Source: a bacterium (GTDB taxonomy: Bacteria > Bacillota > Clostridia > Oscillospirales > Acutalibacteraceae). Taken from it: a stretch of 64,000 nt of DNA. A program made the position numbers and the translations under genes. The notes under the pieces are model-generated. The model worked only from the letters and a program-made list of their open reading frames with translations, did not search any database and was not told the DNA's origin. Each line of letters starts with the position of its first letter. Within the stretch, counting starts at the first letter, position 1. Shown in pieces: positions 1-64,000 of this stretch. Location: positions 1,851 through 65,850 of the forward strand of contig JAXYDM010000009.1 of the NCBI GenBank assembly GCA_037368805.1, given 5' to 3'.

Positions 1-79
1 TCACTATCCTTGCGACATTCATCACTCTCTCGGCGTTGGCAACGGAGCTGCCGCCGAATTTCTGCACAATTAAAGACAT
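1..79 (-). CDS. aspartate kinase, first 26 codons only (gene runs off the left edge)
   Basis: Reverse complement of 1-79 reads MSLIVQKFGGSSVANAERVMNVARIV, the classic aspartokinase N-terminus (xIVQKFGGxSV). GGAGGT SD at 85-90 on the minus strand. Lies 22 nt downstream of hom. Confidence 0.8.
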   Translation of the reverse strand, partial: MSLIVQKFGGSSVANAERVMNVARIV

Positions 80-101
80 ATAGTACCTCCGTTATTCGGA
101 A

Positions 102-1337
102 TCAATAATCGGTTATTCTGATGACCGACTTCACATCGGCTCCGAGGCGGCCGAGCTTGCTCTCGAAGTCGCCCTCGCGTATAGCATCGGTCACAAAGGC
201 GATCTCGCCGTCCGGCGCGTTGCTGCGGGTAAGCATATCAATGTCGCCGAATTCCCTGCCCGCTCGTGCTATCGTCTCGGCGGCGTTGTCGGTGAGAAGT
301 CTGACATAAAACGGAATGACATTGTCAAGCCTGTCTGCCACATAGCCGGGTTCGCCATCCTGCCAACCGAAGAATTTCTTGCGCTCCATATGCTTGGCGC
401 AGTCGATAACGTCGGCAACGACGGCGCTTGCGGTCGGCATCTTACCGGCGCCCTTGCCGTAGAATACGACGTCGCCTATTGCGTCGCCGCGGACAAGAAT
501 GGCGTTAAAAACATCGTCCACGGTGGCAAGCTGGCTGTGCGCCCGCACGAATGCGGGAGAGACCATAACGGATACTCTGCCGTCCTTAAGCAGCTTTGCC
601 CTCGCAATGAGCTTGATGACTCCGCCCCATGAGCGGGCGTATTCAACGTCGGCGAGGTCTATCTTGCGGATGCCCTCGGTGTAGACCGACTCGGGGTAGA
701 CGTGCTTGCCGAAGCATAGAGCCGCCAGGATGCATATCTTGCGGCAGGCGTCGATGCCGTCGACGTCGGCGGAGGGGTCTCGCTCGGCGTAACCGTTCCT
801 CTGCGCCAAAAACAGCGCGTCGTCAAAGGTCATCCCGTCACTAATCATTTTAGTAAGAATGAAGTTAGTTGTTCCGTTGAGTATGCCTGCGATCTCATTT
901 ATATCATTTGCGGCGAGGCACTGACTTATCGGCCTGATGATGGGAATTCCGCCGCCAACGCTCGCCTCAAAGAGGAAGTTGACATTCTTTTCGTCGGCGA
1001 GCTTCAGCAGCTCGCAGCCCTTGACCGCGACAAGCTCCTTGTTGGAGGTCACAACGCTCTTGCCCGCCTTGAGGCACGCCGTGACATATTCATAAGCCGG
1101 GTGAAGCCCGCCCATGGTCTCGACGACTATCTTAACCTCATCGTCCTCAAGGATCTTTGCAAAGTCGGTGATTACCAGCTTCTCATAAGGGTCGCCGGGG
1201 AATTCGCGGCGGTCGAGGATATATTTCAACTCAAGCTCGCTCTGCATACTTTTTTTGACTATATGCTCGTGGTTCTTAGCGAGCAGCTCGGCAACGCCGG
1301 AGCCGACAACGCCGTAGCCCATGATGGCAACATACAT
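102..1337 (-). CDS. hom: homoserine dehydrogenase
   Basis: 411 aa. Rossmann N-terminus MYVAIMGYGVVGSGV, homoserine-DH core and ACT-like C-terminal tail. Forms an operon with the downstream aspartokinase. Confidence 0.9.
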   Translation of the reverse strand: MYVAIMGYGVVGSGVAELLAKNHEHIVKKSMQSELELKYILDRREFPGDPYEKLVITDFAKILEDDEVKIVVETMGGLHPAYEYVTACLKAGKSVVTSNKELVAVKGCELLKLADEKNVNFLFEASVGGGIPIIRPISQCLAANDINEIAGILNGTTNFILTKMISDGMTFDDALFLAQRNGYAERDPSADVDGIDACRKICILAALCFGKHVYPESVYTEGIRKIDLADVEYARSWGGVIKLIARAKLLKDGRVSVMVSPAFVRAHSQLATVDDVFNAILVRGDAIGDVVFYGKGAGKMPTASAVVADVIDCAKHMERKKFFGWQDGEPGYVADRLDNVIPFYVRLLTDNAAETIARAGREFGDIDMLTRSNAPDGEIAFVTDAIREGDFESKLGRLGADVKSVIRITDY

Positions 1338-1570
1338 TCGGAATCGCTTCCTTCCTTTTTAAGTGATCCCCCGTCAGCCGCTCGGCGGCGCGGGTAAGAC
1401 CCGAATATTTAAAGAAATATAGCGTTATAGTAACATATTTTTTCATAATAATAAAGGGGGTAATCAAAAGTTTATGAAGTTTTTCGTAATTTAATCCGTA
1501 AGTAATTGCCTTTTTGTGAAAAATGGTGTAGAATGGGCTCGTTCACAGAAAATACAGGAGGTGTATTCAT

Positions 1571-2779
1571 TTGTCAACCATCGAAAAGAGAAGAGCCACG
1601 CTCATAAATCTCGTCTATTATTCATTGCTGATAGCTGCGTATTATCTGTTTCTGAAATACGCATTCTGGATAGTCGCGCCGTTTATCTTCGCCTTTGCGG
1701 TCGCAATGTTCCTGCAAAAGCCGATACGCAAAATAAATAAAAAGACCAAGATAAAGAAGGGCATAATCGGCTTTGTCGCGGTCATACTCATCTTCGCCAT
1801 CCTCGCCAGCCTGCTCGTGCTCGTCGGCTACCGGATAGGCGTTGAGTTCAAAGGCTTTGCCGATTATATAATGCATAAGCTCGAGGACTTCCCGAACCTT
1901 ATCCGCTCGGCGGAGGCGTGGGTCAATAATGCGGTCAGCTTCCTGCCCGATGCCATAGAGAAAACGATAACCGACGCAGTCAGTGACTTCACCGATAAGC
2001 TCCTGCTCGTCACCAAGGAGGACTCCGACATCCAGCAGGGTCTCTCCAGCGGCTTCTCGGGCATAGACCTCTCGGTGCTTAAGACCCCGCTCGGCGGCCT
2101 GCTCTCCACGGCGAAGCAGATACCCGCTGCACTGACGGCGGCGCTCATCGGCCTCATCGCCTGCTTCTTCATCACCTGCGATTACGATAATTTCACCTCG
2201 ATGATAAAGCGCAACGTCTCCGAGAAGCACGAGCACGCCCTTGTCAGGACAAAGCACCTGCTCATAGATATCCTCGGCAAAATGTGCAAATCCTACCTCA
2301 CCATAATGTTCGTCACCTTCTGCGAGGTCTCGATAGGGCTTAATATATTGAAGCTCATCGGCGTATACACGGGCGGATATATCCTCGTCATAGCGATATG
2401 CACAGCCCTTGTCGATATCCTGCCCATATTCGGCACAGGCACGGTGATGATACCGTGGGCAGTGGTCAGCCTCTTCACGGGTAAGACAGGCCTCGGCATA
2501 GGCCTGCTGGTCATCTACGGCATAATCACGGTCATCCGTCAGATACTCGAGCCGAGGCTCGTTGCAATGAACGTCGACATGCCCCCGATACTCACCCTTG
2601 CAGGCATGTATATCGGCCTGCAGCTCTTCGGCGTGGTAGGCATGTTCATGGTGCCCATCACATTCGTGCTCATCAAGGCGCTCAACAGCGAGGGCATAAT
2701 CCACCTTTACGGCAGGGAAAAGCCCGCCGAGGAGGAGGAAACGCCCGCCGAAAATGCCGAGAAAGTCGAAACCGAGTAA
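1571..2779 (+). CDS. AI-2E/PerM family membrane protein, YtvI-like (sporulation integral membrane protein type)
   Basis: 402 aa and polytopic. N-terminal pattern APFIFAFAVAMFLQKPI resembles YtvI/PerM. TTG start 9 nt after AGGAGG (1556-1561). Confidence 0.7.
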   Translation: MSTIEKRRATLINLVYYSLLIAAYYLFLKYAFWIVAPFIFAFAVAMFLQKPIRKINKKTKIKKGIIGFVAVILIFAILASLLVLVGYRIGVEFKGFADYIMHKLEDFPNLIRSAEAWVNNAVSFLPDAIEKTITDAVSDFTDKLLLVTKEDSDIQQGLSSGFSGIDLSVLKTPLGGLLSTAKQIPAALTAALIGLIACFFITCDYDNFTSMIKRNVSEKHEHALVRTKHLLIDILGKMCKSYLTIMFVTFCEVSIGLNILKLIGVYTGGYILVIAICTALVDILPIFGTGTVMIPWAVVSLFTGKTGLGIGLLVIYGIITVIRQILEPRLVAMNVDMPPILTLAGMYIGLQLFGVVGMFMVPITFVLIKALNSEGIIHLYGREKPAEEEETPAENAEKVETE

Positions 2780-2839
2780 AAAAAGCACAAGAAAAGTGCA
2801 TTTCAGCAGTAATTTTTATAAAAAACACCAAAAAAATTA

Positions 2840-2868
2840 TTGAAATGGCATAACTTTTGTGCTATAAT
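2840..2868 (+). promoter_or_regulatory. sigma-A type promoter upstream of the EF-G paralog
   Basis: TTGAAA (2840-2845), 17-nt spacer, TGc-TATAAT (extended -10; TATAAT at 2863-2868). Confidence 0.55.
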
Positions 2869-2951
2869 TACTTCAATACGGTATTAAATACTGGATTTAA
2901 ACTTGTTCCCGTGCGCATCGCCGACGGGTTTACATTAAGGAGGAAGTTTTT

Positions 2952-5000
2952 TTGAAAGCCTATAATGCCAAAGACATCAGAAACATCGCCATTGCCGGCC
3001 ACAGCGGCAGAGGCAAGACCACCCTCGCCGAAGCAATGCTCTTCCTTGCAAAGGCTACCGACAGACTCGGCAGAGTTGCCGACGGCAACACCGTGCTTGA
3101 CTTCGACGCAGAGGAAAAGAGACGCAAGGTCACAATAGCCACCGCCATGGCGGCTTTTGATTGGAATAACACCAAGATCAACCTGCTTGACACTCCGGGT
3201 CTTTTCGACTTCGCGGGCGGCGTGAGCGAGGGTATGCGTGCAGCCGAGAGCGCACTCATCGTCCTTGCAGCCGGCTCCGGCGTGGACGTCGGCGCAGAGA
3301 AGGCTTACAAAGCCGCTTCCGAGAGGAAGATAGCAAAGCTCTTCGCAGTCACCCGCTGCGACGCCGAGAACACCGACTTCTACAAGACCTTTGACGCTCT
3401 TAAAGAGGAATACGGCGCTCCCGTATGCCCCGTCGTCGTTCCCTATATGGAGGGCGACGCAGTCAAGGGCTATGTCGATTTCTCGACAGGCAAGGCTTAC
3501 GCTTACAACGGCGGCAAGGCAAGCGAGATCGCTATGCCCGCCGACGACAGAATAGAAGAAATGAAAGAGGTCTTTAACGAGGCAGTTGCCTCCGCCGACG
3601 AGGAGCTTATGGAGAAGTTCTTCGAGGGCGAGGCTCTCACCGCCGAGGAGATCGCAAAGGGTCTCAAGGCAGGCATCATCGCGGGCGACATCTACCCCGT
3701 ATACGCTTGCTCCGGCTACACCACCGACGGTGTCGACCTGCTCCTCAACGGCATTGTCAGCGCCGCTCCCGACGCCGCAAGTTGCGCGGGCGAAGGCGAT
3801 ATCAAGTGCGACGAAAACGGCGCTCTTGCGGCTATCTGCTTCAAGACCGTTGCCGACCCGTTCGTCGGTAAGATGTCCTTCTTCAAGGTCGTCTCCGGCA
3901 AAATCACATCCGACACTCCCGCTTACAACGCCCGCACAGGCGAGAGCGAGAGAATGGGTAAGATAATCACCCTCAAGGGCGCTAAGCAGGAGGATTCCGC
4001 TTGCATCCCCGCCGGTGATATCGGCGTTGTCACCAAGCTCTCCGGCTTCAAGACCGGCGACACCCTCTGCGCCCCCAAGGCTGATATAGAGCTTGCAGGC
4101 GTCAACTTCCCGAAGCCCTGCCTTCCCATGGCTGTCAAGGCTCGCAAGAAGGGCGAGGAGGACAAGATCGCTGCCGGCCTCAACAGACTTGCGGAAGAGG
4201 ATCTTACCATATCCTACACCACCAACCCCGAGACCAAGGAGCAGATCCTTTCGGGTCTCGGCGAGCAGCATCTTGACTCGGTAGTTACCAAGCTCAAGAA
4301 TAAATTCGGCGTTGAGGTCGACCTCTCCGTTCCCAAGGTCGCATACAGAGAAACCGTCAGCAAGACCTCCTATGTCCAGGGCAGACATAAGAAGCAGTCC
4401 GGCGGCAGCGGCCAGTTCGGCGATGTTTGGATCAGATTTGAGCATATCGACGGCGACGGCTTCGAGTTTGCCGAGGAAGTTGTCGGCGGCTCCGTTCCCA
4501 AGAACTTCTTCCCCGCAGTCGAAAAGGGTCTGCGCGAAGCGATCCTCAAGGGTCCCCTTGCCGGTTATCCCGTTGTCGGTCTGAAGGCAACCCTCTGCGA
4601 CGGTTCGTCCCACCCCGTTGACTCCAACGAAATGGCGTTCAAGACCGCCGCAAAGATCGCTTACAAGAACGGTATGCCCCTTGCGAATCCCAAGCTCCTT
4701 GAGCCCTACGGCTCACTGAAGGCTTATATGCCCGGCGACAACCTCGGCGATATCATGGGCGATATCACCAAGAGGCGCGGCCGCGTGCTCGGCATGGGTC
4801 CCTGCGAGGATGACCCCAAGATGCAGGAGCTCGTCGCCGAAGTTCCTATGGCTGAGATGGGCGATTTCGCCACCGTGCTCCGCTCCGTCACCGCCGGCAG
4901 AGGCTACTTCTCATTCGTATTTGACCACTATGAGGCCGCTCCCGAGAACGTCGCTCAGAAGGTCATTGAGGAAGCTAAGGCCTCCGCAGAGGAAGAATAA
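2952..5000 (+). CDS. elongation factor G family GTPase (EF-G paralog)
   Basis: 682 aa. G1 motif AIAGHSGRGKTTL, DTPG G3 motif, and EF-G domains II-V recognisable. TTG start after AAGGAGGAAG. Confidence 0.85.
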   Translation: MKAYNAKDIRNIAIAGHSGRGKTTLAEAMLFLAKATDRLGRVADGNTVLDFDAEEKRRKVTIATAMAAFDWNNTKINLLDTPGLFDFAGGVSEGMRAAESALIVLAAGSGVDVGAEKAYKAASERKIAKLFAVTRCDAENTDFYKTFDALKEEYGAPVCPVVVPYMEGDAVKGYVDFSTGKAYAYNGGKASEIAMPADDRIEEMKEVFNEAVASADEELMEKFFEGEALTAEEIAKGLKAGIIAGDIYPVYACSGYTTDGVDLLLNGIVSAAPDAASCAGEGDIKCDENGALAAICFKTVADPFVGKMSFFKVVSGKITSDTPAYNARTGESERMGKIITLKGAKQEDSACIPAGDIGVVTKLSGFKTGDTLCAPKADIELAGVNFPKPCLPMAVKARKKGEEDKIAAGLNRLAEEDLTISYTTNPETKEQILSGLGEQHLDSVVTKLKNKFGVEVDLSVPKVAYRETVSKTSYVQGRHKKQSGGSGQFGDVWIRFEHIDGDGFEFAEEVVGGSVPKNFFPAVEKGLREAILKGPLAGYPVVGLKATLCDGSSHPVDSNEMAFKTAAKIAYKNGMPLANPKLLEPYGSLKAYMPGDNLGDIMGDITKRRGRVLGMGPCEDDPKMQELVAEVPMAEMGDFATVLRSVTAGRGYFSFVFDHYEAAPENVAQKVIEEAKASAEEE

Positions 5001-5046
5001 TTACATAAAACTCACTGTTTTTCTTTCATTAAAACCCCTCTTTGTG

Positions 5047-5087
5047 CAAACCGGGTGCAGGCAGCTGCATCCGGTTTGTCCTTTTTT
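5047..5087 (+). terminator. rho-independent terminator after the EF-G paralog
   Basis: Stem CAAACCGG (5047-5054) / CCGGTTTG (5071-5078), followed by a TTTTTT tract. Confidence 0.7.
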
Positions 5088-5186
5088 GACCGCCGCGATC
5101 CGTGTATTGCGAGCGGTCATTTTTCTTTTTAAATCCGCCCTAAACAGCCGCTTCTCTGCCCCGTTTCGGCAAAGTCAAAATATCCG

Positions 5187-5215
5187 TTGACATTATATTG
5201 CAAAAGATGTATAAT
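5187..5215 (+). promoter_or_regulatory. consensus sigma-A promoter upstream of the VanZ-like gene
   Basis: TTGACA (5187-5192), 17-nt spacer, TATAAT (5210-5215). Confidence 0.55.
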
Positions 5216-5312
5216 ATATTTGAACAAACTCTATTTAAATATTTATTTTTAAAAGGAGGGTAATCGGAGGCTATATAAATTTTCAAACCACCTCACGGAA
5301 AGGCGTGGTAAA

Positions 5313-5921
5313 ATGTCATTTTATATTCGGCAATTCCTGCCGTATCTTGCAGTCTCGGCGGTGGTGTATCTGCCGTTCCGTCTGAGAAAAAAGCGCAGCA
5401 GTCTGATCCCCGACCTCATATTCTTTGTCTATATCGTGGCGCTGCTCATGCTGACCGTATTGCCAATGGTTTTCGTCGCTCAACACGGCCTGCTCGTCAG
5501 GCCCCCGTGCGCCGATGTGCTGCTGGGGCTCGGCAAGATTGAGACGATACCTCAGCCCTCGGAGAGAAGCCTGCAATTGCAGCCGTTCGCAACGGTTATC
5601 GGTCTGTTGACTGATGACGCCCTGCCGCAGCGGGTGCGGCTCTATCGTGCCGCCGCCAACATTCTCGGCAATCTGGCGCTGCTCATGCCGTTCGGCTTCC
5701 TGTTCCCGCTCAAAAGCGGCGCGGGACTTGGCAAAACCTGCGCCGTCGGGCTTGCCGCCGTGCTCGGCATAGAGATCATCCAGTATTTTGAGGGTCGTGT
5801 CGCCGATATCGACGACGTTATTTTGAATTTTGTCGGCATACTGCTCGGATTCGCGGCTTACTGCATTTTTACAAAAATAAAAGCCCTCGTCCGCTCACGA
5901 AAGGAGCTTCGGAAGGCTTAA
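5313..5921 (+). CDS. VanZ family membrane protein
   Basis: 202 aa with 4-5 TM segments. Shows LGNLALLMPFGFLFP and DIDDVILNFVGILLGF, typical of VanZ-like proteins. Confidence 0.75.
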   Translation: MSFYIRQFLPYLAVSAVVYLPFRLRKKRSSLIPDLIFFVYIVALLMLTVLPMVFVAQHGLLVRPPCADVLLGLGKIETIPQPSERSLQLQPFATVIGLLTDDALPQRVRLYRAAANILGNLALLMPFGFLFPLKSGAGLGKTCAVGLAAVLGIEIIQYFEGRVADIDDVILNFVGILLGFAAYCIFTKIKALVRSRKELRKA

Positions 5922-6036
5922 ATCATTCGGTTATTTCCGCAAAGCGATCCATATCGCTCTGCAATTTCTCAATGACCGCTCTTTTTCAATAAACGCTCCG
6001 TAGAGTCGGATAATTTACGGAAAGAAGGCGAGTATT

Positions 6037-6504
6037 TTGATAACCTCAGAGCGAGCGACCGAGCTTGCGAGAGAAAACTATGACGATATACTCCGCTTCT
6101 GCCTGTCACGTCTCGGCGACGAGTGGGAGGCGGCCGACGCGGCGCAGGAGGTATTCCTGCTGCTGCGGCAGCTGCTCGGCGAGCTGGAGGACTGCAATCT
6201 GAGAGGCTGGCTCTTCGCCGTTGCGGATAAAAAAATAAAAGAAGCCCGCCTGAACGCCTCAAGGCGCAAGCGGGAGCTGATATTGGAGGATATCGCCGAA
6301 TCTCTCCGCAGCGAATCGGGCGAGCTTTGCCCCGCATGCGAGCTGACCCGTCCCCTCGGCGAGAAGGATCGCGGGCTTTTTGAAATGATATATGAGCGGG
6401 GCATGAGCCACGCCGATATCAGCCGCGCCCTCGGCGTCTCCGACGGCGCCCTGCGAGTGAGAATATGTAGGCTTAAAGCTAAATTGATGAAAAACATAAA
6501 TTAA
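6037..6504 (+). CDS. RNA polymerase sigma-70 family (ECF-like) sigma factor
   Basis: 155 aa. Region-2-like DAAQEVFLLL and region-4 HTH MSHADISRALGVSDGALRVRICRLKAKL. TTG start. Confidence 0.75.
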   Translation: MITSERATELARENYDDILRFCLSRLGDEWEAADAAQEVFLLLRQLLGELEDCNLRGWLFAVADKKIKEARLNASRRKRELILEDIAESLRSESGELCPACELTRPLGEKDRGLFEMIYERGMSHADISRALGVSDGALRVRICRLKAKLMKNIN

Positions 6505-6530
6505 TTTTTCACTTGAAAGGAGAAATACGC

Positions 6531-6887
6531 ATGAAAACACACGGCAAACTCTTCCCCAACCTCATAGCCGCGGGCTTCCTGCTGACAGCAGTATTCTTCC
6601 TGCTGCGCTGCTTCGACATTATCCACGGGATGCTGCTCGGCTGGGTGATAGCCCCGATCTGGGTCGCCATGCTCGTTCTCGCGGTGATACTGCTCATCGG
6701 GCGAGCGGCGAAGCTCGGCTTGGCGCTTCGACTGCTGCCGTTCGGGGCGGCTCTCATCCTGGCTCTCGTGTTCATCCTCAACAATGCCCTTGACCTGCTC
6801 GCCGTGAACGCATATTGGTATACGATGAGCGGTATTTCCATCGTCGCCGCAGCAGCGATACTTCTTTGTTCGCTGAAAGCAAAATAA
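6531..6887 (+). CDS. small polytopic membrane protein (possible anti-sigma/partner of the adjacent sigma factor)
   Basis: ATG at 6531 lies 7 nt after AGGAG, so it is preferred over the TTG at 6513. About 118 aa with 3-4 hydrophobic helices. No recognisable family. Confidence 0.5.
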   Translation: MKTHGKLFPNLIAAGFLLTAVFFLLRCFDIIHGMLLGWVIAPIWVAMLVLAVILLIGRAAKLGLALRLLPFGAALILALVFILNNALDLLAVNAYWYTMSGISIVAAAAILLCSLKAK

Positions 6888-6929
6888 CACAAAGCCCGGT
6901 CGCTCCTTCATCGGAACGGCCGGGTCATC

Positions 6930-7589
6930 TTATTTGATATCAAATTCATTCCACGGGTATTCCTCCGTCGGCGGCAGAGCGGAGAAGCTCATTCTCTCGC
7001 CGCTTATCGGATGGGTGAATTCAAGCCCGCAGGCAAAAAGCGCAAGCCGGCCCGAGCCTCCGCCGTATCGCCCGTCCCCGACGAGCGGCAGCCGTCTGCT
7101 CGCAAACTGCACCCTTATCTGATGAGTTCTGCCCGTGATCAAGGAGACCTCTATGAGCGCCTTGCCCCCGCTCGCGGCAACCACACGGTAGTCGAGCGCC
7201 GCTTCACGCACGCCCTTACGCATGCGCTTGACGACGAAGGTCTTGTTCTTTTGCTTGTCACGGAAGAGAAGATCCGTCAGCGTGCCGCTTGCCTCGGCAG
7301 GAACGCCGTTCGTCACGGCATAGTAGCGCTTTTTCAGCCCGTGGCTCTGCACCTCGGCGCTGAGCGCCGCAGCGGAGTGGCTGTCCTTGGCGTAGACCAT
7401 CAGCCCGCCCGTCTCACGGTCAAGCCGATGCACGGGGTAGGCTTTCGCCTTTTCGCCGTTCTCGGTAAAGTGCCTGTCGAGCAGCGAAAGCATACTCTCG
7501 CCCTCGCCCGCCTGGCTGAGCAGCCCCGCAGGCTTCAGGCAGACCGCTATGCAGGGATCCTCAAATATAATTGCCGCCGAGTCTTGCAC
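6930..7589 (-). CDS. RluA family pseudouridine synthase
   Basis: 219 aa. Catalytic motif HRLDRETGGLMV and GRTHQIRVQ. GTG start overlaps the TetR gene end by 29 nt. Confidence 0.85.
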   Translation of the reverse strand: MQDSAAIIFEDPCIAVCLKPAGLLSQAGEGESMLSLLDRHFTENGEKAKAYPVHRLDRETGGLMVYAKDSHSAAALSAEVQSHGLKKRYYAVTNGVPAEASGTLTDLLFRDKQKNKTFVVKRMRKGVREAALDYRVVAASGGKALIEVSLITGRTHQIRVQFASRRLPLVGDGRYGGGSGRLALFACGLEFTHPISGERMSFSALPPTEEYPWNEFDIK

Positions 7590-8139
7590 GCCTCTCGCTC
7601 CTCCTGAGTGAATATCTTATATTATCCACGACCAGCCAGAGCTGACCCGCAAGGTGCTCGGGGTCCTCCCTCATGCCCGTCCTGAACCATTCGGATATCA
7701 TGCCGAAGAGCGCATACTCATAAAACGAAGCGATGAACTCGATATCCTCGTCGGGCACATTCATCCCCGAGGCCATCGCCTGCACAAAGTCGACGACTAT
7801 GTACTTACAGGATTTATACATATAGTTCTCAAAATAATCGTAGCTGCGCGAGGAGCAGATATTGTTGATTATCTTCTTGTGAGAATAGGCGACCTCGGCG
7901 ACCTTCATAAATGCCGCAAGCCATGAGCCGCCGCCCTGATGGGTCTTGATGATATCGGTCATCTCACGCTTGAATATCTCCTCAAGCAGGTCGTAAATAT
8001 CGCTGTAGTAGTAATAAAAAGTGTTGCGGTTGATGCCGCAGGTCTCGACGATATCCTTGATAGTTATCTTGTCGAACGGCTTCTTTTCGAGCAGCTCAAC
8101 GAAAGTGTCGGATATCATTTTTTTAGTATCTTTCTGCAT
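7561..8139 (-). CDS. TetR/AcrR family transcriptional regulator
   Basis: 192 aa. N-terminal HTH KITIKDIVETCGINRNTFYYYYSDIYDL. GGGGG SD precedes the ATG. Confidence 0.85.
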   Translation of the reverse strand: MQKDTKKMISDTFVELLEKKPFDKITIKDIVETCGINRNTFYYYYSDIYDLLEEIFKREMTDIIKTHQGGGSWLAAFMKVAEVAYSHKKIINNICSSRSYDYFENYMYKSCKYIVVDFVQAMASGMNVPDEDIEFIASFYEYALFGMISEWFRTGMREDPEHLAGQLWLVVDNIRYSLRRSERRARLGGNYI

Positions 8140-8401
8140 GATTTGCCCCCGTTTTTATTCTTTTTTTGTCCCCCATTCGGGCGCCTGAACGCGCCCGTCG
8201 GTAATACCACCGTATTTACTCTTTTTGTATTATAGCATATCTCTGATATTTTTTCAATAGAATAAACCTTTGTTTGACTTTTTGGTACAAAATCGCCTGC
8301 GGTTTTTGTGCAGATTGCCGAGAATCGTTTTTATGCAACATCCCTATTACATTTTTTGTTCATTTGTGGTAAAATTAAACGGAAGAAATGAGGTGAATTT
8401 C

Positions 8402-8866
8402 GTGTTTTACAATACGGGCGATACCGTCGTTTACGGCAGCAGCGTATGCAGCATATCAGGAGTAAAAGAAATGCGCTTCGGTGCAGATATAAAGCAATAT
8501 TATATCCTTAAACCGATTTTCGAGCCTCAGTCAACGGTATATCATCCCGTTGACGGCGATTCGTCGAAGCTGCGCCCGCCGATAAGTGCCGATGAAGCGC
8601 GCCGAATAGTTACTGCTCCGCCCATGCCCGATTGGGAGAGCGACGACCGCTTGCGACGGGAGGAATTCTTTCGCATTTTACACAGCGGGAGCTGCGCCGA
8701 GGTGGTCTCGATGGTCAAACTCATCTGCCGCCGTAAGCGTGAGGTCAAAAAGCTGCGAGCCGCTGACGAACGCTCGTTAAGCGACGGCAAAGGGCTTGTC
8801 GCCGGGGAGCTTGCCTATGCTCTCGGCATAACAAAAGACGAAGCGATAAAAGCCATAACCGACTGA
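8402..8866 (+). CDS. CarD/CdnL family RNA-polymerase-binding regulator
   Basis: GTG at 8402 follows GAGGTG. Contains FYNTGDTVVYGSSVCSISGVKEMRFGADIKQYYILKP...TVYHPVD, a CarD_CdnL_TRCF-type N-domain. The longer ORF from 8270 has no SD. Confidence 0.7.
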   Translation: MFYNTGDTVVYGSSVCSISGVKEMRFGADIKQYYILKPIFEPQSTVYHPVDGDSSKLRPPISADEARRIVTAPPMPDWESDDRLRREEFFRILHSGSCAEVVSMVKLICRRKREVKKLRAADERSLSDGKGLVAGELAYALGITKDEAIKAITD

Positions 8867-9084
8867 AATGATGAGCATTACATAAACCGCGCGAATTAAA
8901 AGCGGCGGTACGGCGTTGTTACGATTCGTCACATTCCACAAAAACCGCACTTGAAATTTTACGCTTGCACCGTGTTACTTTTTCATCTTGAAAAAGACTG
9001 TATACACATAAGGCGAAGAACGGTAATCTATCCGTCAAACAAGTGAAAAAGCATCCGCACATCAAAGCGCGGATGCTTGATTTT

Positions 9085-10386
9085 TTATTCGTGATTTTTT
9101 ACGAGATCCTTGAAGTGCTTGCCCTTATGCTCAAAATCCTTGTAGACGTTGTAGCTCGAGGCCGCCGGGGACATCAGGCAGGTCATGCCCTGCTTGGTGC
9201 AGCGGAAGGCGGCGTCCACCGCCTGCTCCATATCCTCGACGATGATTATATTTTTGCGGCAGCCGTGCTCCCGCATCTCGGCGCACAGGCGGCAGCCCGT
9301 GTCGGGCAGGCCGATGAGGTTGCTCACGGCGCTCCCCTCAAGGAAGCTGACGAAGCCCGAGTAATCAATTCCCCTGTCCATGCCGCCGAAGATGAGCGTG
9401 TCCACATCTCCGAGGGCTTCAACGGCGCACTGCACCGCCTGCGGAATCGTAGCGATCGAGTCGTTGACGAATTTGATGCCGCCGTATTCGCCGACCGGCT
9501 CCATGCGGTTCTCAATGCCGCCGAAATCCTTTATCGCCGAGACGATGGCTTCATCGCCGATGCCGAGGCACCTTGCGGCGGCTGCGGCAAGGCAGACATT
9601 CTGTTTGTTGTGCCTGCCCCTAAGCCTGTCGTTGGAGGCGGCCGCGGCGAGAATTTCGCCGTCCTCAGCCCCTCCGTCGGAGCAGACCTTGATGACGGTC
9701 GGTATAACGAGCGAGAAGTCAAAATATTTATCGAGATCCTGCTGAGCGTTGCAGATGAAATAATCGCAGCCGACCTGGTGGCGGATTATATTCATCTTTG
9801 CGGCGACATAGCCCTCAAAGCCGTTGTAGTGGTCAAGGTGCTCGGGATAAATATTAGTCATAACCGCCACATGGGGCGAGGCGGTCGTGAACTCAAGCTG
9901 ATGCGACGACATCTCAATGACCGCTATCTCCGGTTCGCCGCTCTCGAGCCTGTCGAGCACGGGAATGCCGATATTGCCGATGAGGCAGGCGGTCTTGCCC
10001 GACTTTTTGACCATCTGATAAATGAGAGTCGAGGTGGTCGTCTTGCCCTTGGTGCCCGTCACGCCGACGCAGGTACACTGCGAGAAGCGCAGGAAAAGAT
10101 CCGTCTGGCAGGTGACCTCCACGCCCTCGGGCACGGTCACGTCACGGAACGAAATGCCCGGAGTTTTGATAACGAGGTCATAATCCTTCATCGCGTCGAA
10201 GTAGCAGTCGCCGCCGTAGAGGGTCACGTTGCTGTCATGCAGGTCGATATCGCGCCTGTCGCCTATGCCCAGATGCTTATCGGGCAGGTGGCGGCGGATC
10301 ATATCGTAGGTCGAGCGCCCCTCCCTGCCGAAGCCGAGGATGAGCACGCGCCTCTCTCTGAGATATTCAATCAATTGCCGAAACAT
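9085..10386 (-). CDS. murD: UDP-N-acetylmuramoyl-L-alanine--glutamate ligase (MurD family; possibly the L-Glu-adding MurD2 type)
   Basis: 433 aa. Mur ligase P-loop GVTGTKGKTTTSTL and N-terminal LILGFGREGRS. Its start overlaps the upstream ORF by 20 nt. Confidence 0.85.
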   Translation of the reverse strand: MFRQLIEYLRERRVLILGFGREGRSTYDMIRRHLPDKHLGIGDRRDIDLHDSNVTLYGGDCYFDAMKDYDLVIKTPGISFRDVTVPEGVEVTCQTDLFLRFSQCTCVGVTGTKGKTTTSTLIYQMVKKSGKTACLIGNIGIPVLDRLESGEPEIAVIEMSSHQLEFTTASPHVAVMTNIYPEHLDHYNGFEGYVAAKMNIIRHQVGCDYFICNAQQDLDKYFDFSLVIPTVIKVCSDGGAEDGEILAAAASNDRLRGRHNKQNVCLAAAAARCLGIGDEAIVSAIKDFGGIENRMEPVGEYGGIKFVNDSIATIPQAVQCAVEALGDVDTLIFGGMDRGIDYSGFVSFLEGSAVSNLIGLPDTGCRLCAEMREHGCRKNIIIVEDMEQAVDAAFRCTKQGMTCLMSPAASSYNVYKDFEHKGKHFKDLVKNHE

Positions 10387-11737
10387 ATTTATACATCTCC
10401 CTGACCGCCGGCAGGAATTCGCTGCCGACTGAGTTAACTTCGTTATATTCGCCGAAAAGCGCCCTCAGCTCGCAACTCGTGACGGGTGTGCGGCGTTTTT
10501 CGTATTCCGCAAGCAGATAAGGCTTCTCACCGCCGCCGAAGCGCCGCAAAGTCAGCTCCAGCATGGCGCAGACCTCCCGAGCCGTGCCGACGCATTCAAA
10601 GGGCTTGACTCCCGAGAAGCCGCAAAGCCCCTCAAAGTCGGCGAGCAGGTCTGCCTTGTCGAGCATATCGCAGCCGAACGCCTCTATCAACTCCCCGCGC
10701 TCCACAAAGGGCGAGAGCATTATGAAAACAAAGAGGCACTTGGCGCAGTTGCAGCACCATACATTTTTTTTGCTGCCCGCGTTGCAGGAGCGGAAAACCT
10801 TGAGATATTGCGGGCAGGCGGCGAATTTCTTGGCTATCTGAGCCTCGTTGAACGGGCGCAGCAGGCTGAAATACCGTATCGGCAACCCGAAATACCCGTC
10901 GGAGAAATCCCTGAAATCCTTCTCGAATTCATAAGATTTGGAGTATTGATGATTGACCCCCGTGCCGCCGATGTTGGCTTCATTCGCGCTCGATTCATTG
11001 GAGAGGGCGATATTCTCCGCCCCGATGAGATACGCGCAGTAGTAACTAAGGAAGGCGACTATCGCCGAGAACGGCGTGTGACCATTCAGGTAGCCCCTGC
11101 GGTTAAGCTCCAACAAATTCGGGTCGATGGTGCGGTAGGTTTTTATTATCCTGCTCTCGTCATAGCCCGCCGCAAGCACGCACTGAGTCCTTGCCGGCTG
11201 GTCGTTGACGGTGAAGAACATATTTTTGTTGCGGAAGCCCGAGAGCAATTCGGTGGTAACGGCGCTGTCTTTACCGCCGCCGACGGGTATGATATTCAGC
11301 CCCGCCGAGACGAAGTCACCGCCGCCGGGGAGCGCCTCGCCCTCGCAAACTATATTTACGAACGAATCAAGCTCGGTCGTGATGCCGTTGCGGTAAAAGA
11401 ATTCGCCGAGCCCGCTGAACCAGAGCTTTTTGAACCAAAGGATATCCTCGCCGCTCAGGCTGCCGCAGAGCACCCGCACCGTCGGCGGACAAGCGGCTTT
11501 CCAATAGCTGACCGCCTCCGCCATGCCGAGACAGAAGGCTATCCGCCGCGCGGCGGGCGAATCAAAGGCGTTAATGATATTCAGATTATCCGTTTTTATC
11601 CGCGTGGTCGGTGTAAAGATCGTTTTGCCGAGCGAGAAGCGAAAGTTGAGAGTTATCTCGCCCTCTTTGCCGGTGAGAGAGAAGCTCTCATAGAGAAATT
11701 CGGGGTTCTCTTTCCTCAGCGATTCAAAATCAGCCAT
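10367..11737 (-). CDS. conserved 456-aa protein with PP-loop-like GGGKDS motif and Cys cluster; candidate MurL-type UDP-MurNAc-L-Ala-L-Glu epimerase
   Basis: Contains IIPVGGGKDSAV (ATP-pyrophosphatase-like) and CNAGSKKNVWCCNCAKC. Translationally coupled to murD (20-nt overlap). The MurL assignment is an inference from context and size. Confidence 0.45.
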   Translation of the reverse strand: MADFESLRKENPEFLYESFSLTGKEGEITLNFRFSLGKTIFTPTTRIKTDNLNIINAFDSPAARRIAFCLGMAEAVSYWKAACPPTVRVLCGSLSGEDILWFKKLWFSGLGEFFYRNGITTELDSFVNIVCEGEALPGGGDFVSAGLNIIPVGGGKDSAVTTELLSGFRNKNMFFTVNDQPARTQCVLAAGYDESRIIKTYRTIDPNLLELNRRGYLNGHTPFSAIVAFLSYYCAYLIGAENIALSNESSANEANIGGTGVNHQYSKSYEFEKDFRDFSDGYFGLPIRYFSLLRPFNEAQIAKKFAACPQYLKVFRSCNAGSKKNVWCCNCAKCLFVFIMLSPFVERGELIEAFGCDMLDKADLLADFEGLCGFSGVKPFECVGTAREVCAMLELTLRRFGGGEKPYLLAEYEKRRTPVTSCELRALFGEYNEVNSVGSEFLPAVREMYKYVSAID

Positions 11738-11852
11738 TTGGTGACCTCCAAAATTAACCTTTGATTATATTATATCAAATCGGCGGGCGGTATTCAAGTG
11801 GTCGGCGGGCAAATCAAACTATGTTTATCGGTGTTCGCCCGCGCAGGCGCGC

Positions 11853-11883
11853 AAAAAAACAGGTCTGCCGTGTGACAGACCTG
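11853..11883 (-). terminator. rho-independent terminator of the 60-aa ORF
   Basis: Stem CAGGTCTG (11860-11867) / CAGACCTG (11876-11883), followed on the minus strand by TTTTTTT (11853-11859). Confidence 0.7.
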
Positions 11884-11901
11884 CCCAAAAATGCTTTTTG
11901 A

Positions 11902-12084
11902 TTAGAAGCCGAACTTTCCTTCAAGCCATGCGGTAACTATCTCCCAGATAGGATTCCAGATTGCGCTGAACTTGGTGAGCAGGTCACCGAGAAAGTCGAA
12001 ATCGAGAGCCTTGAGGTCAAGATTTGCCAAAGACTTGATGAAGGTAAGAATGAGCGCCTGAATGCCTTCGGTGTTGATATCCAT
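11902..12084 (-). CDS. small acidic amphipathic protein (60 aa), unknown function
   Basis: Protein is MDINTEGIQALILTFIKSLANLDLKALDFDFLGDLLTKFSAIWNPIWEIVTAWLEGKFGF. AAGGGGG SD lies 7 nt before the ATG, and it has its own terminator. G+C is lower than the flanks by eye. Confidence 0.6.
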   Translation of the reverse strand: MDINTEGIQALILTFIKSLANLDLKALDFDFLGDLLTKFSAIWNPIWEIVTAWLEGKFGF

Positions 12085-12186
12085 GATTTATCCCCCTTTA
12101 ATTATTTCTGCTTGCCCGCCGAAGCCGAATGCCCCGACGGATTACGGCAGTTTACGGTCATATTATAACCTATTTTCTGCAATATG

Positions 12187-13107
12187 TCAAGCCACAACAT
12201 ATTGGGGCTGTGCGGCGAGGTCAATACTGACTGCAAGGTCGTCGAGCCATTCGCCCGTCAGATAATTCCTCGGGCGCAGCTCCGCCTTGCCGCCGTATAC
12301 CTCGACCTGATAGCCGACTCCCGTGTCTTCGGAGGAGAGGAGGCAGGGCACGTCGATGAAGGTTACGCCGTCCTTGCTGCCGACGCTGACGGAGTCTATC
12401 GGGTTGTGAATATGCCCCGAAAAGTAGAATACGTTTTTGTGGCTTGTGAGGATATTATACACATCTGCGCTCTGCTCGCCTATCGTGCCCTCCGGCCACT
12501 CTCTTGCGACCGTGCCCTTAAGCGGGAAATGGCAGAATACAAAGGCGGGCTTGCCGCTTGCGTCCGCCTCTGTCAGGCGGGCGTCGAGCCATTCGAGCTG
12601 CTCGGGCGAAATATACGCCTGAATGCCCTTATCCGCCTCGGAGCCGAGGACTATGAAGCTGTAGCCGTTGATAACCTTCGAATAATAGGTCTTGTCGAGC
12701 TTCTTGCCCGCAAGCAAGCCGGCAAAGAATTTGAATTTCGCGCTGCCCCTGTCATAGCCGTTCTCGGCTGTGAATATCTCGTGATTGCCCATTGCCTCAA
12801 GGATATTGCGGGCGTTGCAAAACAGCTTGAGCTGCATGAAAAGGAAGCTGTGCTCGATGAATTGACCGTTCATGGTGTTGTCCCCGAGCAGCACCAGAGC
12901 GTCGTTCCTGTGCTGAGCGCCGCTGATATCCATAAGTATCTTCGGGAACTGCTTAAATCTGTCGTTGTTGTTGCCCTCCATATGGACGTCCGAGATAACG
13001 GCGAACGAGAGGTCGGTATCCTTATAAAGAGGCTCGTAGGTGGGCGGATAAATATTGAATACCGCCGCGATAACAAAGGTCATTATGAGTGATATCAATT
13101 CTTTCAT
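12187..13107 (-). CDS. secreted calcineurin-like metallophosphoesterase
   Basis: ATG at 13107 lies 7 nt after AGGAG. Signal-like N-terminus MKELISLIMTFVIAAVF. Metallophosphoesterase motifs SDVHMEG, GDNTMNG, GNHE, GHIH. Confidence 0.8.
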   Translation of the reverse strand: MKELISLIMTFVIAAVFNIYPPTYEPLYKDTDLSFAVISDVHMEGNNNDRFKQFPKILMDISGAQHRNDALVLLGDNTMNGQFIEHSFLFMQLKLFCNARNILEAMGNHEIFTAENGYDRGSAKFKFFAGLLAGKKLDKTYYSKVINGYSFIVLGSEADKGIQAYISPEQLEWLDARLTEADASGKPAFVFCHFPLKGTVAREWPEGTIGEQSADVYNILTSHKNVFYFSGHIHNPIDSVSVGSKDGVTFIDVPCLLSSEDTGVGYQVEVYGGKAELRPRNYLTGEWLDDLAVSIDLAAQPQYVVA

Positions 13108-13126
13108 GTCGTTCTCCTTTCTGCAA

Positions 13127-14380
<1,254 letters not shown>

Positions 14381-14427
14381 AAATTATCAGAGGGCCGCCG
14401 CCGAAGCAGCAGCCCTCGCCTTTTCAA

Positions 14428-16200
14428 TTAGTTCTTTTTTATCGAGTCGGCATTTATGATGCTGCCCTCGCCGCTGTAGGTGACGGTGACGCTGTCGCCC
14501 CTGTTTAGGATGACCACGCCCTCATCCTTGGAGGCCGCAATAGCGAAATAAGCCTCGTTTGAGTCGAGCTTGATATAATAGTAGCTCTCGCCGCCCATGA
14601 CCGCAGTCCTGATATCGGCTATAGTGCCGCTTGCGGTGAGCTTTGACGTGTCGGGCGTTTTGTCCTCATTGGTGCCGGGGGTCACGACGTCGTCGGGATT
14701 GATGTCAACGGTGATGCCCTTCTCCTTGAGGGACTCGATATAGCTTGCAAGGCACTTGCTCAGATCCGTGCCGGTGACGCCCATCTTGTTGTTATTGTAG
14801 TTGGCAACATTGATAAGCGCATACTGCTGGACTATCTGATTCTTGGGATCCTTGAGGGAGAGGAAGTAGGTCGGCTCGCCGCCGATGTTGAGCAGCAGCG
14901 GGAAGGTGGCGGTGTAGCCAAGATCCATTACTCGGCCCTCTGCCGCCTGCTGAGCGGAGTATTCCGTGCCGCCCGTGACGTTGTAGAAGTCTGCCTCTTT
15001 TGTTCTCTGGTTGACAAGGACGAAGCCGATTATCGACTGGTCGGAGGTGACGGAGGTAACGCCCGTATACATCCAGACGTCGTCGTTCTTTGCAATGTAG
15101 TTGTAGCCGTCGGTGGTCTTGATAACGTCCTTCTGGCCGAGCAGCGAGTTCCAGAAGCCCTTCTGATACTTGCCGTAGTAGTTATACTGCTGGACTATAA
15201 GGTCGGAGTCATAGACTCTGTCTATCCACTGGAGGTTGGGGTCGTCCTTGAGCTGATCCATCGAATACTCGATGCATTCGCCGCTGACCGCGTCAACAAG
15301 CACGATGCCTATTACGTCCGTGCCGCCGAAGAGGCCGATAGTCTTGTCAAGACGGGCGCAGATCCAGAACGGATCGCCGTCGTCGTTGACTTCAAAGGTG
15401 GCGTCGGCAAAAAGATAGGTCGGGAATTCAAAGCGCAGGTGACGCTTGAGGAGCTTATTGAAATGCTCGTATGCGGAGTATCTGATAGAGCCGTCCTTAA
15501 GCTCGACAAAGTTGGTGCTTTCATCAGCCATATTGACCATGACGTAGCCGGGGAAGCCCTCGCGGGTATTTACCAGCCACTTGATTATATCGGCGTACTG
15601 GAGAGGCACGACCCTGTAGGGCTTGCCCTGATAGTTTATCTGGGAATTCTCGGGGGCAATGGTGAACTGCGAGACCGAGCCGATATCCTTGAGGGCGCCG
15701 AGCGCTCTTGCCGCAAGCTGAGCGGCGGTGTCTTCATCGAGCTTGGGTATCTCGCTGAAGCTGTCGGCGGTCTGCTCCTCTACGTCCTCGGAGAAATTGC
15801 TGTCGGTATCAATGGATATTATCTTGCTGTAGCTGGAAGCTCTGAAGAACTCACAGGAAACAAGATATCCGATGCCGACGGCAACGAGCAGCACGGCGAT
15901 GATGATGCCGGGCACTATCGCTCTGCGCTTGACATAGGGAACATATTCGGGCTTGCCGAAAACATTCGAGAACAGGGCGTTGAACACCACATAGGATGCA
16001 ACGACCGCGCCGAGATAAATGTAAAGGTCATATGATTTGAAGTTGAGGGCCGGGAGCATAAAATAAAAGAGTATGCCGGCAAAGACCGCGGAGCAAAGCA
16101 GGCTGAGCACTATCTTGAGCGCGGCCTTCTCCGGCGGGATGACTACATCCTTCTTCCTGCCTCCGTCTTTCTTCGAGAAATCGACTTTAATGGGATCCAT
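14428..16200 (-). CDS. membrane-anchored protein of unknown function (3 N-terminal TM helices plus large extracytoplasmic domain)
   Basis: 590 aa with a clear coding pattern. No family recognised by eye. Confidence 0.6.
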   Translation of the reverse strand: MDPIKVDFSKKDGGRKKDVVIPPEKAALKIVLSLLCSAVFAGILFYFMLPALNFKSYDLYIYLGAVVASYVVFNALFSNVFGKPEYVPYVKRRAIVPGIIIAVLLVAVGIGYLVSCEFFRASSYSKIISIDTDSNFSEDVEEQTADSFSEIPKLDEDTAAQLAARALGALKDIGSVSQFTIAPENSQINYQGKPYRVVPLQYADIIKWLVNTREGFPGYVMVNMADESTNFVELKDGSIRYSAYEHFNKLLKRHLRFEFPTYLFADATFEVNDDGDPFWICARLDKTIGLFGGTDVIGIVLVDAVSGECIEYSMDQLKDDPNLQWIDRVYDSDLIVQQYNYYGKYQKGFWNSLLGQKDVIKTTDGYNYIAKNDDVWMYTGVTSVTSDQSIIGFVLVNQRTKEADFYNVTGGTEYSAQQAAEGRVMDLGYTATFPLLLNIGGEPTYFLSLKDPKNQIVQQYALINVANYNNNKMGVTGTDLSKCLASYIESLKEKGITVDINPDDVVTPGTNEDKTPDTSKLTASGTIADIRTAVMGGESYYYIKLDSNEAYFAIAASKDEGVVILNRGDSVTVTYSGEGSIINADSIKKN

Positions 16201-16365
16201 TAGTTCATCTCCTTATACGTGTTATGATACAGTATAACCTATTTTATAAATTATTACAAGTGTTTTTTGTTAATATTAGCGTTTGACTTTGCGAGCGCAA
16301 ACATGGTATTATGACAATATAATTTGATTTTCGTTCGGTTATCCGGCGGAGAAAGAGGTGCAGAG

Positions 16366-17616
16366 ATGTTTTCCGATTATCTTGATACGATAGCTTTCGT
16401 CTCCAAATACGACCCGCAGGTCGGCGAAGCAATGCAGGCGGAGCTTAAAAGGCAGCGCAGGAATCTGGAGCTTATCGCTTCGGAGAATATCGTCTCGCCC
16501 GCCGTCATGGCGGCAATGGGCAGCGTGCTGACCAATAAATACGCCGAGGGTTACCCCGGCAGGAGGTATTACGGCGGCTGCGAATGCGTGGACGTTGTGG
16601 AGAATATCGCGATAGAGCGCGCCAAGGAGCTTTTCGGCGCAGAGGCGGCGAATGTGCAGCCCCACTCGGGCGCTCAGGCAAATATGGCGGCGTACTCGGC
16701 GATACTTGAGCCTGGCGACACGGTGATGGGCATGAGCCTTGCCGACGGCGGGCACCTGACCCACGGCTCGCCCGTCAATGCCAGCGGCAAGCTCTATAAA
16801 TTCGTGCCCTACGGCGTTGACCCCGACGGCTTCATTGATTACGACGGCCTTGAGCGCAAGGCAAGGGAAATAAAGCCGAAGCTCATCGTGGCGGGCGCCT
16901 CCGCCTACCCGAGGATAATTGATTTTGAGCGCATCGGGGCGCTCGCAAAAGAGATAGGCGCATACTTCATGGTGGATATGGCTCATATCGCAGGTCTTGT
17001 GGCGGCGGGGCTGCATCCCTCGCCCGTGCCCTATGCCGATATCGTCACCACCACCACTCACAAGACCCTCAGGGGGCCGAGGGGCGGTCTTATCCTCTCG
17101 ACCGAGGAGCTTGCACCAGCAATAAACAAAGCGATATTCCCCGGCAATCAGGGCGGCCCGCTCATGCACATCATTGCCGCAAAGGCGGTCTGCTTCGGCG
17201 AGGCTCTCGCCCCTGAATTCAAGGAATATCAAAAAAATATTGTCTCAAACTGCTCAGCTCTCGCAAACGGACTGCTCTCAAGGGGAGTTCGACTCGTGTC
17301 GGGCGGCACGGATAACCACCTTATCCTTGTCGATCTGCGCTCGCTCGGCGTTACGGGCAAGGAGCTTGAGCACAGGCTCGACGAGGTATATATCACCGCC
17401 AACAAAAATTCCGTGCCCAACGACCCCGAGAAGCCCTTTGTCACCAGCGGCATAAGGCTCGGCACCGCCGCCGTCACCTCGAGAGGGCTTAATGAACAGG
17501 ATATGGACACGATAGCGGATTTCGTCTACCGCTGCGCCGTCGATTTTGAGGGCAGCGCCGACGATATCAGGCGCGGCGTTTGCGATCTCTGCCGCCGCTA
17601 TCCGCTTTACGAGTAA
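16366..17616 (+). CDS. glyA: serine hydroxymethyltransferase
   Basis: Starts [44 protein letters not shown] lysine context [17 protein letters not shown] at 16366 is preferred over the upstream in-frame start at 16324. Confidence 0.95.
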
Positions 17617-17628
17617 GGAGGGCTTCAA

Positions 17629-18492
17629 ATGCAAGGAATTTTTACCGCTCTGCTCACCCCGTTCAATGCGGATTACACCGTCAACGAAAAGTCGCTGCAA
17701 AAGCTGGTCGAATTCAACCTTGAGAAGGGCGTCAACGGCTTCTATGTCGGCGGCAGCACAGGCGAGGGAATGCTGATGTCGCCCGAGGAGAGGAAAGAAG
17801 TTTTTCGCATCGTCAAAAGGGCTGCGGGCGACAGGGTCGATATGATAGCGCACTGCGGCTCGGTCTCCACCGACGACGCGATAAGCATGGCGAAGGAGGC
17901 CGAGGCTCTCGGCTACACCGCCGTCTCCGCCGTCGCGCCTTATTATTATTCATTCTCATATGACGCTATCCGCAAGTATTACGACGATATCGTGTCGAGC
18001 GTGAGCCTGCCTATGGTCATCTATAACTTCCCCGGCGGCAACGGCTTCACCTTCACCGCGGATATCGCCGCCGAGATATTCCGGGACGAGCGCTTCATCG
18101 GCATAAAGCATACCTCGACCGACCTTTTCGCCCTCCAACAGTTTAAGCAGCGGATCGAGCGCATCACCGTATTCAACGGCTTTGACGAGATGTGCCTCGG
18201 CGGTCTCGCAATGGGCGCGGACGGCGCTATCGGCAGCACATATAACTTCATGGCGGATAAATTCCTGCGCCTTTACGACGAATTCAAACACGGCAGCGTC
18301 GCCGAGGCTCAGAGGATCCAGAATGAAGCGAACGCCATAATCGCCGAGCTTGTGAAATACGGCGTTATGCCCTGCGAAAAGGCGATACTGACCTTTATGG
18401 GCATCGACTGCGGCCCCTGCCGCCGCCCGTTCCTGCCGATAAGCTCCGAGGGAGCAAAAGCAATGAAAGCAATAGCCGATTCACTTAAATAA
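17629..18492 (+). CDS. DapA/NanA family aldolase, N-acetylneuraminate lyase-like
   Basis: 287 aa. Contains GIFTALLTPF, VGGSTGEGMLMS, and a Schiff-base lysine context IGIKHTS. Confidence 0.75.
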   Translation: MQGIFTALLTPFNADYTVNEKSLQKLVEFNLEKGVNGFYVGGSTGEGMLMSPEERKEVFRIVKRAAGDRVDMIAHCGSVSTDDAISMAKEAEALGYTAVSAVAPYYYSFSYDAIRKYYDDIVSSVSLPMVIYNFPGGNGFTFTADIAAEIFRDERFIGIKHTSTDLFALQQFKQRIERITVFNGFDEMCLGGLAMGADGAIGSTYNFMADKFLRLYDEFKHGSVAEAQRIQNEANAIIAELVKYGVMPCEKAILTFMGIDCGPCRRPFLPISSEGAKAMKAIADSLK

Positions 18493-18520
18493 ACAGTGAA
18501 TTGAAAGAAGCAGGCCATGA

Positions 18521-18640
18521 AACTTCTCAAAAGGCAGCGTGCGCGAGGAGTGGAACGGCAACGCCTTCAACAACCCCGAGGGCACCTTCCCGCAGAATTT
18601 TATAGTCGATTATGTGAGGGTCTACGCCCCCTCCGAATAA
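18521..18640 (+). pseudogene. C-terminal remnant (about 39 codons) of a GH16/ConA-like glucanase
   Basis: The open frame has no start codon and reads NFSKGSVREEWNGNAFNNPEGTFPQNFIVDYVRVYAPSE*. xFPQxxxVDYVRVY is the typical last strand of GH16-type jelly-roll enzymes. Confidence 0.4.
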
Positions 18641-18678
18641 AAATAACGCACCTTGCCGTTTGCCCGGCAGGGTGCGTT
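18636..18678 (-). terminator. terminator of the 262-aa membrane protein gene
   Basis: 14-bp stem AACGCACCTTGCCG (18645-18658) / CGGCAGGGTGCGTT (18665-18678) with one G-T pair. Followed on the minus strand by ATTTTTATT. Confidence 0.7.
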
Positions 18679-18691
18679 GATTCTATTATGT

Positions 18692-19480
18692 TCAGACCCT
18701 TGCGGTCTCCTTTTTCTCTGCCTTGGGTGCGGAGAGATCCATCTTGAATCTGCCCTTGTGTCTGTAGGGGTAGATCCTTATCGCAATGATCGCTATCATT
18801 GCGCCGACGGTGTTGAGGATGATGTCGCCCATGGTGTCCATTATCGCCCAACGCTCACGGAAATACGGGTTAAACAGGGTCTCGACCTTTGCCGTGTTCT
18901 CGGCTATGGTGTAGCTCCAGTGCTGAGCGTCTCCCGCCTTGTAGATGTCATTTATTGCGGCAGCGCTCTTGCAGGCTATCTGGTCAAAGGTGAATTCAAA
19001 CAGCTCCCATCCGGTCGAGGCGAGGAAGGAGAAACCGACCGCCGCGAGCAGCACGAGCGAGAGCGGAGCGGTGGCATGATCGCGCTTCTGCATAGCGGAG
19101 GCTATCTCATAGCCGAAGAATACGCAGGCTCCGCCGCCGATAAGGTGCAGGACGGTGTCCCAGTACCGGAGATCGTAGTAGAAATTCATGAATTTGCCGC
19201 CGAACGAGGCCGCGAAGATGCCGATAATCAGGAAGGTCTGCACGACCGACGGAACATGGCGCAGGGAATTTGTCTTAGGCAGCATCATAAACACCTCCCA
19301 GACGAACATACAAAGGAAATTTGCGCCGACCTGAAGAGGATTCGTGATATCGAAACTCTCCCCCTCGCCGGGGAAGAAGCCTTTAATAAATGCGTAAATC
19401 ATCAGGGCGCGGAATACCCACCAGATGACCATGCGGTACCTGGGGCATTCGGCAAAAAGACTTTTAAAATAGTTTTTCAT
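18692..19480 (-). CDS. polytopic membrane protein, unknown function
   Basis: 262 aa with about 6 TM helices. Contains YWDTVLHLIGGGACVFFGYEIA. The family is not confidently recognised. Confidence 0.6.
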   Translation of the reverse strand: MKNYFKSLFAECPRYRMVIWWVFRALMIYAFIKGFFPGEGESFDITNPLQVGANFLCMFVWEVFMMLPKTNSLRHVPSVVQTFLIIGIFAASFGGKFMNFYYDLRYWDTVLHLIGGGACVFFGYEIASAMQKRDHATAPLSLVLLAAVGFSFLASTGWELFEFTFDQIACKSAAAINDIYKAGDAQHWSYTIAENTAKVETLFNPYFRERWAIMDTMGDIILNTVGAMIAIIAIRIYPYRHKGRFKMDLSAPKAEKKETARV

Positions 19481-19674
19481 TACGGTCCCCCGTTTCTTGA
19501 ATTTTTCTCATGTGCGGGTCTAAGTATATCAGTTTCGGGTGAATGTGTCAATATAATATGCTGCTTTGATAGAATTTTGTAACATTTCTGCTCATTTTTA
19601 AAGCATTTTACCCATTTTCAATCGCTGCTTCATGTGGTATTATTAACTATATCATAAAGAAAAGGGAGGGTAAT

Positions 19675-20820
19675 ATGACACAGCGGCTTTACTACGATGA
19701 TGTCTATATAAAGGATTTCACCGCGCGGGTCGTTTCCTGCGTTGAGAGCGGCGGCAGCTATGAGGTCGTGCTCGACAGGACCGCGTTCTTCCCCGAGGGC
19801 GGCGGTCAGCCTGCGGATAACGGCTTCATCGGCGGCGCAAAAGTATTCGACGTTCACGAAAAGGGCGGAGAAGTGGTTCACTGCTGCTCCGAGAAGTGCC
19901 CCGTCGGCGCGCAGGTCGAGTGCAGAATCGATTATGAGCGCAGATTTGACCATATGCAGCAGCACACGGGCGAGCACATCTTCTCCGGCTTCGTTCACTC
20001 TGTCTGCGGCTTTGAGAATGTCGGCTTTCATATGGGCGAGAGCAGCGTGACGGTCGACTTCAACGGCGTTGTTTCACCCGAGGAGCTGCGGCGCATCGAG
20101 CGGCTCGCAAACGAAGCGATATACAAAAATATATATGTCGAGACTCTTTTGCCCTCGACCGAGGAGCTTGAGAATTACTCCTATCGCAGCAAAAAGGAGC
20201 TTCAGGGTCAGGTGCGCCTTGTCAGGATCGAGGGCGTTGACCTTTGCGCCTGCTGCGGCACCCATGTCTCCCGCACGGGCGAGGTCGGCATGATAAAGGC
20301 TGTCGCCTCGGCGCATTACAAATCAGGCGTGCGCATAGCTCTGCTCATCGGCAGGCGCGCGCTTGCGGATTACGGCGAGAAAAACGACAGCGTATATGCG
20401 ATATCAAATCTGCTCTGTGCCAAGACCGAGGAGGTCGCTCCGGCGGTCGAGCGGCTGCGCGAGCAGCTCAAAACGGCGCAGTATGAATACTCCGAGCTTA
20501 AAAAGCGGCTCTTTGCGCTCGAAAGCGAGAATGCGAGTGAGGGCTTCGAGCTGCGCTTCGACCCCTCCGGCTCTGCGGAGGACGCAAGGATATTCGCCGA
20601 CATGCTTGCCGAAAAAGCGGCGGCTGCGGCGGTGTTCTCGGGCAGCGACGGCAGCGGCTATAAATACGCCGTGGTCAGCCGCACCGAGGACGTCAGACCC
20701 CTCGGCAAGGAGCTGAATTCGGCGCTCGGTGGCAGAGGCGGCGGCAAGCCCGAGATGATCCAGGGCTCCGTCTCCGCCGCAAGAGCCGAGATAGAGGCTT
20801 TCTTTAACGGCAAAAAATAA
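19675..20820 (+). CDS. alaX: alanyl-tRNA editing protein (AlaX-L type)
   Basis: 381 aa. Contains DRTAFFPEGGGQPADNG, Zn motif HTGEHIFSG and CCGTHV. Confidence 0.8.
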   Translation: MTQRLYYDDVYIKDFTARVVSCVESGGSYEVVLDRTAFFPEGGGQPADNGFIGGAKVFDVHEKGGEVVHCCSEKCPVGAQVECRIDYERRFDHMQQHTGEHIFSGFVHSVCGFENVGFHMGESSVTVDFNGVVSPEELRRIERLANEAIYKNIYVETLLPSTEELENYSYRSKKELQGQVRLVRIEGVDLCACCGTHVSRTGEVGMIKAVASAHYKSGVRIALLIGRRALADYGEKNDSVYAISNLLCAKTEEVAPAVERLREQLKTAQYEYSELKKRLFALESENASEGFELRFDPSGSAEDARIFADMLAEKAAAAAVFSGSDGSGYKYAVVSRTEDVRPLGKELNSALGGRGGGKPEMIQGSVSAARAEIEAFFNGKK

Positions 20821-20847
20821 ATTTATATAAGAAATCAGGCGTTTTAT

Positions 20848-22131
20848 ATGGAAACATTGTTTTGCATTTCTACAGCTCTTGCAGCGGGCCTCTTTATGAC
20901 CCGCCCCGCAAAGAAACTCGGCCTGCCCGCGGTCACGGCGTACCTCGTTGCGGGCATCCTCATCGGCCCCTACTGCCTCGGCAGGCTCGGCATAGAGGGT
21001 CTGGGCTTCGTCTCCGCCGAGAGCGTTCAGGCGCTCGGGCTTTTCTCCGATGTTGCGCTGGGCTTCATAGCCTTTGCTATAGGCAACGAATTCAGGCTCT
21101 CGCAGCTCAAAAAAATTGGAGGGAAGGCCACCTTTATCGGTATTTTGCAGGCAGTCATAACAGCAGCTGTCGTTGACGCCGCGCTGCTCGTGCTGCATAT
21201 ATTCCTCGGCGAGAAGCTTCCCGTGCCCATGGCGCTGACCCTCGGTGCAATTGCGGCGGCGACCGCCCCTGCGGCGACCCTCATGGTCGTGAGGCAGTAT
21301 AAGGCAAAGGGCAAGCTGACCGACCTGCTGCTCCCGATAGTCGCTATCGACGACGCCGTAGGCCTTGTCGTATTCTCCGTCTCGTTCGGCGTGGCAAGGG
21401 CCATGGTCAACGGCGAATTCAGCATAATCTCTATCGCCGTCGAGCCGATAATCGAGATAGTCTGCTCGCTGGCGCTCGGCGCTCTGATGGGCGTGCTCTT
21501 CACCTTCTGCGAAAAATTCTTCAACTCAAACAGCAAGCGTCTCTGCCTGTCGCTGACCTTCGTGCTCTTTACGGTCGCGATCTCAAAGCTCGAATTTGAG
21601 ATAGGCGGCGTGCATATCGGCTTCTCCGCCCTGCTCGTCTGCATGATGCTCGGCACGATATTCTGCAACATGTGCGATTTCTCCGCCGAGATCATGGACA
21701 AGACCGACAAATGGACTGTGCCGCTCTTCGCTCTCTTCTTTGTTATCAGCGGTGCGGAGCTGGAGCTTAACGTATTCTCCGACCCCGCGATAATCGGCAT
21801 CGGTGCGGCTTACATACTTTCCCGCTCGGCGGGCAAATACATCGGCGCATTCTCAAGCTGCAAGATGGCGAAATGCGACGAAAAGACCACCCGCTACCTC
21901 GGCGTGACGCTGCTGCCCCAGGCGGGCGTGGCGCTCGGAATGTCGGTCACGGTCATGGAATTGGGCGACATCGGCTCGATAATCAGAAATATCATTCTTT
22001 TCTCCGTGCTGGTCTATGAGCTGCTCGGCCCCGTGCTCACCAAGATAGCGCTGACCAAGGCTGGCGACATCACCGAGAAGCCGAAGGAGAAGGAGCGCAA
22101 GCACCGCACTCCCCCCGCGAAGATAAATTAA
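20848..22131 (+). CDS. cation:proton antiporter (Na+/H+ exchanger, CPA family)
   Basis: 427 aa with about 12 TM helices. N-terminus LGLPAVTAYLVAGILIGPYCLG is typical of Kef/NapA-like exchangers. Confidence 0.8.
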   Translation: METLFCISTALAAGLFMTRPAKKLGLPAVTAYLVAGILIGPYCLGRLGIEGLGFVSAESVQALGLFSDVALGFIAFAIGNEFRLSQLKKIGGKATFIGILQAVITAAVVDAALLVLHIFLGEKLPVPMALTLGAIAAATAPAATLMVVRQYKAKGKLTDLLLPIVAIDDAVGLVVFSVSFGVARAMVNGEFSIISIAVEPIIEIVCSLALGALMGVLFTFCEKFFNSNSKRLCLSLTFVLFTVAISKLEFEIGGVHIGFSALLVCMMLGTIFCNMCDFSAEIMDKTDKWTVPLFALFFVISGAELELNVFSDPAIIGIGAAYILSRSAGKYIGAFSSCKMAKCDEKTTRYLGVTLLPQAGVALGMSVTVMELGDIGSIIRNIILFSVLVYELLGPVLTKIALTKAGDITEKPKEKERKHRTPPAKIN

Positions 22132-22143
22132 ACAGCTTCAAAA

Positions 22144-22206
22144 AATCCTGCGAAAACTCTAATGTCCGTTTTTTACGGACTTGTTCAAAAACGCAGGATT
22201 TTTTTG
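22144..22206 (+). terminator. compound terminator after the antiporter gene
   Basis: Outer stem AATCCTGCG (22144-22152) / CGCAGGATT (22192-22200) plus TTTTT. Inner hairpin GTCCGT/ACGGAC (22164-22180). Confidence 0.7.
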
Positions 22207-22303
22207 CGATTTCGAAATGAATGTGTTGTAATATTTTTAAAAAAGCGGAAATCCTTGTATTTTCAAGGGTTTTCGCTTTTTCTTGTTACTAAACTGTTAC
22301 TAC

Positions 22304-22993
22304 TTATTTTAGAAGGTTGATTGCTTCCTTCAATTCCTCAATAGTTTTATGGGTGTAAACTCTTTCACCAACTTCCTTTGACTTATGCCCCATCATTAAA
22401 TCAATGCAGACTTTATTTGCACCGGCAGAATCCAATCTTGACCGGAAAGTGTGTCGGCATTCGTGCGGTGTATGGTGTATTTTAAGTTCATCCATAACCC
22501 GATTCCAAAAGATATAATACTGACTTGTGGAAAGTTTCTTTCCGTTGTATGAAAATAAATACTTTCCGGTTTCGGTCATTCGCTGCTTAACAAACTTCTG
22601 AATTCGTGGATGAATTGGAACAATTCTATCTTTACCGGCTTTGGTCTTGATACCGCCCTTCACAGTCATCTGTTCAAGATCAACATTTGCTTTTTCAATC
22701 GTCAGCATTTCACCGATTCGGAAACCTGTATATAGCAGAAACAAAACACTGTCACACCATTCTTGACATTCAATATCCCAAACCGATGTTATTGGGATAA
22801 ACACAAGCGGAAAGTTGAAATCTGTCGGTCTGCCGTGGGAAGGGTTTAATTCTGAAAAATCTGCAAAAACCATTGTTTCTGATATAAACAAAATTGTTAG
22901 TACGAAACAAGCAATTGTTTTTGATAATGCGTTCACCTCGATTAGCTTGTGCAAAAAAATAAATTTTTTAAACATAGACCAGTTGAATTTCAA
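22304..22993 (-). pseudogene. tyrosine recombinase/integrase, 5'-truncated (catalytic domain only)
   Basis: From about aa 75 the sequence is integrase-like: LLYTGFRIGE (Arg), GGIKTKAGKDRIVPI (Lys), HECRHTF (HxxR), MMGH, ERVYTH (Tyr). The first roughly 70 aa of the ORF are not integrase-like and no core-binding N-domain is present. Confidence 0.7.
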
Positions 22994-23155
22994 ATTCAGA
23001 TGCCTTCAGGAACAAAAGGTTTGGTCACAGATAATTGGAAGGAAAGTGAATTTATCACAAAACCCGGGACTGGGCTTGAAATTTTAGGCGCAAGGGAGTA
23101 TAATAATAACGGTAATGTTGGAGTTACTATTTTTGCAAAAATCATTCAAGACTAA
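22949..23155 (+). pseudogene. C-terminal fragment of an ADP-ribosyltransferase toxin domain
   Basis: The frame opens only at 22946 (TAG at 22943). VEFQIQMPSGTKGLVTDNWKESEFITKPGTGLEIL matches the ART pattern hxVPxGTKGxxI..S.F..ExE.hh.xG..hxI (ARTT loop and ExE). The N-terminal Arg and STS regions are absent. Confidence 0.5.
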
Positions 23156-23170
23156 GGTGGTGAAGAACAA

Positions 23171-23512
23171 TTGAATACGATAAAGGAAATATTATACAAT
23201 TCATTCAGCGACGCTGCAATTCTTTCTGCTGCTATTTGTGGGCAGTTAGAAGATGTTTCATATTGTTCTGAACACGGTATGAATCATATGAATGGTGGTA
23301 GAGAAGAAGCGAAATGGAATGCTGAAATGAAAAAGGCGGATGTCTATGCACAAAGAGATAATTTTGAAACTTTCAATAAATCAAACATTGATAATTTCAA
23401 AAAGAAGGTAAAAAAGTTTTTATCCGATAACCCGAACACCAGAATATTTGATAGGTTATCTGATAAAGAAAAATTCGCTGTTCGATATTTTTACTATCAC
23501 GGCATCTATTGA
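23171..23512 (+). CDS. hypothetical 113-aa protein (candidate cognate immunity protein)
   Basis: Begins 15 nt after the toxin-tail ORF; TTG start after GGTGGTGAAG. No homology recognised, so the call rests on position only. Confidence 0.35.
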   Translation: MNTIKEILYNSFSDAAILSAAICGQLEDVSYCSEHGMNHMNGGREEAKWNAEMKKADVYAQRDNFETFNKSNIDNFKKKVKKFLSDNPNTRIFDRLSDKEKFAVRYFYYHGIY

Positions 23513-23661
23513 TTTCAAACAATTAAATTTATTGATTCAAGTATCTTGCATTTGCAGGGTGCTTTTTTTATACCCTTCTTCAAAGGTCAGAAGTAAAACA
23601 GAGTATTTCAAAACAAGACGAAACTTGTAAAAATCGTAATTTGAAAGTGAGGAAATAAACA

Positions 23662-23778
23662 ATGACTTTACAGGAAATTCTCAAAGCAAAAGGTTTGGAT
23701 GATAAAGCAGTTGAAGAAAAAGATTGCAACGGCAAACGGGTTCACACCTTACTTGGGCACGGCGAAACAGAATGTTAA
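23662..23778 (+). pseudogene. phage scaffold (GP20-like) N-terminal scrap
   Basis: MTLQEILKAKGLDDKAVEE... resembles the common start of Firmicutes phage scaffolding proteins, then stops after 38 codons. GAGGAAA SD. Recognised from memory only. Confidence 0.3.
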
Positions 23779-23834
23779 AATGCTTGAACTGTTCAAACAG
23801 GGCAAATTAATAAAACCTTAAAGGGGGATTAATT

Positions 23835-23990
23835 ATGAACGAAATTACAGAATTCCTGAAGAATGCCTTTGATTCTTTTATGGGAACGGAGCTGCCGAAA
23901 CTGACGTTGACAAACCTTGTTGACGTGTTCAAATATTCGGCTGAAACATTCATTTCTCTTGCGTACAAGTATATTGAAATCTTCTTTTAA
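23835..23990 (+). CDS. small protein (51 aa), weak paralog of the 60-aa ORF at 11902-12084
   Basis: Protein is MNEITEFLKNAFDSFMGTELPKLTLTNLVDVFKYSAETFISLAYKYIEIFF. AAGGGGG SD lies 7 nt upstream. Followed by a terminator. Confidence 0.5.
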   Translation: MNEITEFLKNAFDSFMGTELPKLTLTNLVDVFKYSAETFISLAYKYIEIFF

Positions 23991-24005
23991 TTGAATCATT
24001 CTAAA

Positions 24006-24052
24006 GGAAAAGCGGGGTAGTCTGGAAAAGGCTATCCCGCTTTTCCTGTTTG
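24006..24052 (+). terminator. terminator at the right edge of the AT-rich island
   Basis: 15-bp stem GGAAAAGCGGGGTAG (24006-24020) / CTATCCCGCTTTTCC (24032-24046) with one G-T pair. Confidence 0.6.
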
Positions 24053-24140
24053 AAATTTGTTACTATCTTGATACTAACCATAATAATCACTGGTCACTTA
24101 GAAACTGAACAAAGCCCAGAAAACACTGTGTTTCAGGCAG

Positions 24141-24169
24141 TTGCAAATTGAACAAAATTATGTTATAAT
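24141..24169 (+). promoter_or_regulatory. sigma-A promoter of the lipase-like gene
   Basis: TTGCAA (24141-24146), 17-nt spacer, TGt-TATAAT (TATAAT at 24164-24169). Confidence 0.55.
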
Positions 24170-24208
24170 AAATTGTCATAACTATCTTTAGGGAAAGGTG
24201 ATAAGAAA

Positions 24209-26125
24209 ATGAAAAAATTTACGGCGATACTCCTGTGCGTTTGCCTGCTCATTGCGCCCTGCCTGTTCACGGCGTCGGCAAATGCGGAGGTTACCGGCAA
24301 GCTGACCGATTACCCGGTCATCATCGTGCCCGGCTACAGCTCCTCCGCTCTCTATTACGGCGACAGCATTGAGACCGGCGAGCATGTCTGGGGCATCAAC
24401 ATGGATCTCATCATGGAGCGCGTGCTCAAAAACATTGCGAAAATCGGCGTGGGTCTCGGCAAAATGACCGTGGGCGACGCAGAATACATCGCCAAGGTTG
24501 TCGGTGAGGAATTCATCACAATGTTTGACAAAATGCGCTGCAACCCCGACGGCTCAAGCGTTTACGAGCTCAAGCGCTACTACTCCACCGCCGAGGAGAC
24601 CAACGACATCACCCTGATGAATCTCTACCCGAGCGGCAGCTACCGCCACGAGAAGGATATCTCCGCCGAGATCGCCGAATACATCGGCCACGGCAAGATA
24701 TACAACTTCAACTGCGATTTCAGAATGGGCAGCGAATTCTGCGCCACTCAGCTTGACGAATACATACAGTCCGTTAAGGAATACAGCGGCAAGGATAAGG
24801 TGAATATCTTCGCAGTCAGCCACGGCGGTCAGGTCACCGCAACCTATCTCAACCTTTTCGGCTACAAAAACGACGTTGACAACGCCGTTATGACTATCCC
24901 CGCCATCGGCGGCGCGGCCCTCGCCTACGACCTCGCCTCCTGCAACGCAGCCCTCGATGAGGAATGCCTGCTCCGCTTCATCGAGCACGGCATGAGGTGG
25001 GAGGAGGATTACGACTGGCTCGTTAAAGCGCAACAGCTCGGCTTCCTCGACAAGGTCATAAATGCCCTCATCCCCTATGTTTTTGAGATAATGGGCTTCT
25101 GGGGTAGCATTTGGGATTTCATCCCCGCCGACAAATATGAGGAAGTGAAGGCTCAGCTCCTTGACCCCGTCGAGAGCGCGGAGCTTATCGCTAAGTGCGA
25201 CCGCTTCCACTACGAGATACTGCCCAAGATGGGCGAGAAATTCGCCGAGTGCAGAGCAAACGGCATGAATATCTCGATAATCGCGGGCACGGGCAACAAC
25301 TCCGTCACCGGTATGCAGGTCAACTCCGACGGCATAATCCCCACCTACTGCTCCACCGGCGCCACCTGCGCCCCGATAGGCTGGAGATTCGCCGACGGCT
25401 ACACCCAGGTGAATGACTGCGACGGCAAATACAAGGTCTCGCCCGACATGACCGTGGACGCCTCCACCGCCTATATGCCCGACAACACCTGGTTTGTCGA
25501 CGGTCTCTTCCACGGCATGACCTACTGGGATAATTACACCCGCGTGCTGCTGATGAAGCTGCTGCTGACCGACGATCTCACCGACGTTTACTCCGACCCC
25601 GCTTATCCGCAGTTCAGATACACCTCGAACCCGTCCTCAACCGTCTATTTTGAATTTGAGAACGGCGCCCCCGGCTATATCGACGGCAATTCGGGTATGC
25701 TGAGGGTCACCAACGTCTGCAAGGAGAGCAAGGTGCGCCTCACCGCCGTCAACTGCGACGGACTGAACCTTAAATTCAAGGTCGACCCCGCCAAGAGCCT
25801 TGCCCCCGGCGAGAGCATTCTGATCCCCTATGAGGGCGAGATCCCCGAGGTGAGCCTGCACACGGTCAGGATAACCGTCTACTACGCAATGGGTAACGCC
25901 ACCCCGTTCAATTACAGGACGGAGGCCTTCACAGTGATGAACGGCGAAGCCGTCGAGAAGGTCGGCGACTACCGCAAGAGCACCGAGGTCACCCCCTTTG
26001 ACACGCTCATAGGCGACAACTTTGCGGCATTCCTGCAAAAGCTCGGCCTCAAGGAATTCTTCACGATGATCTACACCGTCATGTGCTATTGGTTCCGCAC
26101 CTTGACGGGCTTTATTACAAAGTAA
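24209..26125 (+). CDS. secreted alpha/beta-hydrolase, lipase/esterase-like, with C-terminal hydrophobic anchor
   Basis: 638 aa. Signal peptide MKKFTAILLCVCLLIAPCLFTASANA and nucleophile elbow FAVSHGGQ (AxSxG, lipase-like). Hydrophobic C-terminal tail FFTMIYTVMCYWF. Confidence 0.65.
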   Translation: MKKFTAILLCVCLLIAPCLFTASANAEVTGKLTDYPVIIVPGYSSSALYYGDSIETGEHVWGINMDLIMERVLKNIAKIGVGLGKMTVGDAEYIAKVVGEEFITMFDKMRCNPDGSSVYELKRYYSTAEETNDITLMNLYPSGSYRHEKDISAEIAEYIGHGKIYNFNCDFRMGSEFCATQLDEYIQSVKEYSGKDKVNIFAVSHGGQVTATYLNLFGYKNDVDNAVMTIPAIGGAALAYDLASCNAALDEECLLRFIEHGMRWEEDYDWLVKAQQLGFLDKVINALIPYVFEIMGFWGSIWDFIPADKYEEVKAQLLDPVESAELIAKCDRFHYEILPKMGEKFAECRANGMNISIIAGTGNNSVTGMQVNSDGIIPTYCSTGATCAPIGWRFADGYTQVNDCDGKYKVSPDMTVDASTAYMPDNTWFVDGLFHGMTYWDNYTRVLLMKLLLTDDLTDVYSDPAYPQFRYTSNPSSTVYFEFENGAPGYIDGNSGMLRVTNVCKESKVRLTAVNCDGLNLKFKVDPAKSLAPGESILIPYEGEIPEVSLHTVRITVYYAMGNATPFNYRTEAFTVMNGEAVEKVGDYRKSTEVTPFDTLIGDNFAAFLQKLGLKEFFTMIYTVMCYWFRTLTGFITK

Positions 26126-26201
26126 ATAAGGCAAAAACGGAGCTGCCCCGCCGAAAGGTGAGACAGCTCCGTTATTTATATCTTAAATTAATTTTGTTAC
26201 G

Positions 26202-26750
26202 TCACGCCTCGAAGCGCATGGCCTCCACACGGTCGTAAACATAGGCGTCGACGGCGGTGAACACCTGCCTGCCGAGGGCGATATACGGCTCGTAATCGTC
26301 CTTGTCGCAGAGCATGGCAAAATTCCTGCCTATCTCCCGTTCGACATCTTTATTTTTTCTGACAGGAAGATAATAGAACGAGAACGACGAGCCTTCATAG
26401 ATATTTGCAAACAGCCCCTCGGCGTTCTGCTCCAGCTCGGCATAGAGCGCATTCGTCGCCTGCGTTGCAAGCACGGGATGCGGCATATATTTATGCAGCG
26501 CAAGCTGCGCCGAGAATATCATCAGCACCCGAAGCTGAAAAAGGACGTTGTTCGGCAGGCCCGATGTCTGCTCGGGGCAAAGGCTCTCGGGCGAAATGGA
26601 GGCAAGGTCTTTGCCCAGCTCCTCCGCCTTCTTTGCGTTGCCGTTGCGCCTGAATTCATCCGTCAAAGCGGCGAGCGCGGCAAAATCGGCGCCCGGGTTA
26701 TCGCTCTTTTTGGGGTGAAAGATCTTTACATCATCGTCGTTCGTTCTCAT
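26202..26750 (-). CDS. hypothetical protein (182 aa)
   Basis: Lies 3 nt downstream of the PHP gene on the same strand. No family recognised. Confidence 0.5.
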   Translation of the reverse strand: MRTNDDDVKIFHPKKSDNPGADFAALAALTDEFRRNGNAKKAEELGKDLASISPESLCPEQTSGLPNNVLFQLRVLMIFSAQLALHKYMPHPVLATQATNALYAELEQNAEGLFANIYEGSSFSFYYLPVRKNKDVEREIGRNFAMLCDKDDYEPYIALGRQVFTAVDAYVYDRVEAMRFEA

Positions 26751-26753
26751 GGT

Positions 26754-27617
26754 TTACCTTTCTTCCTGCTTTGCTTTCTTTCTTTTAATCTTTGATTTGT
26801 ATGTAAGCAGCGCCTTGACCGCCTGATCGGGGGCGGAGTAAGCGCCGACGCTCAGCGGCTTCTTTGAATACATTCCTCTGAATTCCGTGCCGCCCGTGAC
26901 GAGTATGCCCGCCGACTTGGCCTTGTCGAGCAGAGCTGCGGTCTGCTCCTCGGAATTCTCGGGGTGCCACGCTTCAACGCCGTCAAGCCCGAGAGGGATA
27001 AGCTCGTCGAGCAGCTCGAAGCTGTCTGTCTGGCCGGGGTGAGCGAGCACGGCAATGCCGCCCGCCTCATGAATGTCTTCTATTATCTGAGCCGGCTCGG
27101 GGTAATTCGCCCTGACGAGCACGTTCTGCGGGCTGTCGGGTGAGAAAAGCTCGTAATAAAGCTCGCCGAAGATCCTGTCCGTCATGCCGCACTCGAGCAG
27201 AGCGTGCATTATATGCTGCTCAAAGACCGCCGTCGAGCCGGTGGCGCATTTGAGCACCAATTCCGGGGTGAGCGGGTATCTCTGAGCCGCTTTAAGAGTC
27301 ATCATCTGGCTGGCCCGTTTCCTTGCGACCACATTCCTGTGGCAAAGCCCCTCAAGCCTGTCGGGGCTGTCGCTCAGGTAGCAGAGAATGTCCGCATATC
27401 TTTCTCTCTTTGAGTCGTAAGCCGATATCTCGACGCCGGGGATAACGGTCACACCCCTGCGTTCGCCGATTATTTTAGCTCTCACCGTGCCCGCCTGGCA
27501 GTCACGGTCCGTTATAGCAATAGTGTCCACGCCACGCTTCTGAGCAAGCACAATAAGGTCATCGATCCCCATGGAGCTGTCCGAAAGCTTGGTGTGGCAA
27601 TGTAGATCTCCAGCCAT
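26754..27617 (-). CDS. PHP-domain metal-dependent phosphoesterase
   Basis: ATG at 27617 follows AAGAGGT. Starts MAGDLHCHTKLSDSSMGIDDLIVLAQKRGVDTIAITDRD, a PHP motif; contains LAHPG. Confidence 0.8.
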   Translation of the reverse strand: MAGDLHCHTKLSDSSMGIDDLIVLAQKRGVDTIAITDRDCQAGTVRAKIIGERRGVTVIPGVEISAYDSKRERYADILCYLSDSPDRLEGLCHRNVVARKRASQMMTLKAAQRYPLTPELVLKCATGSTAVFEQHIMHALLECGMTDRIFGELYYELFSPDSPQNVLVRANYPEPAQIIEDIHEAGGIAVLAHPGQTDSFELLDELIPLGLDGVEAWHPENSEEQTAALLDKAKSAGILVTGGTEFRGMYSKKPLSVGAYSAPDQAVKALLTYKSKIKRKKAKQEER

Positions 27618-27852
27618 GTTTTTACCTCTTTCAAAAAATCGCAATAATACCTCAATATATACCTATTATATCCCTTTTTACCGCTCGACGCAAGTGATTT
27701 TTAAAATATTTATAAACTGAATATTAACACTATCTAACTTTTAGCTAAGGCACATGTCTAACGCGGCAGCGTGATTTTACGGCTGCTCCGTCGAATACCG
27801 CTGTCGGCTCTGCAACAAAAAACGGCGGGACAACCCGCCGTATCATTTGATT

Positions 27853-28686
27853 TTACCCCTCTCTGCTTCTGCGCCAGTGGAAGAGATACTGCTGGGCGAT
27901 GCCCCTCACACCCTCGGCGCATTCGGGCAGACCGTTCGGGTAAAGCTCCTGCATTATCCGCCTGACCCAGACATCCACGGGGAAGGCGTCGACCTTGCCG
28001 AAGCCGTAGAGCAGCGTGCATTCTGCGACTTTTGCGCCGACGCCCTTGATCTTGATAAGCTCCTCGCGCCCGTAATCAAGCCCCTCGGCGGCGATGCGGT
28101 CAAAATCTATTTCGCCCCTCGACACCTTTTGAGCGGCGTCGATTATGTATTTCGCGCGGAAGCCCGCCCTTATGGGCGCAAGCCCCTCGACCCCCGCCGC
28201 GGCAACGGCCTCGGGAGTCGGAAAGGCATAGTCCTCACCTCCGAGCGGCTCGCCGAGCAGGCGGCACAGGCGGTCGATTATCCCCTTGATACGGGGAATG
28301 TTATTATTCTGCGATATGATGAAAGAGCAGAGCGCCTCCCACGGCTCCTGCCGCAGAATGCGTATGCCTGGGAACTCCGTCACGGCGGCGCGCATATATT
28401 CATCCGCTTTCAGCCGCTCGCAGACGGCGGAATAATCACGGTCAAGGTCAAAATATCTCCGCCAAATCTCCTCGAACTCCGCTTCGTCGGCGCCGCGAAA
28501 GGTCACGGTCTCTCCGTTTTGATATACCGTCAGCGGCCTCCCGTAAGCCACGCCGTGCCAGCCGCCGTCGGGCTGCTGCGCCCAGCGGAACGCCTGACCG
28601 CAGTCGAGAGTGAGGGCAGCGTCAAGGCACGGGCAGGTCAGCGTGATCTCCTTCGTTTCAGCTTTGTTTTCGTTTATAACGGGCAT
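27853..28686 (-). CDS. ogg: 8-oxoguanine DNA glycosylase (Ogg, HhH-GPD family)
   Basis: 277 aa. Contains LDCGQAFRW, EALCSFIISQNNNI and HhH-GPD IKGVGAKVAECTLLYGFGKVDAFPVDVWV. Confidence 0.8.
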   Translation of the reverse strand: MPVINENKAETKEITLTCPCLDAALTLDCGQAFRWAQQPDGGWHGVAYGRPLTVYQNGETVTFRGADEAEFEEIWRRYFDLDRDYSAVCERLKADEYMRAAVTEFPGIRILRQEPWEALCSFIISQNNNIPRIKGIIDRLCRLLGEPLGGEDYAFPTPEAVAAAGVEGLAPIRAGFRAKYIIDAAQKVSRGEIDFDRIAAEGLDYGREELIKIKGVGAKVAECTLLYGFGKVDAFPVDVWVRRIMQELYPNGLPECAEGVRGIAQQYLFHWRRSREG

Positions 28687-28773
28687 TACAAATTCTCCAA
28701 ACTGTAATATTTTTATTCATTGCTGCACAAAATTTGCAGCGAAATCTTCGACTTTTTTCACGCTTTTGTAAAG

Positions 28774-28891
28774 AGCGGATAACCTTATGTATACTTCCAA
28801 AACGGCAATATAAGTTCTCCACACGGCAAAACTCTTGAAAAACAAGCCTTTAAGCGGTCGGTTATTCACGTTTTCCACGGGGTTTTCCACT
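28774..28891 (+). promoter_or_regulatory. cluster of DnaA-box-like 9-mers in the ogg / small-ORF divergent intergenic region
   Basis: TTCTCCACA (28815-28823), TTATTCACG (28862-28870), TTTTCCACG (28871-28879) and TTTTCCACT (28883-28891) on the plus strand. One inverted box, AGCGGATAA (28774-28782). Consensus is TTATCCACA. Confidence 0.4.
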
Positions 28892-29057
28892 TTTTCTGAT
28901 GAAAAGCCGGCTATACTGCGAGTATAATTTTCTTGTGCTTTCGGTTTTTGTCCCGATCTGCGGGAAATACGCCGCTCCGTATCCGAAACCTCGGAATAAA
29001 AGCTCCCTCAATTGCCCAAAATAACATAGAAATGCAGCAGAAGGGAGCTAATGTATC

Positions 29058-29330
29058 TTGATAAAGGGTGTAAACCGTCAGGTCGTTGAAATAACACAGA
29101 CTCAGTGCGAATACTTTGAAAAAGTTCTGTTTTTTATAAAGCCGGAGTACTCGGCCGTCAGCGAGGGCGACCTGAGGGAACGGGCGACGATAATCGCCCA
29201 GAGCGCGGGGATGCCTCCTGCCGTGAGACTGCGTAAAAACAAGCTGCGGGCGGCGCTGAATATGAGCGTTGCGGCGTGCATAGGGGCGGCGGTCAGCGCG
29301 GCGGCATTCCTGCTGTCGTCATTTATCTGA
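29058..29330 (+). CDS. small protein with C-terminal TM helix, unknown function
   Basis: 90 aa, TTG start. Starts IKGVNRQVVEITQTQCEYFEKVLFFIKPEY. Its end overlaps the nth stop region by 12 nt (convergent). Confidence 0.45.
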   Translation: MIKGVNRQVVEITQTQCEYFEKVLFFIKPEYSAVSEGDLRERATIIAQSAGMPPAVRLRKNKLRAALNMSVAACIGAAVSAAAFLLSSFI

Positions 29331-29954
29331 CAGCGCCTTGGCGCAGAAGCCGCTCATAACGCATTCGCCGCACTTCGGCCTGCCGGCAACGCAGGTGTCC
29401 CTGCCGTGCAGCACGCAGCGGTGGCAGAAATCATTGCTCTTCTCGGGCGGGAGCAGCTCACGCAGGCGCAGCTCGACCTTGTAGGGATCCTTGGTCGAGA
29501 CAAGCCCGAGCAGGTTGGATATCCTTATCAGATGCGTGTCGGCGACGACCGCCGGCTCGCCGTAAACATCACCCATGATGAGATTCGCCGTCTTCCTGCC
29601 GACCCCGGGCAGCGAAGTGAGCGCCTCTATGGAATCGGGCACCTTCCCGCCGAAATCGTCGATGATCTTGCGGCACATTCCGATGATGTCCCTTGCCTTC
29701 GTCCTGAAAAATCCGCAGGAACGGATGAGGGCTTCGACCTCCTCGGGTGCGGCTGCCGCAAAGTCCTCGGCGGTTTTGTATTTCTCAAAAAGCGCGGGGG
29801 TCACGAGATTCACACGCGCGTCGGTGCATTGAGCGGACAGGCGAGTGGCTATCAGCAGCTGCAGCGGATTCATCGCGTTCAGCGAGCATATCGCATCGGG
29901 ATACTTCTTCTCCAGCGCCTCCACCGCAAGCAGCGCTCTCTCTTTATCGGTCAT
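29319..29954 (-). CDS. nth: endonuclease III
   Basis: 211 aa. HhH LPGVGRKTANLIMG and a 4Fe-4S cluster Cx6Cx2Cx5C at the C-terminus. Confidence 0.9.
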   Translation of the reverse strand: MTDKERALLAVEALEKKYPDAICSLNAMNPLQLLIATRLSAQCTDARVNLVTPALFEKYKTAEDFAAAAPEEVEALIRSCGFFRTKARDIIGMCRKIIDDFGGKVPDSIEALTSLPGVGRKTANLIMGDVYGEPAVVADTHLIRISNLLGLVSTKDPYKVELRLRELLPPEKSNDFCHRCVLHGRDTCVAGRPKCGECVMSGFCAKALSDK

Positions 29955-30141
29955 TTGATCTCCCCCTTTTATACCGATTATATAATAAAACCGCGCCGAT
30001 TGAAAGATATATTTTAAATTATCTGTTAAAATTCCGTTAATGGTGATAAAAACTGTTGATTTTGCAGGCCTTTTGTGTTAACATTATACAGAAGTATACC
30101 CGTTTGATGCGGATTTGAATGTATAACATGGGAGGAACCTT

Positions 30142-32124
30142 ATGAAAAGCAAATCATTTAAGGCAGTGAGCGTGCTTGTTTGCCTGTTTCTCATTCTCTC
30201 GGTTTTTGCGGCGTGCAGCCCCAAAAATCCGGATAACGACGACTCCAACACCCTCTCGCCCAACGAAAGCTGGGCAGGCGGCGAGATTGTCTATGAGCCC
30301 GTGACCATCAGCAGCGTTGAGCTGGCGGATCTCGTCTCCGAGGCTCTCGGCGACGAAGCCAAGGACTTCAACGGCGACCTGAGCAAGCTCACCCCCGACC
30401 AGCTCCAAAAGGTCGAGGACGCAGCCAAGAACAAAGGCTACACCATTGATAAGGACAGCAGCGGCAAACCCGTTATCAAAAAGGACAACGTTGCCGTGAC
30501 CAAGGTCTCTCAGGATGAGGCAAACGACATCCTCACCCGCGCGAGCGTCAAGGATCCGAGCAAAATATCCAAAGACGAGTATGGCGAAATCTCAAAGATA
30601 GCCGATGACAACGGCCTTACCGCAGTTACTAACGGCAACGGCGGCGTTGATATCGTCAGGCCCGTAACCAGACCTGCGACCCGCCCCGCAACCAACCCGA
30701 ATCAGGGCGGCAACGACACACCCGCCAAAGACGATAAGACCACCAAGAAAAACAGCGGCGGCAACGCCGGCGGCAATCAGGAGGCCGTTTTCACCACGCG
30801 CAAGCCCATCGTCTCCCCTGCCGGCACCACCCTTGTCCGCACCGGCTCGATATCCTCCGGCTTCAACAAGGTCTTCAGCTTAGGCAAGACCGAGATATTC
30901 AAGGCTGACGCCGTCACCTCAGACGACGGCGTAGTGGCAGTCGGCGTTACATACTCCGACAACGACGGCAAGGTGACCGGCAACTCCAACGCCCTGATAG
31001 TCAAATACGACAAGAACGGCAAGGAGAAGTGGAAGTCAAGGCTCGTCGGCAACGACCTCACCTCGTTTGAGGACGTCGCAGTACTTTCCGACGGCAGCAT
31101 CGTCGCAGTCGGTCAGACCCTCGCCACCAACCTTGTGCCCGACGGCGCTTACAAGATGAAGAACACCGTTGAGGGCGTTGTCTCCAAATACAGCAACAAG
31201 GGCGAAAGGCTCTGGACAAAGATGATCGGCGGCAGCGACGGCGATATACTCTACTCCGTGGCGGCCACCCCCGACGGCGGCTTCGTCATCGGCGGCAAGA
31301 GCAAGTCTCACGACCTCGATCTCTCCGGTCTCTCAAACGACAAGACCCTCGCATTCGTCTTTAAGCTCAACGGCAACGGCGACATCGTTAACAGATTCGC
31401 TATCGGCGGCACCTATCACTGCAGCTTCGACGGTCTCTCGGTCGCGTCGAACGGCGACGTTTTCGGCGTATGCATCAACGCCAATGAGGACGGCGGCTTC
31501 GCCGGCATCGAGGGCGTTAAGAAGGCAAGAAAGACCTCGATAGTATTCAAATTCTCCTCCGACCTCAAGAAGGTTTGGACAAAGTCGATATATCTCACCG
31601 GCTCCGCGGAGCTCCCCTCCGTGCTTGCGACCAATGACGGCGGCTGCGTGATAGCGGGTCAATACTCCTGCTCCGGCACCTCGACCGACGGCACCTTCGC
31701 CGATATATACAACGGCGGCAACAAGGGCACGACCGACGGCGTCATCATCCGCATCGGCGGCGACTCCAAGATAACCTGGCTTCTGCCCCTCATCGGATTT
31801 GAGAACGACTTCGTCACCGGCATCGCAAAGGTTCCCGGCGGATATGCGGTCTCCGGCTACACCAACTCCACCAACAGAGATTTCGCAATTCAGAATCTCG
31901 GCGACAAGGACGCTTATGTCTATGTGATCTCCGAATACGGCCAGACCCAGACGATATCCTCCTTCGCCGGCAGCGGTGCGGACGCTGCAAGAGGCATCTG
32001 CTCAAACGGCTCGACCGTGTATGTCTGCGGTCAGACCGCTTCAAAGGACGGCTACTTCAAGGGCACCAACTCCGCCGAAAGCTCCGCCGCATTCCTTTGC
32101 GAATTCAAGCTCAACGCAAAATAA
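30142..32124 (+). CDS. lipoprotein with Pro/Thr-rich linker and about 7-8 beta-propeller-like repeats
   Basis: Lipobox LSVFAAC. Linker RPVTRPATRPATNPNQ. Recurrent DG(G/S)hhhhG blades: DGVVAVGVT, DGSIVAVGQT, DGGFVIGGKS, DGGCVIAGQY, GGYAVSGYT. Confidence 0.6.
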   Translation: MKSKSFKAVSVLVCLFLILSVFAACSPKNPDNDDSNTLSPNESWAGGEIVYEPVTISSVELADLVSEALGDEAKDFNGDLSKLTPDQLQKVEDAAKNKGYTIDKDSSGKPVIKKDNVAVTKVSQDEANDILTRASVKDPSKISKDEYGEISKIADDNGLTAVTNGNGGVDIVRPVTRPATRPATNPNQGGNDTPAKDDKTTKKNSGGNAGGNQEAVFTTRKPIVSPAGTTLVRTGSISSGFNKVFSLGKTEIFKADAVTSDDGVVAVGVTYSDNDGKVTGNSNALIVKYDKNGKEKWKSRLVGNDLTSFEDVAVLSDGSIVAVGQTLATNLVPDGAYKMKNTVEGVVSKYSNKGERLWTKMIGGSDGDILYSVAATPDGGFVIGGKSKSHDLDLSGLSNDKTLAFVFKLNGNGDIVNRFAIGGTYHCSFDGLSVASNGDVFGVCINANEDGGFAGIEGVKKARKTSIVFKFSSDLKKVWTKSIYLTGSAELPSVLATNDGGCVIAGQYSCSGTSTDGTFADIYNGGNKGTTDGVIIRIGGDSKITWLLPLIGFENDFVTGIAKVPGGYAVSGYTNSTNRDFAIQNLGDKDAYVYVISEYGQTQTISSFAGSGADAARGICSNGSTVYVCGQTASKDGYFKGTNSAESSAAFLCEFKLNAK

Positions 32125-32545
32125 GATTCAAAGAATTCAGCCCCATGAAGTTGCTTCGTGGGGCTGTTTGCATAATAACGCAGCAACGCAAAAGACGGAT
32201 TTATGCGCCCGAAGCATGTCATTTTTGAGGCAAAGGCCCTGCTCGTCAGCGGAGAAGCAATGCTTTGTCGGGGTGAGGTGTTCCTCGTGAAGGGCAGCAT
32301 CGCCCCCACTCCGTGTGGAGCAATTGCGACAGCGAGACCGTGATGATAGGCATCTCCGTGGAATGACCGACGGCTTGCGAGGACAATTGCAAGCTTTTCA
32401 GCACACATCATAGGGGACGGCGTCCTCGGTACCACGCAAGAATACTTGCAATTGAGCAATAATACGCTTCACCTTCGGGTATAATTCAACAATATGCGCC
32501 GCTCCGCGTTTAACGGCACATTGCATCATCAAGGAGGTAAAAATC

Positions 32546-32863
32546 ATGCTGCCCTATTCAATTCTGATGTTTGTAATCTCTGCGATTTTCATCGTTTTCA
32601 GCAGTCTGATATACCGCGGGCGCACCGAGCTGATACACAGCTATCACCGCGAAAACGTGACCGACCGTGTCGGCTACGGCAAGGCATTCGGCAAAGCTCT
32701 GCTCGTCGTTGCCGCCTCGCCGCTCGTCAGCGGCATTATCGGGCTGCTCGGCACGCAAGACCGCACCGCCGTCGCCGCCGTGATCGTTCTTATCGTCGGC
32801 CTCGTCATCGGCTTCACCGCCCTCGCCCGCGTCCAGAAAAAGTGGAACGGCGGGATATTCTGA
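32546..32863 (+). CDS. small 3-TM membrane protein
   Basis: 105 aa. AAGGAGG SD lies 7 nt before the ATG. Confidence 0.55.
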   Translation: MLPYSILMFVISAIFIVFSSLIYRGRTELIHSYHRENVTDRVGYGKAFGKALLVVAASPLVSGIIGLLGTQDRTAVAAVIVLIVGLVIGFTALARVQKKWNGGIF

Positions 32864-32928
32864 TTTTAAAACAAATTCGCCTGCCTCGATTGGGGCAGGC
32901 GTTGCTTTTTCGCGATCATGCGGCAATA

Positions 32929-33477
32929 TTACTTCATTTCTTCTTCTATCAGCGAAAAATAAACACAGTCTTCAATGCCAAATTCGGTCTTGTCTCTCAT
33001 TCTTAATGTTGCTTCGTTTTTAAATCCGAGCCGTTGCAGGACATTTTGCGAACGGATATTGCTTTCGGCGGCAAATGTGACGATATTATTGTAGCCTATC
33101 TCGACAAACCCGTAGCGAAGAACGACCCTTACCGTCTCGGTGGCATATCCGTTCCCCCAAAAGCCCGAGCCGAAGCAATATGATATGAAGCCCACTCCGG
33201 CGGCGGGATTCTCGTCATACAGATATATCGTGCCGATCAGGCTGTCGTTCTCTTTCAAAAACACGCCCCAATAGCACTCGTTTTGGTCATAATATTCCTG
33301 CCACTTGCGCAAATAATCAACGACCTGCGCCTCGTCGCTGTATGTATCCCAGGACATATATCCCGAAACCTTTTTGTCGGAATAAACATTCTCAAACAAC
33401 TGTTTTGAGTCGCTAATTTCTAATTTTCTCATGTAACAGCGCCGTGATTCCAGCGCTTTTGTACCCGAGTGGTTCAT
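32929..33477 (-). CDS. GNAT family N-acetyltransferase (RimJ/RimL-like)
   Basis: 182 aa. Acetyl-CoA binding region FWGNGYATETVRVVLRYGF and a typical RimL-like layout. Confidence 0.8.
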   Translation of the reverse strand: MNHSGTKALESRRCYMRKLEISDSKQLFENVYSDKKVSGYMSWDTYSDEAQVVDYLRKWQEYYDQNECYWGVFLKENDSLIGTIYLYDENPAAGVGFISYCFGSGFWGNGYATETVRVVLRYGFVEIGYNNIVTFAAESNIRSQNVLQRLGFKNEATLRMRDKTEFGIEDCVYFSLIEEEMK

Positions 33478-33541
33478 TTTTGCTCCTTTTTTATTTTGGC
33501 CCTTGCCTTGTCAATAATCTAATAAGCACATATACACATTA

Positions 33542-33710
33542 GTGAAATATTTTGCATATGCAAAATGTGAAATAACCGCTCCGCGGTTGTGAAATTTTCT
33601 GCTTCGCAGAAAGTGAAATGAAATCCACCCGTCGCCGCAGCGATTTCACACGCCGTCAGGCGCATTTCACATTGCGAAGCAATATTTCACCCACCCGAAG
33701 GGTGGATTTC
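33542..33710. repeat. mirror array of 'GTGAAAT + unique mini-hairpin' modules
   Basis: GTGAAAT at 33542, 33567, 33589 and 33613. ATTTCAC at 33643, 33664 and 33684, plus a partial ATTTC at 33706. Every 13-18 nt spacer is itself a different perfect palindrome/hairpin. Confidence 0.8.
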
Positions 33711-33714
33711 GTTG

Positions 33715-33745
33715 AAAAAAGCACTTCCGAAGAAGTGCTTTTTTC
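33715..33745. terminator. bidirectional terminator-like hairpin
   Basis: AAAAAA GCACTTC cgaa GAAGTGC TTTTTT. On the minus strand the loop is a C(UUCG)G tetraloop. Confidence 0.7.
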
Positions 33746-33767
33746 TGGCGTCCCCGGCGGGATTCGA
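33742..33767 (-). repeat. 26-nt duplicate of the tRNA-Arg 3' end plus 4 nt of 3' flank (att-like scar)
   Basis: tttcTGGCGTCCCCGGCGGGATTCGA is identical to 33896-33921. It covers CCA, the acceptor 3' strand and half of the T-arm. No matching 5' acceptor strand lies nearby. Confidence 0.8.
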
Positions 33768-33860
33768 CTCGCGCGCCTGCGGGCGCTTGGTCGCTCGCGG
33801 TCACAACAGTCCACCGGACTGTTGCTCTGTACCGCTCGTCCTTCGAATCCCTCCTCACAT

Positions 33861-33898
33861 GAAAAGAAAGTGCCCGCCTCTAAAGAGGCAGGCACTTT
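33861..33898 (-). terminator. terminator directly after tRNA-Arg
   Basis: Stem AAAGTGCCCGCCTC (33867-33880) / GAGGCAGGCACTTT (33885-33898). T-rich run follows on the minus strand. Confidence 0.65.
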
Positions 33899-33899
33899 C

Positions 33900-33976
33900 T
33901 GGCGTCCCCGGCGGGATTCGAACCCACGGCCTTTCGCTTAGGAGGCGAACGCTCTATCCTGCTGAGCTACGGAGAC
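33900..33976 (-). tRNA. tRNA-Arg (anticodon CCU), CCA encoded
   Basis: Reverse complement is GTCTCCGTAGCTCAGCAGGATAGAGCGTTCGCCTCCTAAGCGAAAGGCCGTGGGTTCGAATCCCGCCGGGGACGCCA. Cloverleaf with anticodon loop CUCCUAA. Confidence 0.9.
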
Positions 33977-34089
33977 ATATTCACTTATTTATAGCTTAAT
34001 AAGTTTATCAAAAAAGCGGCGAAATGTCAAGGGGAAAAATTCCGGTCGGAAAAATTTTCATATTCGTTGAATTCGCCGATAAATAATGC

Positions 34090-34118
34090 TTGAAAAATTC
34101 GGCACAATAATATAAAAT
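34090..34118 (+). promoter_or_regulatory. candidate sigma-A promoter of the pgk operon
   Basis: TTGAAA (34090-34095), 17-nt spacer, TAAAAT (34113-34118). Confidence 0.45.
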
Positions 34119-34167
34119 ATATAATTGGTTAAGAATGTTTCAATAAAAACCGAAAGGAAGAAGAATT

Positions 34168-35379
34168 ATGAGCTTACTTAACAAGAAAACCGTAGACGAT
34201 ATTAATGCAAAGGGCAAGAGAGTTCTCGTGCGCTGCGACTTCAACGTCCCCCTCAAGGACGGCGTTATCACCGATGAGAACAGGATCAATGCGGCTCTTC
34301 CCACCATACAGAAGCTGATAAACGACGGCGCAAAGGTCATCCTCTGCTCCCATCTCGGCAAGCCCAAGAACGGCCCCGAGGCTAAGTTCTCCCTTGCACC
34401 CGTTGCAAAGAGACTCAGCGAGAAACTCGGCAAGGAAGTCGTTTTTGCCGCTGACGACAATGTTGTCGGCGACAATGCAAGGGCAGCCGTTGCCGCTATG
34501 AAGGACGGCGACGTAGTCCTGCTTGAGAACACCCGCTTCCGCCCCGAAGAGACCAAGAACGGCGAAGCCTTCTCCAAGGATCTCGCAAGCCTTTGCGACA
34601 TTTATGTCAACGACGCATTCGGCGCCGCTCACAGAGCTCACTGCTCCACCGTCGGCGTTACCGCATTCGTCAAGGAAGCCGCTGTCGGCTACCTCATGGG
34701 CAAGGAGCTCAAGTATCTCGGCAATGCTGTTGAGAATCCCGCAAGGCCCTTCGTCACCATCCTCGGCGGCGCAAAGGTTGCGGACAAGCTCAATGTTATC
34801 GACAACCTCCTCAACAAGGCGGACACCCTCATCATCGGCGGCGGCATGGCTTACACCTTCCTTGCGGCAAAGGGCTACGGCGTAGGCAGATCGCTCCTTG
34901 ACGAGAGCAAGATAGATTACTGCAAGGATATGCTCAAGAAGGCTGAGGACAAGGGCGTTAAGATCCTGCTGCCCATCGACGTGGTAGCCGCTCCCGACTT
35001 CCCGAACCCCATCGACGCACCCATCGAGGTCAGCACCTTTGACGCCGACGCTCTCCCCGCAGACATGGAAGGCCTCGACATCGGCCCCAAGACCGCGGAG
35101 CTTTTCGCAAACGAAGTCAAGACCGCCAAGACCGTCGTATGGAACGGCCCCATGGGCGTTTTTGAGAATCCCACCCTTGCAGCCGGCACCATCGCGGTCG
35201 CCAAGGCTCTTGCCGAGACCGACGCGGTCACCATCATCGGCGGCGGCGACAGCGCAGCGGCAGTCAATTCCCTGGGCTTCGGCGACAAGATGACCCATAT
35301 CTCCACCGGCGGCGGCGCATCGCTTGAATTCCTCGAGGGTAAGGCCCTCCCCGGCATCGAGGCTGTTAACGATAAATAA
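34168..35379 (+). CDS. pgk: phosphoglycerate kinase
   Basis: 403 aa. Contains [15 protein letters not shown] and GGGDSAAAV. Confidence 0.95.
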
Positions 35380-35388
35380 GTTGATACA

Positions 35389-35880
35389 ATGAAAAATGCA
35401 GATGCATTGCCCAAGCGGAAGCCTCTGAGGCTTAACGGATATGATTATTCTTCATGCGGAGCATACTTTATAACACTATGCGTCAAGGATAAACGCAGGA
35501 TTTTTTGGGAGAGCGTAGGGGCGAACTGTGTTCGCCCGGACATCGTTCCACTTTCAAGAATCGGGGAAATCGTTTCTCGGGAAATTCAAAAAATCAGCGT
35601 AATATATGACAATGTCGAAGTTGATAAATTTGTTGTCATGCCGAATCATGTCCATATGATATTGTCCATCCTTGCGGATGATCACGGGCGAACGCAGTTC
35701 GCCCCTACAGTATCGAGGGTAGTTAAGCAATTCAAGGGCTCCGTTACAAAACAAATCGGATTTTCTCCGTGGCAGCGCTCCTATCACGACCATGTGATAC
35801 GGAACGTGCGGGATTACGGGGAAATTTGGCAATACATTGACGAAAACCCGTTCCGTTGGGAATCGGATTGCTATTATTAA
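35389..35880 (+). CDS. RAYT / IS200-like Y1 HUH tyrosine transposase family protein
   Basis: 163 aa. HUH motif VMPNHVHMI. WQRSYHDHVIRNVRDYGEIWQYIDENP parallels E. coli RayT WQPRFWEHAIRNTKDY...DYIYINP (catalytic Tyr context). G+C is lower than pgk/tpiA by eye, and there is no SD. Confidence 0.8.
   Translation: MKNADALPKRKPLRLNGYDYSSCGAYFITLCVKDKRRIFWESVGANCVRPDIVPLSRIGEIVSREIQKISVIYDNVEVDKFVVMPNHVHMILSILADDHGRTQFAPTVSRVVKQFKGSVTKQIGFSPWQRSYHDHVIRNVRDYGEIWQYIDENPFRWESDCYY
35515..35538 (+). repeat. intragenic REP-like hairpin 1 (GTAG + 8-bp GC-rich stem)
   Basis: GTAG GGGCGAAC TGT GTTCGCCC G. Confidence 0.85.
35685..35708 (-). repeat. intragenic REP-like hairpin 2, inverted copy of hairpin 1
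   Basis: C GGGCGAAC GCA GTTCGCCC CTAC. This is the reverse complement of 35515-35538 apart from one loop base. Confidence 0.85.
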
Positions 35881-35899
35881 GTGAAAGGACAGTTAAATA

Positions 35900-36667
35900 A
35901 TGGACAAGTCACTTCGCAGACCCGTTATCGCGGGCAACTGGAAAATGAATAACACCCCCGAGCAGACCAAGGCGCTCATCGAGCAGATGAAGCCCCTTGT
36001 AGCGAACGCCGACTGCGACGTCGTTATCTGCGCCCCCTATATCGACCTCTATGCAGCCATGGAGGCAGCCGCAGGCTCCAACATCAAGATCGGTGCCGAG
36101 AACTGCCACTGGGCAGAGAAAGGCGCATTCACCGGCGAGGTTTCCGCCAATATGCTCAAGGCCGCAGGCGTGCCCTATGTCATCATCGGTCACTCCGAGC
36201 GCAGGCAGTATTTCGGCGAGACCGACGAGACCGTCCGCGACAGAGTCAGAGCTGCTCTGAACGCAGGCCTCAAGGTCATCCTCTGCGTGGGCGAAGTCCT
36301 CGAGGAGAGGCAGCTCGGCATCACCGCCGAGATAGTCAGGAAGCAGACCAAGGTCGCCCTCTCCGGCGTTTCCGAGGCTGAGCTTGCAAACATCATCATC
36401 GCCTATGAGCCTGTTTGGGCTATCGGCACCGGCCTGACCGCCACTCCGGAGCAGGCAAACGAGGTTTGCGCCGTTATCCGCGCTCTCGTCGCAGAGCTTT
36501 ACAGCAAGGACGCCGCGGATCATTTCGTTATCCAGTACGGCGGCTCGATGAACGACGGCAACGCTGCCGAGCTTCTTGCTCAGTATGACGTTGACGGCGG
36601 CCTTATCGGCGGCGCTTCACTCGTTGCTGAGAAATTCGCAAAGATAGTTGAAGCTGCAAGCAAATAA
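35900..36667 (+). CDS. tpiA: triosephosphate isomerase
   Basis: 255 aa. Contains AGNWKMN, IIGHSERR, YEPVWAIGTG. Confidence 0.95.
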   Translation: MDKSLRRPVIAGNWKMNNTPEQTKALIEQMKPLVANADCDVVICAPYIDLYAAMEAAAGSNIKIGAENCHWAEKGAFTGEVSANMLKAAGVPYVIIGHSERRQYFGETDETVRDRVRAALNAGLKVILCVGEVLEERQLGITAEIVRKQTKVALSGVSEAELANIIIAYEPVWAIGTGLTATPEQANEVCAVIRALVAELYSKDAADHFVIQYGGSMNDGNAAELLAQYDVDGGLIGGASLVAEKFAKIVEAASK

Positions 36668-36730
36668 TCGCAATTTCAGGGCGGGGGCGGAGTTTTCCGT
36701 TCCCGCCGTTTTGGGAAAGGATATGATATT

Positions 36731-38245
36731 ATGAGCAAAAGACCCGTTCTTCTTTGCATCATGGACGGCTTCGGCAAGAACGAAAGCACCTACGGCAACG
36801 CTATCGCCGCCGCAAAGAAGCCGAATCTTGATAAGATCGTCAGTGAGAATCCTATGACCTTTATCGGCGCGTCCGGCCTTGACGTCGGTCTTCCCGACGG
36901 TCAGATGGGCAACTCCGAGGTCGGCCACACCAACATCGGCGCCGGCAGAGTGGTCTATCAGGAGCTTACCAGGATCACAAAGTCCATTCAGGACGGCGAC
37001 TTTTTCACCAATGAAGCTCTCGTCGGCGCAATGGAGAACTGCAAAAAGAATTCCTCGGCTCTTCACCTGATGGGTCTTATGTCCGACGGCGGCGTTCACA
37101 GCCACAACACTCACCTCTACGGCATCATGGAGCTTGCCAAGCGCAGCGGCGTTGACAAGGTGTATATCCACTGCTTCATGGACGGCCGCGACGTGCCCCC
37201 CACCTCAGGCAAGGATTACCTCGCCGAGCTTTACAAGAAGTGCGACGAGATAGGCGTGGGCGAGATCGCAACCGTCATGGGCAGATACTACGCCATGGAC
37301 AGAGACAACCGCTGGGAGAGAGTCGTCAAGGCTTACAAGGCCATGACCGAGGGCGAGGGCGTTAAATTCGACTGCGCCTGCAAGATGATGGAGGAATCCT
37401 ACGCAAACGACGTGACCGATGAATTTATCGTGCCCGCAGTCTCTGAAAAAGCCGTTCCCGTCAAGGATAACGACTCGATCGTTTTCTTTAACTTCCGCCC
37501 CGACAGAGCGAGAGAGATCACCAGAGCCTTTGTCGACCCCGCATTCAGCGGCTTCGAGAGAGAGCAGCTCAAGGGTCTCTATTATGTCTGCATGACTCAG
37601 TACGACGCAACCATGCCGAACGTCCATGTAGCATTCAAGCCCGAGTCGCTTGAAAACACCTTCGGCGAGTATATCTCCGACAAGGGTCTCAAGCAGCTCA
37701 GGATTGCCGAGACCGAGAAATACGCTCATGTAACCTTCTTCTTCAACGGCGGCGTTGAGAAGCAGTACCCCGGCGAGGACAGGATCCTTGTCAAATCCCC
37801 CGCCGTCGCCACCTATGACCTCCAGCCCGAGATGAGCGCCTATGAAGTCACCGACAAGCTGCTTGCAGCCATCGACAGTGACAAATACGACGCCATCATC
37901 CTGAACTATGCGAACTGCGACATGGTCGGTCACACCGGCGTATTCGACGCAGCGGTCAAGGCCGTTGAAGCGGTCGACACCTGCGTAAGTAAGATAGTTG
38001 ACGCCGTTGCCGCAAAGGGCGGCGTGACACTCATCACCGCCGACCACGGCAACGCTGACAAGATGTATGAGGCGGACGGCTCGCCCTTCACGGCGCACAC
38101 GACCAACCCCGTGCCTTTCATCGTTGTCGGCTACCCCTGCGAGCTTCGTGAGGGCGGCAGGCTCTGCGATATCGCGCCCACCATGCTGAAGATAATGGGT
38201 CTTGAGCAGCCTAAAGAAATGACGGGCGTAAGCATCATCAAATAA
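36731..38245 (+). CDS. gpmI: 2,3-bisphosphoglycerate-independent phosphoglycerate mutase
   Basis: 504 aa. Contains LCIMDGFG, MGNSEVGHTNIGAGR, ADHGNA. Confidence 0.95.
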   Translation: MSKRPVLLCIMDGFGKNESTYGNAIAAAKKPNLDKIVSENPMTFIGASGLDVGLPDGQMGNSEVGHTNIGAGRVVYQELTRITKSIQDGDFFTNEALVGAMENCKKNSSALHLMGLMSDGGVHSHNTHLYGIMELAKRSGVDKVYIHCFMDGRDVPPTSGKDYLAELYKKCDEIGVGEIATVMGRYYAMDRDNRWERVVKAYKAMTEGEGVKFDCACKMMEESYANDVTDEFIVPAVSEKAVPVKDNDSIVFFNFRPDRAREITRAFVDPAFSGFEREQLKGLYYVCMTQYDATMPNVHVAFKPESLENTFGEYISDKGLKQLRIAETEKYAHVTFFFNGGVEKQYPGEDRILVKSPAVATYDLQPEMSAYEVTDKLLAAIDSDKYDAIILNYANCDMVGHTGVFDAAVKAVEAVDTCVSKIVDAVAAKGGVTLITADHGNADKMYEADGSPFTAHTTNPVPFIVVGYPCELREGGRLCDIAPTMLKIMGLEQPKEMTGVSIIK

Positions 38246-38309
38246 AAATTCCCACGGATAAAAATTTATCACCCTGCAACACTTTATAGTGAAAGCAGGG
38301 TGATTTTTT

Positions 38310-39524
38310 ATGCCTGGGCGCAGGAGTTTTATAAGGATAATATCATATTTGGTGGCGACGGCGGTGTGCCTTGCCGCCGCTGCAAGCGACGCCGCCAAAG
38401 CAAGGGGCGATTACGGCGAAGCTCTCGGGCGGGTGCGTATGTCGAGCCTTGTTTCGCTCTGCGAATATTCGTCGCAGCTCAGCGCGGGGCTGCGGGCGCT
38501 TGCCGTTTCGCCGGACGGCGGCACTGCCGACCCTGCGGCTTATGTCTGCTCAAAGGCGCTCGGCGCAAGGGGCGGCGCCGCAAGCTTTTCGGAGGATTCG
38601 GCGGGCAACATCCTCTATTTTCTCGACGGAGTTTATCGCTTTGCGGAGGAATTCCCCGATGAGCCGAGCGAAGAGAAGCGGGCGGCAGCGATAAGGCTCT
38701 CGGACTACGCGGGTGAGCTTTACGACCACCTGAGCGATGTTTCCGCCGCCGTGCTGAACGGCGACATCTCGCTGCTCGAGGGGGGCGACGCGGAATTCAT
38801 CGAGGATAAGCTCGACTTCTCAAACGGCAGCGAGGATGAGATCTTCCCGCTGATAGCCGTTTCCGTCTCCCCTGTCGGGTCGGCGGAGGCGGCCGTCTCC
38901 CGCGAGGCGGCAAGGGCTGCGGCAAGTGAGCTTTTCGGCGTGGAGGCGGCGCTCTGGCGGGGCGGCGAGACCGAGGAGCTCGGCGGAATTGAGGTCTATC
39001 GCTTCACCTACGGCTCGATGCTGGTCGATATCAGCACCTCGGGCGAGGTCGCGGCTTTCACGGTGGCCGAGCCGTGCAAGACCGCCGAAACAGGAGCGGA
39101 CAGCGCAGCCGCATCGGCGGCAAAATTCCTCAAAGAGCGTAATTTCCCCGAAATGGAGGAGATAAGCCGCTGCGAGCGTGAATTCCGTACCGAGCTTGAG
39201 TTTGCGCCCTGCGTCGGCGGAGTGCTGCATCTGGATTCCGCAGTCAAGGTCGCCGTTTGCCGCTGCTGCTCGGAGCTGATACGCTTCGATTGCTCCGAAT
39301 ACATCAAAAACTACCGTGAGACAATGGCTGTCGACGCAAAGCCCCGCCTTGCCCGACTGCTGCCCTCGGGATTTAGCCTTGAGCGTCAGCGGCTGTGCGT
39401 TGCGGATATCGACGGGCGGGCGCGCCTGTGTTACTTTGCGGAGTGTTCGTTCCGAAACGAAAAATTGCGGATGTATTTTGACTATTTTTCTCTGAAAGCG
39501 CTGAAAAGCGAGCCGATTTCATAA
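38310..39524 (+). CDS. YpeB-like germination/sporulation membrane protein (putative)
   Basis: 404 aa with an N-terminal TM helix. Overall layout and C-terminal PepSY-like segments (AAKFLKERNFPEMEE...VKVAVCRCCSELIRFDCSEY) parallel B. subtilis YpeB. Assignment is from memory. Confidence 0.4.
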   Translation: MPGRRSFIRIISYLVATAVCLAAAASDAAKARGDYGEALGRVRMSSLVSLCEYSSQLSAGLRALAVSPDGGTADPAAYVCSKALGARGGAASFSEDSAGNILYFLDGVYRFAEEFPDEPSEEKRAAAIRLSDYAGELYDHLSDVSAAVLNGDISLLEGGDAEFIEDKLDFSNGSEDEIFPLIAVSVSPVGSAEAAVSREAARAAASELFGVEAALWRGGETEELGGIEVYRFTYGSMLVDISTSGEVAAFTVAEPCKTAETGADSAAASAAKFLKERNFPEMEEISRCEREFRTELEFAPCVGGVLHLDSAVKVAVCRCCSELIRFDCSEYIKNYRETMAVDAKPRLARLLPSGFSLERQRLCVADIDGRARLCYFAECSFRNEKLRMYFDYFSLKALKSEPIS

Positions 39525-39532
39525 ATTTTATA

Positions 39533-39561
39533 TTGACAAGCCGGGTTTTGCAATGTATAAT
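39533..39561 (+). promoter_or_regulatory. consensus sigma-A promoter driving the TPP riboswitch
   Basis: TTGACA (39533-39538), 17-nt spacer, TATAAT (39556-39561). Confidence 0.65.
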
Positions 39562-39564
39562 GTA

Positions 39565-39645
39565 GCTAACAAAGGGGTGCTGACGGCAGTCGGCTGAGAT
39601 CATACCCTCAAACCTGATCCCGATAATGCGGGCGTAGGAAAACAG
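39565..39645 (+). promoter_or_regulatory. TPP (THI-box) riboswitch aptamer
   Basis: GGGGTGC (39574-39580), CTGAGA (39594-39599), ACCC, AACCTGATCC, CGATAATGCGGGCGTAGGAA. These are all conserved THI-element blocks in the correct order. Confidence 0.85.
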
Positions 39646-39665
39646 CCTCTGTGCAATTTTTACGT

Positions 39666-39694
39666 CCGGTACGATATCTGTACTGGCTTTTTTA
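39666..39694 (+). terminator. riboswitch expression-platform terminator
   Basis: CCGGTAC (39666-39672) / GTACTGG (39680-39686) followed by TTTTTT. Confidence 0.65.
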
Positions 39695-39757
39695 TTTCCT
39701 CAGGCTGCGGCGCACCGGATCGGTTCCCCCGAACAATCCGAAAAGAGGTCAAATTCA

Positions 39758-40354
39758 ATGTCAAACACCGGTTCAAACAAAAAAACGGTAATCCTTGCCG
39801 AGGGTGCGATAATGGTCGCCCTCTCCATCGCTCTCTTTGCCGTATCCGATCTTATCCCCTGGCCGTATGCCTACGGCGGCGGCTTCAGCATCTTTGCACA
39901 GGTGCCGATAGTCATCTACTCCTACCGCAGAGGCATCAAGAACGGCGTCGCCGCTTCCCTTGTGCTCTCGGTATTCCAGCTCCTGACCGGGCTTAAAAAC
40001 TTCGCATGGGTCTCGGGCATAGGCGCTTATCTGATAGTCGCCCTCGCCGACTACATCGTAGCCTTCGGCTGCCTCGGTCTCGGCGGTATGTTCAAGGGCA
40101 AATTCAAAAATCCCACCGCGGAGCTTGCGCTCGGCAGCGTGGTCGTTTGCCTTATCCGTTTCGTCTGCCACTACATCAGCGGCGTGACCATCTGGACGGA
40201 TTACTGCCCCGCGGACATGGTAGTACCCGTTTATTCGCTGCTCTACAACGGCTCATATATGCTCATTGAGACGATAATCACCGTTATCGGCGCAGTCGCC
40301 CTGAGCAAAGTCCCCGCCGTCATCAATGTGAACGGCAAGGCATCTAAAAACTGA
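39758..40354 (+). CDS. thiT: thiamine ECF-transporter S component ThiT
   Basis: 198 aa with 6 TM helices, directly behind the TPP riboswitch. ThiT-like VILAEGAIMVALSIAL. Confidence 0.8.
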   Translation: MSNTGSNKKTVILAEGAIMVALSIALFAVSDLIPWPYAYGGGFSIFAQVPIVIYSYRRGIKNGVAASLVLSVFQLLTGLKNFAWVSGIGAYLIVALADYIVAFGCLGLGGMFKGKFKNPTAELALGSVVVCLIRFVCHYISGVTIWTDYCPADMVVPVYSLLYNGSYMLIETIITVIGAVALSKVPAVINVNGKASKN

Positions 40355-40381
40355 CAATCTCCTCCTCCTCGTTTGTGAAGA

Positions 40382-40415
40382 AATACCCCCGGGACAGCAG
40401 CCGGGGGTATTTTGC
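40382..40415 (+). terminator. thiT terminator
   Basis: AATACCCCCGG (40382-40392) / CCGGGGGTATT (40401-40411). Confidence 0.65.
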
Positions 40416-40419
40416 ATAC

Positions 40420-40448
40420 AAAAAGAACCGCCTCAATGAGACGGTTCT
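40420..40448 (-). terminator. pnp terminator
   Basis: GAACCG (40425-40430) / CGGTTC (40442-40447), followed on the minus strand by TTTTT. Confidence 0.55.
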
Positions 40449-40459
40449 TAATTTTTAAA

Positions 40460-42655
40460 TCAGTCGTTGGTTCTTCTGGGTCTGCCGCCTCTTTCGCCTC
40501 TGAAGTCTCTTCTGGGCTTCCTGGGAGCGTCGGATACGGTGTTCTCGGGCACAAGCCCTTCGACCTCGATAAGAGCATCGCGGCGAGAGAAGTTCAGCCT
40601 GCCCTGGTCGTCCTTCGGCAGCACCTTAACGATAACCTCGTCGCCGACATGAACTGCGTCCTCGACCTTCTCGGTCCTCTTAACGTCAAGCTGGCTGATG
40701 TGGACCATGCCCTCCTTGCCGGGAGCTATTTCGACGAATGCGCCGAAGCTCATCAGGCGGGTAACGACGCCCTTGTAGATAGCGCCGACCTCGGGATCGT
40801 TGGCAATGGTCTCAATGATGGATATCGCTCTCTTTGCGTCGTCGATATCTGTGGAGGAAACAAAGATGTTACCGTCCTCCTGAACGTCGATCTTGCAGTT
40901 GCACTCGGCGCAGATCTTCTGGATGACCTTGCCCTGCTTGCCGATGACGTCGCCGATCTTCTCGGGGTCGATCTTGGTGGTGAGCATCTTGGGCGCCCAC
41001 TTTGACAACTCCTTGCGGGGCTCGGCGATAACGGGAGCCATTACTTCGTCAAGGATGTAGCAGCGAGCCTTATAGGTCTTCTCGAGAGCCTCTCTGATGA
41101 TAGCGGGGGTAAGGCCGTGTACCTTGAGATCCATCTGAATGGAAGTGATGCCCTTCTTGGTGCCGGCAACTTTGAAGTCCATGTCGCCGAAGAAATCCTC
41201 AAGACCCTGGATATCAACCATGGTCATGAAGCGGTCGCCCTCGGTGATAAGGCCGCAGGAGATACCCGCAACGGGAGCCTTAATAGGCACGCCAGCCGCC
41301 ATAAGCGAAAGGGTCGAGCCGCAGACGGAGCCCTGAGAGGTGGAGCCGTTGGAGGAAAGAACCTCGGAGACGACTCTGATGGTGTAGGGGAACTCCTCGA
41401 CCGAGGGGAGAACGGGGATCAGCGAACGCTCTGCAAGAGCGCCGTGACCGATCTCACGCCTGCCGGGGCCTCTGCTGGGCTTGGTCTCGCCGACGGAGTA
41501 GGAGGGGAAGTTGTAGTGATGCATATAACGCTTGGTGTCCTCTTCGTCAAGGCCGTCAAGCATCTGAGCGTCGCTCATGGGGCCGAGGGTGGTAACGGAG
41601 AGCACCTGAGTCTGACCTCTGGTGAACATGCCCGAGCCGTGAACTCTGTCAAGCAGGTCAATCTCGGCGTTAAGAGGACGGATCTCGTTGATGCCTCTGC
41701 CGTCAACACGCTTGCCGTCGTCGAGCAGCCAGCGGCGCACGACGTACTTCTGAACCTTATACAGGCACTCGTCGATCTTGACCTGCATATCGGGATAAAT
41801 CTCATCGAATTTCTCGTGAACCTTCTCGTAAACGGGCTTCAGGCGCTCGTCACGGATTCTCTTGTCATCGGTATCGAGGGCGGCGCGGATATCCTCTATC
41901 GCAAAGTCCTTGATAGCCTCGTACATATCGGGATCGGGGTCGTTTGAGGGGAAATCTACCTTCGGCTTGCCGCACTCGGCCTTTATCTGATTGATGAATT
42001 CAACAAGTCTCTGATTCTCTTTGTGGGCGAACATGATGCCGTCAAACATATCGTCGTTGGAGACTTCGTTTGCGCCCGCCTCGATCATTGCGACAAGGTC
42101 AGCGGTGGAGGCGACGGTGACATACATATCGCTCTTTGCTCTCTGCTCGAGAGTGGGGTTGATGACATACTGACCGTCAACAAGGCCGACAACAACGCCT
42201 GCGATGGGGCCGTCCCAGGGGATCTCGGAGATCGAGATAGCGATGGAAACGCCGAGCATAGCGGTGATCTCGGGCTGGCAGTCGGGGTCAACGGACATAA
42301 CGGTGGCGACAACGCCCACGTCGTTCCTCATATCCTTGGGGAAAAGGGGACGGATGGGTCTGTCGATAACGCGGGAGGCGAGGGTCGCCTTCTCGCTCGC
42401 TCTGCCCTCACGGCGCTGGAACGAGCCGGGGATCTTGCCTACCGAATAAAGCTTCTCTTCGTAGTCGACCGAAAGAGGGAAGAAATCGACACCCTCTCTG
42501 GGTTTCGCAGCCATGGTAGCGGTGCAGAGCACGTTGGTCTCGCCGTAGCGGACAAGGCAGGAGCCGCCCGCAAGCTGAGCCATCTTGCCGACCTCGACCA
42601 CAAACGGTCTGCCGGCGATCTCAGTTTCATACTTCTTGAAAGCTTTGAAAAACAT
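40460..42655 (-). CDS. pnp: polyribonucleotide nucleotidyltransferase (PNPase)
   Basis: 731 aa with two RNase PH domains, KH and S1 domains, and an Arg-rich tail. Confidence 0.95.
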   Translation of the reverse strand: MFFKAFKKYETEIAGRPFVVEVGKMAQLAGGSCLVRYGETNVLCTATMAAKPREGVDFFPLSVDYEEKLYSVGKIPGSFQRREGRASEKATLASRVIDRPIRPLFPKDMRNDVGVVATVMSVDPDCQPEITAMLGVSIAISISEIPWDGPIAGVVVGLVDGQYVINPTLEQRAKSDMYVTVASTADLVAMIEAGANEVSNDDMFDGIMFAHKENQRLVEFINQIKAECGKPKVDFPSNDPDPDMYEAIKDFAIEDIRAALDTDDKRIRDERLKPVYEKVHEKFDEIYPDMQVKIDECLYKVQKYVVRRWLLDDGKRVDGRGINEIRPLNAEIDLLDRVHGSGMFTRGQTQVLSVTTLGPMSDAQMLDGLDEEDTKRYMHHYNFPSYSVGETKPSRGPGRREIGHGALAERSLIPVLPSVEEFPYTIRVVSEVLSSNGSTSQGSVCGSTLSLMAAGVPIKAPVAGISCGLITEGDRFMTMVDIQGLEDFFGDMDFKVAGTKKGITSIQMDLKVHGLTPAIIREALEKTYKARCYILDEVMAPVIAEPRKELSKWAPKMLTTKIDPEKIGDVIGKQGKVIQKICAECNCKIDVQEDGNIFVSSTDIDDAKRAISIIETIANDPEVGAIYKGVVTRLMSFGAFVEIAPGKEGMVHISQLDVKRTEKVEDAVHVGDEVIVKVLPKDDQGRLNFSRRDALIEVEGLVPENTVSDAPRKPRRDFRGERGGRPRRTND

Positions 42656-42791
42656 TTTTTTACCTCTCTGTAATTTATTTCTACAGGCGGCTGCGGTTTA
42701 GCAATAAATCCAAACTCCGACCCTTGCGGAGGCTCGATTCACTGCTAAGACCGTTTTATGCCGCCTGAAAGATGCGAATTCAAACATAACA

Positions 42792-42822
42792 GAGCAGGCG
42801 GGAAACAAAATCCTGCCTGCTC
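42792..42822 (-). terminator. rpsO-pnp intergenic hairpin (attenuator/partial terminator)
   Basis: GAGCAGGC (42792-42799) / GCCTGCTC (42815-42822). No clean U-tract. Confidence 0.35.
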
Positions 42823-42833
42823 CGAACCTTGAA

Positions 42834-43097
42834 TTATTTACGGATACCGAGTCTTGCGATGATCGCACGGTAACGCTCGATGTCAACCTTCTGCAGGTAA
42901 GCGAGGAGGTTTCTTCTGTGACCGACCATCATTAGAAGTCCTCTTCTGGAGTGGTGGTCCTTCTTGTGAACCTTCAGGTGCTCGGTGAGGTCGTTGATCC
43001 TCTTGGTGAGGACGGCTATCTGAACCTCGGGTGAGCCTGTGTCGCCCTCGTGAAGGGCGTATTCCTGCATGATTGCGGTCTTTTCTGCCTGTGTCAT
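42834..43097 (-). CDS. rpsO: 30S ribosomal protein S15
   Basis: ATG at 43097 follows GAGGTG. Starts [55 protein letters not shown]. Confidence 0.95.
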
Positions 43098-43201
43098 TTC
43101 TTTCACCTCATTAAAATATTTGCCTCGCACTCAGAAGCCGGCAGGTGAATACCGCTCGGCGGTTTACTCCGGAATCCGAGAAACGGGCACGTGCAAAAGA
43201 G

Positions 43202-43230
43202 ATTATATCATACCGCCGCCGCAATGTAAA
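43202..43230 (-). promoter_or_regulatory. rpsO promoter
   Basis: On the minus strand: TTTACA (43225-43230), 17-nt spacer, TGa-TATAAT (43202-43207). Leaves a leader of about 95 nt that could hold an S15 autoregulatory structure. Confidence 0.55.
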
Positions 43231-43295
43231 GAGTTTTTTTAATTTTTCAAACAAAAAAGCGCAATATAATATGCCGTTCCGGAACAAACCACAGC

Positions 43296-43354
43296 TCTAT
43301 CGGCAAAATTCACGGAATTTTTCTCGCATTTTTTATTTGTTTTTTGCCGATAGA
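43296..43354. repeat. 59-nt inverted-repeat unit, copy 1
   Basis: Perfect 13-bp arms TCTATCGGCAAAA (43296-43308) / TTTTGCCGATAGA (43342-43354). Confidence 0.8.
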
Positions 43355-43404
43355 TTTGCGTGTGAAGCCCGAATATCCGTATATATCAACAAACACATCG
43401 GTTT

Positions 43405-43460
43405 TCTATCGGCAAAATTTCAATGGTTTTGTGCTGAATTCAGTCTATTTTTTGCCGATA
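43405..43460. repeat. inverted-repeat unit, copy 2
   Basis: TCTATCGGCAAAA (43405-43417) / TTTTGCCGATA (43450-43460). Same arms as copy 1 but an unrelated loop. Confidence 0.8.
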
Positions 43461-43610
43461 ACTTTTTATCACCTCGGGCGGCTGCGGCATAGTATGGTTT
43501 GTGGGGAAGCCATTCTCCAAAACAAGGCGGCTGCCGTCATCGGTGGCTTTTGCAGCCCGTGGGGAGCCGGGTGGACACAGCGCAGCCGCCATCACATATC
43601 GGCGGAGCGA

Positions 43611-44297
43611 TCAATCCGTGTCGGCGGCGCCGACCTTATTGAGCGCCTTGAGCGGGTCGACCGTTTCGCCGTCGATAAGCACCTCGAGATGCAGGTGATC
43701 CTCGTCGCTTATCTCGACGGGGATATGCCCGAGCGAGCCTATCTTATCATATTTTTTGACCTCGCTGCCCTCGGGCAGGCAGCTCCCGCTTTTAAGCCCG
43801 CAGTAGCGAGCCGTCATGCCGTTGCCGTGGTCTATCTCAACGACCGTGCCCCAAAAGCTGTCGTCATAGACTGCGGTGACGGTGCCGTCACCGGCGGCGA
43901 CCACGTCGTTGCCCGCGCTGCCGCCGAAATCAACGCCGTTATGGATCCGCCAGTCGCCCATCGTCTTTGACCGCACCATCTCGCCGTTGCTGTAATCCTT
44001 GATGATATCCGAGCCCATCGGCAGGGCGAAATCGCCCGAATAGGGCTTGTTGCGCTCTATCGCCTCGGTGCTCTGCTCGGCGGAGTGAAGCCTGTTATCC
44101 TCAACGCCGGTCTGCTCCGCGTTGACCCTCTCCTCGGTGGCGGGCACCGTCCATTTATACGTCACCCGTGTGAAGCCCGTTTCCTCGGGCTTTTTCTTTA
44201 TTATCGCCGTCTTGACGCTGACTATCGAGCCGACCGCCACGGCGGCAAGGCAGACAAACAGCGCGAAATAGATATTTGAATACTTCTTCTTTTTCAA
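43611..44297 (-). CDS. membrane-anchored M23/LytM family metallopeptidase (SpoIIQ-like architecture)
   Basis: 228 aa with an N-terminal TM helix. Contains HNGVDFGG, DHGNG and an intact HLHLEV metal motif. Confidence 0.75.
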   Translation of the reverse strand: MKKKKYSNIYFALFVCLAAVAVGSIVSVKTAIIKKKPEETGFTRVTYKWTVPATEERVNAEQTGVEDNRLHSAEQSTEAIERNKPYSGDFALPMGSDIIKDYSNGEMVRSKTMGDWRIHNGVDFGGSAGNDVVAAGDGTVTAVYDDSFWGTVVEIDHGNGMTARYCGLKSGSCLPEGSEVKKYDKIGSLGHIPVEISDEDHLHLEVLIDGETVDPLKALNKVGAADTD

Positions 44298-44502
44298 TGC
44301 AATGACCTCTTTTCGTTTTCTTCACCGATATTTTCGTCTGCACGGCGGTCATTTATTCCCCGACGGGTCGTTTTTTCAAAAAATCATGCCATTTGAAGCG
44401 AAAATTTACATTTTGCTCTTGATAGTTGCCGAGTTTTCTGCAATAATAAAGAAGTATATATTATAATGGCAGTCTGCCTGCCGAAACGGAGCGTGTATCT
44501 TT

Positions 44503-46170
44503 TTGGATCAGAACAAAAATCTGGCGGAGCTTCTTTTTCCGCACATAGACAAGACCCCCGAGTATTATGAAGCCCTTTATCCGCAGCGACAGCTTCCCGA
44601 GGGTGCGAGGGTGACCCGTTTCGCCCCATCGCCCACAGGCTATCTTCATATCGGCGGCCTTTTCGGCGCTCTTGTGGACGTTCTCACCGCCAGATCGACG
44701 GGCGGCGTTGCCTACCTGAGAATTGAGGATACCGACAAAAAGCGTGAGATAGACGACGGCGTTTCCGCCATCATCAACGGCTTCGACTACTTCGGAGTCG
44801 CCTTTGACGAGGGCGTGACCGGCTTCGGCACCGAGAAGGGCGACTACGGCCCCTACACCCAGAGCCACAGAGCCGAGATATATCAGACCATCGCAAAGAG
44901 CCTTGTGGAGAAAGGTCTCGCCTACCCCTGCTTCTGCACGGCGGACGAGCTTGCCGCCATCCGCGAGGAGCAGACAAAGGGCGACGCTCTCATCTGGGGC
45001 TACTTCGGCAAATGGGCCAAGTGCCGCGACCTCAGCCTTGAGGAGATAGAGAAAAATCTCGCCGAGGGCAAGCCGTGGGTGCTTCGCCTGCGTTCGCAGG
45101 GCAGCGAGGATAAAAAGATAGTATTCGACGACATTATCAGAGGCAAGATAGAGATGCCCGAGAACATAATCGACGAGGTGCTGCTCAAATCCGACGGCAT
45201 ACCCACCTATCACTTCGCCCATGTATGCGACGACCATTTCATGAGGACGACCCATGTTATCAGGGGCGAGGAATGGATATCCTCCGTCCCGAAGCATATC
45301 GAGCTTTTCAGAGCCTGCGGCTACAAGGCTCCGAAATATGCACACACCCCGCAGGTGCTCAAGGTCGACGAGGAGACCGGCGACAAGCGGAAGCTCTCAA
45401 AGAGAAAGGACCCCGAGGCGGCCGTCGGCTACTTCATCGAGGGCGGCTTCCCCAAGGAGAGCGTGCTCGAATACCTGCTCACTCTTATAAACTCCAACTT
45501 CGAGGATTGGCGCAGAGCAAATCCGAGAGAGGATATATCAAAATTCCCGTTCAATCTGAAGAAGATGAGCGCAAGCGGCTGCCTGTTTGACCTCGTGAAG
45601 CTCAACGACGTGAGCAAAAACGTGATATCGCTCATGAACGCCGACAAGGTCTACGCCGACGTGGCTGCATGGGCCGAGAAATATGATAAAGAATTCTATG
45701 ATATCTTTACCGCCGACCCTGCCCGCTCAACAGCGATAGTCAACATCGACCGCGAGAATCCCAAGCCCCGCAAGGATATAGCCAAGTGGAGCGAGGTCAG
45801 GGACTATGTCGCCTACTTCTTCCCCGAGCTTTACAAGCCCGACTTCACCCTGCCCGAGAATATCAGCCGTTCCGACGCCGCGGCGATAGTCGAGAAATAT
45901 CTCGGCGAATTCTCGCTTGCGGACGATAAAGACCAATGGTTCGCCCGCATCAAGGGTATGTGCGAGCCGCTTGGCTTCACCCCGAATGTTAAAGAATACA
46001 AGAAAAACCCCGAGAGCTACAAGGGTCATGTCGGCGACGTTTCATCCGTCATACGCATTGCCCTCACCTCCCGCCGCAACACGCCCGACCTCTATTCGAT
46101 AATGGCGCTGCTCGGCGAGGATGAGATAAAGGCAAGGCTCGGCGCAGCGCTCAAAGCTTATACAGAATAA
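44503..46170 (+). CDS. gltX: glutamate--tRNA ligase
   Basis: 555 aa. Contains RFAPSPTGYLHIGG (HIGH) and KLSKRK (KMSKS). TTG start. Confidence 0.85.
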   Translation: MDQNKNLAELLFPHIDKTPEYYEALYPQRQLPEGARVTRFAPSPTGYLHIGGLFGALVDVLTARSTGGVAYLRIEDTDKKREIDDGVSAIINGFDYFGVAFDEGVTGFGTEKGDYGPYTQSHRAEIYQTIAKSLVEKGLAYPCFCTADELAAIREEQTKGDALIWGYFGKWAKCRDLSLEEIEKNLAEGKPWVLRLRSQGSEDKKIVFDDIIRGKIEMPENIIDEVLLKSDGIPTYHFAHVCDDHFMRTTHVIRGEEWISSVPKHIELFRACGYKAPKYAHTPQVLKVDEETGDKRKLSKRKDPEAAVGYFIEGGFPKESVLEYLLTLINSNFEDWRRANPREDISKFPFNLKKMSASGCLFDLVKLNDVSKNVISLMNADKVYADVAAWAEKYDKEFYDIFTADPARSTAIVNIDRENPKPRKDIAKWSEVRDYVAYFFPELYKPDFTLPENISRSDAAAIVEKYLGEFSLADDKDQWFARIKGMCEPLGFTPNVKEYKKNPESYKGHVGDVSSVIRIALTSRRNTPDLYSIMALLGEDEIKARLGAALKAYTE

Positions 46171-46182
46171 AGAGAGGATACA

Positions 46183-47847
46183 TTGAAAATGGACGAAATC
46201 AACACTTCCGCATCAAACTTTATATATGATTTTATTGATGAAGATCTCAAGAACGGGGTCAACACCAGAGTTCAGACCCGTTTCCCACCCGAGCCGAACG
46301 GCTACCTGCATATCGGCCACGCAAAGGCTATCTGCATAGATTTCAGCACGGCGGAGAAATACGGCGGCGAATGCAACCTGCGCCTTGACGACACCAACCC
46401 CTCCAAGGAGGACGTCGAGTATGTCGACGCCATCAAGGAGGATATCGAGTGGCTCGGCTACAAGTGGAATAAGGTCCTCTACGCCTCCAGCTACTTTGAC
46501 TTCATCTATGAATGCGCCGTCAAGCTCATAAAAAAGGGCAAGGCTTATGTCTGCGACCTTTCCGCCGACGAGATAAGGGAATACAGAGGCACCCTCACCG
46601 AGCCGGGTAAAAACAGCCCCTACAGAGAGCGCTCGATCGAGGAGAATCTTGACCTCTTCGCAAGAATGACCGCCGGCGAATTCAAGGACGGCGAAAAGAC
46701 CCTGAGAGCAAAGATAGATATGTCCTCCCCCAACATCAACATGAGGGACCCCGTTATCTACCGTATCGCTCACATCCATCATCATCAGACCGGCGACAAA
46801 TGGTGCGTCTACCCGATGTATGACTTCGCTCATCCCCTCTCGGACGCAAAAGAGGGCGTTACCTACTCCCTCTGCTCGCTGGAATTCGAGAATCACAGAC
46901 CTCTTTACGACTGGTTCATCAAGGAGATCGGCTTCGATGAGCCGCCGAGACAGATAGAATTCGCCCGCCTCAACATCAACTACTGCGTGACCAGCAAGAG
47001 AAAGTGCCTTGAAATGGTCAAAAAAGGCATCGTTGACGGCTGGGACGACCCGAGAATGGTCACCCTCTGCGGCATGAGGCGCAGGGGCTACCCCGCGGCG
47101 GCTATCCGCGAATTCATCAACAGGATCGGCGTTTCAAAGGCTTACAGCGTTGTCGATTACGGCCTGCTCGAGGCCTGCGTCAGAGATAACCTGAACGCCA
47201 ACGCCCCCAGAGCCATGGCGGTGCTCAGGCCCCTCAAGGTCATCATCGACAACTACCCCGAGGGTCAGACCGAGGCCATCGAGGTCGAGATAAACCCCGA
47301 CAAGCCCGAGCTCGGCACAAGGACGGTGCATTTCTCAAGGGAGATATTCGTCGAGCGCGACGACTTCATGGTTGAGCCGCCGAAGAAATATTTCAGGCTC
47401 TTCCCCGGCAATGAAGTTCGCCTCAAGAGCGCGTATTTCGTCACCTGCACCGGCTGGGAAGCCGATGACGACGGCAACATCACCTGCCTGCACTGCACCT
47501 ATGACCCCGCCACCAAGGGCGGCGACGCACCCGACGGCAGGAAGGTCAGGGGCACCCTCCACTGGGTCAGCGCCGCGGACTGCGCAGAGTGCGAAATACG
47601 CCTTTACGACCGTCTGTTCAACACCGAGAACCCCGCGGGCGAGGAGGGCGTCGATTACCTCGATAATCTGAACCCGAATTCGCTCGAGATCCTCAGCGGC
47701 TGCCTTGTCGAGGGCGGTCTCAAGGACGCAAAGTGCGGCGACACCTTCCAGTTCATGCGCCAGGGCTACTTCTGCGTGGATAAGACCTCGCAGCCCGGCA
47801 AGCTCGTATTCAACCGCACCGTGGCTCTCAACTCCTCTTGGAAATAA
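46183..47847 (+). CDS. glnS: glutamine--tRNA ligase
   Basis: 554 aa. Contains [17 protein letters not shown] and VTSKRK, with a GlnRS-type C-terminal beta-barrel region. Start is TTG at 46183 or ATG at 46189. Confidence 0.9.
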
Positions 47848-47864
47848 TTTTAGGAGGCGCCTAA

Positions 47865-48488
47865 ATGAAATATCTGTATAGGATAGTGAATATAATTCTT
47901 GCGGCGCTGTTTTTCCCCGCCGTTTTCTTCCTCGACCTCATCTTTTTCAGAGCGTCCACCTCGCTGGCCAAATACGGCCTTGAGGAGAGCATCTCGCTCA
48001 AAAGAATAATTGATATCTTCACCGGCAACGACCCGCTGAGCAGCCTTGTCAAATCCGACAAGGGCTTCACCTGGCCCGAGGGGCTTGCCCCGCTCAACGC
48101 AAGGCTCATTGCGGCGGCGGTCGCCCTCGGCGTTGCGGCTTTGGCGGCGCTCTTTATCATCATTTTCTCCATTTGCAGCGGCAAACGCATCCCCGTCCTT
48201 GCGGCGGCTGGAGTCGGTCTCGCTGCGACGATAGTGATGATAGCCTGCTTCAACTCCGCAGCGGGCGACGTGGTCGACGGCACGGTCAACATCGTCAGCG
48301 CCATAGGCGGCTCGAGCCTCATTACCGCCCTTATCGGCGGCGTTGTCAGCATTGACAAGCTGATGCTCGGCGGCTTCCACAACGGACTTTTAATAATTTT
48401 CATTCTTTTGATCGTTTGGACTGCTTCTTATATGCTCATCGAGCTCGGCGACAAGTCCGCCGACGGTAAGAAGTCCAAATCACGCTGA
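47865..48488 (+). CDS. polytopic membrane protein, unknown function
   Basis: 207 aa with 5-6 TM helices. SD GGAGG lies upstream. Confidence 0.55.
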   Translation: MKYLYRIVNIILAALFFPAVFFLDLIFFRASTSLAKYGLEESISLKRIIDIFTGNDPLSSLVKSDKGFTWPEGLAPLNARLIAAAVALGVAALAALFIIIFSICSGKRIPVLAAAGVGLAATIVMIACFNSAAGDVVDGTVNIVSAIGGSSLITALIGGVVSIDKLMLGGFHNGLLIIFILLIVWTASYMLIELGDKSADGKKSKSR

Positions 48489-48502
48489 GGAGCGGTAACA
48501 AT

Positions 48503-50338
48503 ATGAAAGCTGTCACCTATGATAAAGTTAAACTCGGCGGTTTCTGGAAAAACCGCTTTGAAATCAACAAAAATGTGACGATCCCCTCCGTCTATGAGCG
48601 ATTCAGCGAGACGGGAAGATTCGCCGCATTCAACTGCGACTGGCACGAGGGCATGGAGCACAAGCCCCATTTCTTCTGGGATTCGGACATCGCGAAATGG
48701 ATAGAGGCTGTCGCCTACACGGTGCGCCAATGCCCCGACGAGGAGCTTGAGGCCATCGTTGACGGCGTTGTCGACCTTATTGAGAAGCACAGGGATCCCT
48801 GCGGCTACTTCAACATCTATTTCACCGTCTGCGAGCCCGAGAACCGCTTCACCAACCGCCTACTCCATGAGCTTTACTGCGCGGGTCACCTCATCGAAGC
48901 CGCTGTCGCATATTATGAAGCCACGGGCAAGGATAAATTCCTTCACCTGATGTGCGACTACGCCGATTATATCGAGCGAGTCTTTGTCACCGAGGATTCG
49001 GCTCAGTTCACCACCCCCGGCCACGAGGAGATAGAGCTGGCGCTTGTCAGGCTCAGCGACTGCACGGGCGACGAGCGCTATCTGCGCCTTGCGGAATTCT
49101 TCGTTGACAAACGCGGCACGAGCAAAAAGGACGAGGACAACGTCCACTACATAAGCCTCGATTATTCGCAGTGCCATATGCCCGTGCGCGAAATGAGCGA
49201 CGCGGTCGGTCACAGCGTGCGCGCGGTATATCTCTACAGCGCAATGGCCGATCTTGCTCTCAGGACGGGCGACAGCGAGCTGCTCGAAGCCTGCCGCAGA
49301 GTATTTAACAGCATCGCTCAAAAGCGTATGTATATCACCGGCGGCATCGGCTCCACCGCCTACGGCGAGAGATTCACCGAGGACTATGACCTGCCGAACG
49401 ACCTTGCGTATTCCGAGACCTGCGCTTCTATAGGCCTCGCCCTCTTTGCAAGGCGCATGAGCCTGGTCGACCCGAATTCCAAATACGCCGACATCGCCGA
49501 GACCGCTATTTATAACTGCGCTCTCGCGGGCGTTTCGCTCAAGGGCAACTCCTTCTTCTATGTGAATCCCCTTGAAATAAATCTCGAGCGACACAGGCTC
49601 GGCGCAGAGTATTATGAGCGCAAGGATAAGCTCCTCACTCAGCGTGCCGAGGTCTTTGACTGCTCCTGCTGCCCGCCGAATATCGCCCGCTTTATCGCTT
49701 CAATAGGCGACTTCCTCTACAGCTATGACGAGGGCACCGTATATGTTCACCACTATTTTGAGAGCGAAGCGGAATTCGACGGCATTAAGATAACTCAAAA
49801 AACCGAATACCCGAACGAGGGAGATATCCTCTTCACCATAAGCGGCATGAAGGGCAAACGCCTCGCCGTCAGAGTGCCCGGCTGGTGCGACTATGTGGCG
49901 ATAAACGGCAAACAATATCTCGGCGAGACCGTCAAGGGCTATATCTATATTGATATTGACTCCGACGAAATGAACCTCAAGCTCTATCTTGACATGGACT
50001 GCCGCCTTGTAACTGCGAACCCCGCCGTTCAGGCGGATCTCGGCAGGGTCGCCCTTTGCAGAGGGCCGATAGTCTATTGCGCCGAGAAGATAGACAACGG
50101 CAACGTGCCGCTCGACACGCTCCTGCTCGACTCCGACCTTGAAGCGGGTCTGCGCTACAATGCAGAGATGCAGGCGTACACCGTAAAGGCCACGGGCTTT
50201 GAGGAGGCGCCGTTCGACGAGCTTTACCGCAACTATTCGCCCGCCTCGACCACGGAGAGGGAGATAAATCTCATCCCGTATTTCGCCTACGCCAACAGGG
50301 GCGAGAGCGATATGCAGGTCTGGCTGCGTGTGAAATAA
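48503..50338 (+). CDS. glycoside hydrolase family 127 (beta-L-arabinofuranosidase-like, DUF1680)
   Basis: 611 aa. Contains FFWDSDIAKWIEA, GHLIEAAVAYY, and the GH127 Cys signature DCSCCPPNI. Confidence 0.8.
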   Translation: MKAVTYDKVKLGGFWKNRFEINKNVTIPSVYERFSETGRFAAFNCDWHEGMEHKPHFFWDSDIAKWIEAVAYTVRQCPDEELEAIVDGVVDLIEKHRDPCGYFNIYFTVCEPENRFTNRLLHELYCAGHLIEAAVAYYEATGKDKFLHLMCDYADYIERVFVTEDSAQFTTPGHEEIELALVRLSDCTGDERYLRLAEFFVDKRGTSKKDEDNVHYISLDYSQCHMPVREMSDAVGHSVRAVYLYSAMADLALRTGDSELLEACRRVFNSIAQKRMYITGGIGSTAYGERFTEDYDLPNDLAYSETCASIGLALFARRMSLVDPNSKYADIAETAIYNCALAGVSLKGNSFFYVNPLEINLERHRLGAEYYERKDKLLTQRAEVFDCSCCPPNIARFIASIGDFLYSYDEGTVYVHHYFESEAEFDGIKITQKTEYPNEGDILFTISGMKGKRLAVRVPGWCDYVAINGKQYLGETVKGYIYIDIDSDEMNLKLYLDMDCRLVTANPAVQADLGRVALCRGPIVYCAEKIDNGNVPLDTLLLDSDLEAGLRYNAEMQAYTVKATGFEEAPFDELYRNYSPASTTEREINLIPYFAYANRGESDMQVWLRVK

Positions 50339-50413
50339 AAACCGAAAGCCGCCTCGAAAAACGGGGCGGCTGATATTATATTCAATTGAATTTCCCGAAA
50401 CGGAGGGATAAAT

Positions 50414-51454
50414 ATGAAGAAGATCGCCGTGGGTCTGAGCGGAGGGGTCGACAGCTGCACTGCCGCCTATCTGCTGCGCGAGCAGGGCTACGAGGTGATG
50501 GGCATCACCCTGCGCCTGAAGCAAGGCTCGCTCGCCGACGCCGACATTGACGACGCCCGCCGAATCGCCGAGGCTCTCGGGATAGAGCTTGAGGTGCTCG
50601 ACCTGAGAGAATTTTTCAAAGAGAAGATAATCGAGCCTTTCGTCGGCGAATACCTCGCCGCAAGGACTCCGAACCCCTGCATAGAGTGCAACGGGATTAT
50701 TAAATTCGGCGCAATGCTTGACTACGCCGTTTCAAAGGGCTGCGACGCCCTCGCAACGGGTCACTACGCCAAGATCGAGCAAAGCGGCGGCCGCTTCCTG
50801 CTCAAAAAGGCGGACAGCGTCAAGGATCAGAGCTATTTCCTCTACCGTCTCACTCAGGCTCAGCTCTCGCGAGCCGTTTTCCCGCTTGCGGGCATGGATA
50901 AAACGCAGATAAGAGCCATTGCCGAGAGCGCGGGGCTGCCCGTTGCCAAAAAGCACGACAGCCAGGAGATATGCTTCGTGCCGAACGACGATTACTCCGC
51001 CTACCTCGCCTCGCTGGGCGTAACCTCGCCCCCCGGCGATATTGTGGACGGCAGAGGCAACGTGCTCGGCACTCACAACGGAATTATAAATTATACGGTC
51101 GGTCAGCGCAAGGGTCTCGGCGCCTACGGCAAGCCGATGTTTGTCACGGGGCTTGATTCGGAGCGCAACGCAGTCGTCATCGGTGAGAACGGCGCTCAAT
51201 ACGGCATCGGTCTCGTTGCCGACAGGCTGAATCTAATCGACCGCGACGCCGTAACCGAGCCGTTCAGGGCAAGCGTACGCATACGCTTCAGGGCCAAGGA
51301 GCAGCCCGCCCTCATAATCCCCGAGGGCGACGGCTTCAGGGCGATATTCGATGAGCCGCAGCGCTCGATAACCCCCGGTCAGAGCGCCGTTATCTATGAC
51401 GGCGAAACCGTGGTGGGCGGCGGCAGGATCATCAGTCAAATACGCTCTCTATGA
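50414..51454 (+). CDS. mnmA: tRNA 2-thiouridine(34) synthase MnmA
   Basis: 346 aa. PP-loop GLSGGVDSCTAAYLL; contains NPCIECN and DQSYFL. Confidence 0.9.
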   Translation: MKKIAVGLSGGVDSCTAAYLLREQGYEVMGITLRLKQGSLADADIDDARRIAEALGIELEVLDLREFFKEKIIEPFVGEYLAARTPNPCIECNGIIKFGAMLDYAVSKGCDALATGHYAKIEQSGGRFLLKKADSVKDQSYFLYRLTQAQLSRAVFPLAGMDKTQIRAIAESAGLPVAKKHDSQEICFVPNDDYSAYLASLGVTSPPGDIVDGRGNVLGTHNGIINYTVGQRKGLGAYGKPMFVTGLDSERNAVVIGENGAQYGIGLVADRLNLIDRDAVTEPFRASVRIRFRAKEQPALIIPEGDGFRAIFDEPQRSITPGQSAVIYDGETVVGGGRIISQIRSL

Positions 51455-52358
51455 GCCTTTCGCTCTCCTCAGGCGAATAGACCCATCGGTCGATATGGCC
51501 GCTCGTGATATAGTATTCGGGCGGCTCTACGGGGTAATCCGCCGCAAAGGAGTCGACGATTATCAGCTTTATCTTCATCTTTGACGGGATAATGCTCTTG
51601 ACGTATACCCCGGCGTGGCAGCCCGCCTCGACCCCCTGAGAGAATTCGGCAAGCCCCGCAAGATTCGGAGCAAGCTCCACAAAAATGCCGTATTTCTCGA
51701 CCGAGCGGACTATTCCGGGCACAGTTTCGCCCACTTTGAGCTTCGAGATATTCTGCTCCCATGTGCCGAGCAGCTCCTTGTGGCTCAGGGTTATCCTGCC
51801 GTCGGAGTCGATGCTCTTGACGACGGCGTAAATGCTCTGCCCCGCAGTGAATCTCGCCGACGGGTGCGGGATCCTCGACACGGAGATGCCGTCTATCGGC
51901 ATGAGGGCGTTGATGCCCGCCCCGATATCGCAGAATACGCCGAAGCCCTCGATATGAGAGACGGTCGCGGGTATTACGTCGCCGGGGCGCAGGGTCGAGA
52001 TATATTCGTCGGCGCATTCCTGCTGCACCTTGCGGCGGCTGAGCAGGGCGTAATTCTCGCCCTCGGGAGTTGATGCGAACCCCGTCACGGCGCAGACCAC
52101 GGGCTTATTGACCCGCGAGATAAGCGCAATATCCCTCACCGTGCCGTCCTCGATGCCGAGCGCCCCCTCGCAGCGGGGAATTATCCCTTTCATGCAGCCG
52201 AGGTCGACGTGCAGATTATGCTCCGCGTCGCAGCGCAGCACCCGACACTCGACGGGAGCGCCGCTGTAGAATGCGTCATGCAGGGCGCCTGCGCTCGAGA
52301 CCCTCTTTTTGTTCTCCTCTGTCGATATCAGCTGACCCTCCGGTTTGAATTTTTTCAT
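51432..52358 (-). CDS. S1 RNA-binding domain protein (three S1-like repeats)
   Basis: 308 aa with repeated GxxxxGxVxxhxxxGhFVxh patterns (GDVIPATVSHIEGFGVFCDI, GETVPGIVRSVEKYGIFVEL). Its 3' end overlaps the mnmA 3' end by 23 nt (convergent). Confidence 0.7.
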   Translation of the reverse strand: MKKFKPEGQLISTEENKKRVSSAGALHDAFYSGAPVECRVLRCDAEHNLHVDLGCMKGIIPRCEGALGIEDGTVRDIALISRVNKPVVCAVTGFASTPEGENYALLSRRKVQQECADEYISTLRPGDVIPATVSHIEGFGVFCDIGAGINALMPIDGISVSRIPHPSARFTAGQSIYAVVKSIDSDGRITLSHKELLGTWEQNISKLKVGETVPGIVRSVEKYGIFVELAPNLAGLAEFSQGVEAGCHAGVYVKSIIPSKMKIKLIIVDSFAADYPVEPPEYYITSGHIDRWVYSPEESERLIESVFD

Positions 52359-52567
52359 TTCCGATCACCGTTCCAAATAATTATGTTTTAATTTCTGCCT
52401 GATTATCTAATGAAAGTATATGGCACTTTCTCCGCTAAAATCACAGGCGGAGCATTTTTATTTTACACGGTAAAATACTACCGCCTCCGTGCGGCAAATT
52501 TTGTAGCACGGAGGCGAATTTTTTGCGTTATTTTCTCACCCGAAACGCAGACCGCCTCGGTATATGT

Positions 52568-53335
52568 TCAAAGAGTCTTTGAGAATGCCCAATTCCACAC
52601 CTCGGGGTCGGAATAGAACCTGTCCCATGCGTTGTGACCCGCTCTGTCATACTCGGTGTATTTCGCCTCGGAGATATCCTTGACGGCGGCGTAGATATTC
52701 CTTGAGTAATCAACGAAAACGGTCTTGTCGCCCGAGTTGTGGGCGAGCCACATCGGGATGCCCGCAAAGGCGGTCAGATCCTCGACATCGGTGTAGCCGC
52801 ACACGGGCATGGCGGCGGCGTATTTGCCGGGGTGGCGCAGGAGCTGGTCAAGCACGCCCGCTCCGCCCATGGAGATGCCCGTGATATAGATACGGTCGGA
52901 GTCGACGGCATAGAGCTTGAGCATATATTCTATCAGCCGTGTCAGCGCCGCGTCGTAGCCGTCGCTCGTCCATGTCTTGTCCTCGAACACCTGCGGCATG
53001 ATGATATAGCAGGGCTCGCCGTGCTTCTTGACGCCCCTGAGCAGCGAGCGCTGCATCTGTGCGATATTGTTTTTGCCTCTCTCGCCGGAGCCGTGGAGAT
53101 AGACCACGAGCGGGTAGGTCTTGCCCTCTTCTATGTTCTCGGGCTTGACGAGGCGGAACGGCAGCTCAACGTCGCCCTCCTTAAAGATATAGCCCGCCGT
53201 GCCGCTGTGCTGCACATAAGGTCTCGGGTCGGGGTTGATGCCCTGATGGAGCACGTCGGGGCCGGGGTACATCGGAAAAGTATCGACGATAAAAATAAGA
53301 ATCGCGGTAAAGAAGCCTAATATCTGAGTAAGCAT
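52568..53335 (-). CDS. alpha/beta hydrolase (esterase/peptidase S9-like)
   Basis: 255 aa. Contains PLVVYLHGSGERG, nucleophile elbow GISMGG, and a C-terminal His context. Confidence 0.75.
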   Translation of the reverse strand: MLTQILGFFTAILIFIVDTFPMYPGPDVLHQGINPDPRPYVQHSGTAGYIFKEGDVELPFRLVKPENIEEGKTYPLVVYLHGSGERGKNNIAQMQRSLLRGVKKHGEPCYIIMPQVFEDKTWTSDGYDAALTRLIEYMLKLYAVDSDRIYITGISMGGAGVLDQLLRHPGKYAAAMPVCGYTDVEDLTAFAGIPMWLAHNSGDKTVFVDYSRNIYAAVKDISEAKYTEYDRAGHNAWDRFYSDPEVWNWAFSKTL

Positions 53336-53568
53336 AAAACGTCCTCTCTTTCTTTTTATACAAATATATTACCATACTTTGCCCGTCATTTCAACCGTTT
53401 TCGGTCATGCTTGAATAATTGACTGAAAAATAGTATAATGAGTGATGAAAGACGCCCCCGCGGCGATTCGTAATAAATTTGTAACACTTTTACCGCCTTG
53501 TTTGTAATTCACGGGCTGTATAATGCAATTGTTTCGTGGGGATCTGATTTTTTTGAGGTGAAAAAGAT

Positions 53569-54258
53569 ATGTATACCGTCCTTGTTTGCGACGACGACGT
53601 CGCCATACTCGACTCGGTCGAGATCTATCTGAAGCTGGAGGGCTACAACGTCCTGCGAGCCGAGAACGGCAGGCAGGCGATCGAGCAGGTCACGAATAAC
53701 GAGGTGCACTGCGTTATCCTCGACATAATGATGCCCGGTATGGACGGCCTCCAGGCCACGCTGACGCTGCGGAAGAAGCACAATATCCCGATAATCCTGC
53801 TCTCGGCCAAGAGCGAGGACACCGACAAGATAACGGGGCTTTCTTTCGGGGCGGACGATTATGTGACGAAGCCCTTCAACCCGCTCGAGCTGATGGCAAG
53901 GGTCAAGTCGCAGATAAGGCGCTACACCTCCCTCGGCTCAATGGAGGTCAAGGAGGGCGTTATCACGACGGGCGGTCTGTCGCTCGACACCGGCGCAAAG
54001 GAGCTGACCCTCGACGGCGAGCCGATAAAGCTCACCGCCACGGAGTACGGCATAATGAGCGTGCTCATGGAGAATCTCGGCAGGGTGCTCTCAACAGGTC
54101 AGATATACGAGGCCGTGTGGAACGAGCCCGCGATTTACGCCGAGAAAACGGTGACGGTACATATCAGACGCATAAGAGAAAAAATCGAGATCAACCCGAG
54201 AGACCCTAAATACTTAAAGGTGGTGTGGGGCATTGGATACAAAATCGAAAAATATTAG
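53569..54258 (+). CDS. OmpR/PhoB family response regulator
   Basis: 229 aa. Receiver domain (VLVCDDD, DIMMPGMDG) plus a winged-helix C-terminus (VWGIGYKIEK). Confidence 0.9.
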   Translation: MYTVLVCDDDVAILDSVEIYLKLEGYNVLRAENGRQAIEQVTNNEVHCVILDIMMPGMDGLQATLTLRKKHNIPIILLSAKSEDTDKITGLSFGADDYVTKPFNPLELMARVKSQIRRYTSLGSMEVKEGVITTGGLSLDTGAKELTLDGEPIKLTATEYGIMSVLMENLGRVLSTGQIYEAVWNEPAIYAEKTVTVHIRRIREKIEINPRDPKYLKVVWGIGYKIEKY

Positions 54259-56821
54259 TCGCAGCAGGGGGATGAAAATTGCGGCAGCGGCGCTCGCCGT
54301 GCTGATGTTTTTTCTCTCCGGCTACTCAGCGGGGCTGTTTCTCAAGGGCTATTTTCTCTTTAACGGCTACGATGAGGACTGCGATTTCACACAGACAAAT
54401 TCATTCAGAACGCTGCTCAACAGCTGCGAATCCACTCTCCTGGCGGACGCCGAGCTGATGAGCTGCGAAAACGATGAGGATTTCCTCAAAACAAGCCTCG
54501 GCAAAAACTACAGCCAAAATATTCAGAATGTCAACGACGCTTTTGACCTGCTCGAAAGCTCCGGTGTCAAGGTCTATGTCACCGAGGACAATCGCTACAG
54601 ATACTCCTACGACCTCGGCGGCACGACCTATTACTTCAGCTTTAACGGCGACGTTATCAGCCGCGACGAATTCGACCGATATGACTTCGTCGGCGACGGC
54701 ATTGAATACACAGACGCCGTTGAAGCGACCGAGCCTGCGGCGGAGGACGTCGATTCAACCTCCGTCACAAAGCCCGCGCCCGCCAAATCGGGCAATCCGA
54801 AGCCGATCGACGATATCCGCGACGCCCTGGCTCTGCTGAATTCCTTCGGCGAATACACCTGCTACGGCGAGATATCCCGCGAGGAGCTGATAAAAACGCT
54901 CCGCAAATCGGCAATGCAGCGCAGCGGCGTTTATGAGGACGGCGGCAAGATAACTTTCTACAGCACCTCGATCCCCAGCACCTCGGAGTTCAAATACACT
55001 ATTTTGGTCAAGTCGACGGGCAAGGTCGTCTCCAACTGCGGCATCGACTCGGATATCGGCTTCGACAATGTGTATGAAGCGATGAGAGAGGGCGCTGCCC
55101 TTGTCGAGGGTAATAACGGCAAATTTGTCACCACCGCCGAGACGTCCGAGGCGACCCGCGGCGGCCTGCTCAGGGAATGGGCGGAGGAGCTGTTTTATCA
55201 GAAACCCACCGTTTCGGAGCATCGCAGCATAGGCGACGATGTGAGCTATGCCGTATTCACATATACCCCGACCGGCGAAAACAGTTTTTTCACCCTCAAG
55301 GAGCTTGAACTCGAGAATTATAAATCTCACTTTATAACGAATCCGACGACGAACCTCATTATCTCCGTCTTTTCGTTCCTGCTCGCCTGCGCCGCGTGCG
55401 TCTATCTGCTGTGCGTTGCGGGCAAGACCGCCGACGGAGAAACAAAACTCTGCCCGACGGACAGGATCCCGCTGCTTATCAACACGGCGATCATCGGCGG
55501 GATCATAACGCTCGTCATTTTGGGCTTTGCGGCGATATTTGACGCTGAGTTTGAGTTCTACCCTTCGGTTGGCGAAAGCAGCGAATGGTTCCTGATGCAA
55601 AAAACTCTTTTGACCTATTCCGTAGAATATCTCGGCGTTGCGTTCACCGCCGTATTCGGGCTGCTTACCGTTTTGACGGCGGGCATAGTCCGCAACGTGC
55701 GCTGCCGCACCTTCCTGCGCCACACGCTGATATATTGGATAGTCAAGCCCTTTGTCTGCATCGGCAAAAAGATACACAAAAGGGCAAAATATATCTTCGC
55801 CTGCGACTACATGGCAGGCAGCGGCAAGAGGTTCAAGCGCCTTGCAATTATCCTGACTCTGACGTTTTTCCTCATAAATTTTCTTGCGGTGCTTCTCTGC
55901 CTCACCTCAAACAGCGCCGTTCCTCTCGTCATCACCCTGATGATCGACCTGCCGATAATGCTTTGGGTCATCCTCTTTATAGCTTCGCTTGACAGGATAA
56001 TGCACGGCGTCGCAAGCGTGCGCCTCGGCAGGCTGAATGTGAGGATAGATCAAGGCCTTATGCCATCATTCCTGCGGAATTTCGCGAGGGATATCACGAG
56101 CATGCAGGACGGCCTTGAGAAAGCGGTCGACAGCGCGGTCAAGGATCAGCGCATGAAGGCGGAGCTTATCACGAATGTTTCGCACGACCTCAAAACGCCG
56201 CTGACCTCGATAGTCAATTATGTCGACCTGCTCAAACGCTGCAACGTCGAGGACGAGGACGCCAAGAAATATATCAGCATCCTTGATGAGAAATCACAGA
56301 AGATGAAAAAGCTCATCGAGGATCTGGTCGAGGCTTCAAAAGCCTCCTCGGGCGCAGTCGAGCTGCATCCGACAAAAATCGACCTTTGCGAATTTGCGGC
56401 GCAGGCAGTCGGCGAGCACGAGGATGAACTGAAGGAGAAGAACATCGAGATTGTGCTGAATTTCCACGCCCAGCCCGTGATGATAATCGCCGACGCTCAA
56501 AAGACCTCGCGGATAGTTGAGAATCTCTTCTCCAACCTGCGTAAATACGCCCTTGAGGGCACGAGGGTCTATATCGACGTCAACGGCGGCGACAATTTCG
56601 GCACGCTGACCTTCCGCAACATCTCCAAATTCCCGCTCAACATTGCTCCGGAGGAGCTGACGCAGCGCTTCGTGAGAGGCGACGCCTCCCGCTCCGGCGA
56701 GGGCAGCGGCCTCGGGCTTTCAATAGCAAACGACCTTTGCGAGCTGCAAGGCGGCAAATTCAGCATCGCCATCGACGGCGACCTCTTCAAGGTCAGCATC
56801 GCCATGCCGAAAGCACAATAG
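54233..56821 (+). CDS. sensor histidine kinase with very large extracytoplasmic and multi-TM N-terminal region
   Basis: H-box SHDLKTPLTSI, N-box NLRKYA, G-box GSGLGLSIA. Start is uncertain: TTG at 54233 or ATG at 54272. Confidence 0.85.
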   Translation: MDTKSKNISRSRGMKIAAAALAVLMFFLSGYSAGLFLKGYFLFNGYDEDCDFTQTNSFRTLLNSCESTLLADAELMSCENDEDFLKTSLGKNYSQNIQNVNDAFDLLESSGVKVYVTEDNRYRYSYDLGGTTYYFSFNGDVISRDEFDRYDFVGDGIEYTDAVEATEPAAEDVDSTSVTKPAPAKSGNPKPIDDIRDALALLNSFGEYTCYGEISREELIKTLRKSAMQRSGVYEDGGKITFYSTSIPSTSEFKYTILVKSTGKVVSNCGIDSDIGFDNVYEAMREGAALVEGNNGKFVTTAETSEATRGGLLREWAEELFYQKPTVSEHRSIGDDVSYAVFTYTPTGENSFFTLKELELENYKSHFITNPTTNLIISVFSFLLACAACVYLLCVAGKTADGETKLCPTDRIPLLINTAIIGGIITLVILGFAAIFDAEFEFYPSVGESSEWFLMQKTLLTYSVEYLGVAFTAVFGLLTVLTAGIVRNVRCRTFLRHTLIYWIVKPFVCIGKKIHKRAKYIFACDYMAGSGKRFKRLAIILTLTFFLINFLAVLLCLTSNSAVPLVITLMIDLPIMLWVILFIASLDRIMHGVASVRLGRLNVRIDQGLMPSFLRNFARDITSMQDGLEKAVDSAVKDQRMKAELITNVSHDLKTPLTSIVNYVDLLKRCNVEDEDAKKYISILDEKSQKMKKLIEDLVEASKASSGAVELHPTKIDLCEFAAQAVGEHEDELKEKNIEIVLNFHAQPVMIIADAQKTSRIVENLFSNLRKYALEGTRVYIDVNGGDNFGTLTFRNISKFPLNIAPEELTQRFVRGDASRSGEGSGLGLSIANDLCELQGGKFSIAIDGDLFKVSIAMPKAQ

Positions 56822-57095
56822 TATTATGGTATAGAGAGAGCACGCTCCGGCGTGCTCTTTTGTTTGACAGCCCACGGAGCCTTTTTTTGCGTGACTTGCG
56901 GTGCTAATAGAATATTTTCAGGCTCGCTATTGTTGTATGAAAATCAATCCTCTGTCATGACTGCAAGCGAACAGCAAAAACCACATGCGGAGCCGATATG
57001 ACTGCAAGCCGACAGCACAATTCACGCCATCTTGCGGAGAGGCATAAAAAAGCAGGCACGGGATAAACCGTGCCTGTTTGATTATGCAGGATAAA

Positions 57096-57647
57096 TCAGT
57101 TGAAATATCTCTTGAGGAGGCCTTCGAAAGCTCTGCCGTGGCGGGCTTCGTCGCGAGCCATCTCATGGACGGTGTCGTGGATAGCGTCAAGGCCCTGCTC
57201 CTTAGCGAGCTTGGCAAGAGCGGTCTTGCCTGCGGTCGCGCCGTTCTCGGCTTCAACTCTCATCTCAAGGTTCTTCTTGGTGCTGTCGGTCACGACCTCA
57301 CCGAGCAACTCGGCGAATTTCGCTGCGTGCTCCGCCTCTTCATAGGCGGCTTTTTCCCAATAGAGGCCGATCTCGGGGTAACCCTCGCGGTGAGCAACTC
57401 TCGCCATGGCAAGATACATGCCGACCTCGGAGCATTCACCGGCGAAATTAGCTCTCAGGCCCTCAAGGATCTCATCGCTGACGCCCTGAGCAACGCCGAC
57501 TACATGCTCGGCAGCCCATGACATACCCTCATTGCTCTGCTCAACGAACTTTGAAGCGGGAGCCTTGCAAACCGGGCACTTGTAGCCCTCGGGGAGAGCG
57601 TCGCCTTCATAAACATAACCGCAGACTGAGCATACAAACTTTTTCAT
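57096..57647 (-). CDS. reverse rubrerythrin (N-terminal rubredoxin-like domain plus ferritin-like di-iron domain)
   Basis: N-terminal [10 protein letters not shown]...CPVCKAP, then [12 protein letters not shown]...EEAEHAAKF. Confidence 0.85.
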
Positions 57648-57688
57648 GATTTTTTCCTCCGTTTAATTAATGATTTTTTGATTTATTT

Positions 57689-58075
57689 TCAGCTTTTGTG
57701 GGTTTCGGCGCAGCGGGCGCAGTATCCGCGGAACGTAACGACCGTCGAGAGCACTTCGCCGTCGAAGAGCTTGCCTGCCTTCTCGCAAAGGCCGCCGTCG
57801 TCAATATACGGGATATCGAATACCCTGCCGCAGCCGAGGCAAAGGAGATGATAATGCGGGTCGGTGTCTCCGTCATACCTTGCAGAGCCGCCTGAGCCGA
57901 GGCGAAGTATCAGCCCCTCATTCTCAAGCTGGGCAAGGTTGCGGTAGACCGTAGCGAGGCTGATCGCAGGCATCGCGGGCTTGAGCGAGAGATATATCTC
58001 CTCAGCGGTGGGGTGATCTTTGCGCGAGCGGAGATTCTCAAATATCGCGTCCCGCTGCTTGCTGTGCTTCGTCAT
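57689..58075 (-). CDS. perR: Fur family peroxide-stress regulator (PerR-like)
   Basis: ATG at 58075 lies 8 nt after AAGGAG. HTH region LATVYRNLAQLENEGLI; contains HYHLLCLGCG and CARC. Upstream of rubrerythrin in the same operon. Confidence 0.8.
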   Translation of the reverse strand: MTKHSKQRDAIFENLRSRKDHPTAEEIYLSLKPAMPAISLATVYRNLAQLENEGLILRLGSGGSARYDGDTDPHYHLLCLGCGRVFDIPYIDDGGLCEKAGKLFDGEVLSTVVTFRGYCARCAETHKS

Positions 58076-58097
58076 ACCGCCGTCTCCTTTCAATAAC

Positions 58098-58110
58098 GAT
58101 AACTGTTATC
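58098..58110. promoter_or_regulatory. Fur/PerR-box-like palindrome
   Basis: GATAAC T GTTATC, a perfect 6-1-6 palindrome 23 nt upstream of the perR start. Confidence 0.5.
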
Positions 58111-58212
58111 ATTATTATATCATTTCTTTTCCGTTTGTCAATAGGTTTTTTAAATTTTTTCTGAAAAATTCTTTAAACTCCGCATCTGTTGCAACTTTTT
58201 TGTCAAAAGACC

Positions 58213-58243
58213 TTGACTCTGCAATAGGTGTAGAGTTTATAAT
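58213..58243 (+). promoter_or_regulatory. MerR-type promoter (19-bp spacer) upstream of the MATE gene
   Basis: TTGACT (58213-58218), 19-nt spacer containing ACTCT-N11-AGAGT dyad symmetry, TATAAT (58238-58243). Confidence 0.5.
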
Positions 58244-58274
58244 AGATAAAAACCGATCCAAGGAAGCAATAATC

Positions 58275-59615
58275 ATGGAAAGAAATCTTACGACCGGCAG
58301 CGTATTCAAAAATGTAATCTTTTTCTCACTGCCCTATCTGCTCTCATACTTCTTACAGACCCTCTACGGCATGGCGGATCTCTTTATCATCGGCCAATTT
58401 GACGGCACGGCCGCAACAACCGCCGTATCTATCGGCTCGCAGGTGATGCATATGCTCACCGTGATGATCGTCGGCCTCGCAATGGGCACAACGGTCAGCG
58501 TCGGGCAGGCCGTCGGCGGCAGCGACCGCAAAAGAGCCTCAAAATGCGTCGGCAACACCGTCACGCTCTTTTTCGGCGTATCCGTCGCCCTGACAGCCGT
58601 GCTGCTCCTGCTCGTAAGGCCGATAGTCTCGGTCATGTCCACCCCCGCCGAGGCGGTCAACGGCACGATTGATTATCTCACCGTCTGCTTTATCGGCATC
58701 CCGTTCATTACGGCGTATAACATAATAAGCTCCGTATTCAGAGGTATGGGCGACTCAAAAAGCCCGATGTATTTCATCGCCGTTGCCTGCGCCGCAAATA
58801 TCGCCCTCGACTATCTCTTCATGGGCGCACTCAATTTAGGCCCCACCGGTGCAGCCCTCGGCACGACCCTTTCCCAGGCGATAAGCGTGATAATTTCGCT
58901 CGCCGTCATTGTCAAGCGGGGTGAGATCAAGCTGAGCCGCAGCGACCTGCGCCCGCAGCGCGAGGTGATGGGTCAGCTGCTCAAAATCGGCGTGCCCGTT
59001 GCGCTGCAGGACGGTTTGATCCAGGTGGGCTTCATCGTGATAACCATAATTGCGAATAACCGAGGTCTGACCGACGCGGCGGCGGTGGGCATTGTGGAGA
59101 AGGTCATCAGCTTCCTCTTCCTTGTGCCGTCCTCAATGCTCTCGACTGTCTCCGCCCTCGGCGCTCAAAATATCGGCGCAAACAAGCCCGAGCGAGCCGA
59201 GCAGACCCTGCGCTACGGAATTCTCATCGCCTTCGGCTTCGGAGTTATCGTCTCGGTGATAATTCAGTTCGTTGCCGAGCCTGTGGTGGGGCTGTTTAAC
59301 AAAGACCCCGCCGTTATCACAGCCGGCGGGCAATATCTCAGAGGATATATTCTCGACTGCGCCATGGCGGGCATCCACTTCTGCTTCAGCGGTTATTTCT
59401 GCGCCTGCGGACGCTCGGGGCTGTCGTTCCTGCACAACGTCCTCTCGCTCACGCTCGCCCGCGTACCCGGCGCATACCTGATGTCCAAATTCTTTCCCGC
59501 AACGCTCTTCCCGATGGGTCTTGCCACGGCGGTAGGCTCATTGGTGTCGGTGATAGTCTGCGTTATCGCATTCGCCGTGATGAAACACCGCAGTAAAATC
59601 AAAACGGAGGCGTAA
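58275..59615 (+). CDS. MATE family efflux transporter
   Basis: ATG at 58275 follows AAGGAAG. Starts MERNLTTGSVFKNVIFFSLPYLLSYFLQTLYGMADLFIIGQ. 12 TM helices. Confidence 0.9.
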   Translation: MERNLTTGSVFKNVIFFSLPYLLSYFLQTLYGMADLFIIGQFDGTAATTAVSIGSQVMHMLTVMIVGLAMGTTVSVGQAVGGSDRKRASKCVGNTVTLFFGVSVALTAVLLLLVRPIVSVMSTPAEAVNGTIDYLTVCFIGIPFITAYNIISSVFRGMGDSKSPMYFIAVACAANIALDYLFMGALNLGPTGAALGTTLSQAISVIISLAVIVKRGEIKLSRSDLRPQREVMGQLLKIGVPVALQDGLIQVGFIVITIIANNRGLTDAAAVGIVEKVISFLFLVPSSMLSTVSALGAQNIGANKPERAEQTLRYGILIAFGFGVIVSVIIQFVAEPVVGLFNKDPAVITAGGQYLRGYILDCAMAGIHFCFSGYFCACGRSGLSFLHNVLSLTLARVPGAYLMSKFFPATLFPMGLATAVGSLVSVIVCVIAFAVMKHRSKIKTEA

Positions 59616-59617
59616 AA

Positions 59618-60439
59618 ATGGATATGCCGAGGCTTTTCCCTATAGGCGAGGTCGCGAAGCTCTTTAATCTGAGCGTCAGCAACCTGCGCCACTATGACAA
59701 CACCGGCCTGCTCTCACCCGAATACACCGACCCCGAGACGGGCTACCGCTACTACGGCCCCCGCCAATTCGAGGCGCTGAACACGATAAGGTATCTGCGC
59801 GCGCTGGATATGCCGCTCCCCGATATCGAGGACTTTCTGAGGAACCGCGACGTTGATATAATCGAAGAGAAGCTCCGCCGCCAGAAACAAGCGGTCATTG
59901 AGAAGCAAAAGCGGCTTGAGCTGATCGAGCGGAAGATCGACAATCGCCTGCGCTGCCTACACGACGCCCAAAGCTCGGATTTCGACATCGTAACCGAGGT
60001 CAAAGTCCCCTCCTGCCGCATAGTCTGGATGAGCGACAATCTCAGCCCCAAGACCTTCCTCGACATGGAGCCGTCTATCCGCAGGCTCGAGGGTTCGCAG
60101 GCGGAGGCGGTCGTATTCCTCGGCAAGGTCGGCATCGGAATCTCTGAAAAGCATCTGAACGAGCGCCGCTTCGGGCAATACGACGGCATATTCCTGCTGC
60201 TCGACGATGAGGACAGCTTCGACGGCGAGGTGACCCGCCTGCCGGAATGCGGCTGCGTGCGTATACGCTTCTGCGGCAGCCACACCGAGGCGCCCGAGCG
60301 CTACGAAAAGCTGATGGACTATATCGCCGCCCAAAGCCTGCGCCCCGTCGGTTTCTCGCGGGAGATAACGATGATAGACTACGGCCTCACCGCCGACCCG
60401 GATAAATTCGTCACAGAGATAAGCATTCCCGTGGAGTGA
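59618..60439 (+). CDS. MerR family regulator with GyrI-like effector domain (BmrR-type)
   Basis: 273 aa. Contains FPIGEVAKLFNLSVSNLRHYDNTGLL and a coiled-coil linker. Lies 2 nt after the MATE stop. Confidence 0.85.
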   Translation: MDMPRLFPIGEVAKLFNLSVSNLRHYDNTGLLSPEYTDPETGYRYYGPRQFEALNTIRYLRALDMPLPDIEDFLRNRDVDIIEEKLRRQKQAVIEKQKRLELIERKIDNRLRCLHDAQSSDFDIVTEVKVPSCRIVWMSDNLSPKTFLDMEPSIRRLEGSQAEAVVFLGKVGIGISEKHLNERRFGQYDGIFLLLDDEDSFDGEVTRLPECGCVRIRFCGSHTEAPERYEKLMDYIAAQSLRPVGFSREITMIDYGLTADPDKFVTEISIPVE

Positions 60440-60485
60440 CCGAAACGGCGGTATATGTAATGTATTAAATAAAAGGGGATATCAT

Positions 60486-61253
60486 ATGTCCGACTGGAAT
60501 TCATCTCAGTATATGAAATTCGGCAGGGAGCGCACTCAGCCCTCCGCCGACCTGATAAACCGTCTCGGCGGCATCACGCCCGCCCGAGTTCTCGACCTCG
60601 GCTGCGGTCCCGGCAACAGCACAGCAGCACTCGCAGAGCGTTTCACCGGCTCCGAGATACTCGGCATTGACTACTCCGAGGACATGCTTGCACGGGCGCG
60701 GGAGACCCACCCCAAACTTGAATTCGTCAGATGCAGCGTGCCCGACGAGCTCGACCGCATTGACGGTGAATTCGATTTGATATTCTCAAACGCCTGCATT
60801 CATTGGATCCCGGGTCAGGCGGCGCTGCTGAAGGCTCTCTTCGGCAAGCTAAGCAGCGGCGGCACGCTGGCTGTGCAGATACCGCTCATTCAGCACGCCC
60901 TCTTTTATCGTCTGCTTGATGAGCTTGTTGCCGACGGCGGATGGCAGCGGCTCTCCGAAGTGCACAATTTCCACAACCTGCTCCCCGAGGAATACTATGA
61001 CCTGCTCGGCGAACTGAGCAGCGGCTTTGCGATATGGGAGACGACATATTATCACACCGTCCAGTCGCCCGACGGGGTCATAGAGTGGTATAAGGGCAGC
61101 GGCCTGCGACCCTATATTGACCTGCTCGACAGCGGTGAAAAAGAGGAATTCCTTGCCGATCTGCGCAGCACCGTAGCCGCAAACTTCCCCTCCCGCCAAA
61201 ACGGCTCGGTCATATTAAAAACGCCACGCCTCTTCTTCACGGCGGTGAAATGA
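60486..61253 (+). CDS. tam: trans-aconitate 2-methyltransferase-like SAM-dependent methyltransferase
   Basis: 255 aa. Contains WNSSQYMKFGRERTQPSADLI and SAM motif VLDLGCGPGNST. Confidence 0.75.
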   Translation: MSDWNSSQYMKFGRERTQPSADLINRLGGITPARVLDLGCGPGNSTAALAERFTGSEILGIDYSEDMLARARETHPKLEFVRCSVPDELDRIDGEFDLIFSNACIHWIPGQAALLKALFGKLSSGGTLAVQIPLIQHALFYRLLDELVADGGWQRLSEVHNFHNLLPEEYYDLLGELSSGFAIWETTYYHTVQSPDGVIEWYKGSGLRPYIDLLDSGEKEEFLADLRSTVAANFPSRQNGSVILKTPRLFFTAVK

Positions 61254-61260
61254 CAACACC

Positions 61261-61293
61261 AAATGCCCCCTGCCATAAAGACAGGGGGCATTT
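61261..61293. terminator. bidirectional terminator between tam and the Ig-repeat gene
   Basis: AAATGCCCCCTG (61261-61272) / CAGGGGGCATTT (61282-61293). Confidence 0.7.
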
Positions 61294-61335
61294 CCTTCAG
61301 TTACGATATGTGCTAAAAATTCTAATCATTTCAGC

Positions 61336-64000
61336 TTACTTGCTTTCATTCTTTTTGCGTCTCCTAAAGAAAATAATAAAGAATATAATCAATATCGCCG
61401 CTCCAATTGCACTGAAGAAGCTCCATTTGAACACCGGGTTTACCCAAAGAATAATCCATCCACTCGGAGAAACCGTAACATTAAAGTAATCATTGCCTGA
61501 AACATATTCGTTTCCTGACTTGTCGGTGCATATTATCTCGACATTCTGATACATCCCCTCTCCAAGTTCAAACGTCAGCTTATTACCATTTGCTTCAAGC
61601 TCAGAAATAAGCTCATTTCCGAAAAGGTCAATAGGTATCGCGATAACAGTGCCCTTGTCATCTTTAACAACTACTTTGATCGAGTAGATTTTTCCCGCAT
61701 CGTCTGTGGGAATAATTGTAACAAGCTGCTTGTCGGTCTGATATCTTCCGTCTTTTGTGAGTCCAGATACTGTAACACTTGGAGCCGTTTTATCGACAAG
61801 GAATGATACTTCTGCATTCCTTATATCGCTGAACGACATTGTTTCTGCCTTGTCTACCGAAGAAACAACCACGTTATACTCACCCTCTGTCGCAAAAAGC
61901 TCCGAATCTATCGAGTAAGTATACTTATTCCAAGTGTCTCCGCCGCCCGACCTTGTTATCGTGTAATCTTTACCTTGGACAAGTGTCTTCTGATTCAGCT
62001 TAACCTCATGGGATGTAAGCTGATCTACATTTGTTTCAATGATCACAATATTGTTGTCGATGCTGCCAAGATAGTATTTGTCAACTATGCTACGGGTATA
62101 ATTATCGAGCATAAACGTTGAACCGTTTCTGTTGACCGAGAACATTACTCGCGCCAGTTGAGCGTTACCGGAATCAGAGACAATCATCACATCGTTGACA
62201 TTTCCGGATCGGTCAGTTGTTTTACAAGTAAGAGTATATATTGCGTCCTTTTCGAGATTCTCGACAGTGCAGAAATAACTCTTTCCGCTCTCGACAGTTT
62301 GGATTGATCCAAGATTTATACTCTCTGTCACAAACGCTCCATTTTCGTTCATAACTACCGCCGTAAGTTGAGGCTTAAACTCGGCAATGTCAAGGTTCGT
62401 ATCAGTCGCACTTATTCTGAAGCCAATCCTCGCACCTTTGTTTGCCGATTCATTCTTTATGCCGCTTACAGTTACAACCGGCTTCGTTCTGTCAATGACA
62501 AGCTGACCGGATTCGTAATCAGGCATTGTGTTCTTTGAGCGATCTCTGTACGAAACTGCAACTTTATATTCGCCATCCGCAGATATCGTCAGAGTGCTTG
62601 ACCATACATCTCCACTCTGAGACCATTTGCCTGTAGAAACTACACTTCCGTTAACAGTAACCACAACATCTTCGGGATAAAAGTTTGCTTCAGTTATTTG
62701 AATAGACGCAACAATGTCTCCCGAGTAATACGAAACTCCGTTTACCGTACCGACCGGCTGATTAAATGTTATCTGTGCAACCGGAGCAATATTGTCGACA
62801 ACCAACGTGCGATTATCTGCCAAAGTTTCAGATACGTTCCCCGCTCTGTCCGTCGCACTAAACCTCACGGTTCCCTTGAACTGATTTGCCACATCAAGCA
62901 CCTGTCTGGGGATATCAAAATATGCCGTCGCTGTCTTGCCGCCATCAGAATAAGAAATATTACTCTCAGAGATTTCTTGGTCAATCAACTCTGCATTTAC
63001 AGCGCTTACGCCAGCTGCTTTTATGTAGCTATACTTAAAGCTGTTAACTCCGGATGTTATATCTCTTGCAGTTATCGTTGCTCTCACTTTGGAATTATAA
63101 AAGCTGAATGCAACTGAGTTGATAACCGTATCAAGAACACTGGTGCTATATGCTATTTTCAAGTTTTCAGGTGCGGTAGTATCAACACTAAAACTATCTT
63201 CTGGGTAATCTGCTGCCTTCCTAAGCGCCAAATCAATATAATCAATATCAAAAGTATAGTTGGCATCCGCAGAATATGTTATCGTCGCAGTATGGACATC
63301 TCCAGATGCGCTCCAACTGCTTTCCTTTTTTAGATACTCTGCATAATTTTCAACATTGACCTTTGCACCGCTTATATCAGTCGCCGTAACAACAGCTGCA
63401 ACATCAGATGCCCTGAAGTTATGCTCCGTTATTGTTATCGTTGCCTTTTGAACATTGTCATAGTATTTCCGTTTATCGATCGTTTTTATAACCTTATCTG
63501 GTGAATAAGTAACCTTTATTACTGGATCAACGGTGTCAACTATCACTTCGTTGGAAACATATGAAACCATTCCGTTTTGCGAGCGATCTGTATACTCAAT
63601 GGTAACCACATAGTGTCCGTCTTTTGCAAAGTTCAAAGTTCCTATCCAAAGGTCTCCGCTCTGACTCCAGTTGCTGATGTTCGTGCGTTCACCGTTAACC
63701 TTTACAATAACATCCTCTGGGTAGAAGTTCGCTTCATTTATTCTGATTGTTGCAGTTGCCGTTGCATCATAATAAATCTTGTATTTGCTTCCTTCGGTTT
63801 TATAATTATAATTTGCAAAAGTTGAGTTATCCGATGCCTGAAGTACTTGCTTTGCGGGGCTGAACTCCACCTCCCTAGTGGGAGCTATTGTATCGATTAC
63901 AACCATGGTGCCGTCGTCCCTGTACTCCGGCGAAGAATTTCCGGCTTTATCCACAGCGGAAACGGTTATATTCCCATAATACTGTCCATTACTGCCTGAA
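61336..64000 (-). CDS. large Ig-like-repeat cell-surface protein with C-terminal TM anchor (5' end beyond window)
   Basis: The frame stays open to position 64000. There are at least 8 repeats of about 100 aa, each ending D(K/R)xGN (DKAGN, DRAGN, DRSGN, DKSGN). C-terminal TM helix is followed by RRRKKNESK. G+C is visibly lower than the core genome. Confidence 0.75.
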   Translation of the reverse strand, partial: SGSNGQYYGNITVSAVDKAGNSSPEYRDDGTMVVIDTIAPTREVEFSPAKQVLQASDNSTFANYNYKTEGSKYKIYYDATATATIRINEANFYPEDVIVKVNGERTNISNWSQSGDLWIGTLNFAKDGHYVVTIEYTDRSQNGMVSYVSNEVIVDTVDPVIKVTYSPDKVIKTIDKRKYYDNVQKATITITEHNFRASDVAAVVTATDISGAKVNVENYAEYLKKESSWSASGDVHTATITYSADANYTFDIDYIDLALRKAADYPEDSFSVDTTAPENLKIAYSTSVLDTVINSVAFSFYNSKVRATITARDITSGVNSFKYSYIKAAGVSAVNAELIDQEISESNISYSDGGKTATAYFDIPRQVLDVANQFKGTVRFSATDRAGNVSETLADNRTLVVDNIAPVAQITFNQPVGTVNGVSYYSGDIVASIQITEANFYPEDVVVTVNGSVVSTGKWSQSGDVWSSTLTISADGEYKVAVSYRDRSKNTMPDYESGQLVIDRTKPVVTVSGIKNESANKGARIGFRISATDTNLDIAEFKPQLTAVVMNENGAFVTESINLGSIQTVESGKSYFCTVENLEKDAIYTLTCKTTDRSGNVNDVMIVSDSGNAQLARVMFSVNRNGSTFMLDNYTRSIVDKYYLGSIDNNIVIIETNVDQLTSHEVKLNQKTLVQGKDYTITRSGGGDTWNKYTYSIDSELFATEGEYNVVVSSVDKAETMSFSDIRNAEVSFLVDKTAPSVTVSGLTKDGRYQTDKQLVTIIPTDDAGKIYSIKVVVKDDKGTVIAIPIDLFGNELISELEANGNKLTFELGEGMYQNVEIICTDKSGNEYVSGNDYFNVTVSPSGWIILWVNPVFKWSFFSAIGAAILIIFFIIFFRRRKKNESK

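Follow-up and report, generated by a model that had tools for sequence, protein, structure and literature searches.

A dispersed two-armed repeat of Gut-1 motifs behind tRNA genes, with a candidate protein partner of the PF05635 family

Introduction

The closest described relative of the array discussed here is Gut-1, which was published in 2010 as a motif from gut metagenomes with no function given (Weinberg et al., 2010; PMC2864571). In its published form Gut-1 is a single motif of 77 nt, seen only in human gut sequences and rated a likely non-coding RNA without genomic context (PMC2864571). Rfam (RF01706) classes it as "Gene; sRNA" with a consensus that reads UGAAAU, hairpin, GUGAAAU, hairpin, GUGAAAU, hairpin, GUGAAAU, and in the accessible literature the 2010 paper was the sole mention of Gut-1 or RF01706 that could be found.

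Several other systems resemble the element in part. REP, BIME and REPIN repeats are likewise dispersed extragenic units of a constant short motif and a hairpin, arranged in inverted clusters and present in near-identical copies per genome, and in both cases many non-coding copies may be served by a protein that is encoded only once. The 23S rRNA intervening sequences that encode a PF05635 protein place a member of this family by or inside a stable-RNA gene and have complementary arms. The heptads of the omega protein of pSM19035 are contiguous 7-bp sites in direct and inverted orientation that are read as duplex DNA; like the heptamers described below they lie directly upstream of the promoter of a gene for a small multimeric binding protein, binding to our element being putative. 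In the attP arms of integrases that target tRNA genes, short direct and inverted repeats lie no more than ~250 bp from a T-loop crossover, and the 3' end of the tRNA is duplicated. As for the PF05635 family, it is very large and we know of no role for it outside diversity-generating retroelements.

The array lies in a 64-kb stretch of DNA (64,000 nt, the window, in full the whole stretch that was analysed) from the human-gut species Clostridium sp. CAG:413. Its motif family is known. The composite of two arms, the long-range helix P0, the linkage to tRNA genes and terminators, the additional heptamer types and the PF05635 partner are absent from the published single motif and were not found elsewhere in the accessible literature, nor was the dispersed multi-copy nature of the element, although the two-armed composite and its long-range helix are visible, undescribed, in the flanks of the Gut-1 authors' own alignment.

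The array behind tRNA-Arg

Read along the minus strand from the tRNA gene onwards, the locus consists of the following parts.

34030-34002: promoter-like site TTGACA-17-TAAACT of the tRNA-Arg gene (promoter scan)
33900..33976, minus strand: tRNA-Arg(CCT) gene (ARAGORN; Rfam tRNA, 67.8 bits), with the array downstream on the same strand
33865..33900, minus strand: first terminator-like hairpin, immediately next to the 3' end of the tRNA, within a 154-bp insertion (terminator scan)
33768..33864, minus strand: segment S of the insertion, species-specific; its core (33802-33844) recurs at other composite loci of the species
33746..33767, minus strand: exact 22-nt copy of the tRNA-Arg 3' end (3' part of the T-loop, acceptor strand, CCA), a recombination scar
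33716..33745, both directions: bidirectional intrinsic terminator with A6, 7-bp stem, CGAA loop and T6 (read from the sequence)
33638..33714, minus strand: tRNA-proximal arm, an Rfam Gut-1 motif (cmscan, 87.6 bits)
within the proximal arm, minus strand: lead CAACGAAAT, containing a degenerate heptamer (33706-33712)
within the proximal arm, minus strand: hairpins P1 (33691-33705), 33671-33683 and 33650-33663
within the proximal arm, minus-strand sense: GTGAAAT at 33684-33690, 33664-33670 and 33643-33649
33620..33642, minus strand: centre, with a small hairpin (33633-33642) and X' (33620-33630; GGGTGGATTTC on the minus strand)
33540..33619, plus strand: distal arm, a second and weaker Gut-1 copy whose match spans 33540-33624 (cmscan, 52.4 bits)
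within the distal arm, read on the minus strand: ATTTCAC four times, with hairpins 33596-33612, 33574-33588 and 33549-33566 between
32929..33477, minus strand: GNAT acetyltransferase gene (Pfam), 65 nt downstream of the last heptamer

The preliminary description of this DNA had read the anatomy correctly, as a mirror-symmetric arrangement of a constant heptamer with variable palindromic spacers. GTGAAAT is found on the plus strand at 33542, 33567, 33589 and 33613 and ATTTCAC at 33643, 33664 and 33684; an incomplete copy, ATTTC, follows at 33706. Each spacer is a different mini-hairpin, perfect or near-perfect. Also borne out are the exact complementarity of GAAATCCACCC (33620-33630) and GGGTGGATTTC (33700-33710), which proved to form the most strongly conserved helix in the element, and the exact duplication of the 22 nt at the 3' end of tRNA-Arg, with copies at 33746-33767 and 33900-33921. 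Two negative statements hold as well. The array is not a CRISPR, having 7-nt repeats, palindromic spacers of 9-21 nt, an inverted second set and no cas domains in the neighbouring ORFs; and it is not a series of terminators, as only the hairpin at 33716-33745 has A and T runs and the inner hairpins are followed by a heptamer.

In the whole window there are 15 exact heptamers, seven of them inside 150 nt; the rate outside the array is about 8 per 128 kb of strand, and ~0.02 would be expected per such stretch. Either strand of the array folds with a z-score of about -6.5 relative to shuffles. It is confirmed that the array is real and far beyond chance. The terminator at 33716..33745, whose T-run abuts the array in an arrangement found alike in most composites, was missed by a simple terminator scan, which takes its A and T runs as part of the stem. 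The GNAT gene is a neighbour and no conserved partner, the genes downstream of 30 composites being diverse. A promoter scan of the composites found no conserved promoter for the array on either strand, and no PF05635 gene adjoins the array in the window. The window array is a complete solo copy of a two-armed structured repeat of ~190 nt.

Gut-1 motifs and the two-armed composite

Contrary to the preliminary description, which could not name the array, it belongs to Rfam Gut-1 and comprises two convergent copies of this motif in the extent 33540-33714. Both arms pass the Rfam gathering score of 50 bits for Gut-1, the array matches the consensus, and it contains the three covarying hairpins joined by conserved GUGAAAU that mark the family.

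A pattern scan for heptamer arrays in 185,579 species genomes yielded 120 loci, and searching beyond the locus, as had been proposed, led to dozens of independent loci with a common architecture. Among 131 heptamer clusters in public genomes, 74 have at least two hairpin spacers, and the remaining 57 (50 without a hairpin spacer and seven with one, two of which were later rescued as true composites) constitute a built-in control. About 38 of the 74 true Gut-1 loci are two-armed composites of ~190 nt with fixed polarity, in which three to four GTGAAAT are followed by three to four ATTTCAC (++++----); the reverse order was never seen. The composite is asymmetric: on the minus strand of the window it reads T-run, CAACGAAAT, P1, three units of GTGAAAT plus hairpin, a small hairpin, GTGAG, X', three units of ATTTCAC plus hairpin and a last ATTTCAC. 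Each arm carries about five heptamer-like elements, three or four of them exact and the others degenerate, and the spacing of the modules in composites varies between 16 and 28 nt. Near-identical composites are found at several tRNA loci per genome. In viral contigs about five true arrays were found among 119 pattern matches, none at an obvious phage feature.

A second class of arrays (class II) contains GTGAAAT only and is situated 3' of ordinary genes, without tRNA or PF05635. Class II arrays at seven loci (L005, L007, L015, L022, L037, L086, L114) end in a purine-rich motif resembling GTKAAGGARG that is followed by a hairpin, some are closed by a sense-strand terminator, and at L007 further hairpins lie upstream, joined by CATCAT linkers. 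After several composites (L029, L041, L116, L117, L057) a motif GAGTTCGAAT...GAAAATATCTTTTT is conserved that looks like a degenerate T-arm of a tRNA with a T-run after it.

Helices, covariation and strand

How well are the small helices conserved? In a 23-sequence alignment the hairpins P1 and Q1-Q3 are 89.3% paired, as compared to 64% in shuffles and at most 45% when the sequences are slid, and 26 of the 28 pairs have changed on both sides. Taken separately, the distal hairpins Q1-Q3 show 83-95% pairing, and compensatory changes have occurred in 20 of their 21 pairs. Helices P2-P4 were judged from the Rfam alignment and by parsing, not from the MAFFT alignment of the left arm, because they are too register-shifted there. 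Over a longer distance, X' pairs with GAAAT and the 5' strand of P1 (33700-33710) to form the helix P0 of 11 bp, which closes the proximal arm. P0 is 98.4% paired with both sides changed at seven of 11 pairs, and in 24 of the 36 parsed composites its two strands are fully complementary along 10-12 nt, in at least five sequence types. P1 and P0 have a strand in common and are therefore mutually exclusive. All mini-hairpins covary and so does P0.

The stems are almost purely Watson-Crick, with 1187 Watson-Crick pairs, 11 G.T and 15 A.C, and the comparison of G.U with A.C counts in stems, which was tried as a test for the active strand, gave no G.U excess on either strand. The loops do have an orientation: TNC on the GTGAAAT strand corresponds to GNA or GNRA on the ATTTCAC strand. 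Since the loops are oriented relative to the heptamer, the element consists of two mirrored sets of one oriented module.

Heptamer types

The sequence of the heptamer is family-specific, and in every case the partner arm carries its complement. Four types were found.

GTGAAAT/ATTTCAC: composites including that of the window; PF05635 clade A
GTGATAT (GUGAUAU/AUAUCAC): flanks of the original Rfam seed
ATGAAGC/GCTTCAY: strain L256 and loci of PF05635 clade B
ATATAAC/GTTATAT: Akkermansia

The ATGAAGC type and the other heptamer types are not detected by the Rfam Gut-1 model.

Complementary arms could imply that the heptamers pair with each other in nested fashion, as the preliminary description had proposed. 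In every family the two arms are complementary, but individual pairs lend the idea no support: among 104 nested heptamer pairs within composites 10 carry a single change, and none of the 10 is compensated. Nested heptamer helices, though present in minimum-free-energy folds, were rejected as a cis structure on these grounds. The uncompensated changes together with the variable spacing fit a common trans-acting factor better than cis helices, and the heptamers look like putative recognition sites and not like partners of a helix in cis.

Linkage to tRNA genes and variable flanks

In 16 of 38 composites a tRNA gene precedes the composite by 32-85 nt and shares its strand with the high-scoring arm; a tRNA also occurs in this position at one more locus, the polarity of which is ambiguous. 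The tRNA can be of any identity, those found including Arg, Trp, Leu, Gly, Asn, Ala, Glu, Gln, Ser, Thr and Tyr. Between tRNA and composite there is an intrinsic terminator, its T-run abutting CAACGAAAT. A co-occurrence with RAYT-like genes, which the preliminary description had put up for inspection, was not seen, none being present in any Gut-1 locus.

The distance from tRNA to array in the window is 210 nt, made up of 56 nt and the 154-bp insertion (33746-33899), which is bounded by the exact 22-nt copies of the tRNA-Arg 3' end and contains a terminator of its own and segment S. Strain L256 does not have the insertion, and there the second terminator comes immediately after the tRNA. An Rfam scan of the insertion gave no significant match. 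S is confined to this species; at other loci it comes after a composite and runs up to a junction in the T-loop, where it meets the 3' end of another tRNA, and in other assemblies the position of 33746-33767 is occupied by Pro-type, hybrid Arg/Pro and other tRNA-type versions. The insertion looks like the scar of a site-specific recombination in the T-loop.

Contigs that encode an identical GNAT protein show the same terminator, composite and GNAT gene joined to four left flanks: tRNA-Arg with the insertion, a tRNA-Gly-Arg-His-Gln cluster, tRNA-Pro with a Pro 3' copy, and a hybrid Arg/Pro core (found in L244). Three k=31 contigs break within the composite. An exact search of metagenomes with the 47-nt left arm of the window's species found this arm behind tRNA-Gln, tRNA-Pro, tRNA-Leu and Arg-type and other tRNA 3' fragments, with at least four different right flanks, one of which has a clade-A PF05635 gene, and in at least five combinations of flanks. 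The left arm occurs twice on one contig (L310), in tandem units of ~366 nt, and two assemblies each have it on two large contigs. The variable flanks could have arisen by T-loop or homologous recombination, or by assembler joins across the repeat. With either origin, the composite is dispersed and near-identical within a genome, a repeat tied to variable genome junctions and to breaks of metagenome contigs in abundant uncultured gut Clostridia and in Akkermansia.

In other strains (L257, L263 and L264, which share the same pgk locus) an island with a tRNA-Arg copy of its own is inserted in the anticodon loop of the same tRNA-Arg, and in L240 genes for a 487-aa tyrosine integrase and HTH_17 proteins lie beside a 3' half of tRNA-Arg.

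A four-helix-bundle protein as candidate partner

When composites are selected by the heptamer alone, a PF05635/TIGR02436 gene with its promoter follows seven of ~38, and ~80% have unrelated downstream genes. When homologues of the PF05635 protein are selected by protein alone, a composite lies directly upstream in 18 of 18 inspected contexts, and likewise in strain L256 and at an Akkermansia locus. Provided that the contig extends far enough, the 18 contexts begin with a tRNA or a 3' fragment of one; then come terminator, composite, promoter and gene. Such homologues number in the thousands at 83-98% identity, mostly on contigs shorter than 2 kb.

Genes of clade A are found with GTGAAAT arrays, genes of clade B, which are 52% identical to clade A, with ATGAAGC arrays, and the Akkermansia homologue with ATATAAC arrays. 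At the chromosomal site of the window, strain L256 has two ATGAAGC composites and a clade-B gene that replace the solo GTGAAAT array. The heptamer type thus matches the PF05635 clade in these sequences, and such co-variation could also reflect only linkage within one mobile module. Repeats with clade-specific heptamers next to a PF05635 gene, i.e. an adjacency of the iteron or operator type, occur at these other loci and not in the window. Clostridium sp. CAG:413 itself has a clade-A PF05635 gene behind a composite at another locus (L303, L314, L317, L324), which follows tRNA-Gln in three of the four contigs. The structure 2RLD of this family has five chains, and the family member Xcc0516 is described as a pentamer, as cited in PMC3936711.

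Further arrangements were seen at several loci. In L313 and L316 the left arm with X' passes straight into the middle of a PF05635 ORF, with an apparent deletion that runs through the microhomology GATTTCATT / GATTTTATT. In L021 (900-1100 and 1435-1500) and L112 the PF05635 genes are flanked by contiguous 7-nt repeats without hairpin spacers, AATGAGA/AATTAGA upstream and ATTTCAC/ATTGCTC downstream, which suggests that the 7-nt register itself matters. In an Akkermansia MAG (L004) three tandem units of 440 nt at 2150-3460 each contain a Gut-1 match followed by an array of hairpins with CGAGATT linkers, and, apart from these, there is an ATATAAC/GTTATAT mirror array with a PF05635 gene downstream of it (5700-6170). 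Constant-linker hairpin arrays therefore exist outside Clostridia, with several linker types.

How might the element work?

The reading we favour, tentatively and at somewhat less than an even chance, is that of a tRNA-linked structured repeat whose heptamers would be read by a trans-acting factor, most likely a PF05635 protein. Briefly, the heptamers would be the recognition sites of this factor, probably a PF05635 pentamer, and the palindromic spacers would fold out on a single strand, be it RNA from read-through of the tRNA gene or transiently unwound DNA. It could be imagined that folding-out of the spacers puts the heptamers side by side, whatever the length of the spacer. One PF05635 gene could then serve many solo arrays, which might act as regulator, insulator or propagation site; in Clostridium sp. 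CAG:413 the partner in trans would be the gene behind the composite that follows tRNA-Gln in three of four contigs. Sequence-specific binding of nucleic acid by PF05635 proteins is putative. Linking Gut-1 with PF05635 yields a hypothesis on either of them that can be put to the test; in its favour are the four heptamer types, matched to protein clades as a specificity code, the strict position behind tRNA genes and the many solo copies per genome.

The systems closest to this reading differ from the composite in layout. The omega-protein heptads are contiguous, whereas the heptamers of the composite are separated by palindromes of variable length (9-21 nt). In the case of the 23S rRNA intervening sequences, the likeness extends to heptad arrays that flank the PF05635 ORF on both sides in L021. 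In contrast to them the composite is situated behind tRNA genes and its arms are adjacent to each other, upstream of the ORF and broken by fold-out hairpins. For the window copy an assignment to the intervening sequences was rejected: the array lies behind a tRNA, the window contains no rRNA and the copy has no ORF.

A bolder version would take the Gut-1 composite and PF05635 as an unrecognised two-part system, in which the pentamer reads the five heptads of each arm, the system homes to the 3' flanks of tRNA genes, as the related 23S intervening sequences would home to rRNA, and the solo arrays reshuffle genomes. We consider this version possible but rather improbable. If true, it would provide a function for an RNA motif orphaned since 2010 and for the "Avd-like / 23S IVS protein" family outside diversity-generating retroelements.

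The main alternative is an RNA that acts independently of a protein, either as two convergent Gut-1 sRNAs or as one RNA of ~190 nt derived from tRNA read-through or processing, which would be a sponge or scaffold without PF05635. The two Rfam scores above the gathering threshold, the strong compensatory changes, the folding z-score of about -6.5 and the bias of the loops for TNC on the GTGAAAT strand and GNA/GNRA on the other speak for such an RNA, and a sense-strand terminator follows some class II arrays and the composites of L032. However, the T-run of the terminator abuts the 5' end of the composite and therefore leaves no room for a promoter, none being conserved on either strand, and in roughly one copy out of five the far end directly adjoins the -35 box of the following gene (the next gene's promoter abuts the last heptamer in six of 35 composites as compared to 4% of shuffles). 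Moreover, G.U pairs are not in excess on either strand, the two-fold symmetry of the composite means that both strands read alike, and the heptamers are invariant, though paired positions would be expected to covary. On balance we judge a stand-alone RNA unlikely.

Could the composite instead be the arm region of small integrative elements that target tRNA genes, the heptamers being arm-type sites for a tyrosine integrase or an accessory factor? The tRNA 3' end, terminator, composite and S would then constitute a miniature element devoid of an integrase and moved in trans by crossover in the T-loop. The exact tRNA 3'-end duplicate beside the array speaks for it, as do the terminator and composite that follow Arg-, Pro- and Leu-type, other and hybrid Arg/Pro fragments with the junction always in the T-loop, the tandem units of L310, the integrase gene 300 nt after the composite in L072 and the tRNA-Arg site as a hot spot for islands (L240, L257). 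An integrase is encoded, however, by only one of 30 downstream genes, most composites follow an intact tRNA and precede ordinary genes without a second att copy, and S is confined to this species; variable flanks are also produced by homologous recombination or assembler mis-joins between identical copies. Conserved hairpins and the arrays away from tRNA genes are left unexplained. From known attP arms the composite is set apart by its conserved hairpin spacers, the missing integrase in 29 of 30 cases and the many copies without a second att. As a candidate for the window array an attP arm was also rejected, since the window contains no further copy of the core or T-loop and the core duplication brackets only 154 bp. 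The integrative-element explanation is accordingly one to which we give a low probability.

Very unlikely, in our estimation, is a repeat of the REP, BIME or REPIN type propagated by a RAYT-like HUH enzyme. The preliminary description had noted a gene for an HUH enzyme 1.7 kb away and speculated on a link to the array. The gene (35389-35880) indeed encodes a RAYT relative of 163 aa with the HUH motif HVH and a tyrosine in RSYHDHVIR (NF047646, E=9e-17, below the cut-off; PDB 4ER8, E=9e-5), homologues of which are named RayT by JGI, and the composite resembles REPs as an extragenic, dispersed, multi-copy unit with a short motif beside a hairpin in inverted clusters. The link itself did not materialize. 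The gene sits tightly between pgk and tpiA with no array beside it in the window, no arrays were found within 10 kb of its homologues in three other genomic contexts (L250-L255), and tblastn over all Gut-1 loci revealed no RAYT gene. Conversely, some strains keep the array with the RAYT-like gene shortened or missing. The hairpins within one array all differ, unlike those of REPs, so that the dispersed, inverted multi-copy units are there and the flanking cognate RAYT and a conserved palindrome sequence are not; the candidate partner of the composite is a four-helix-bundle protein and not an HUH enzyme. Among strains with identical PGK the RAYT relative has 163, 157 or 145 aa or is missing, and in other Oscillospirales its homologues are also found inside operons, for example before queH.

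A locus-specific accident, i.e. decayed terminators or chance repeats, for which only the position beside terminators speaks, is refuted by the recurrence at dozens of independent loci, the compensatory changes and the two Rfam matches above threshold, and its probability is negligible.

Other features of the window

Two further features of the window may be recorded. An ORF of 660 aa at 30142-32124 matches no Pfam family and shows a faint match to delta-60 repeats; every strain that was compared retains it beside the genes for GNAT and DUF3784. At 22000-24000 the G+C content is low (0.34-0.39 as compared to ~0.54), and an ORF of 229 aa of the Phage_integrase family (22304-22993) is located there; this patch is probably the remnant of a small island unrelated to the array.

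What the first reader, a model, noticed from the sequence alone, without database searches (positions are those of the whole stretch)
35515..35708. Inverted pair of REP-like GTAG-hairpins inside the RAYT-like ORF; their two peptide read-outs are reverse-complement images
35515-35538 reads GTAG GGGCGAAC TGT GTTCGCCC G, and 35685-35708 reads C GGGCGAAC GCA GTTCGCCC CTAC. Each is an 8-bp GC-rich hairpin with a 3-nt loop. The second is the reverse complement of the first at all but one position, and that loop difference is a synonymous Thr codon change.

A GTAG/CTAC tetranucleotide at the foot of a GC-rich palindrome defines REP elements, the substrates of REP-associated tyrosine transposases. REPs normally flank rayT in inverted orientation. 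Here the inverted pair lies inside the coding sequence. It is translated as VGANCVRP (gta ggg gcg aac tgt gtt cgc ccg) and GRTQFAPT (ggg cga acg cag ttc gcc cct aca). The pair brackets the 146 nt that encode the HUH motif (VMPNHVHMI).

The same DNA word therefore serves as protein code in both orientations and as potential ssDNA/RNA structure. It could form two local hairpins, or a long-range stem of about 24 bp that loops out the HUH segment. VGA (GTAGGGGC) and APT (GCCCCTAC) are exact reverse complements. If these tripeptides are conserved in the family, as I vaguely recall for APT, the apparent protein motif may really be a nucleic-acid motif.

Possible roles are a self-recognition or autoregulatory site, a cis substrate for the HUH enzyme, or a self-excising segment. 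I saw no other GGGCGAAC..GTTCGCCC copy in this window.
Basis: partly seen in the sequence, partly recalled or inferred. Interest (0 to 1): 0.8.

Follow-up and report, generated by a model that had tools for sequence, protein, structure and literature searches.

The report
REP hairpins inside their transposase gene
Two copies of a small palindromic repeat (a REP element) lie in frame inside the gene for the enzyme that normally acts on such repeats, and they are conserved as DNA rather than as protein; REP insertions of this kind are already published for a related enzyme subclass.

Summary
Window 35515-35538 and 35685-35708 are 24-nt inverted copies with one loop mismatch. Each is GTAG plus a perfect 8-bp GC-rich stem and a 3-nt loop. 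Both lie inside a 163-aa HUH/Tyr (RAYT/TnpAREP-like) ORF between pgk and tpiA, and they bracket the HUH motif.

- 75 of 81 homologous genes carry both hairpins at the same two loops.
- Stems change by compensatory substitutions.
- Arm 1 is read in two frames (VGANCVRP or xRGELCSP).
- Synonymous sites in the arms are nearly frozen (pS 0.00 in most pairs) while the rest of the gene is saturated (pS 0.6-0.9, dN/dS 0.02-0.28).
- Arm peptides covary as antisense images across diverse relatives.

The same hairpin is a dispersed repeat: 153 copies in 120 metagenome stretches, only 6 of them inside RAYT-like genes. It often flanks homologous genes.

This is not new in kind. Quentin et al. 2018 reported in-frame REP insertions inside subclass 2.4 tnpAREP genes.

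What is added here is a fixed inverted pair around HUH in a Clostridia clade, strong nucleotide-level maintenance, and long-lived pgk-tpiA synteny. The function is untested. It is most likely a cis substrate or binding site of the encoded enzyme.

The parts
35389..35880 (+). RAYT/TnpAREP-like Y1 HUH nuclease gene (163 aa), inserted between pgk and tpiA
   Evidence: ORF. NCBIfam REP_Tyr_transpos scores 61 bits, below the 80-bit cut-off. PDB profile hit 4er8 TnpAREP, E 4.6e-8. Foldseek top hit 4ER8_A, E 3.9e-8, TM 0.61. dN/dS is 0.02-0.28 outside the arms. GC is 45% against 58% for the neighbours.
35515..35538 (+). Arm 1: REP copy (GTAG + GGGCGAAC-TGT-GTTCGCCC + G), with the GTAG strand being the sense strand; read as VGANCVRP (residues 43-50)
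   Evidence: It encodes a low-confidence loop (pLDDT below 50) between strand 25-32 and helix 57-72. The same DNA is read in a second frame (xRGELCSP) in 28 of 75 homologues.
35539..35684 (+). 146-nt spacer between the arms, encoding helix 57-72, strand 76-83 and the HUH strand 87-94
   Evidence: HUH His87 and His89 are at 35647-35655 and are invariant in alignment A1.
35685..35708 (-). Arm 2: REP copy whose GTAG strand is the template (-) strand (GTAGGGGCGAACTGCGTTCGCCCG on -); read on + as (H)GRTQFAPT (residues 99-107)
   Evidence: It encodes the loop just before helix 108-123. The frame is the same in every homologue that has arm 2, and the arm sits at +67 or +70 from the HUH motif in most. 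Wobble positions are 84-100% conserved against a 53% mean elsewhere.
35833..35835 (+). Codon of the predicted catalytic tyrosine (Y149, in WQYIDENP)
   Evidence: Invariant in A1. It lies in the segment aligned with E. coli TnpAREP VDYIYINP. Identification of that Tyr as the catalytic Y115 is from my own knowledge of 4ER8.
34168..35379 (+). pgk (phosphoglycerate kinase), upstream neighbour; its stop codon is 9 nt before the RAYT start
   Evidence: The pgk-RAYT-tpiA order is shared by 11-12 related genomes.
35900..36667 (+). tpiA (triose-phosphate isomerase), downstream neighbour; starts 19 nt after the RAYT stop
   Evidence: No terminator-like site lies between the three genes.

Best explanation
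The two hairpins are genuine copies of a GTAG-type REP element. Each is a 24-nt, in-frame insertion of 8 codons in a surface loop of the REP-associated Y1 HUH nuclease that the gene encodes. One sits in the loop between the first strand and the first long helix. The other sits between the HUH strand and the following helix. They are oriented with their GTAG ends outward, so each DNA strand carries one 'active-orientation' REP (GTAG 5' of the hairpin).

Shown:
- They are conserved as DNA, not as peptide.
- Each hairpin is kept paired by compensatory changes.
- The enzyme is under purifying selection and keeps its HUH, Tyr and most GTAG-contacting residues.
- The same hairpin is a dispersed and gene-flanking repeat in related genomes.
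- The gene has sat between pgk and tpiA through roughly saturating synonymous divergence.

Inferred:
- The arms are held to the REP consensus because they remain binding or cleavage substrates of the encoded enzyme on single-stranded DNA. Arm 1 would act on the sense strand and arm 2 on the template strand.
- They therefore behave as a built-in REP doublet that physically links the enzyme to its substrate and probably lets the enzyme act on, or sense, its own gene in cis.
- Autoregulation is the most economical guess for the role.

The encoded octapeptides are tolerated loop filler.
For: Architecture: the hairpins match the REP format of PMC8266576 and the subclass 2.4 REPs listed by Quentin et al., for example GTAGGGGCGACCCGGCGGGTCGCCC and GTAGGGGCAAATTACATTTGCCC.

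Recurrence: 75 of 81 homologous genes have both arms, and 61 of those 75 have the same stem type in both. Arm 1 occurs in two frames, 47 against 28.

Hairpin covariation: 97.5% of cells are paired. There are 42 double-change cells against 9.9 ± 2.5 in shuffles (0 of 500 reach the observed value).

Frozen synonymous sites: arm pS is 0.00 in most syntenic pairs, against 0.6-0.9 elsewhere. Within the xRGE-frame clade the medians are 0.07 against 0.75. Arm 2 wobble conservation is 0.84-1.00 against 0.53.

Peptide antisense covariation: 3.17 of 4 positions against 1.38 ± 0.13 in shuffles, over 41 distinct pairs.

Insertion nature: homologues without REP peptides have loops roughly 5-9 aa shorter (loop 1 14-19 aa against a mode of 23; loop 2 17-18 against a mode of 24). 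The arm-1 region is absent from the alignment with E. coli TnpAREP. Both arms map to loops in the model.

REP identity: there are 153 exact copies in 120 metagenome stretches, 146 of them away from any RAYT-like gene, 1 within 300 nt of one and 6 inside one. 27 of 80 loci have a REP within 200 nt downstream of the gene.

Strand symmetry: the recurrent G·T wobble (…CGTCC) sits on the GTAG strand in both arms. On the mRNA this makes arm 2 an A·C mismatch.

Enzyme competence: dN/dS is 0.02-0.28. H87, H89, Y149, W128, Q129 and R138 are invariant and H135 is largely conserved (H or R). They line up with the E. coli GTAG-binding residues W94, Q95, H101 and R104.

Anecdotes of breakpoints at the arms: a 5'-truncated copy starts exactly at the arm-1 GTAG (L011). 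An isolated arm1-HUH-arm2 module follows a full gene (L027).
Against: There is no biochemical or expression evidence of any kind.

No other REP copy lies in the 64-kb window, so it is unknown whether this genome has a REP population at all.

Frozen synonymous sites could also result from homogenisation against a REP pool rather than from selection on a function at this locus.

Some relatives lack one or both arms, or carry REPs in the opposite orientation or as extra copies in the same loops. This fits tolerated insertion as well as designed function.

Quentin et al. regarded such insertions as probably neutral.

In 14 of 75 genes the two arms differ in stem type. If the enzyme acts on both, it must tolerate variants.
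Confidence: 0.55

Rival explanations
1. Passenger insertions with concerted evolution. REPs were inserted into the two permissive loops because the enzyme acts preferentially near its own gene. They have no function there. They look 'fresh' because they are repeatedly overwritten from the genome's REP pool, by gene conversion, RAYT-mediated strand exchange or re-insertion.
For: There is presence/absence variation, and some relatives have opposite orientations, extra copies and tandem expansions in the same two loops.

An 87-nt insertion lies inside the arm-2 loop in L013.

REPs cluster right next to the gene in many loci, as reported for Marinomonas REPtrons.

About half of the external REPs share the stem type of an internal arm.

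Quentin et al. favour neutrality.
Against: Position and frame of the arms are stable within clades across saturated synonymous divergence. That argues against frequent re-insertion.

The syntenic pgk-tpiA loci and the 64-kb window show few or no external REPs of the same stem type nearby. A donor pool is therefore not evident, although whole genomes could not be examined.
Confidence: 0.28
2. mRNA-level element. The hairpins, or the 24-bp long-range duplex that loops out the HUH segment, act in the transcript. Possible effects are an RNase III target, a translation brake or a stability element that keeps RAYT expression low.
For: The long-range stem is the predicted minimum-free-energy structure for both RNA (-81.8 kcal/mol, z -5.4) and DNA (-43 kcal/mol, z -5.4).

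The arms are usually identical in stem type (61 of 75).

REPs are known to affect mRNA stability and translation (background in PMC6006769).
Against: When the arms differ, most keep their own local stem paired rather than staying complementary to each other. Examples are L001-4, L036, L053, L056 and L074.

The recurrent wobble is G·T on the GTAG strand of both arms, which is A·C for arm 2 in the mRNA.

GTAG and the five basal stem pairs are conserved in sequence, not merely paired.
Confidence: 0.1
3. Self-excising or invertible segment. The enzyme cuts at the two inverted REPs and removes or flips the HUH-coding 146-194 nt, switching its own gene off.
For: A REP doublet with outward GTAGs resembles a REPIN.

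An isolated arm1-HUH-arm2 module occurs in L027.

A truncation lies exactly at the arm-1 GTAG in L011.

Quentin et al. note that 'double-foot' REPs could arise by central deletion of an inverted dimer.
Against: No homologue was found in which the segment is cleanly missing and a single hairpin is left.

Inversion would place a TGA immediately after arm 1 (read).

The L027 fragment extends 5 codons beyond arm 2, so it looks like a decayed gene remnant.

The apparent module in L158 was only an intergenic REP cluster.
Confidence: 0.05
4. Protein-level conservation. VGANCVRP and GRTQFAPT are functional peptide motifs, and their reverse-complement relation is a coincidence.
For: G44, R49, G100, R101, A105 and P106 are invariant in the small alignment A1.
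Against: Arm 1 is read in two frames that give unrelated peptides.

Wobble positions are frozen.

The two peptides covary as antisense images through at least 17 stem types.

Relatives lacking the peptides have correspondingly shorter loops.

The arm-1 loop is modelled as disordered.
Confidence: 0.02

Closest known systems
Subclass 2.4 TnpAREP (= RAYT Group 4) with REP insertions inside the tnpAREP gene (Quentin et al. 2018, BMC Genomics 19:475, PMC6006769)
   Same: REP copies lie inside the transposase gene without breaking the frame, in the loop after the HUH strand (β3/αC). There is an additional 8-aa insertion upstream. The REPs are of the GTAG+GGGC… perfect-stem type. There is no C-terminal extension. 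The genes are also flanked by REPs.
   Different: That paper describes variable insertions 'generally between HuH and Y' in mainly cyanobacterial and Bacteroidetes genes and treats them as probably neutral.

Here a Clostridia clade carries a fixed inverted pair that brackets the HUH segment. The pair is held at the same sites, with frozen synonymous positions, across saturated divergence.

The HuH-Y distance is about 60 aa here, against a median of 88 for subclass 2.4.

Assignment with the authors' HMMs could not be done.
Group 3 REPtron of Stenotrophomonas maltophilia (REPSm/TnpASm; Corneloup et al. 2021, PMC8266576)
   Same: The REP has the same format: GTAG directly followed by a perfect 8-bp palindrome with a 3-nt loop (23 nt). 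It is recognised as a single-stranded hairpin. Only the GTAG-strand orientation is active. A perfect stem is required.
   Different: REPSm copies are extragenic and flank the gene. Nothing is reported inside tnpASm. The protein belongs to a different subclass (2.5).
REPINs (inverted REP doublets; Bertels & Rainey 2011, PMC3116915)
   Same: Two REPs lie in inverted orientation and can pair into a long hairpin. They are associated with a single-copy, vertically inherited RAYT.
   Different: REPIN spacers are non-coding. Here the 146-nt spacer encodes the catalytic HUH segment of the RAYT itself. No dispersed copies of the whole doublet were found, apart from one doubtful remnant in L027.
In-frame palindromic elements in protein genes (intragenic GTAG/CGTC REPs, Rickettsia RPEs; Di Nocera et al. 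2013, PMC3733652)
   Same: Short palindromic repeats are inserted in frame into loops of functional proteins. Dimers and grouped repeats encode about 20-30 aa, and single copies such as the 8-codon arms here encode fewer.
   Different: Those hosts are unrelated genes such as uvrA, recB and polA, and the insertions are lineage-specific. Here the host is the cognate enzyme, and the sites are conserved across a large family.
Rolling-circle initiators whose nick site lies inside their own gene (phiX174 gene A, pT181 repC) - from my own knowledge, not checked here
   Same: A nuclease that acts on single-stranded DNA carries its recognition site within its own coding sequence. This favours action in cis.
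   Different: Those sites are replication origins with a demonstrated function, and the proteins are not Y1 transposase relatives.

Membership tests
REP element (GTAG-type repetitive extragenic palindrome) | GT[AG]G tetranucleotide 0-2 nt 5' of a GC-rich hairpin (stem of at least 7 bp, loop 2-5 nt, GC-rich base) | tested here: met
   GTAG + GGGCGAAC/GTTCGCCC + 3-nt loop in both arms. The rule is as stated in PMC6006769.
REP element (GTAG-type repetitive extragenic palindrome) | Repeated and dispersed, mostly outside genes | tested here: inconclusive
   There are no other copies in this 64-kb window, and the whole genome was not available. In other assemblies the exact hairpin is dispersed: 153 copies in 120 metagenome stretches, only 6 of them inside RAYT-like genes. 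There are also 69 external copies in 458 kb of homologous loci.
REP element (GTAG-type repetitive extragenic palindrome) | Hairpin maintained by compensatory change | tested here: met
   97.5% of cells are paired. There are 42 double-change cells against 9.9 ± 2.5 in shuffles, and 4 pair types at column 11-17.
RAYT / TnpAREP (REP-associated Y1 HUH nuclease) | HUH motif and catalytic Tyr on the IS200-like fold | tested here: met
   H87, H89 and Y149 are invariant. Foldseek top hit is 4ER8_A, E 3.9e-8. PDB profile hit is 4er8, E 4.6e-8.
RAYT / TnpAREP (REP-associated Y1 HUH nuclease) | Passes curated family thresholds | tested here: not met
   NCBIfam NF047646 scores 61.3 bits against a cut-off of 80. 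Pfam Y1_Tnp scores 17 bits against 23. The protein is a divergent relative, not a model-level member of the E. coli-type equivalog.
RAYT / TnpAREP (REP-associated Y1 HUH nuclease) | Residues that contact GTAG (E. coli W94, Q95, W99, E100, H101, R104) | tested here: met
   W128, Q129, H135 and R138 align with W94, Q95, H101 and R104. W99 is replaced by H133 and E100 by D134 (alignment; residue list from PMC6006769 Fig. S11).
RAYT / TnpAREP (REP-associated Y1 HUH nuclease) | Gene flanked by cognate REPs (REPtron) | tested here: not met
   There are no flanking REPs in this window; the intergenic gaps are 9 and 19 nt. The feature is met in many homologous loci: 27 of 80 have a REP downstream and 8 of 80 upstream.
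RAYT / TnpAREP (REP-associated Y1 HUH nuclease) | Binds and cleaves single-stranded REP DNA | not testable with these tools
   Requires purified protein with EMSA and cleavage assays.
Subclass 2.4 TnpAREP / RAYT Group 4 with intragenic REPs (Quentin 2018) | REP copies inside the gene, in frame, in the β3/αC loop | tested here: met
   Arm 2 lies in the loop between the HUH strand 87-94 and helix 108-123.
Subclass 2.4 TnpAREP / RAYT Group 4 with intragenic REPs (Quentin 2018) | REP type GTAG + stem starting with three G-C pairs; no C-terminal extension after the core | tested here: met
   The GGGCG… stem matches listed 2.4 REPs. The protein ends 14 residues after Y149.
Subclass 2.4 TnpAREP / RAYT Group 4 with intragenic REPs (Quentin 2018) | HuH-Y distance enlarged (median 88 aa) | tested here: not met
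   The distance from H89 to Y149 is 60 aa. This is within the 58-67 range of most other subclasses.
Subclass 2.4 TnpAREP / RAYT Group 4 with intragenic REPs (Quentin 2018) | Assignment by the authors' subclass HMM or tree | not testable with these tools
   The profiles are not available. The supplementary sequences of Bertels 2017 are not held.
REPIN | Two inverted REPs with a short non-coding spacer, replicated as a unit in many copies | tested here: not met
   An inverted REP pair is present, but the spacer is 146 nt of coding sequence. No dispersed copies of the unit were found. The only candidate (L027) extends beyond arm 2.
IS200/IS605 insertion sequence | Subterminal hairpins outside the tnpA ORF that define mobile ends; multicopy | tested here: not met
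   The hairpins are inside the ORF. There is a single copy in the window. The location is syntenic in 11-12 genomes with saturated pS in the neighbouring genes.

The most novel reading that the evidence does not exclude
The internal REP pair is not a tolerated passenger but a selected cis-element. The enzyme recognises its own coding DNA, with arm 1 on the sense strand and arm 2 on the template strand. That recognition feeds back on its own expression or integrity. It also keeps enzyme specificity and substrate sequence physically linked, making the gene a 'self-addressed' nuclease gene whose substrate code is written into two of its own loops and co-evolves with it.
Probability: 0.3. Interest if true: 0.7.

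Novelty: new member of a known kind. Interest (0 to 1): 0.42.

Why it matters
How REPs spread, and why bacteria keep single-copy RAYT genes, are still open questions. Intragenic REPs in tnpAREP genes have been noted once and set aside as probably neutral.

This locus and its 80 relatives show that the internal copies are kept at nucleotide level. Synonymous sites are frozen, stems are compensated, and two reading frames are used. This holds over divergence that saturates the rest of the gene, at a stable chromosomal site inside a glycolytic operon.

That makes the question testable. Recode the arms synonymously, assay binding and cleavage strand by strand, and ask whether a RAYT senses or processes its own gene.

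There is also a practical lesson. The 'conserved motifs' VGAxxxRP and GRxxxAPT in this large protein family, and many short 'hypothetical proteins' with similar peptides, are translation read-outs of a DNA repeat. They should not be read as functional protein motifs.

Tried and rejected
- Literature search by sequence strings (GTAGGGGCG, GRTQFAPT, VGANCVRP and others) gave only unrelated hits.
- Word searches in Nunvar 2010, Bertels 2017 and Corneloup 2021 for REPs inside the gene found nothing. The relevant statement was found only in Quentin 2018.
- An Rfam scan of 33000-37000 found no family for the hairpins.
- L158 looked like a possible mobilised arm1-HUH-arm2 unit. It turned out to be an intergenic REP cluster whose translation mimics the arm peptides.
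- The inversion-switch idea was rejected. Flipping the spacer places TGA directly after arm 1.
- The long-range 24-bp stem as the selected structure was tested against homologues. Arms that differ from each other usually remain locally paired, so local hairpins are the conserved unit even though the long stem is the thermodynamic optimum.
- The protein-motif explanation was rejected.
- I tried to obtain Group 4/2.4 reference sequences for a direct membership test. The Bertels supplement is not held.
- Whole-genome REP counts could not be made.
Full report
**1. The observation**

Reading the window gives 35515-35538 = GTAG GGGCGAAC TGT GTTCGCCC G and 35685-35708 = C GGGCGAAC GCA GTTCGCCC CTAC.

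The repeat finder reports a 24-nt inverted repeat, 96% complementary, 146 nt apart. It also reports two local 8-bp perfect palindromes with 3-nt loops. The only difference is one loop base, and it is synonymous in both arms.

Both arms lie in ORF 35389-35880 (+), 163 aa. They read VGANCVRP (residues 43-50) and GRTQFAPT (100-107). The HUH motif MPNHVH (35638-35655) lies between them.

The ORF sits 9 nt after pgk (34168-35379) and 19 nt before tpiA (35900-36667). No other copy of the hairpin is in the 64 kb, even with 3 mismatches allowed. A general scan for GT[AG]G-tagged GC-rich hairpins finds only these two. There is also only one RAYT-like gene in the window.

**2. The host gene**

The protein scores below the curated thresholds of Pfam Y1_Tnp (17 against 23 bits) and NCBIfam REP_Tyr_transpos (61 against 80 bits).

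A profile of it and its relatives hits E. coli TnpAREP (4er8) at E 4.6e-8. An AlphaFold model (mean pLDDT 78) has 4ER8_A, 'REP associated tyrosine transposase bound to a REP hairpin', as best structural match (E 3.9e-8, TM 0.61). IS608, ISDra2 and IS200 transposases follow.

H87, H89 and Y149 are invariant. W128, Q129, H135 and R138 align with the E. coli residues W94, Q95, H101 and R104, which contact GTAG.

Outside the arms dN/dS is 0.02-0.28, so the protein is under purifying selection. It is a divergent but apparently competent Y1 HUH nuclease of the RAYT/TnpAREP kind.

**3. DNA motif or protein motif?**

I collected 80 homologous loci from species-representative genomes. They are mostly Acutalibacteraceae, Oscillospiraceae, Faecousia and Ruminococcus, with proteins 49-72% identical to the window protein.

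*Recurrence.* An unbiased search for the best inverted repeat between the regions upstream and downstream of HUH recovers the same GTAG-hairpin pair in nearly all loci. A motif scan finds both arms in 75 of 81 genes.

Four lines of evidence show that DNA, not peptide, is conserved.

(a) *Frames.* Arm 1 is read as VGANCVRP in 47 genes. In 28 genes the same nucleotides are read one base out of register, as xRGELCSP. The third frame would contain TAG. Arm 2 has one frame throughout.

(b) *Synonymous sites.* In a codon alignment, the wobble bases of arm-2 codons are 84-100% conserved. The gene-wide mean is 53%, and invariant residues such as P85 or G117 have fully scrambled third positions. Between the window and syntenic relatives, pS is 0.60-0.86 in the rest of the gene but 0.00 in the arms for most pairs. 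Within the xRGE-frame clade the medians are 0.75 against 0.07.

(c) *Hairpin covariation.* Over 45 distinct arm sequences, 97.5% of stem cells pair. There are 42 double (compensatory) changes against 9.9 ± 2.5 in shuffles (0 of 500). All four pair types occur at one stem position. GTAG and the basal GGGCG/CGCCC are nearly invariant. The three apical pairs and the loop vary.

(d) *Antisense covariation of the peptides.* The family is large: 32,417 50%-identity clusters at E ≤ 1e-3. In the 150 most similar clusters plus the 120 closest proteins, the middle four residues of the two octapeptides are codon-complementary at 3.17 of 4 positions. Shuffled pairings give 1.38 ± 0.13. Examples are VGADIIRP/GRMISAPT, VGAAFCRP/GRQNAAPT, VGAGSARP/GRADPAPT, VGDGLARP/GRASPSPT and VGAPIGRP/GRPMGAPT.

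**4. The hairpin is a REP**

The format is GTAG directly followed by a perfect 8-bp palindrome with a 3-nt loop. This is exactly the format of the biochemically characterised S. maltophilia REP. That REP is bound and cleaved as single-stranded DNA only in the GTAG orientation, and it needs a perfect stem (PMC8266576).

Of 153 copies in them, 146 lie away from any RAYT-like gene, 1 lies within 300 nt of one and 6 lie inside one. Flanks are unrelated and loops are varied.

In the 80 genome loci there are 69 further copies outside the genes. 27 loci have one or two within 200 nt downstream of the stop, and 8 have one just upstream. This is the classical REPtron arrangement. L043, which lacks the internal arms, has the same hairpin on both sides of the gene.

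**5. Insertions in two loops**

Relatives without REP-type peptides have shorter loops. Loop 1 is 14-19 aa against a mode of 23, and loop 2 is 17-18 aa against a mode of 24. That is roughly the 8 codons of one 24-nt REP.

The arm-1 region has no counterpart in E. coli TnpAREP. In the model, arm 1 is a low-confidence loop between strand 25-32 and helix 57-72. Arm 2 is the loop between the HUH strand and helix 108-123.

Other relatives carry REPs in the opposite orientation, in other frames (…GEHCSPL…, …RANTVRPY…), or as several or tandem copies in the same two loops. L013 has an 87-nt insertion inside the loop of the arm-2 hairpin.

**6. Local hairpins or a long stem? DNA or RNA?**

Thermodynamically the 24-bp long-range stem is the optimum, for DNA (-43 kcal/mol, z -5.4) and for RNA (-81.8 kcal/mol, z -5.4).

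The comparative data point to the local hairpin as the conserved unit. In 14 of 75 genes the arms differ in stem type. Examples are L001-4 (GAAC against GACC), L036, L053, L056 and L074. In most of these each arm remains internally paired.

The recurrent non-Watson-Crick pair is G·T, and it lies on the GTAG strand in both arms (…CGTCC). In the mRNA this makes arm 2 an A·C mismatch. This symmetry about the two DNA strands fits recognition of single-stranded DNA better than an mRNA structure. Shared ancestry of these variants weakens the argument.

**7. History of the locus**

In 11-12 of the 80 genomes the gene lies between pgk and tpiA, as it does here. pgk and tpiA differ from the window at pS 0.49-0.66 and pN 0.03-0.09. 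The RAYT differs at pS 0.60-0.86 and pN 0.18-0.34.

The gene has therefore been at this site for a long time, or has been replaced there repeatedly. It evolves fast at protein level and carries different stem types in different lineages: GAAC, GACC and GCCC. Its G+C content is 45% against 58% for its neighbours. No terminator-like site separates the three genes. Position and frame of the arms are stable within clades, which argues against frequent re-insertion.

**8. Hints that the arms are breakpoints (anecdotal)**

In L011 a 5'-truncated second copy begins exactly at the GTAG of arm 1. It is joined to a 46-nt flank that, upstream of the full-length copy, is followed by GTAGG.

In L027 a stand-alone arm1-HUH-arm2 piece of a different stem type (GATT) follows the stop codon of a complete gene. 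It runs 5 codons past arm 2, so it may be a decayed remnant.

No homologue with the segment cleanly excised was seen.

**9. Comparison with what is known**

Quentin et al. [quoted passage not shown] They also mention an extra 8-aa insertion upstream and judge the insertions probably harmless.

Their Table S1 lists 2.4 REPs of the same make, for example GTAGGGGCGACCCGGCGGGTCGCCC, H. influenzae GTAGGGGCAAATTACATTTGCCC and the 'double-foot' GTAGGGGCGAACGGCCGTTCGCCCCTAC. Subclass 2.4 equals Bertels' RAYT Group 4.

The present gene shares with 2.4 the REP type, the β3/αC insertion site and the lack of a C-terminal extension. It does not share the enlarged HuH-Y spacing (60 against a median of 88 aa). 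Formal assignment needs the authors' HMMs.

In-frame REPs in unrelated genes are also known (PMC3733652). The kind of thing is therefore published.

New here are:
- the fixed inverted pair bracketing HUH in a large Clostridia clade;
- quantitative proof of nucleotide-level maintenance;
- the two-frame reading of arm 1;
- the pgk-tpiA synteny.

**10. Mechanism and verdict**

*Shown.* These are in-frame REP copies, maintained as DNA hairpins, in a selected Y1 HUH gene.

*Inferred.* They persist because they remain substrates or binding sites of the encoded enzyme on single-stranded DNA, one per strand. That gives cis recognition of its own gene, and autoregulation is the most economical role (confidence about 0.55).

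*Main rival.* They are functionless passengers kept uniform by conversion from a REP pool (about 0.28). This could not be excluded, because no whole genome could be scanned.

*Weaker rivals.* An mRNA-level role (about 0.1) and a self-excision or inversion switch (about 0.05) are less well supported. A protein-motif explanation is refuted.

I rate the finding as a new member of a known kind, of moderate interest (0.42).

Noticed in passing
window 33540-33624 (+) and 33638-33714 (-): Two copies of Gut-1 RNA (Rfam RF01706) in opposite orientation, scoring 52.4 and 87.6 bits (gathering score 50). They lie just upstream of a tRNA gene and the pgk operon.
   Followed up: no
window 33900-33976 (-): tRNA-Arg (anticodon CCT), followed by a strong terminator-like hairpin at 33900-33865 (-).
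   Followed up: no
window 35389-35880: The RAYT-like ORF is much more AT-rich than its neighbours: 45% G+C (42.6% without the two arms) against 58% for pgk and tpiA. Even so, it is syntenic with them in 11-12 genomes. The pgk stop and the RAYT start are 9 nt apart and in the same frame, and no obvious Shine-Dalgarno sequence precedes the ATG.
   Followed up: partly
window 35633-35660 (+): A promoter-like match (TTGTCA-16 nt-TATGAT, 10 of 12) lies inside the RAYT ORF over the HUH codons. It may be chance in AT-rich sequence, or an internal promoter for tpiA.
   Followed up: no
L011 1965-2364 and 2838-3471 (Sporanaerobacter chromosome NZ_CP181252.1): A 5'-truncated second gene copy starts exactly at the GTAG of arm 1. 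It is fused to a flank containing the hairpin GATACGG-TGAA-CCGTATC followed by ATAAGTAGG. The same flank lies about 130 nt upstream of the full-length copy.
   Followed up: partly
L027 3592-3812, and 912-1409: An isolated arm1-HUH-arm2 fragment of a different REP stem type (GGGCGATT/AATCGCCC; VGAIINRP…GRLIIAPT) lies directly after the stop of a complete gene. A third, 42%-identical paralogue with its own stem type (GGGCGGGG/TCCCGCCC) lies upstream. Several RAYT paralogues, each with its own internal REP variant, are thus clustered in one genome.
   Followed up: partly
L013 3285-3395: An in-frame 87-nt insertion sits inside the loop of the arm-2 hairpin and splits GGGCGAA…GTTCGCCCCTAC. A REP doublet lies downstream of the gene.
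   Followed up: no
proteins P0246, P0161, P0137, P0251, P0188, P0189: Some family members have long tandem expansions of REP-derived or partial-REP peptides in the same two loops, for example repeated GRLIIAPTDGNG or PHDSPINR. The loops seem prone to repeat amplification.
   Followed up: no
L024 3001-3474 and 3789-4262: Two tandem gene copies with identical translations over the region shown, each with both internal arms.
   Followed up: no
L158 180-390 (termite-gut metagenome): An intergenic BIME-like cluster of four or five REPs of two stem types lies between convergent genes. Its translation mimics the RAYT arm peptides and produces spurious tblastn hits. This is a caution for annotation of short 'hypothetical proteins'.
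   Followed up: yes
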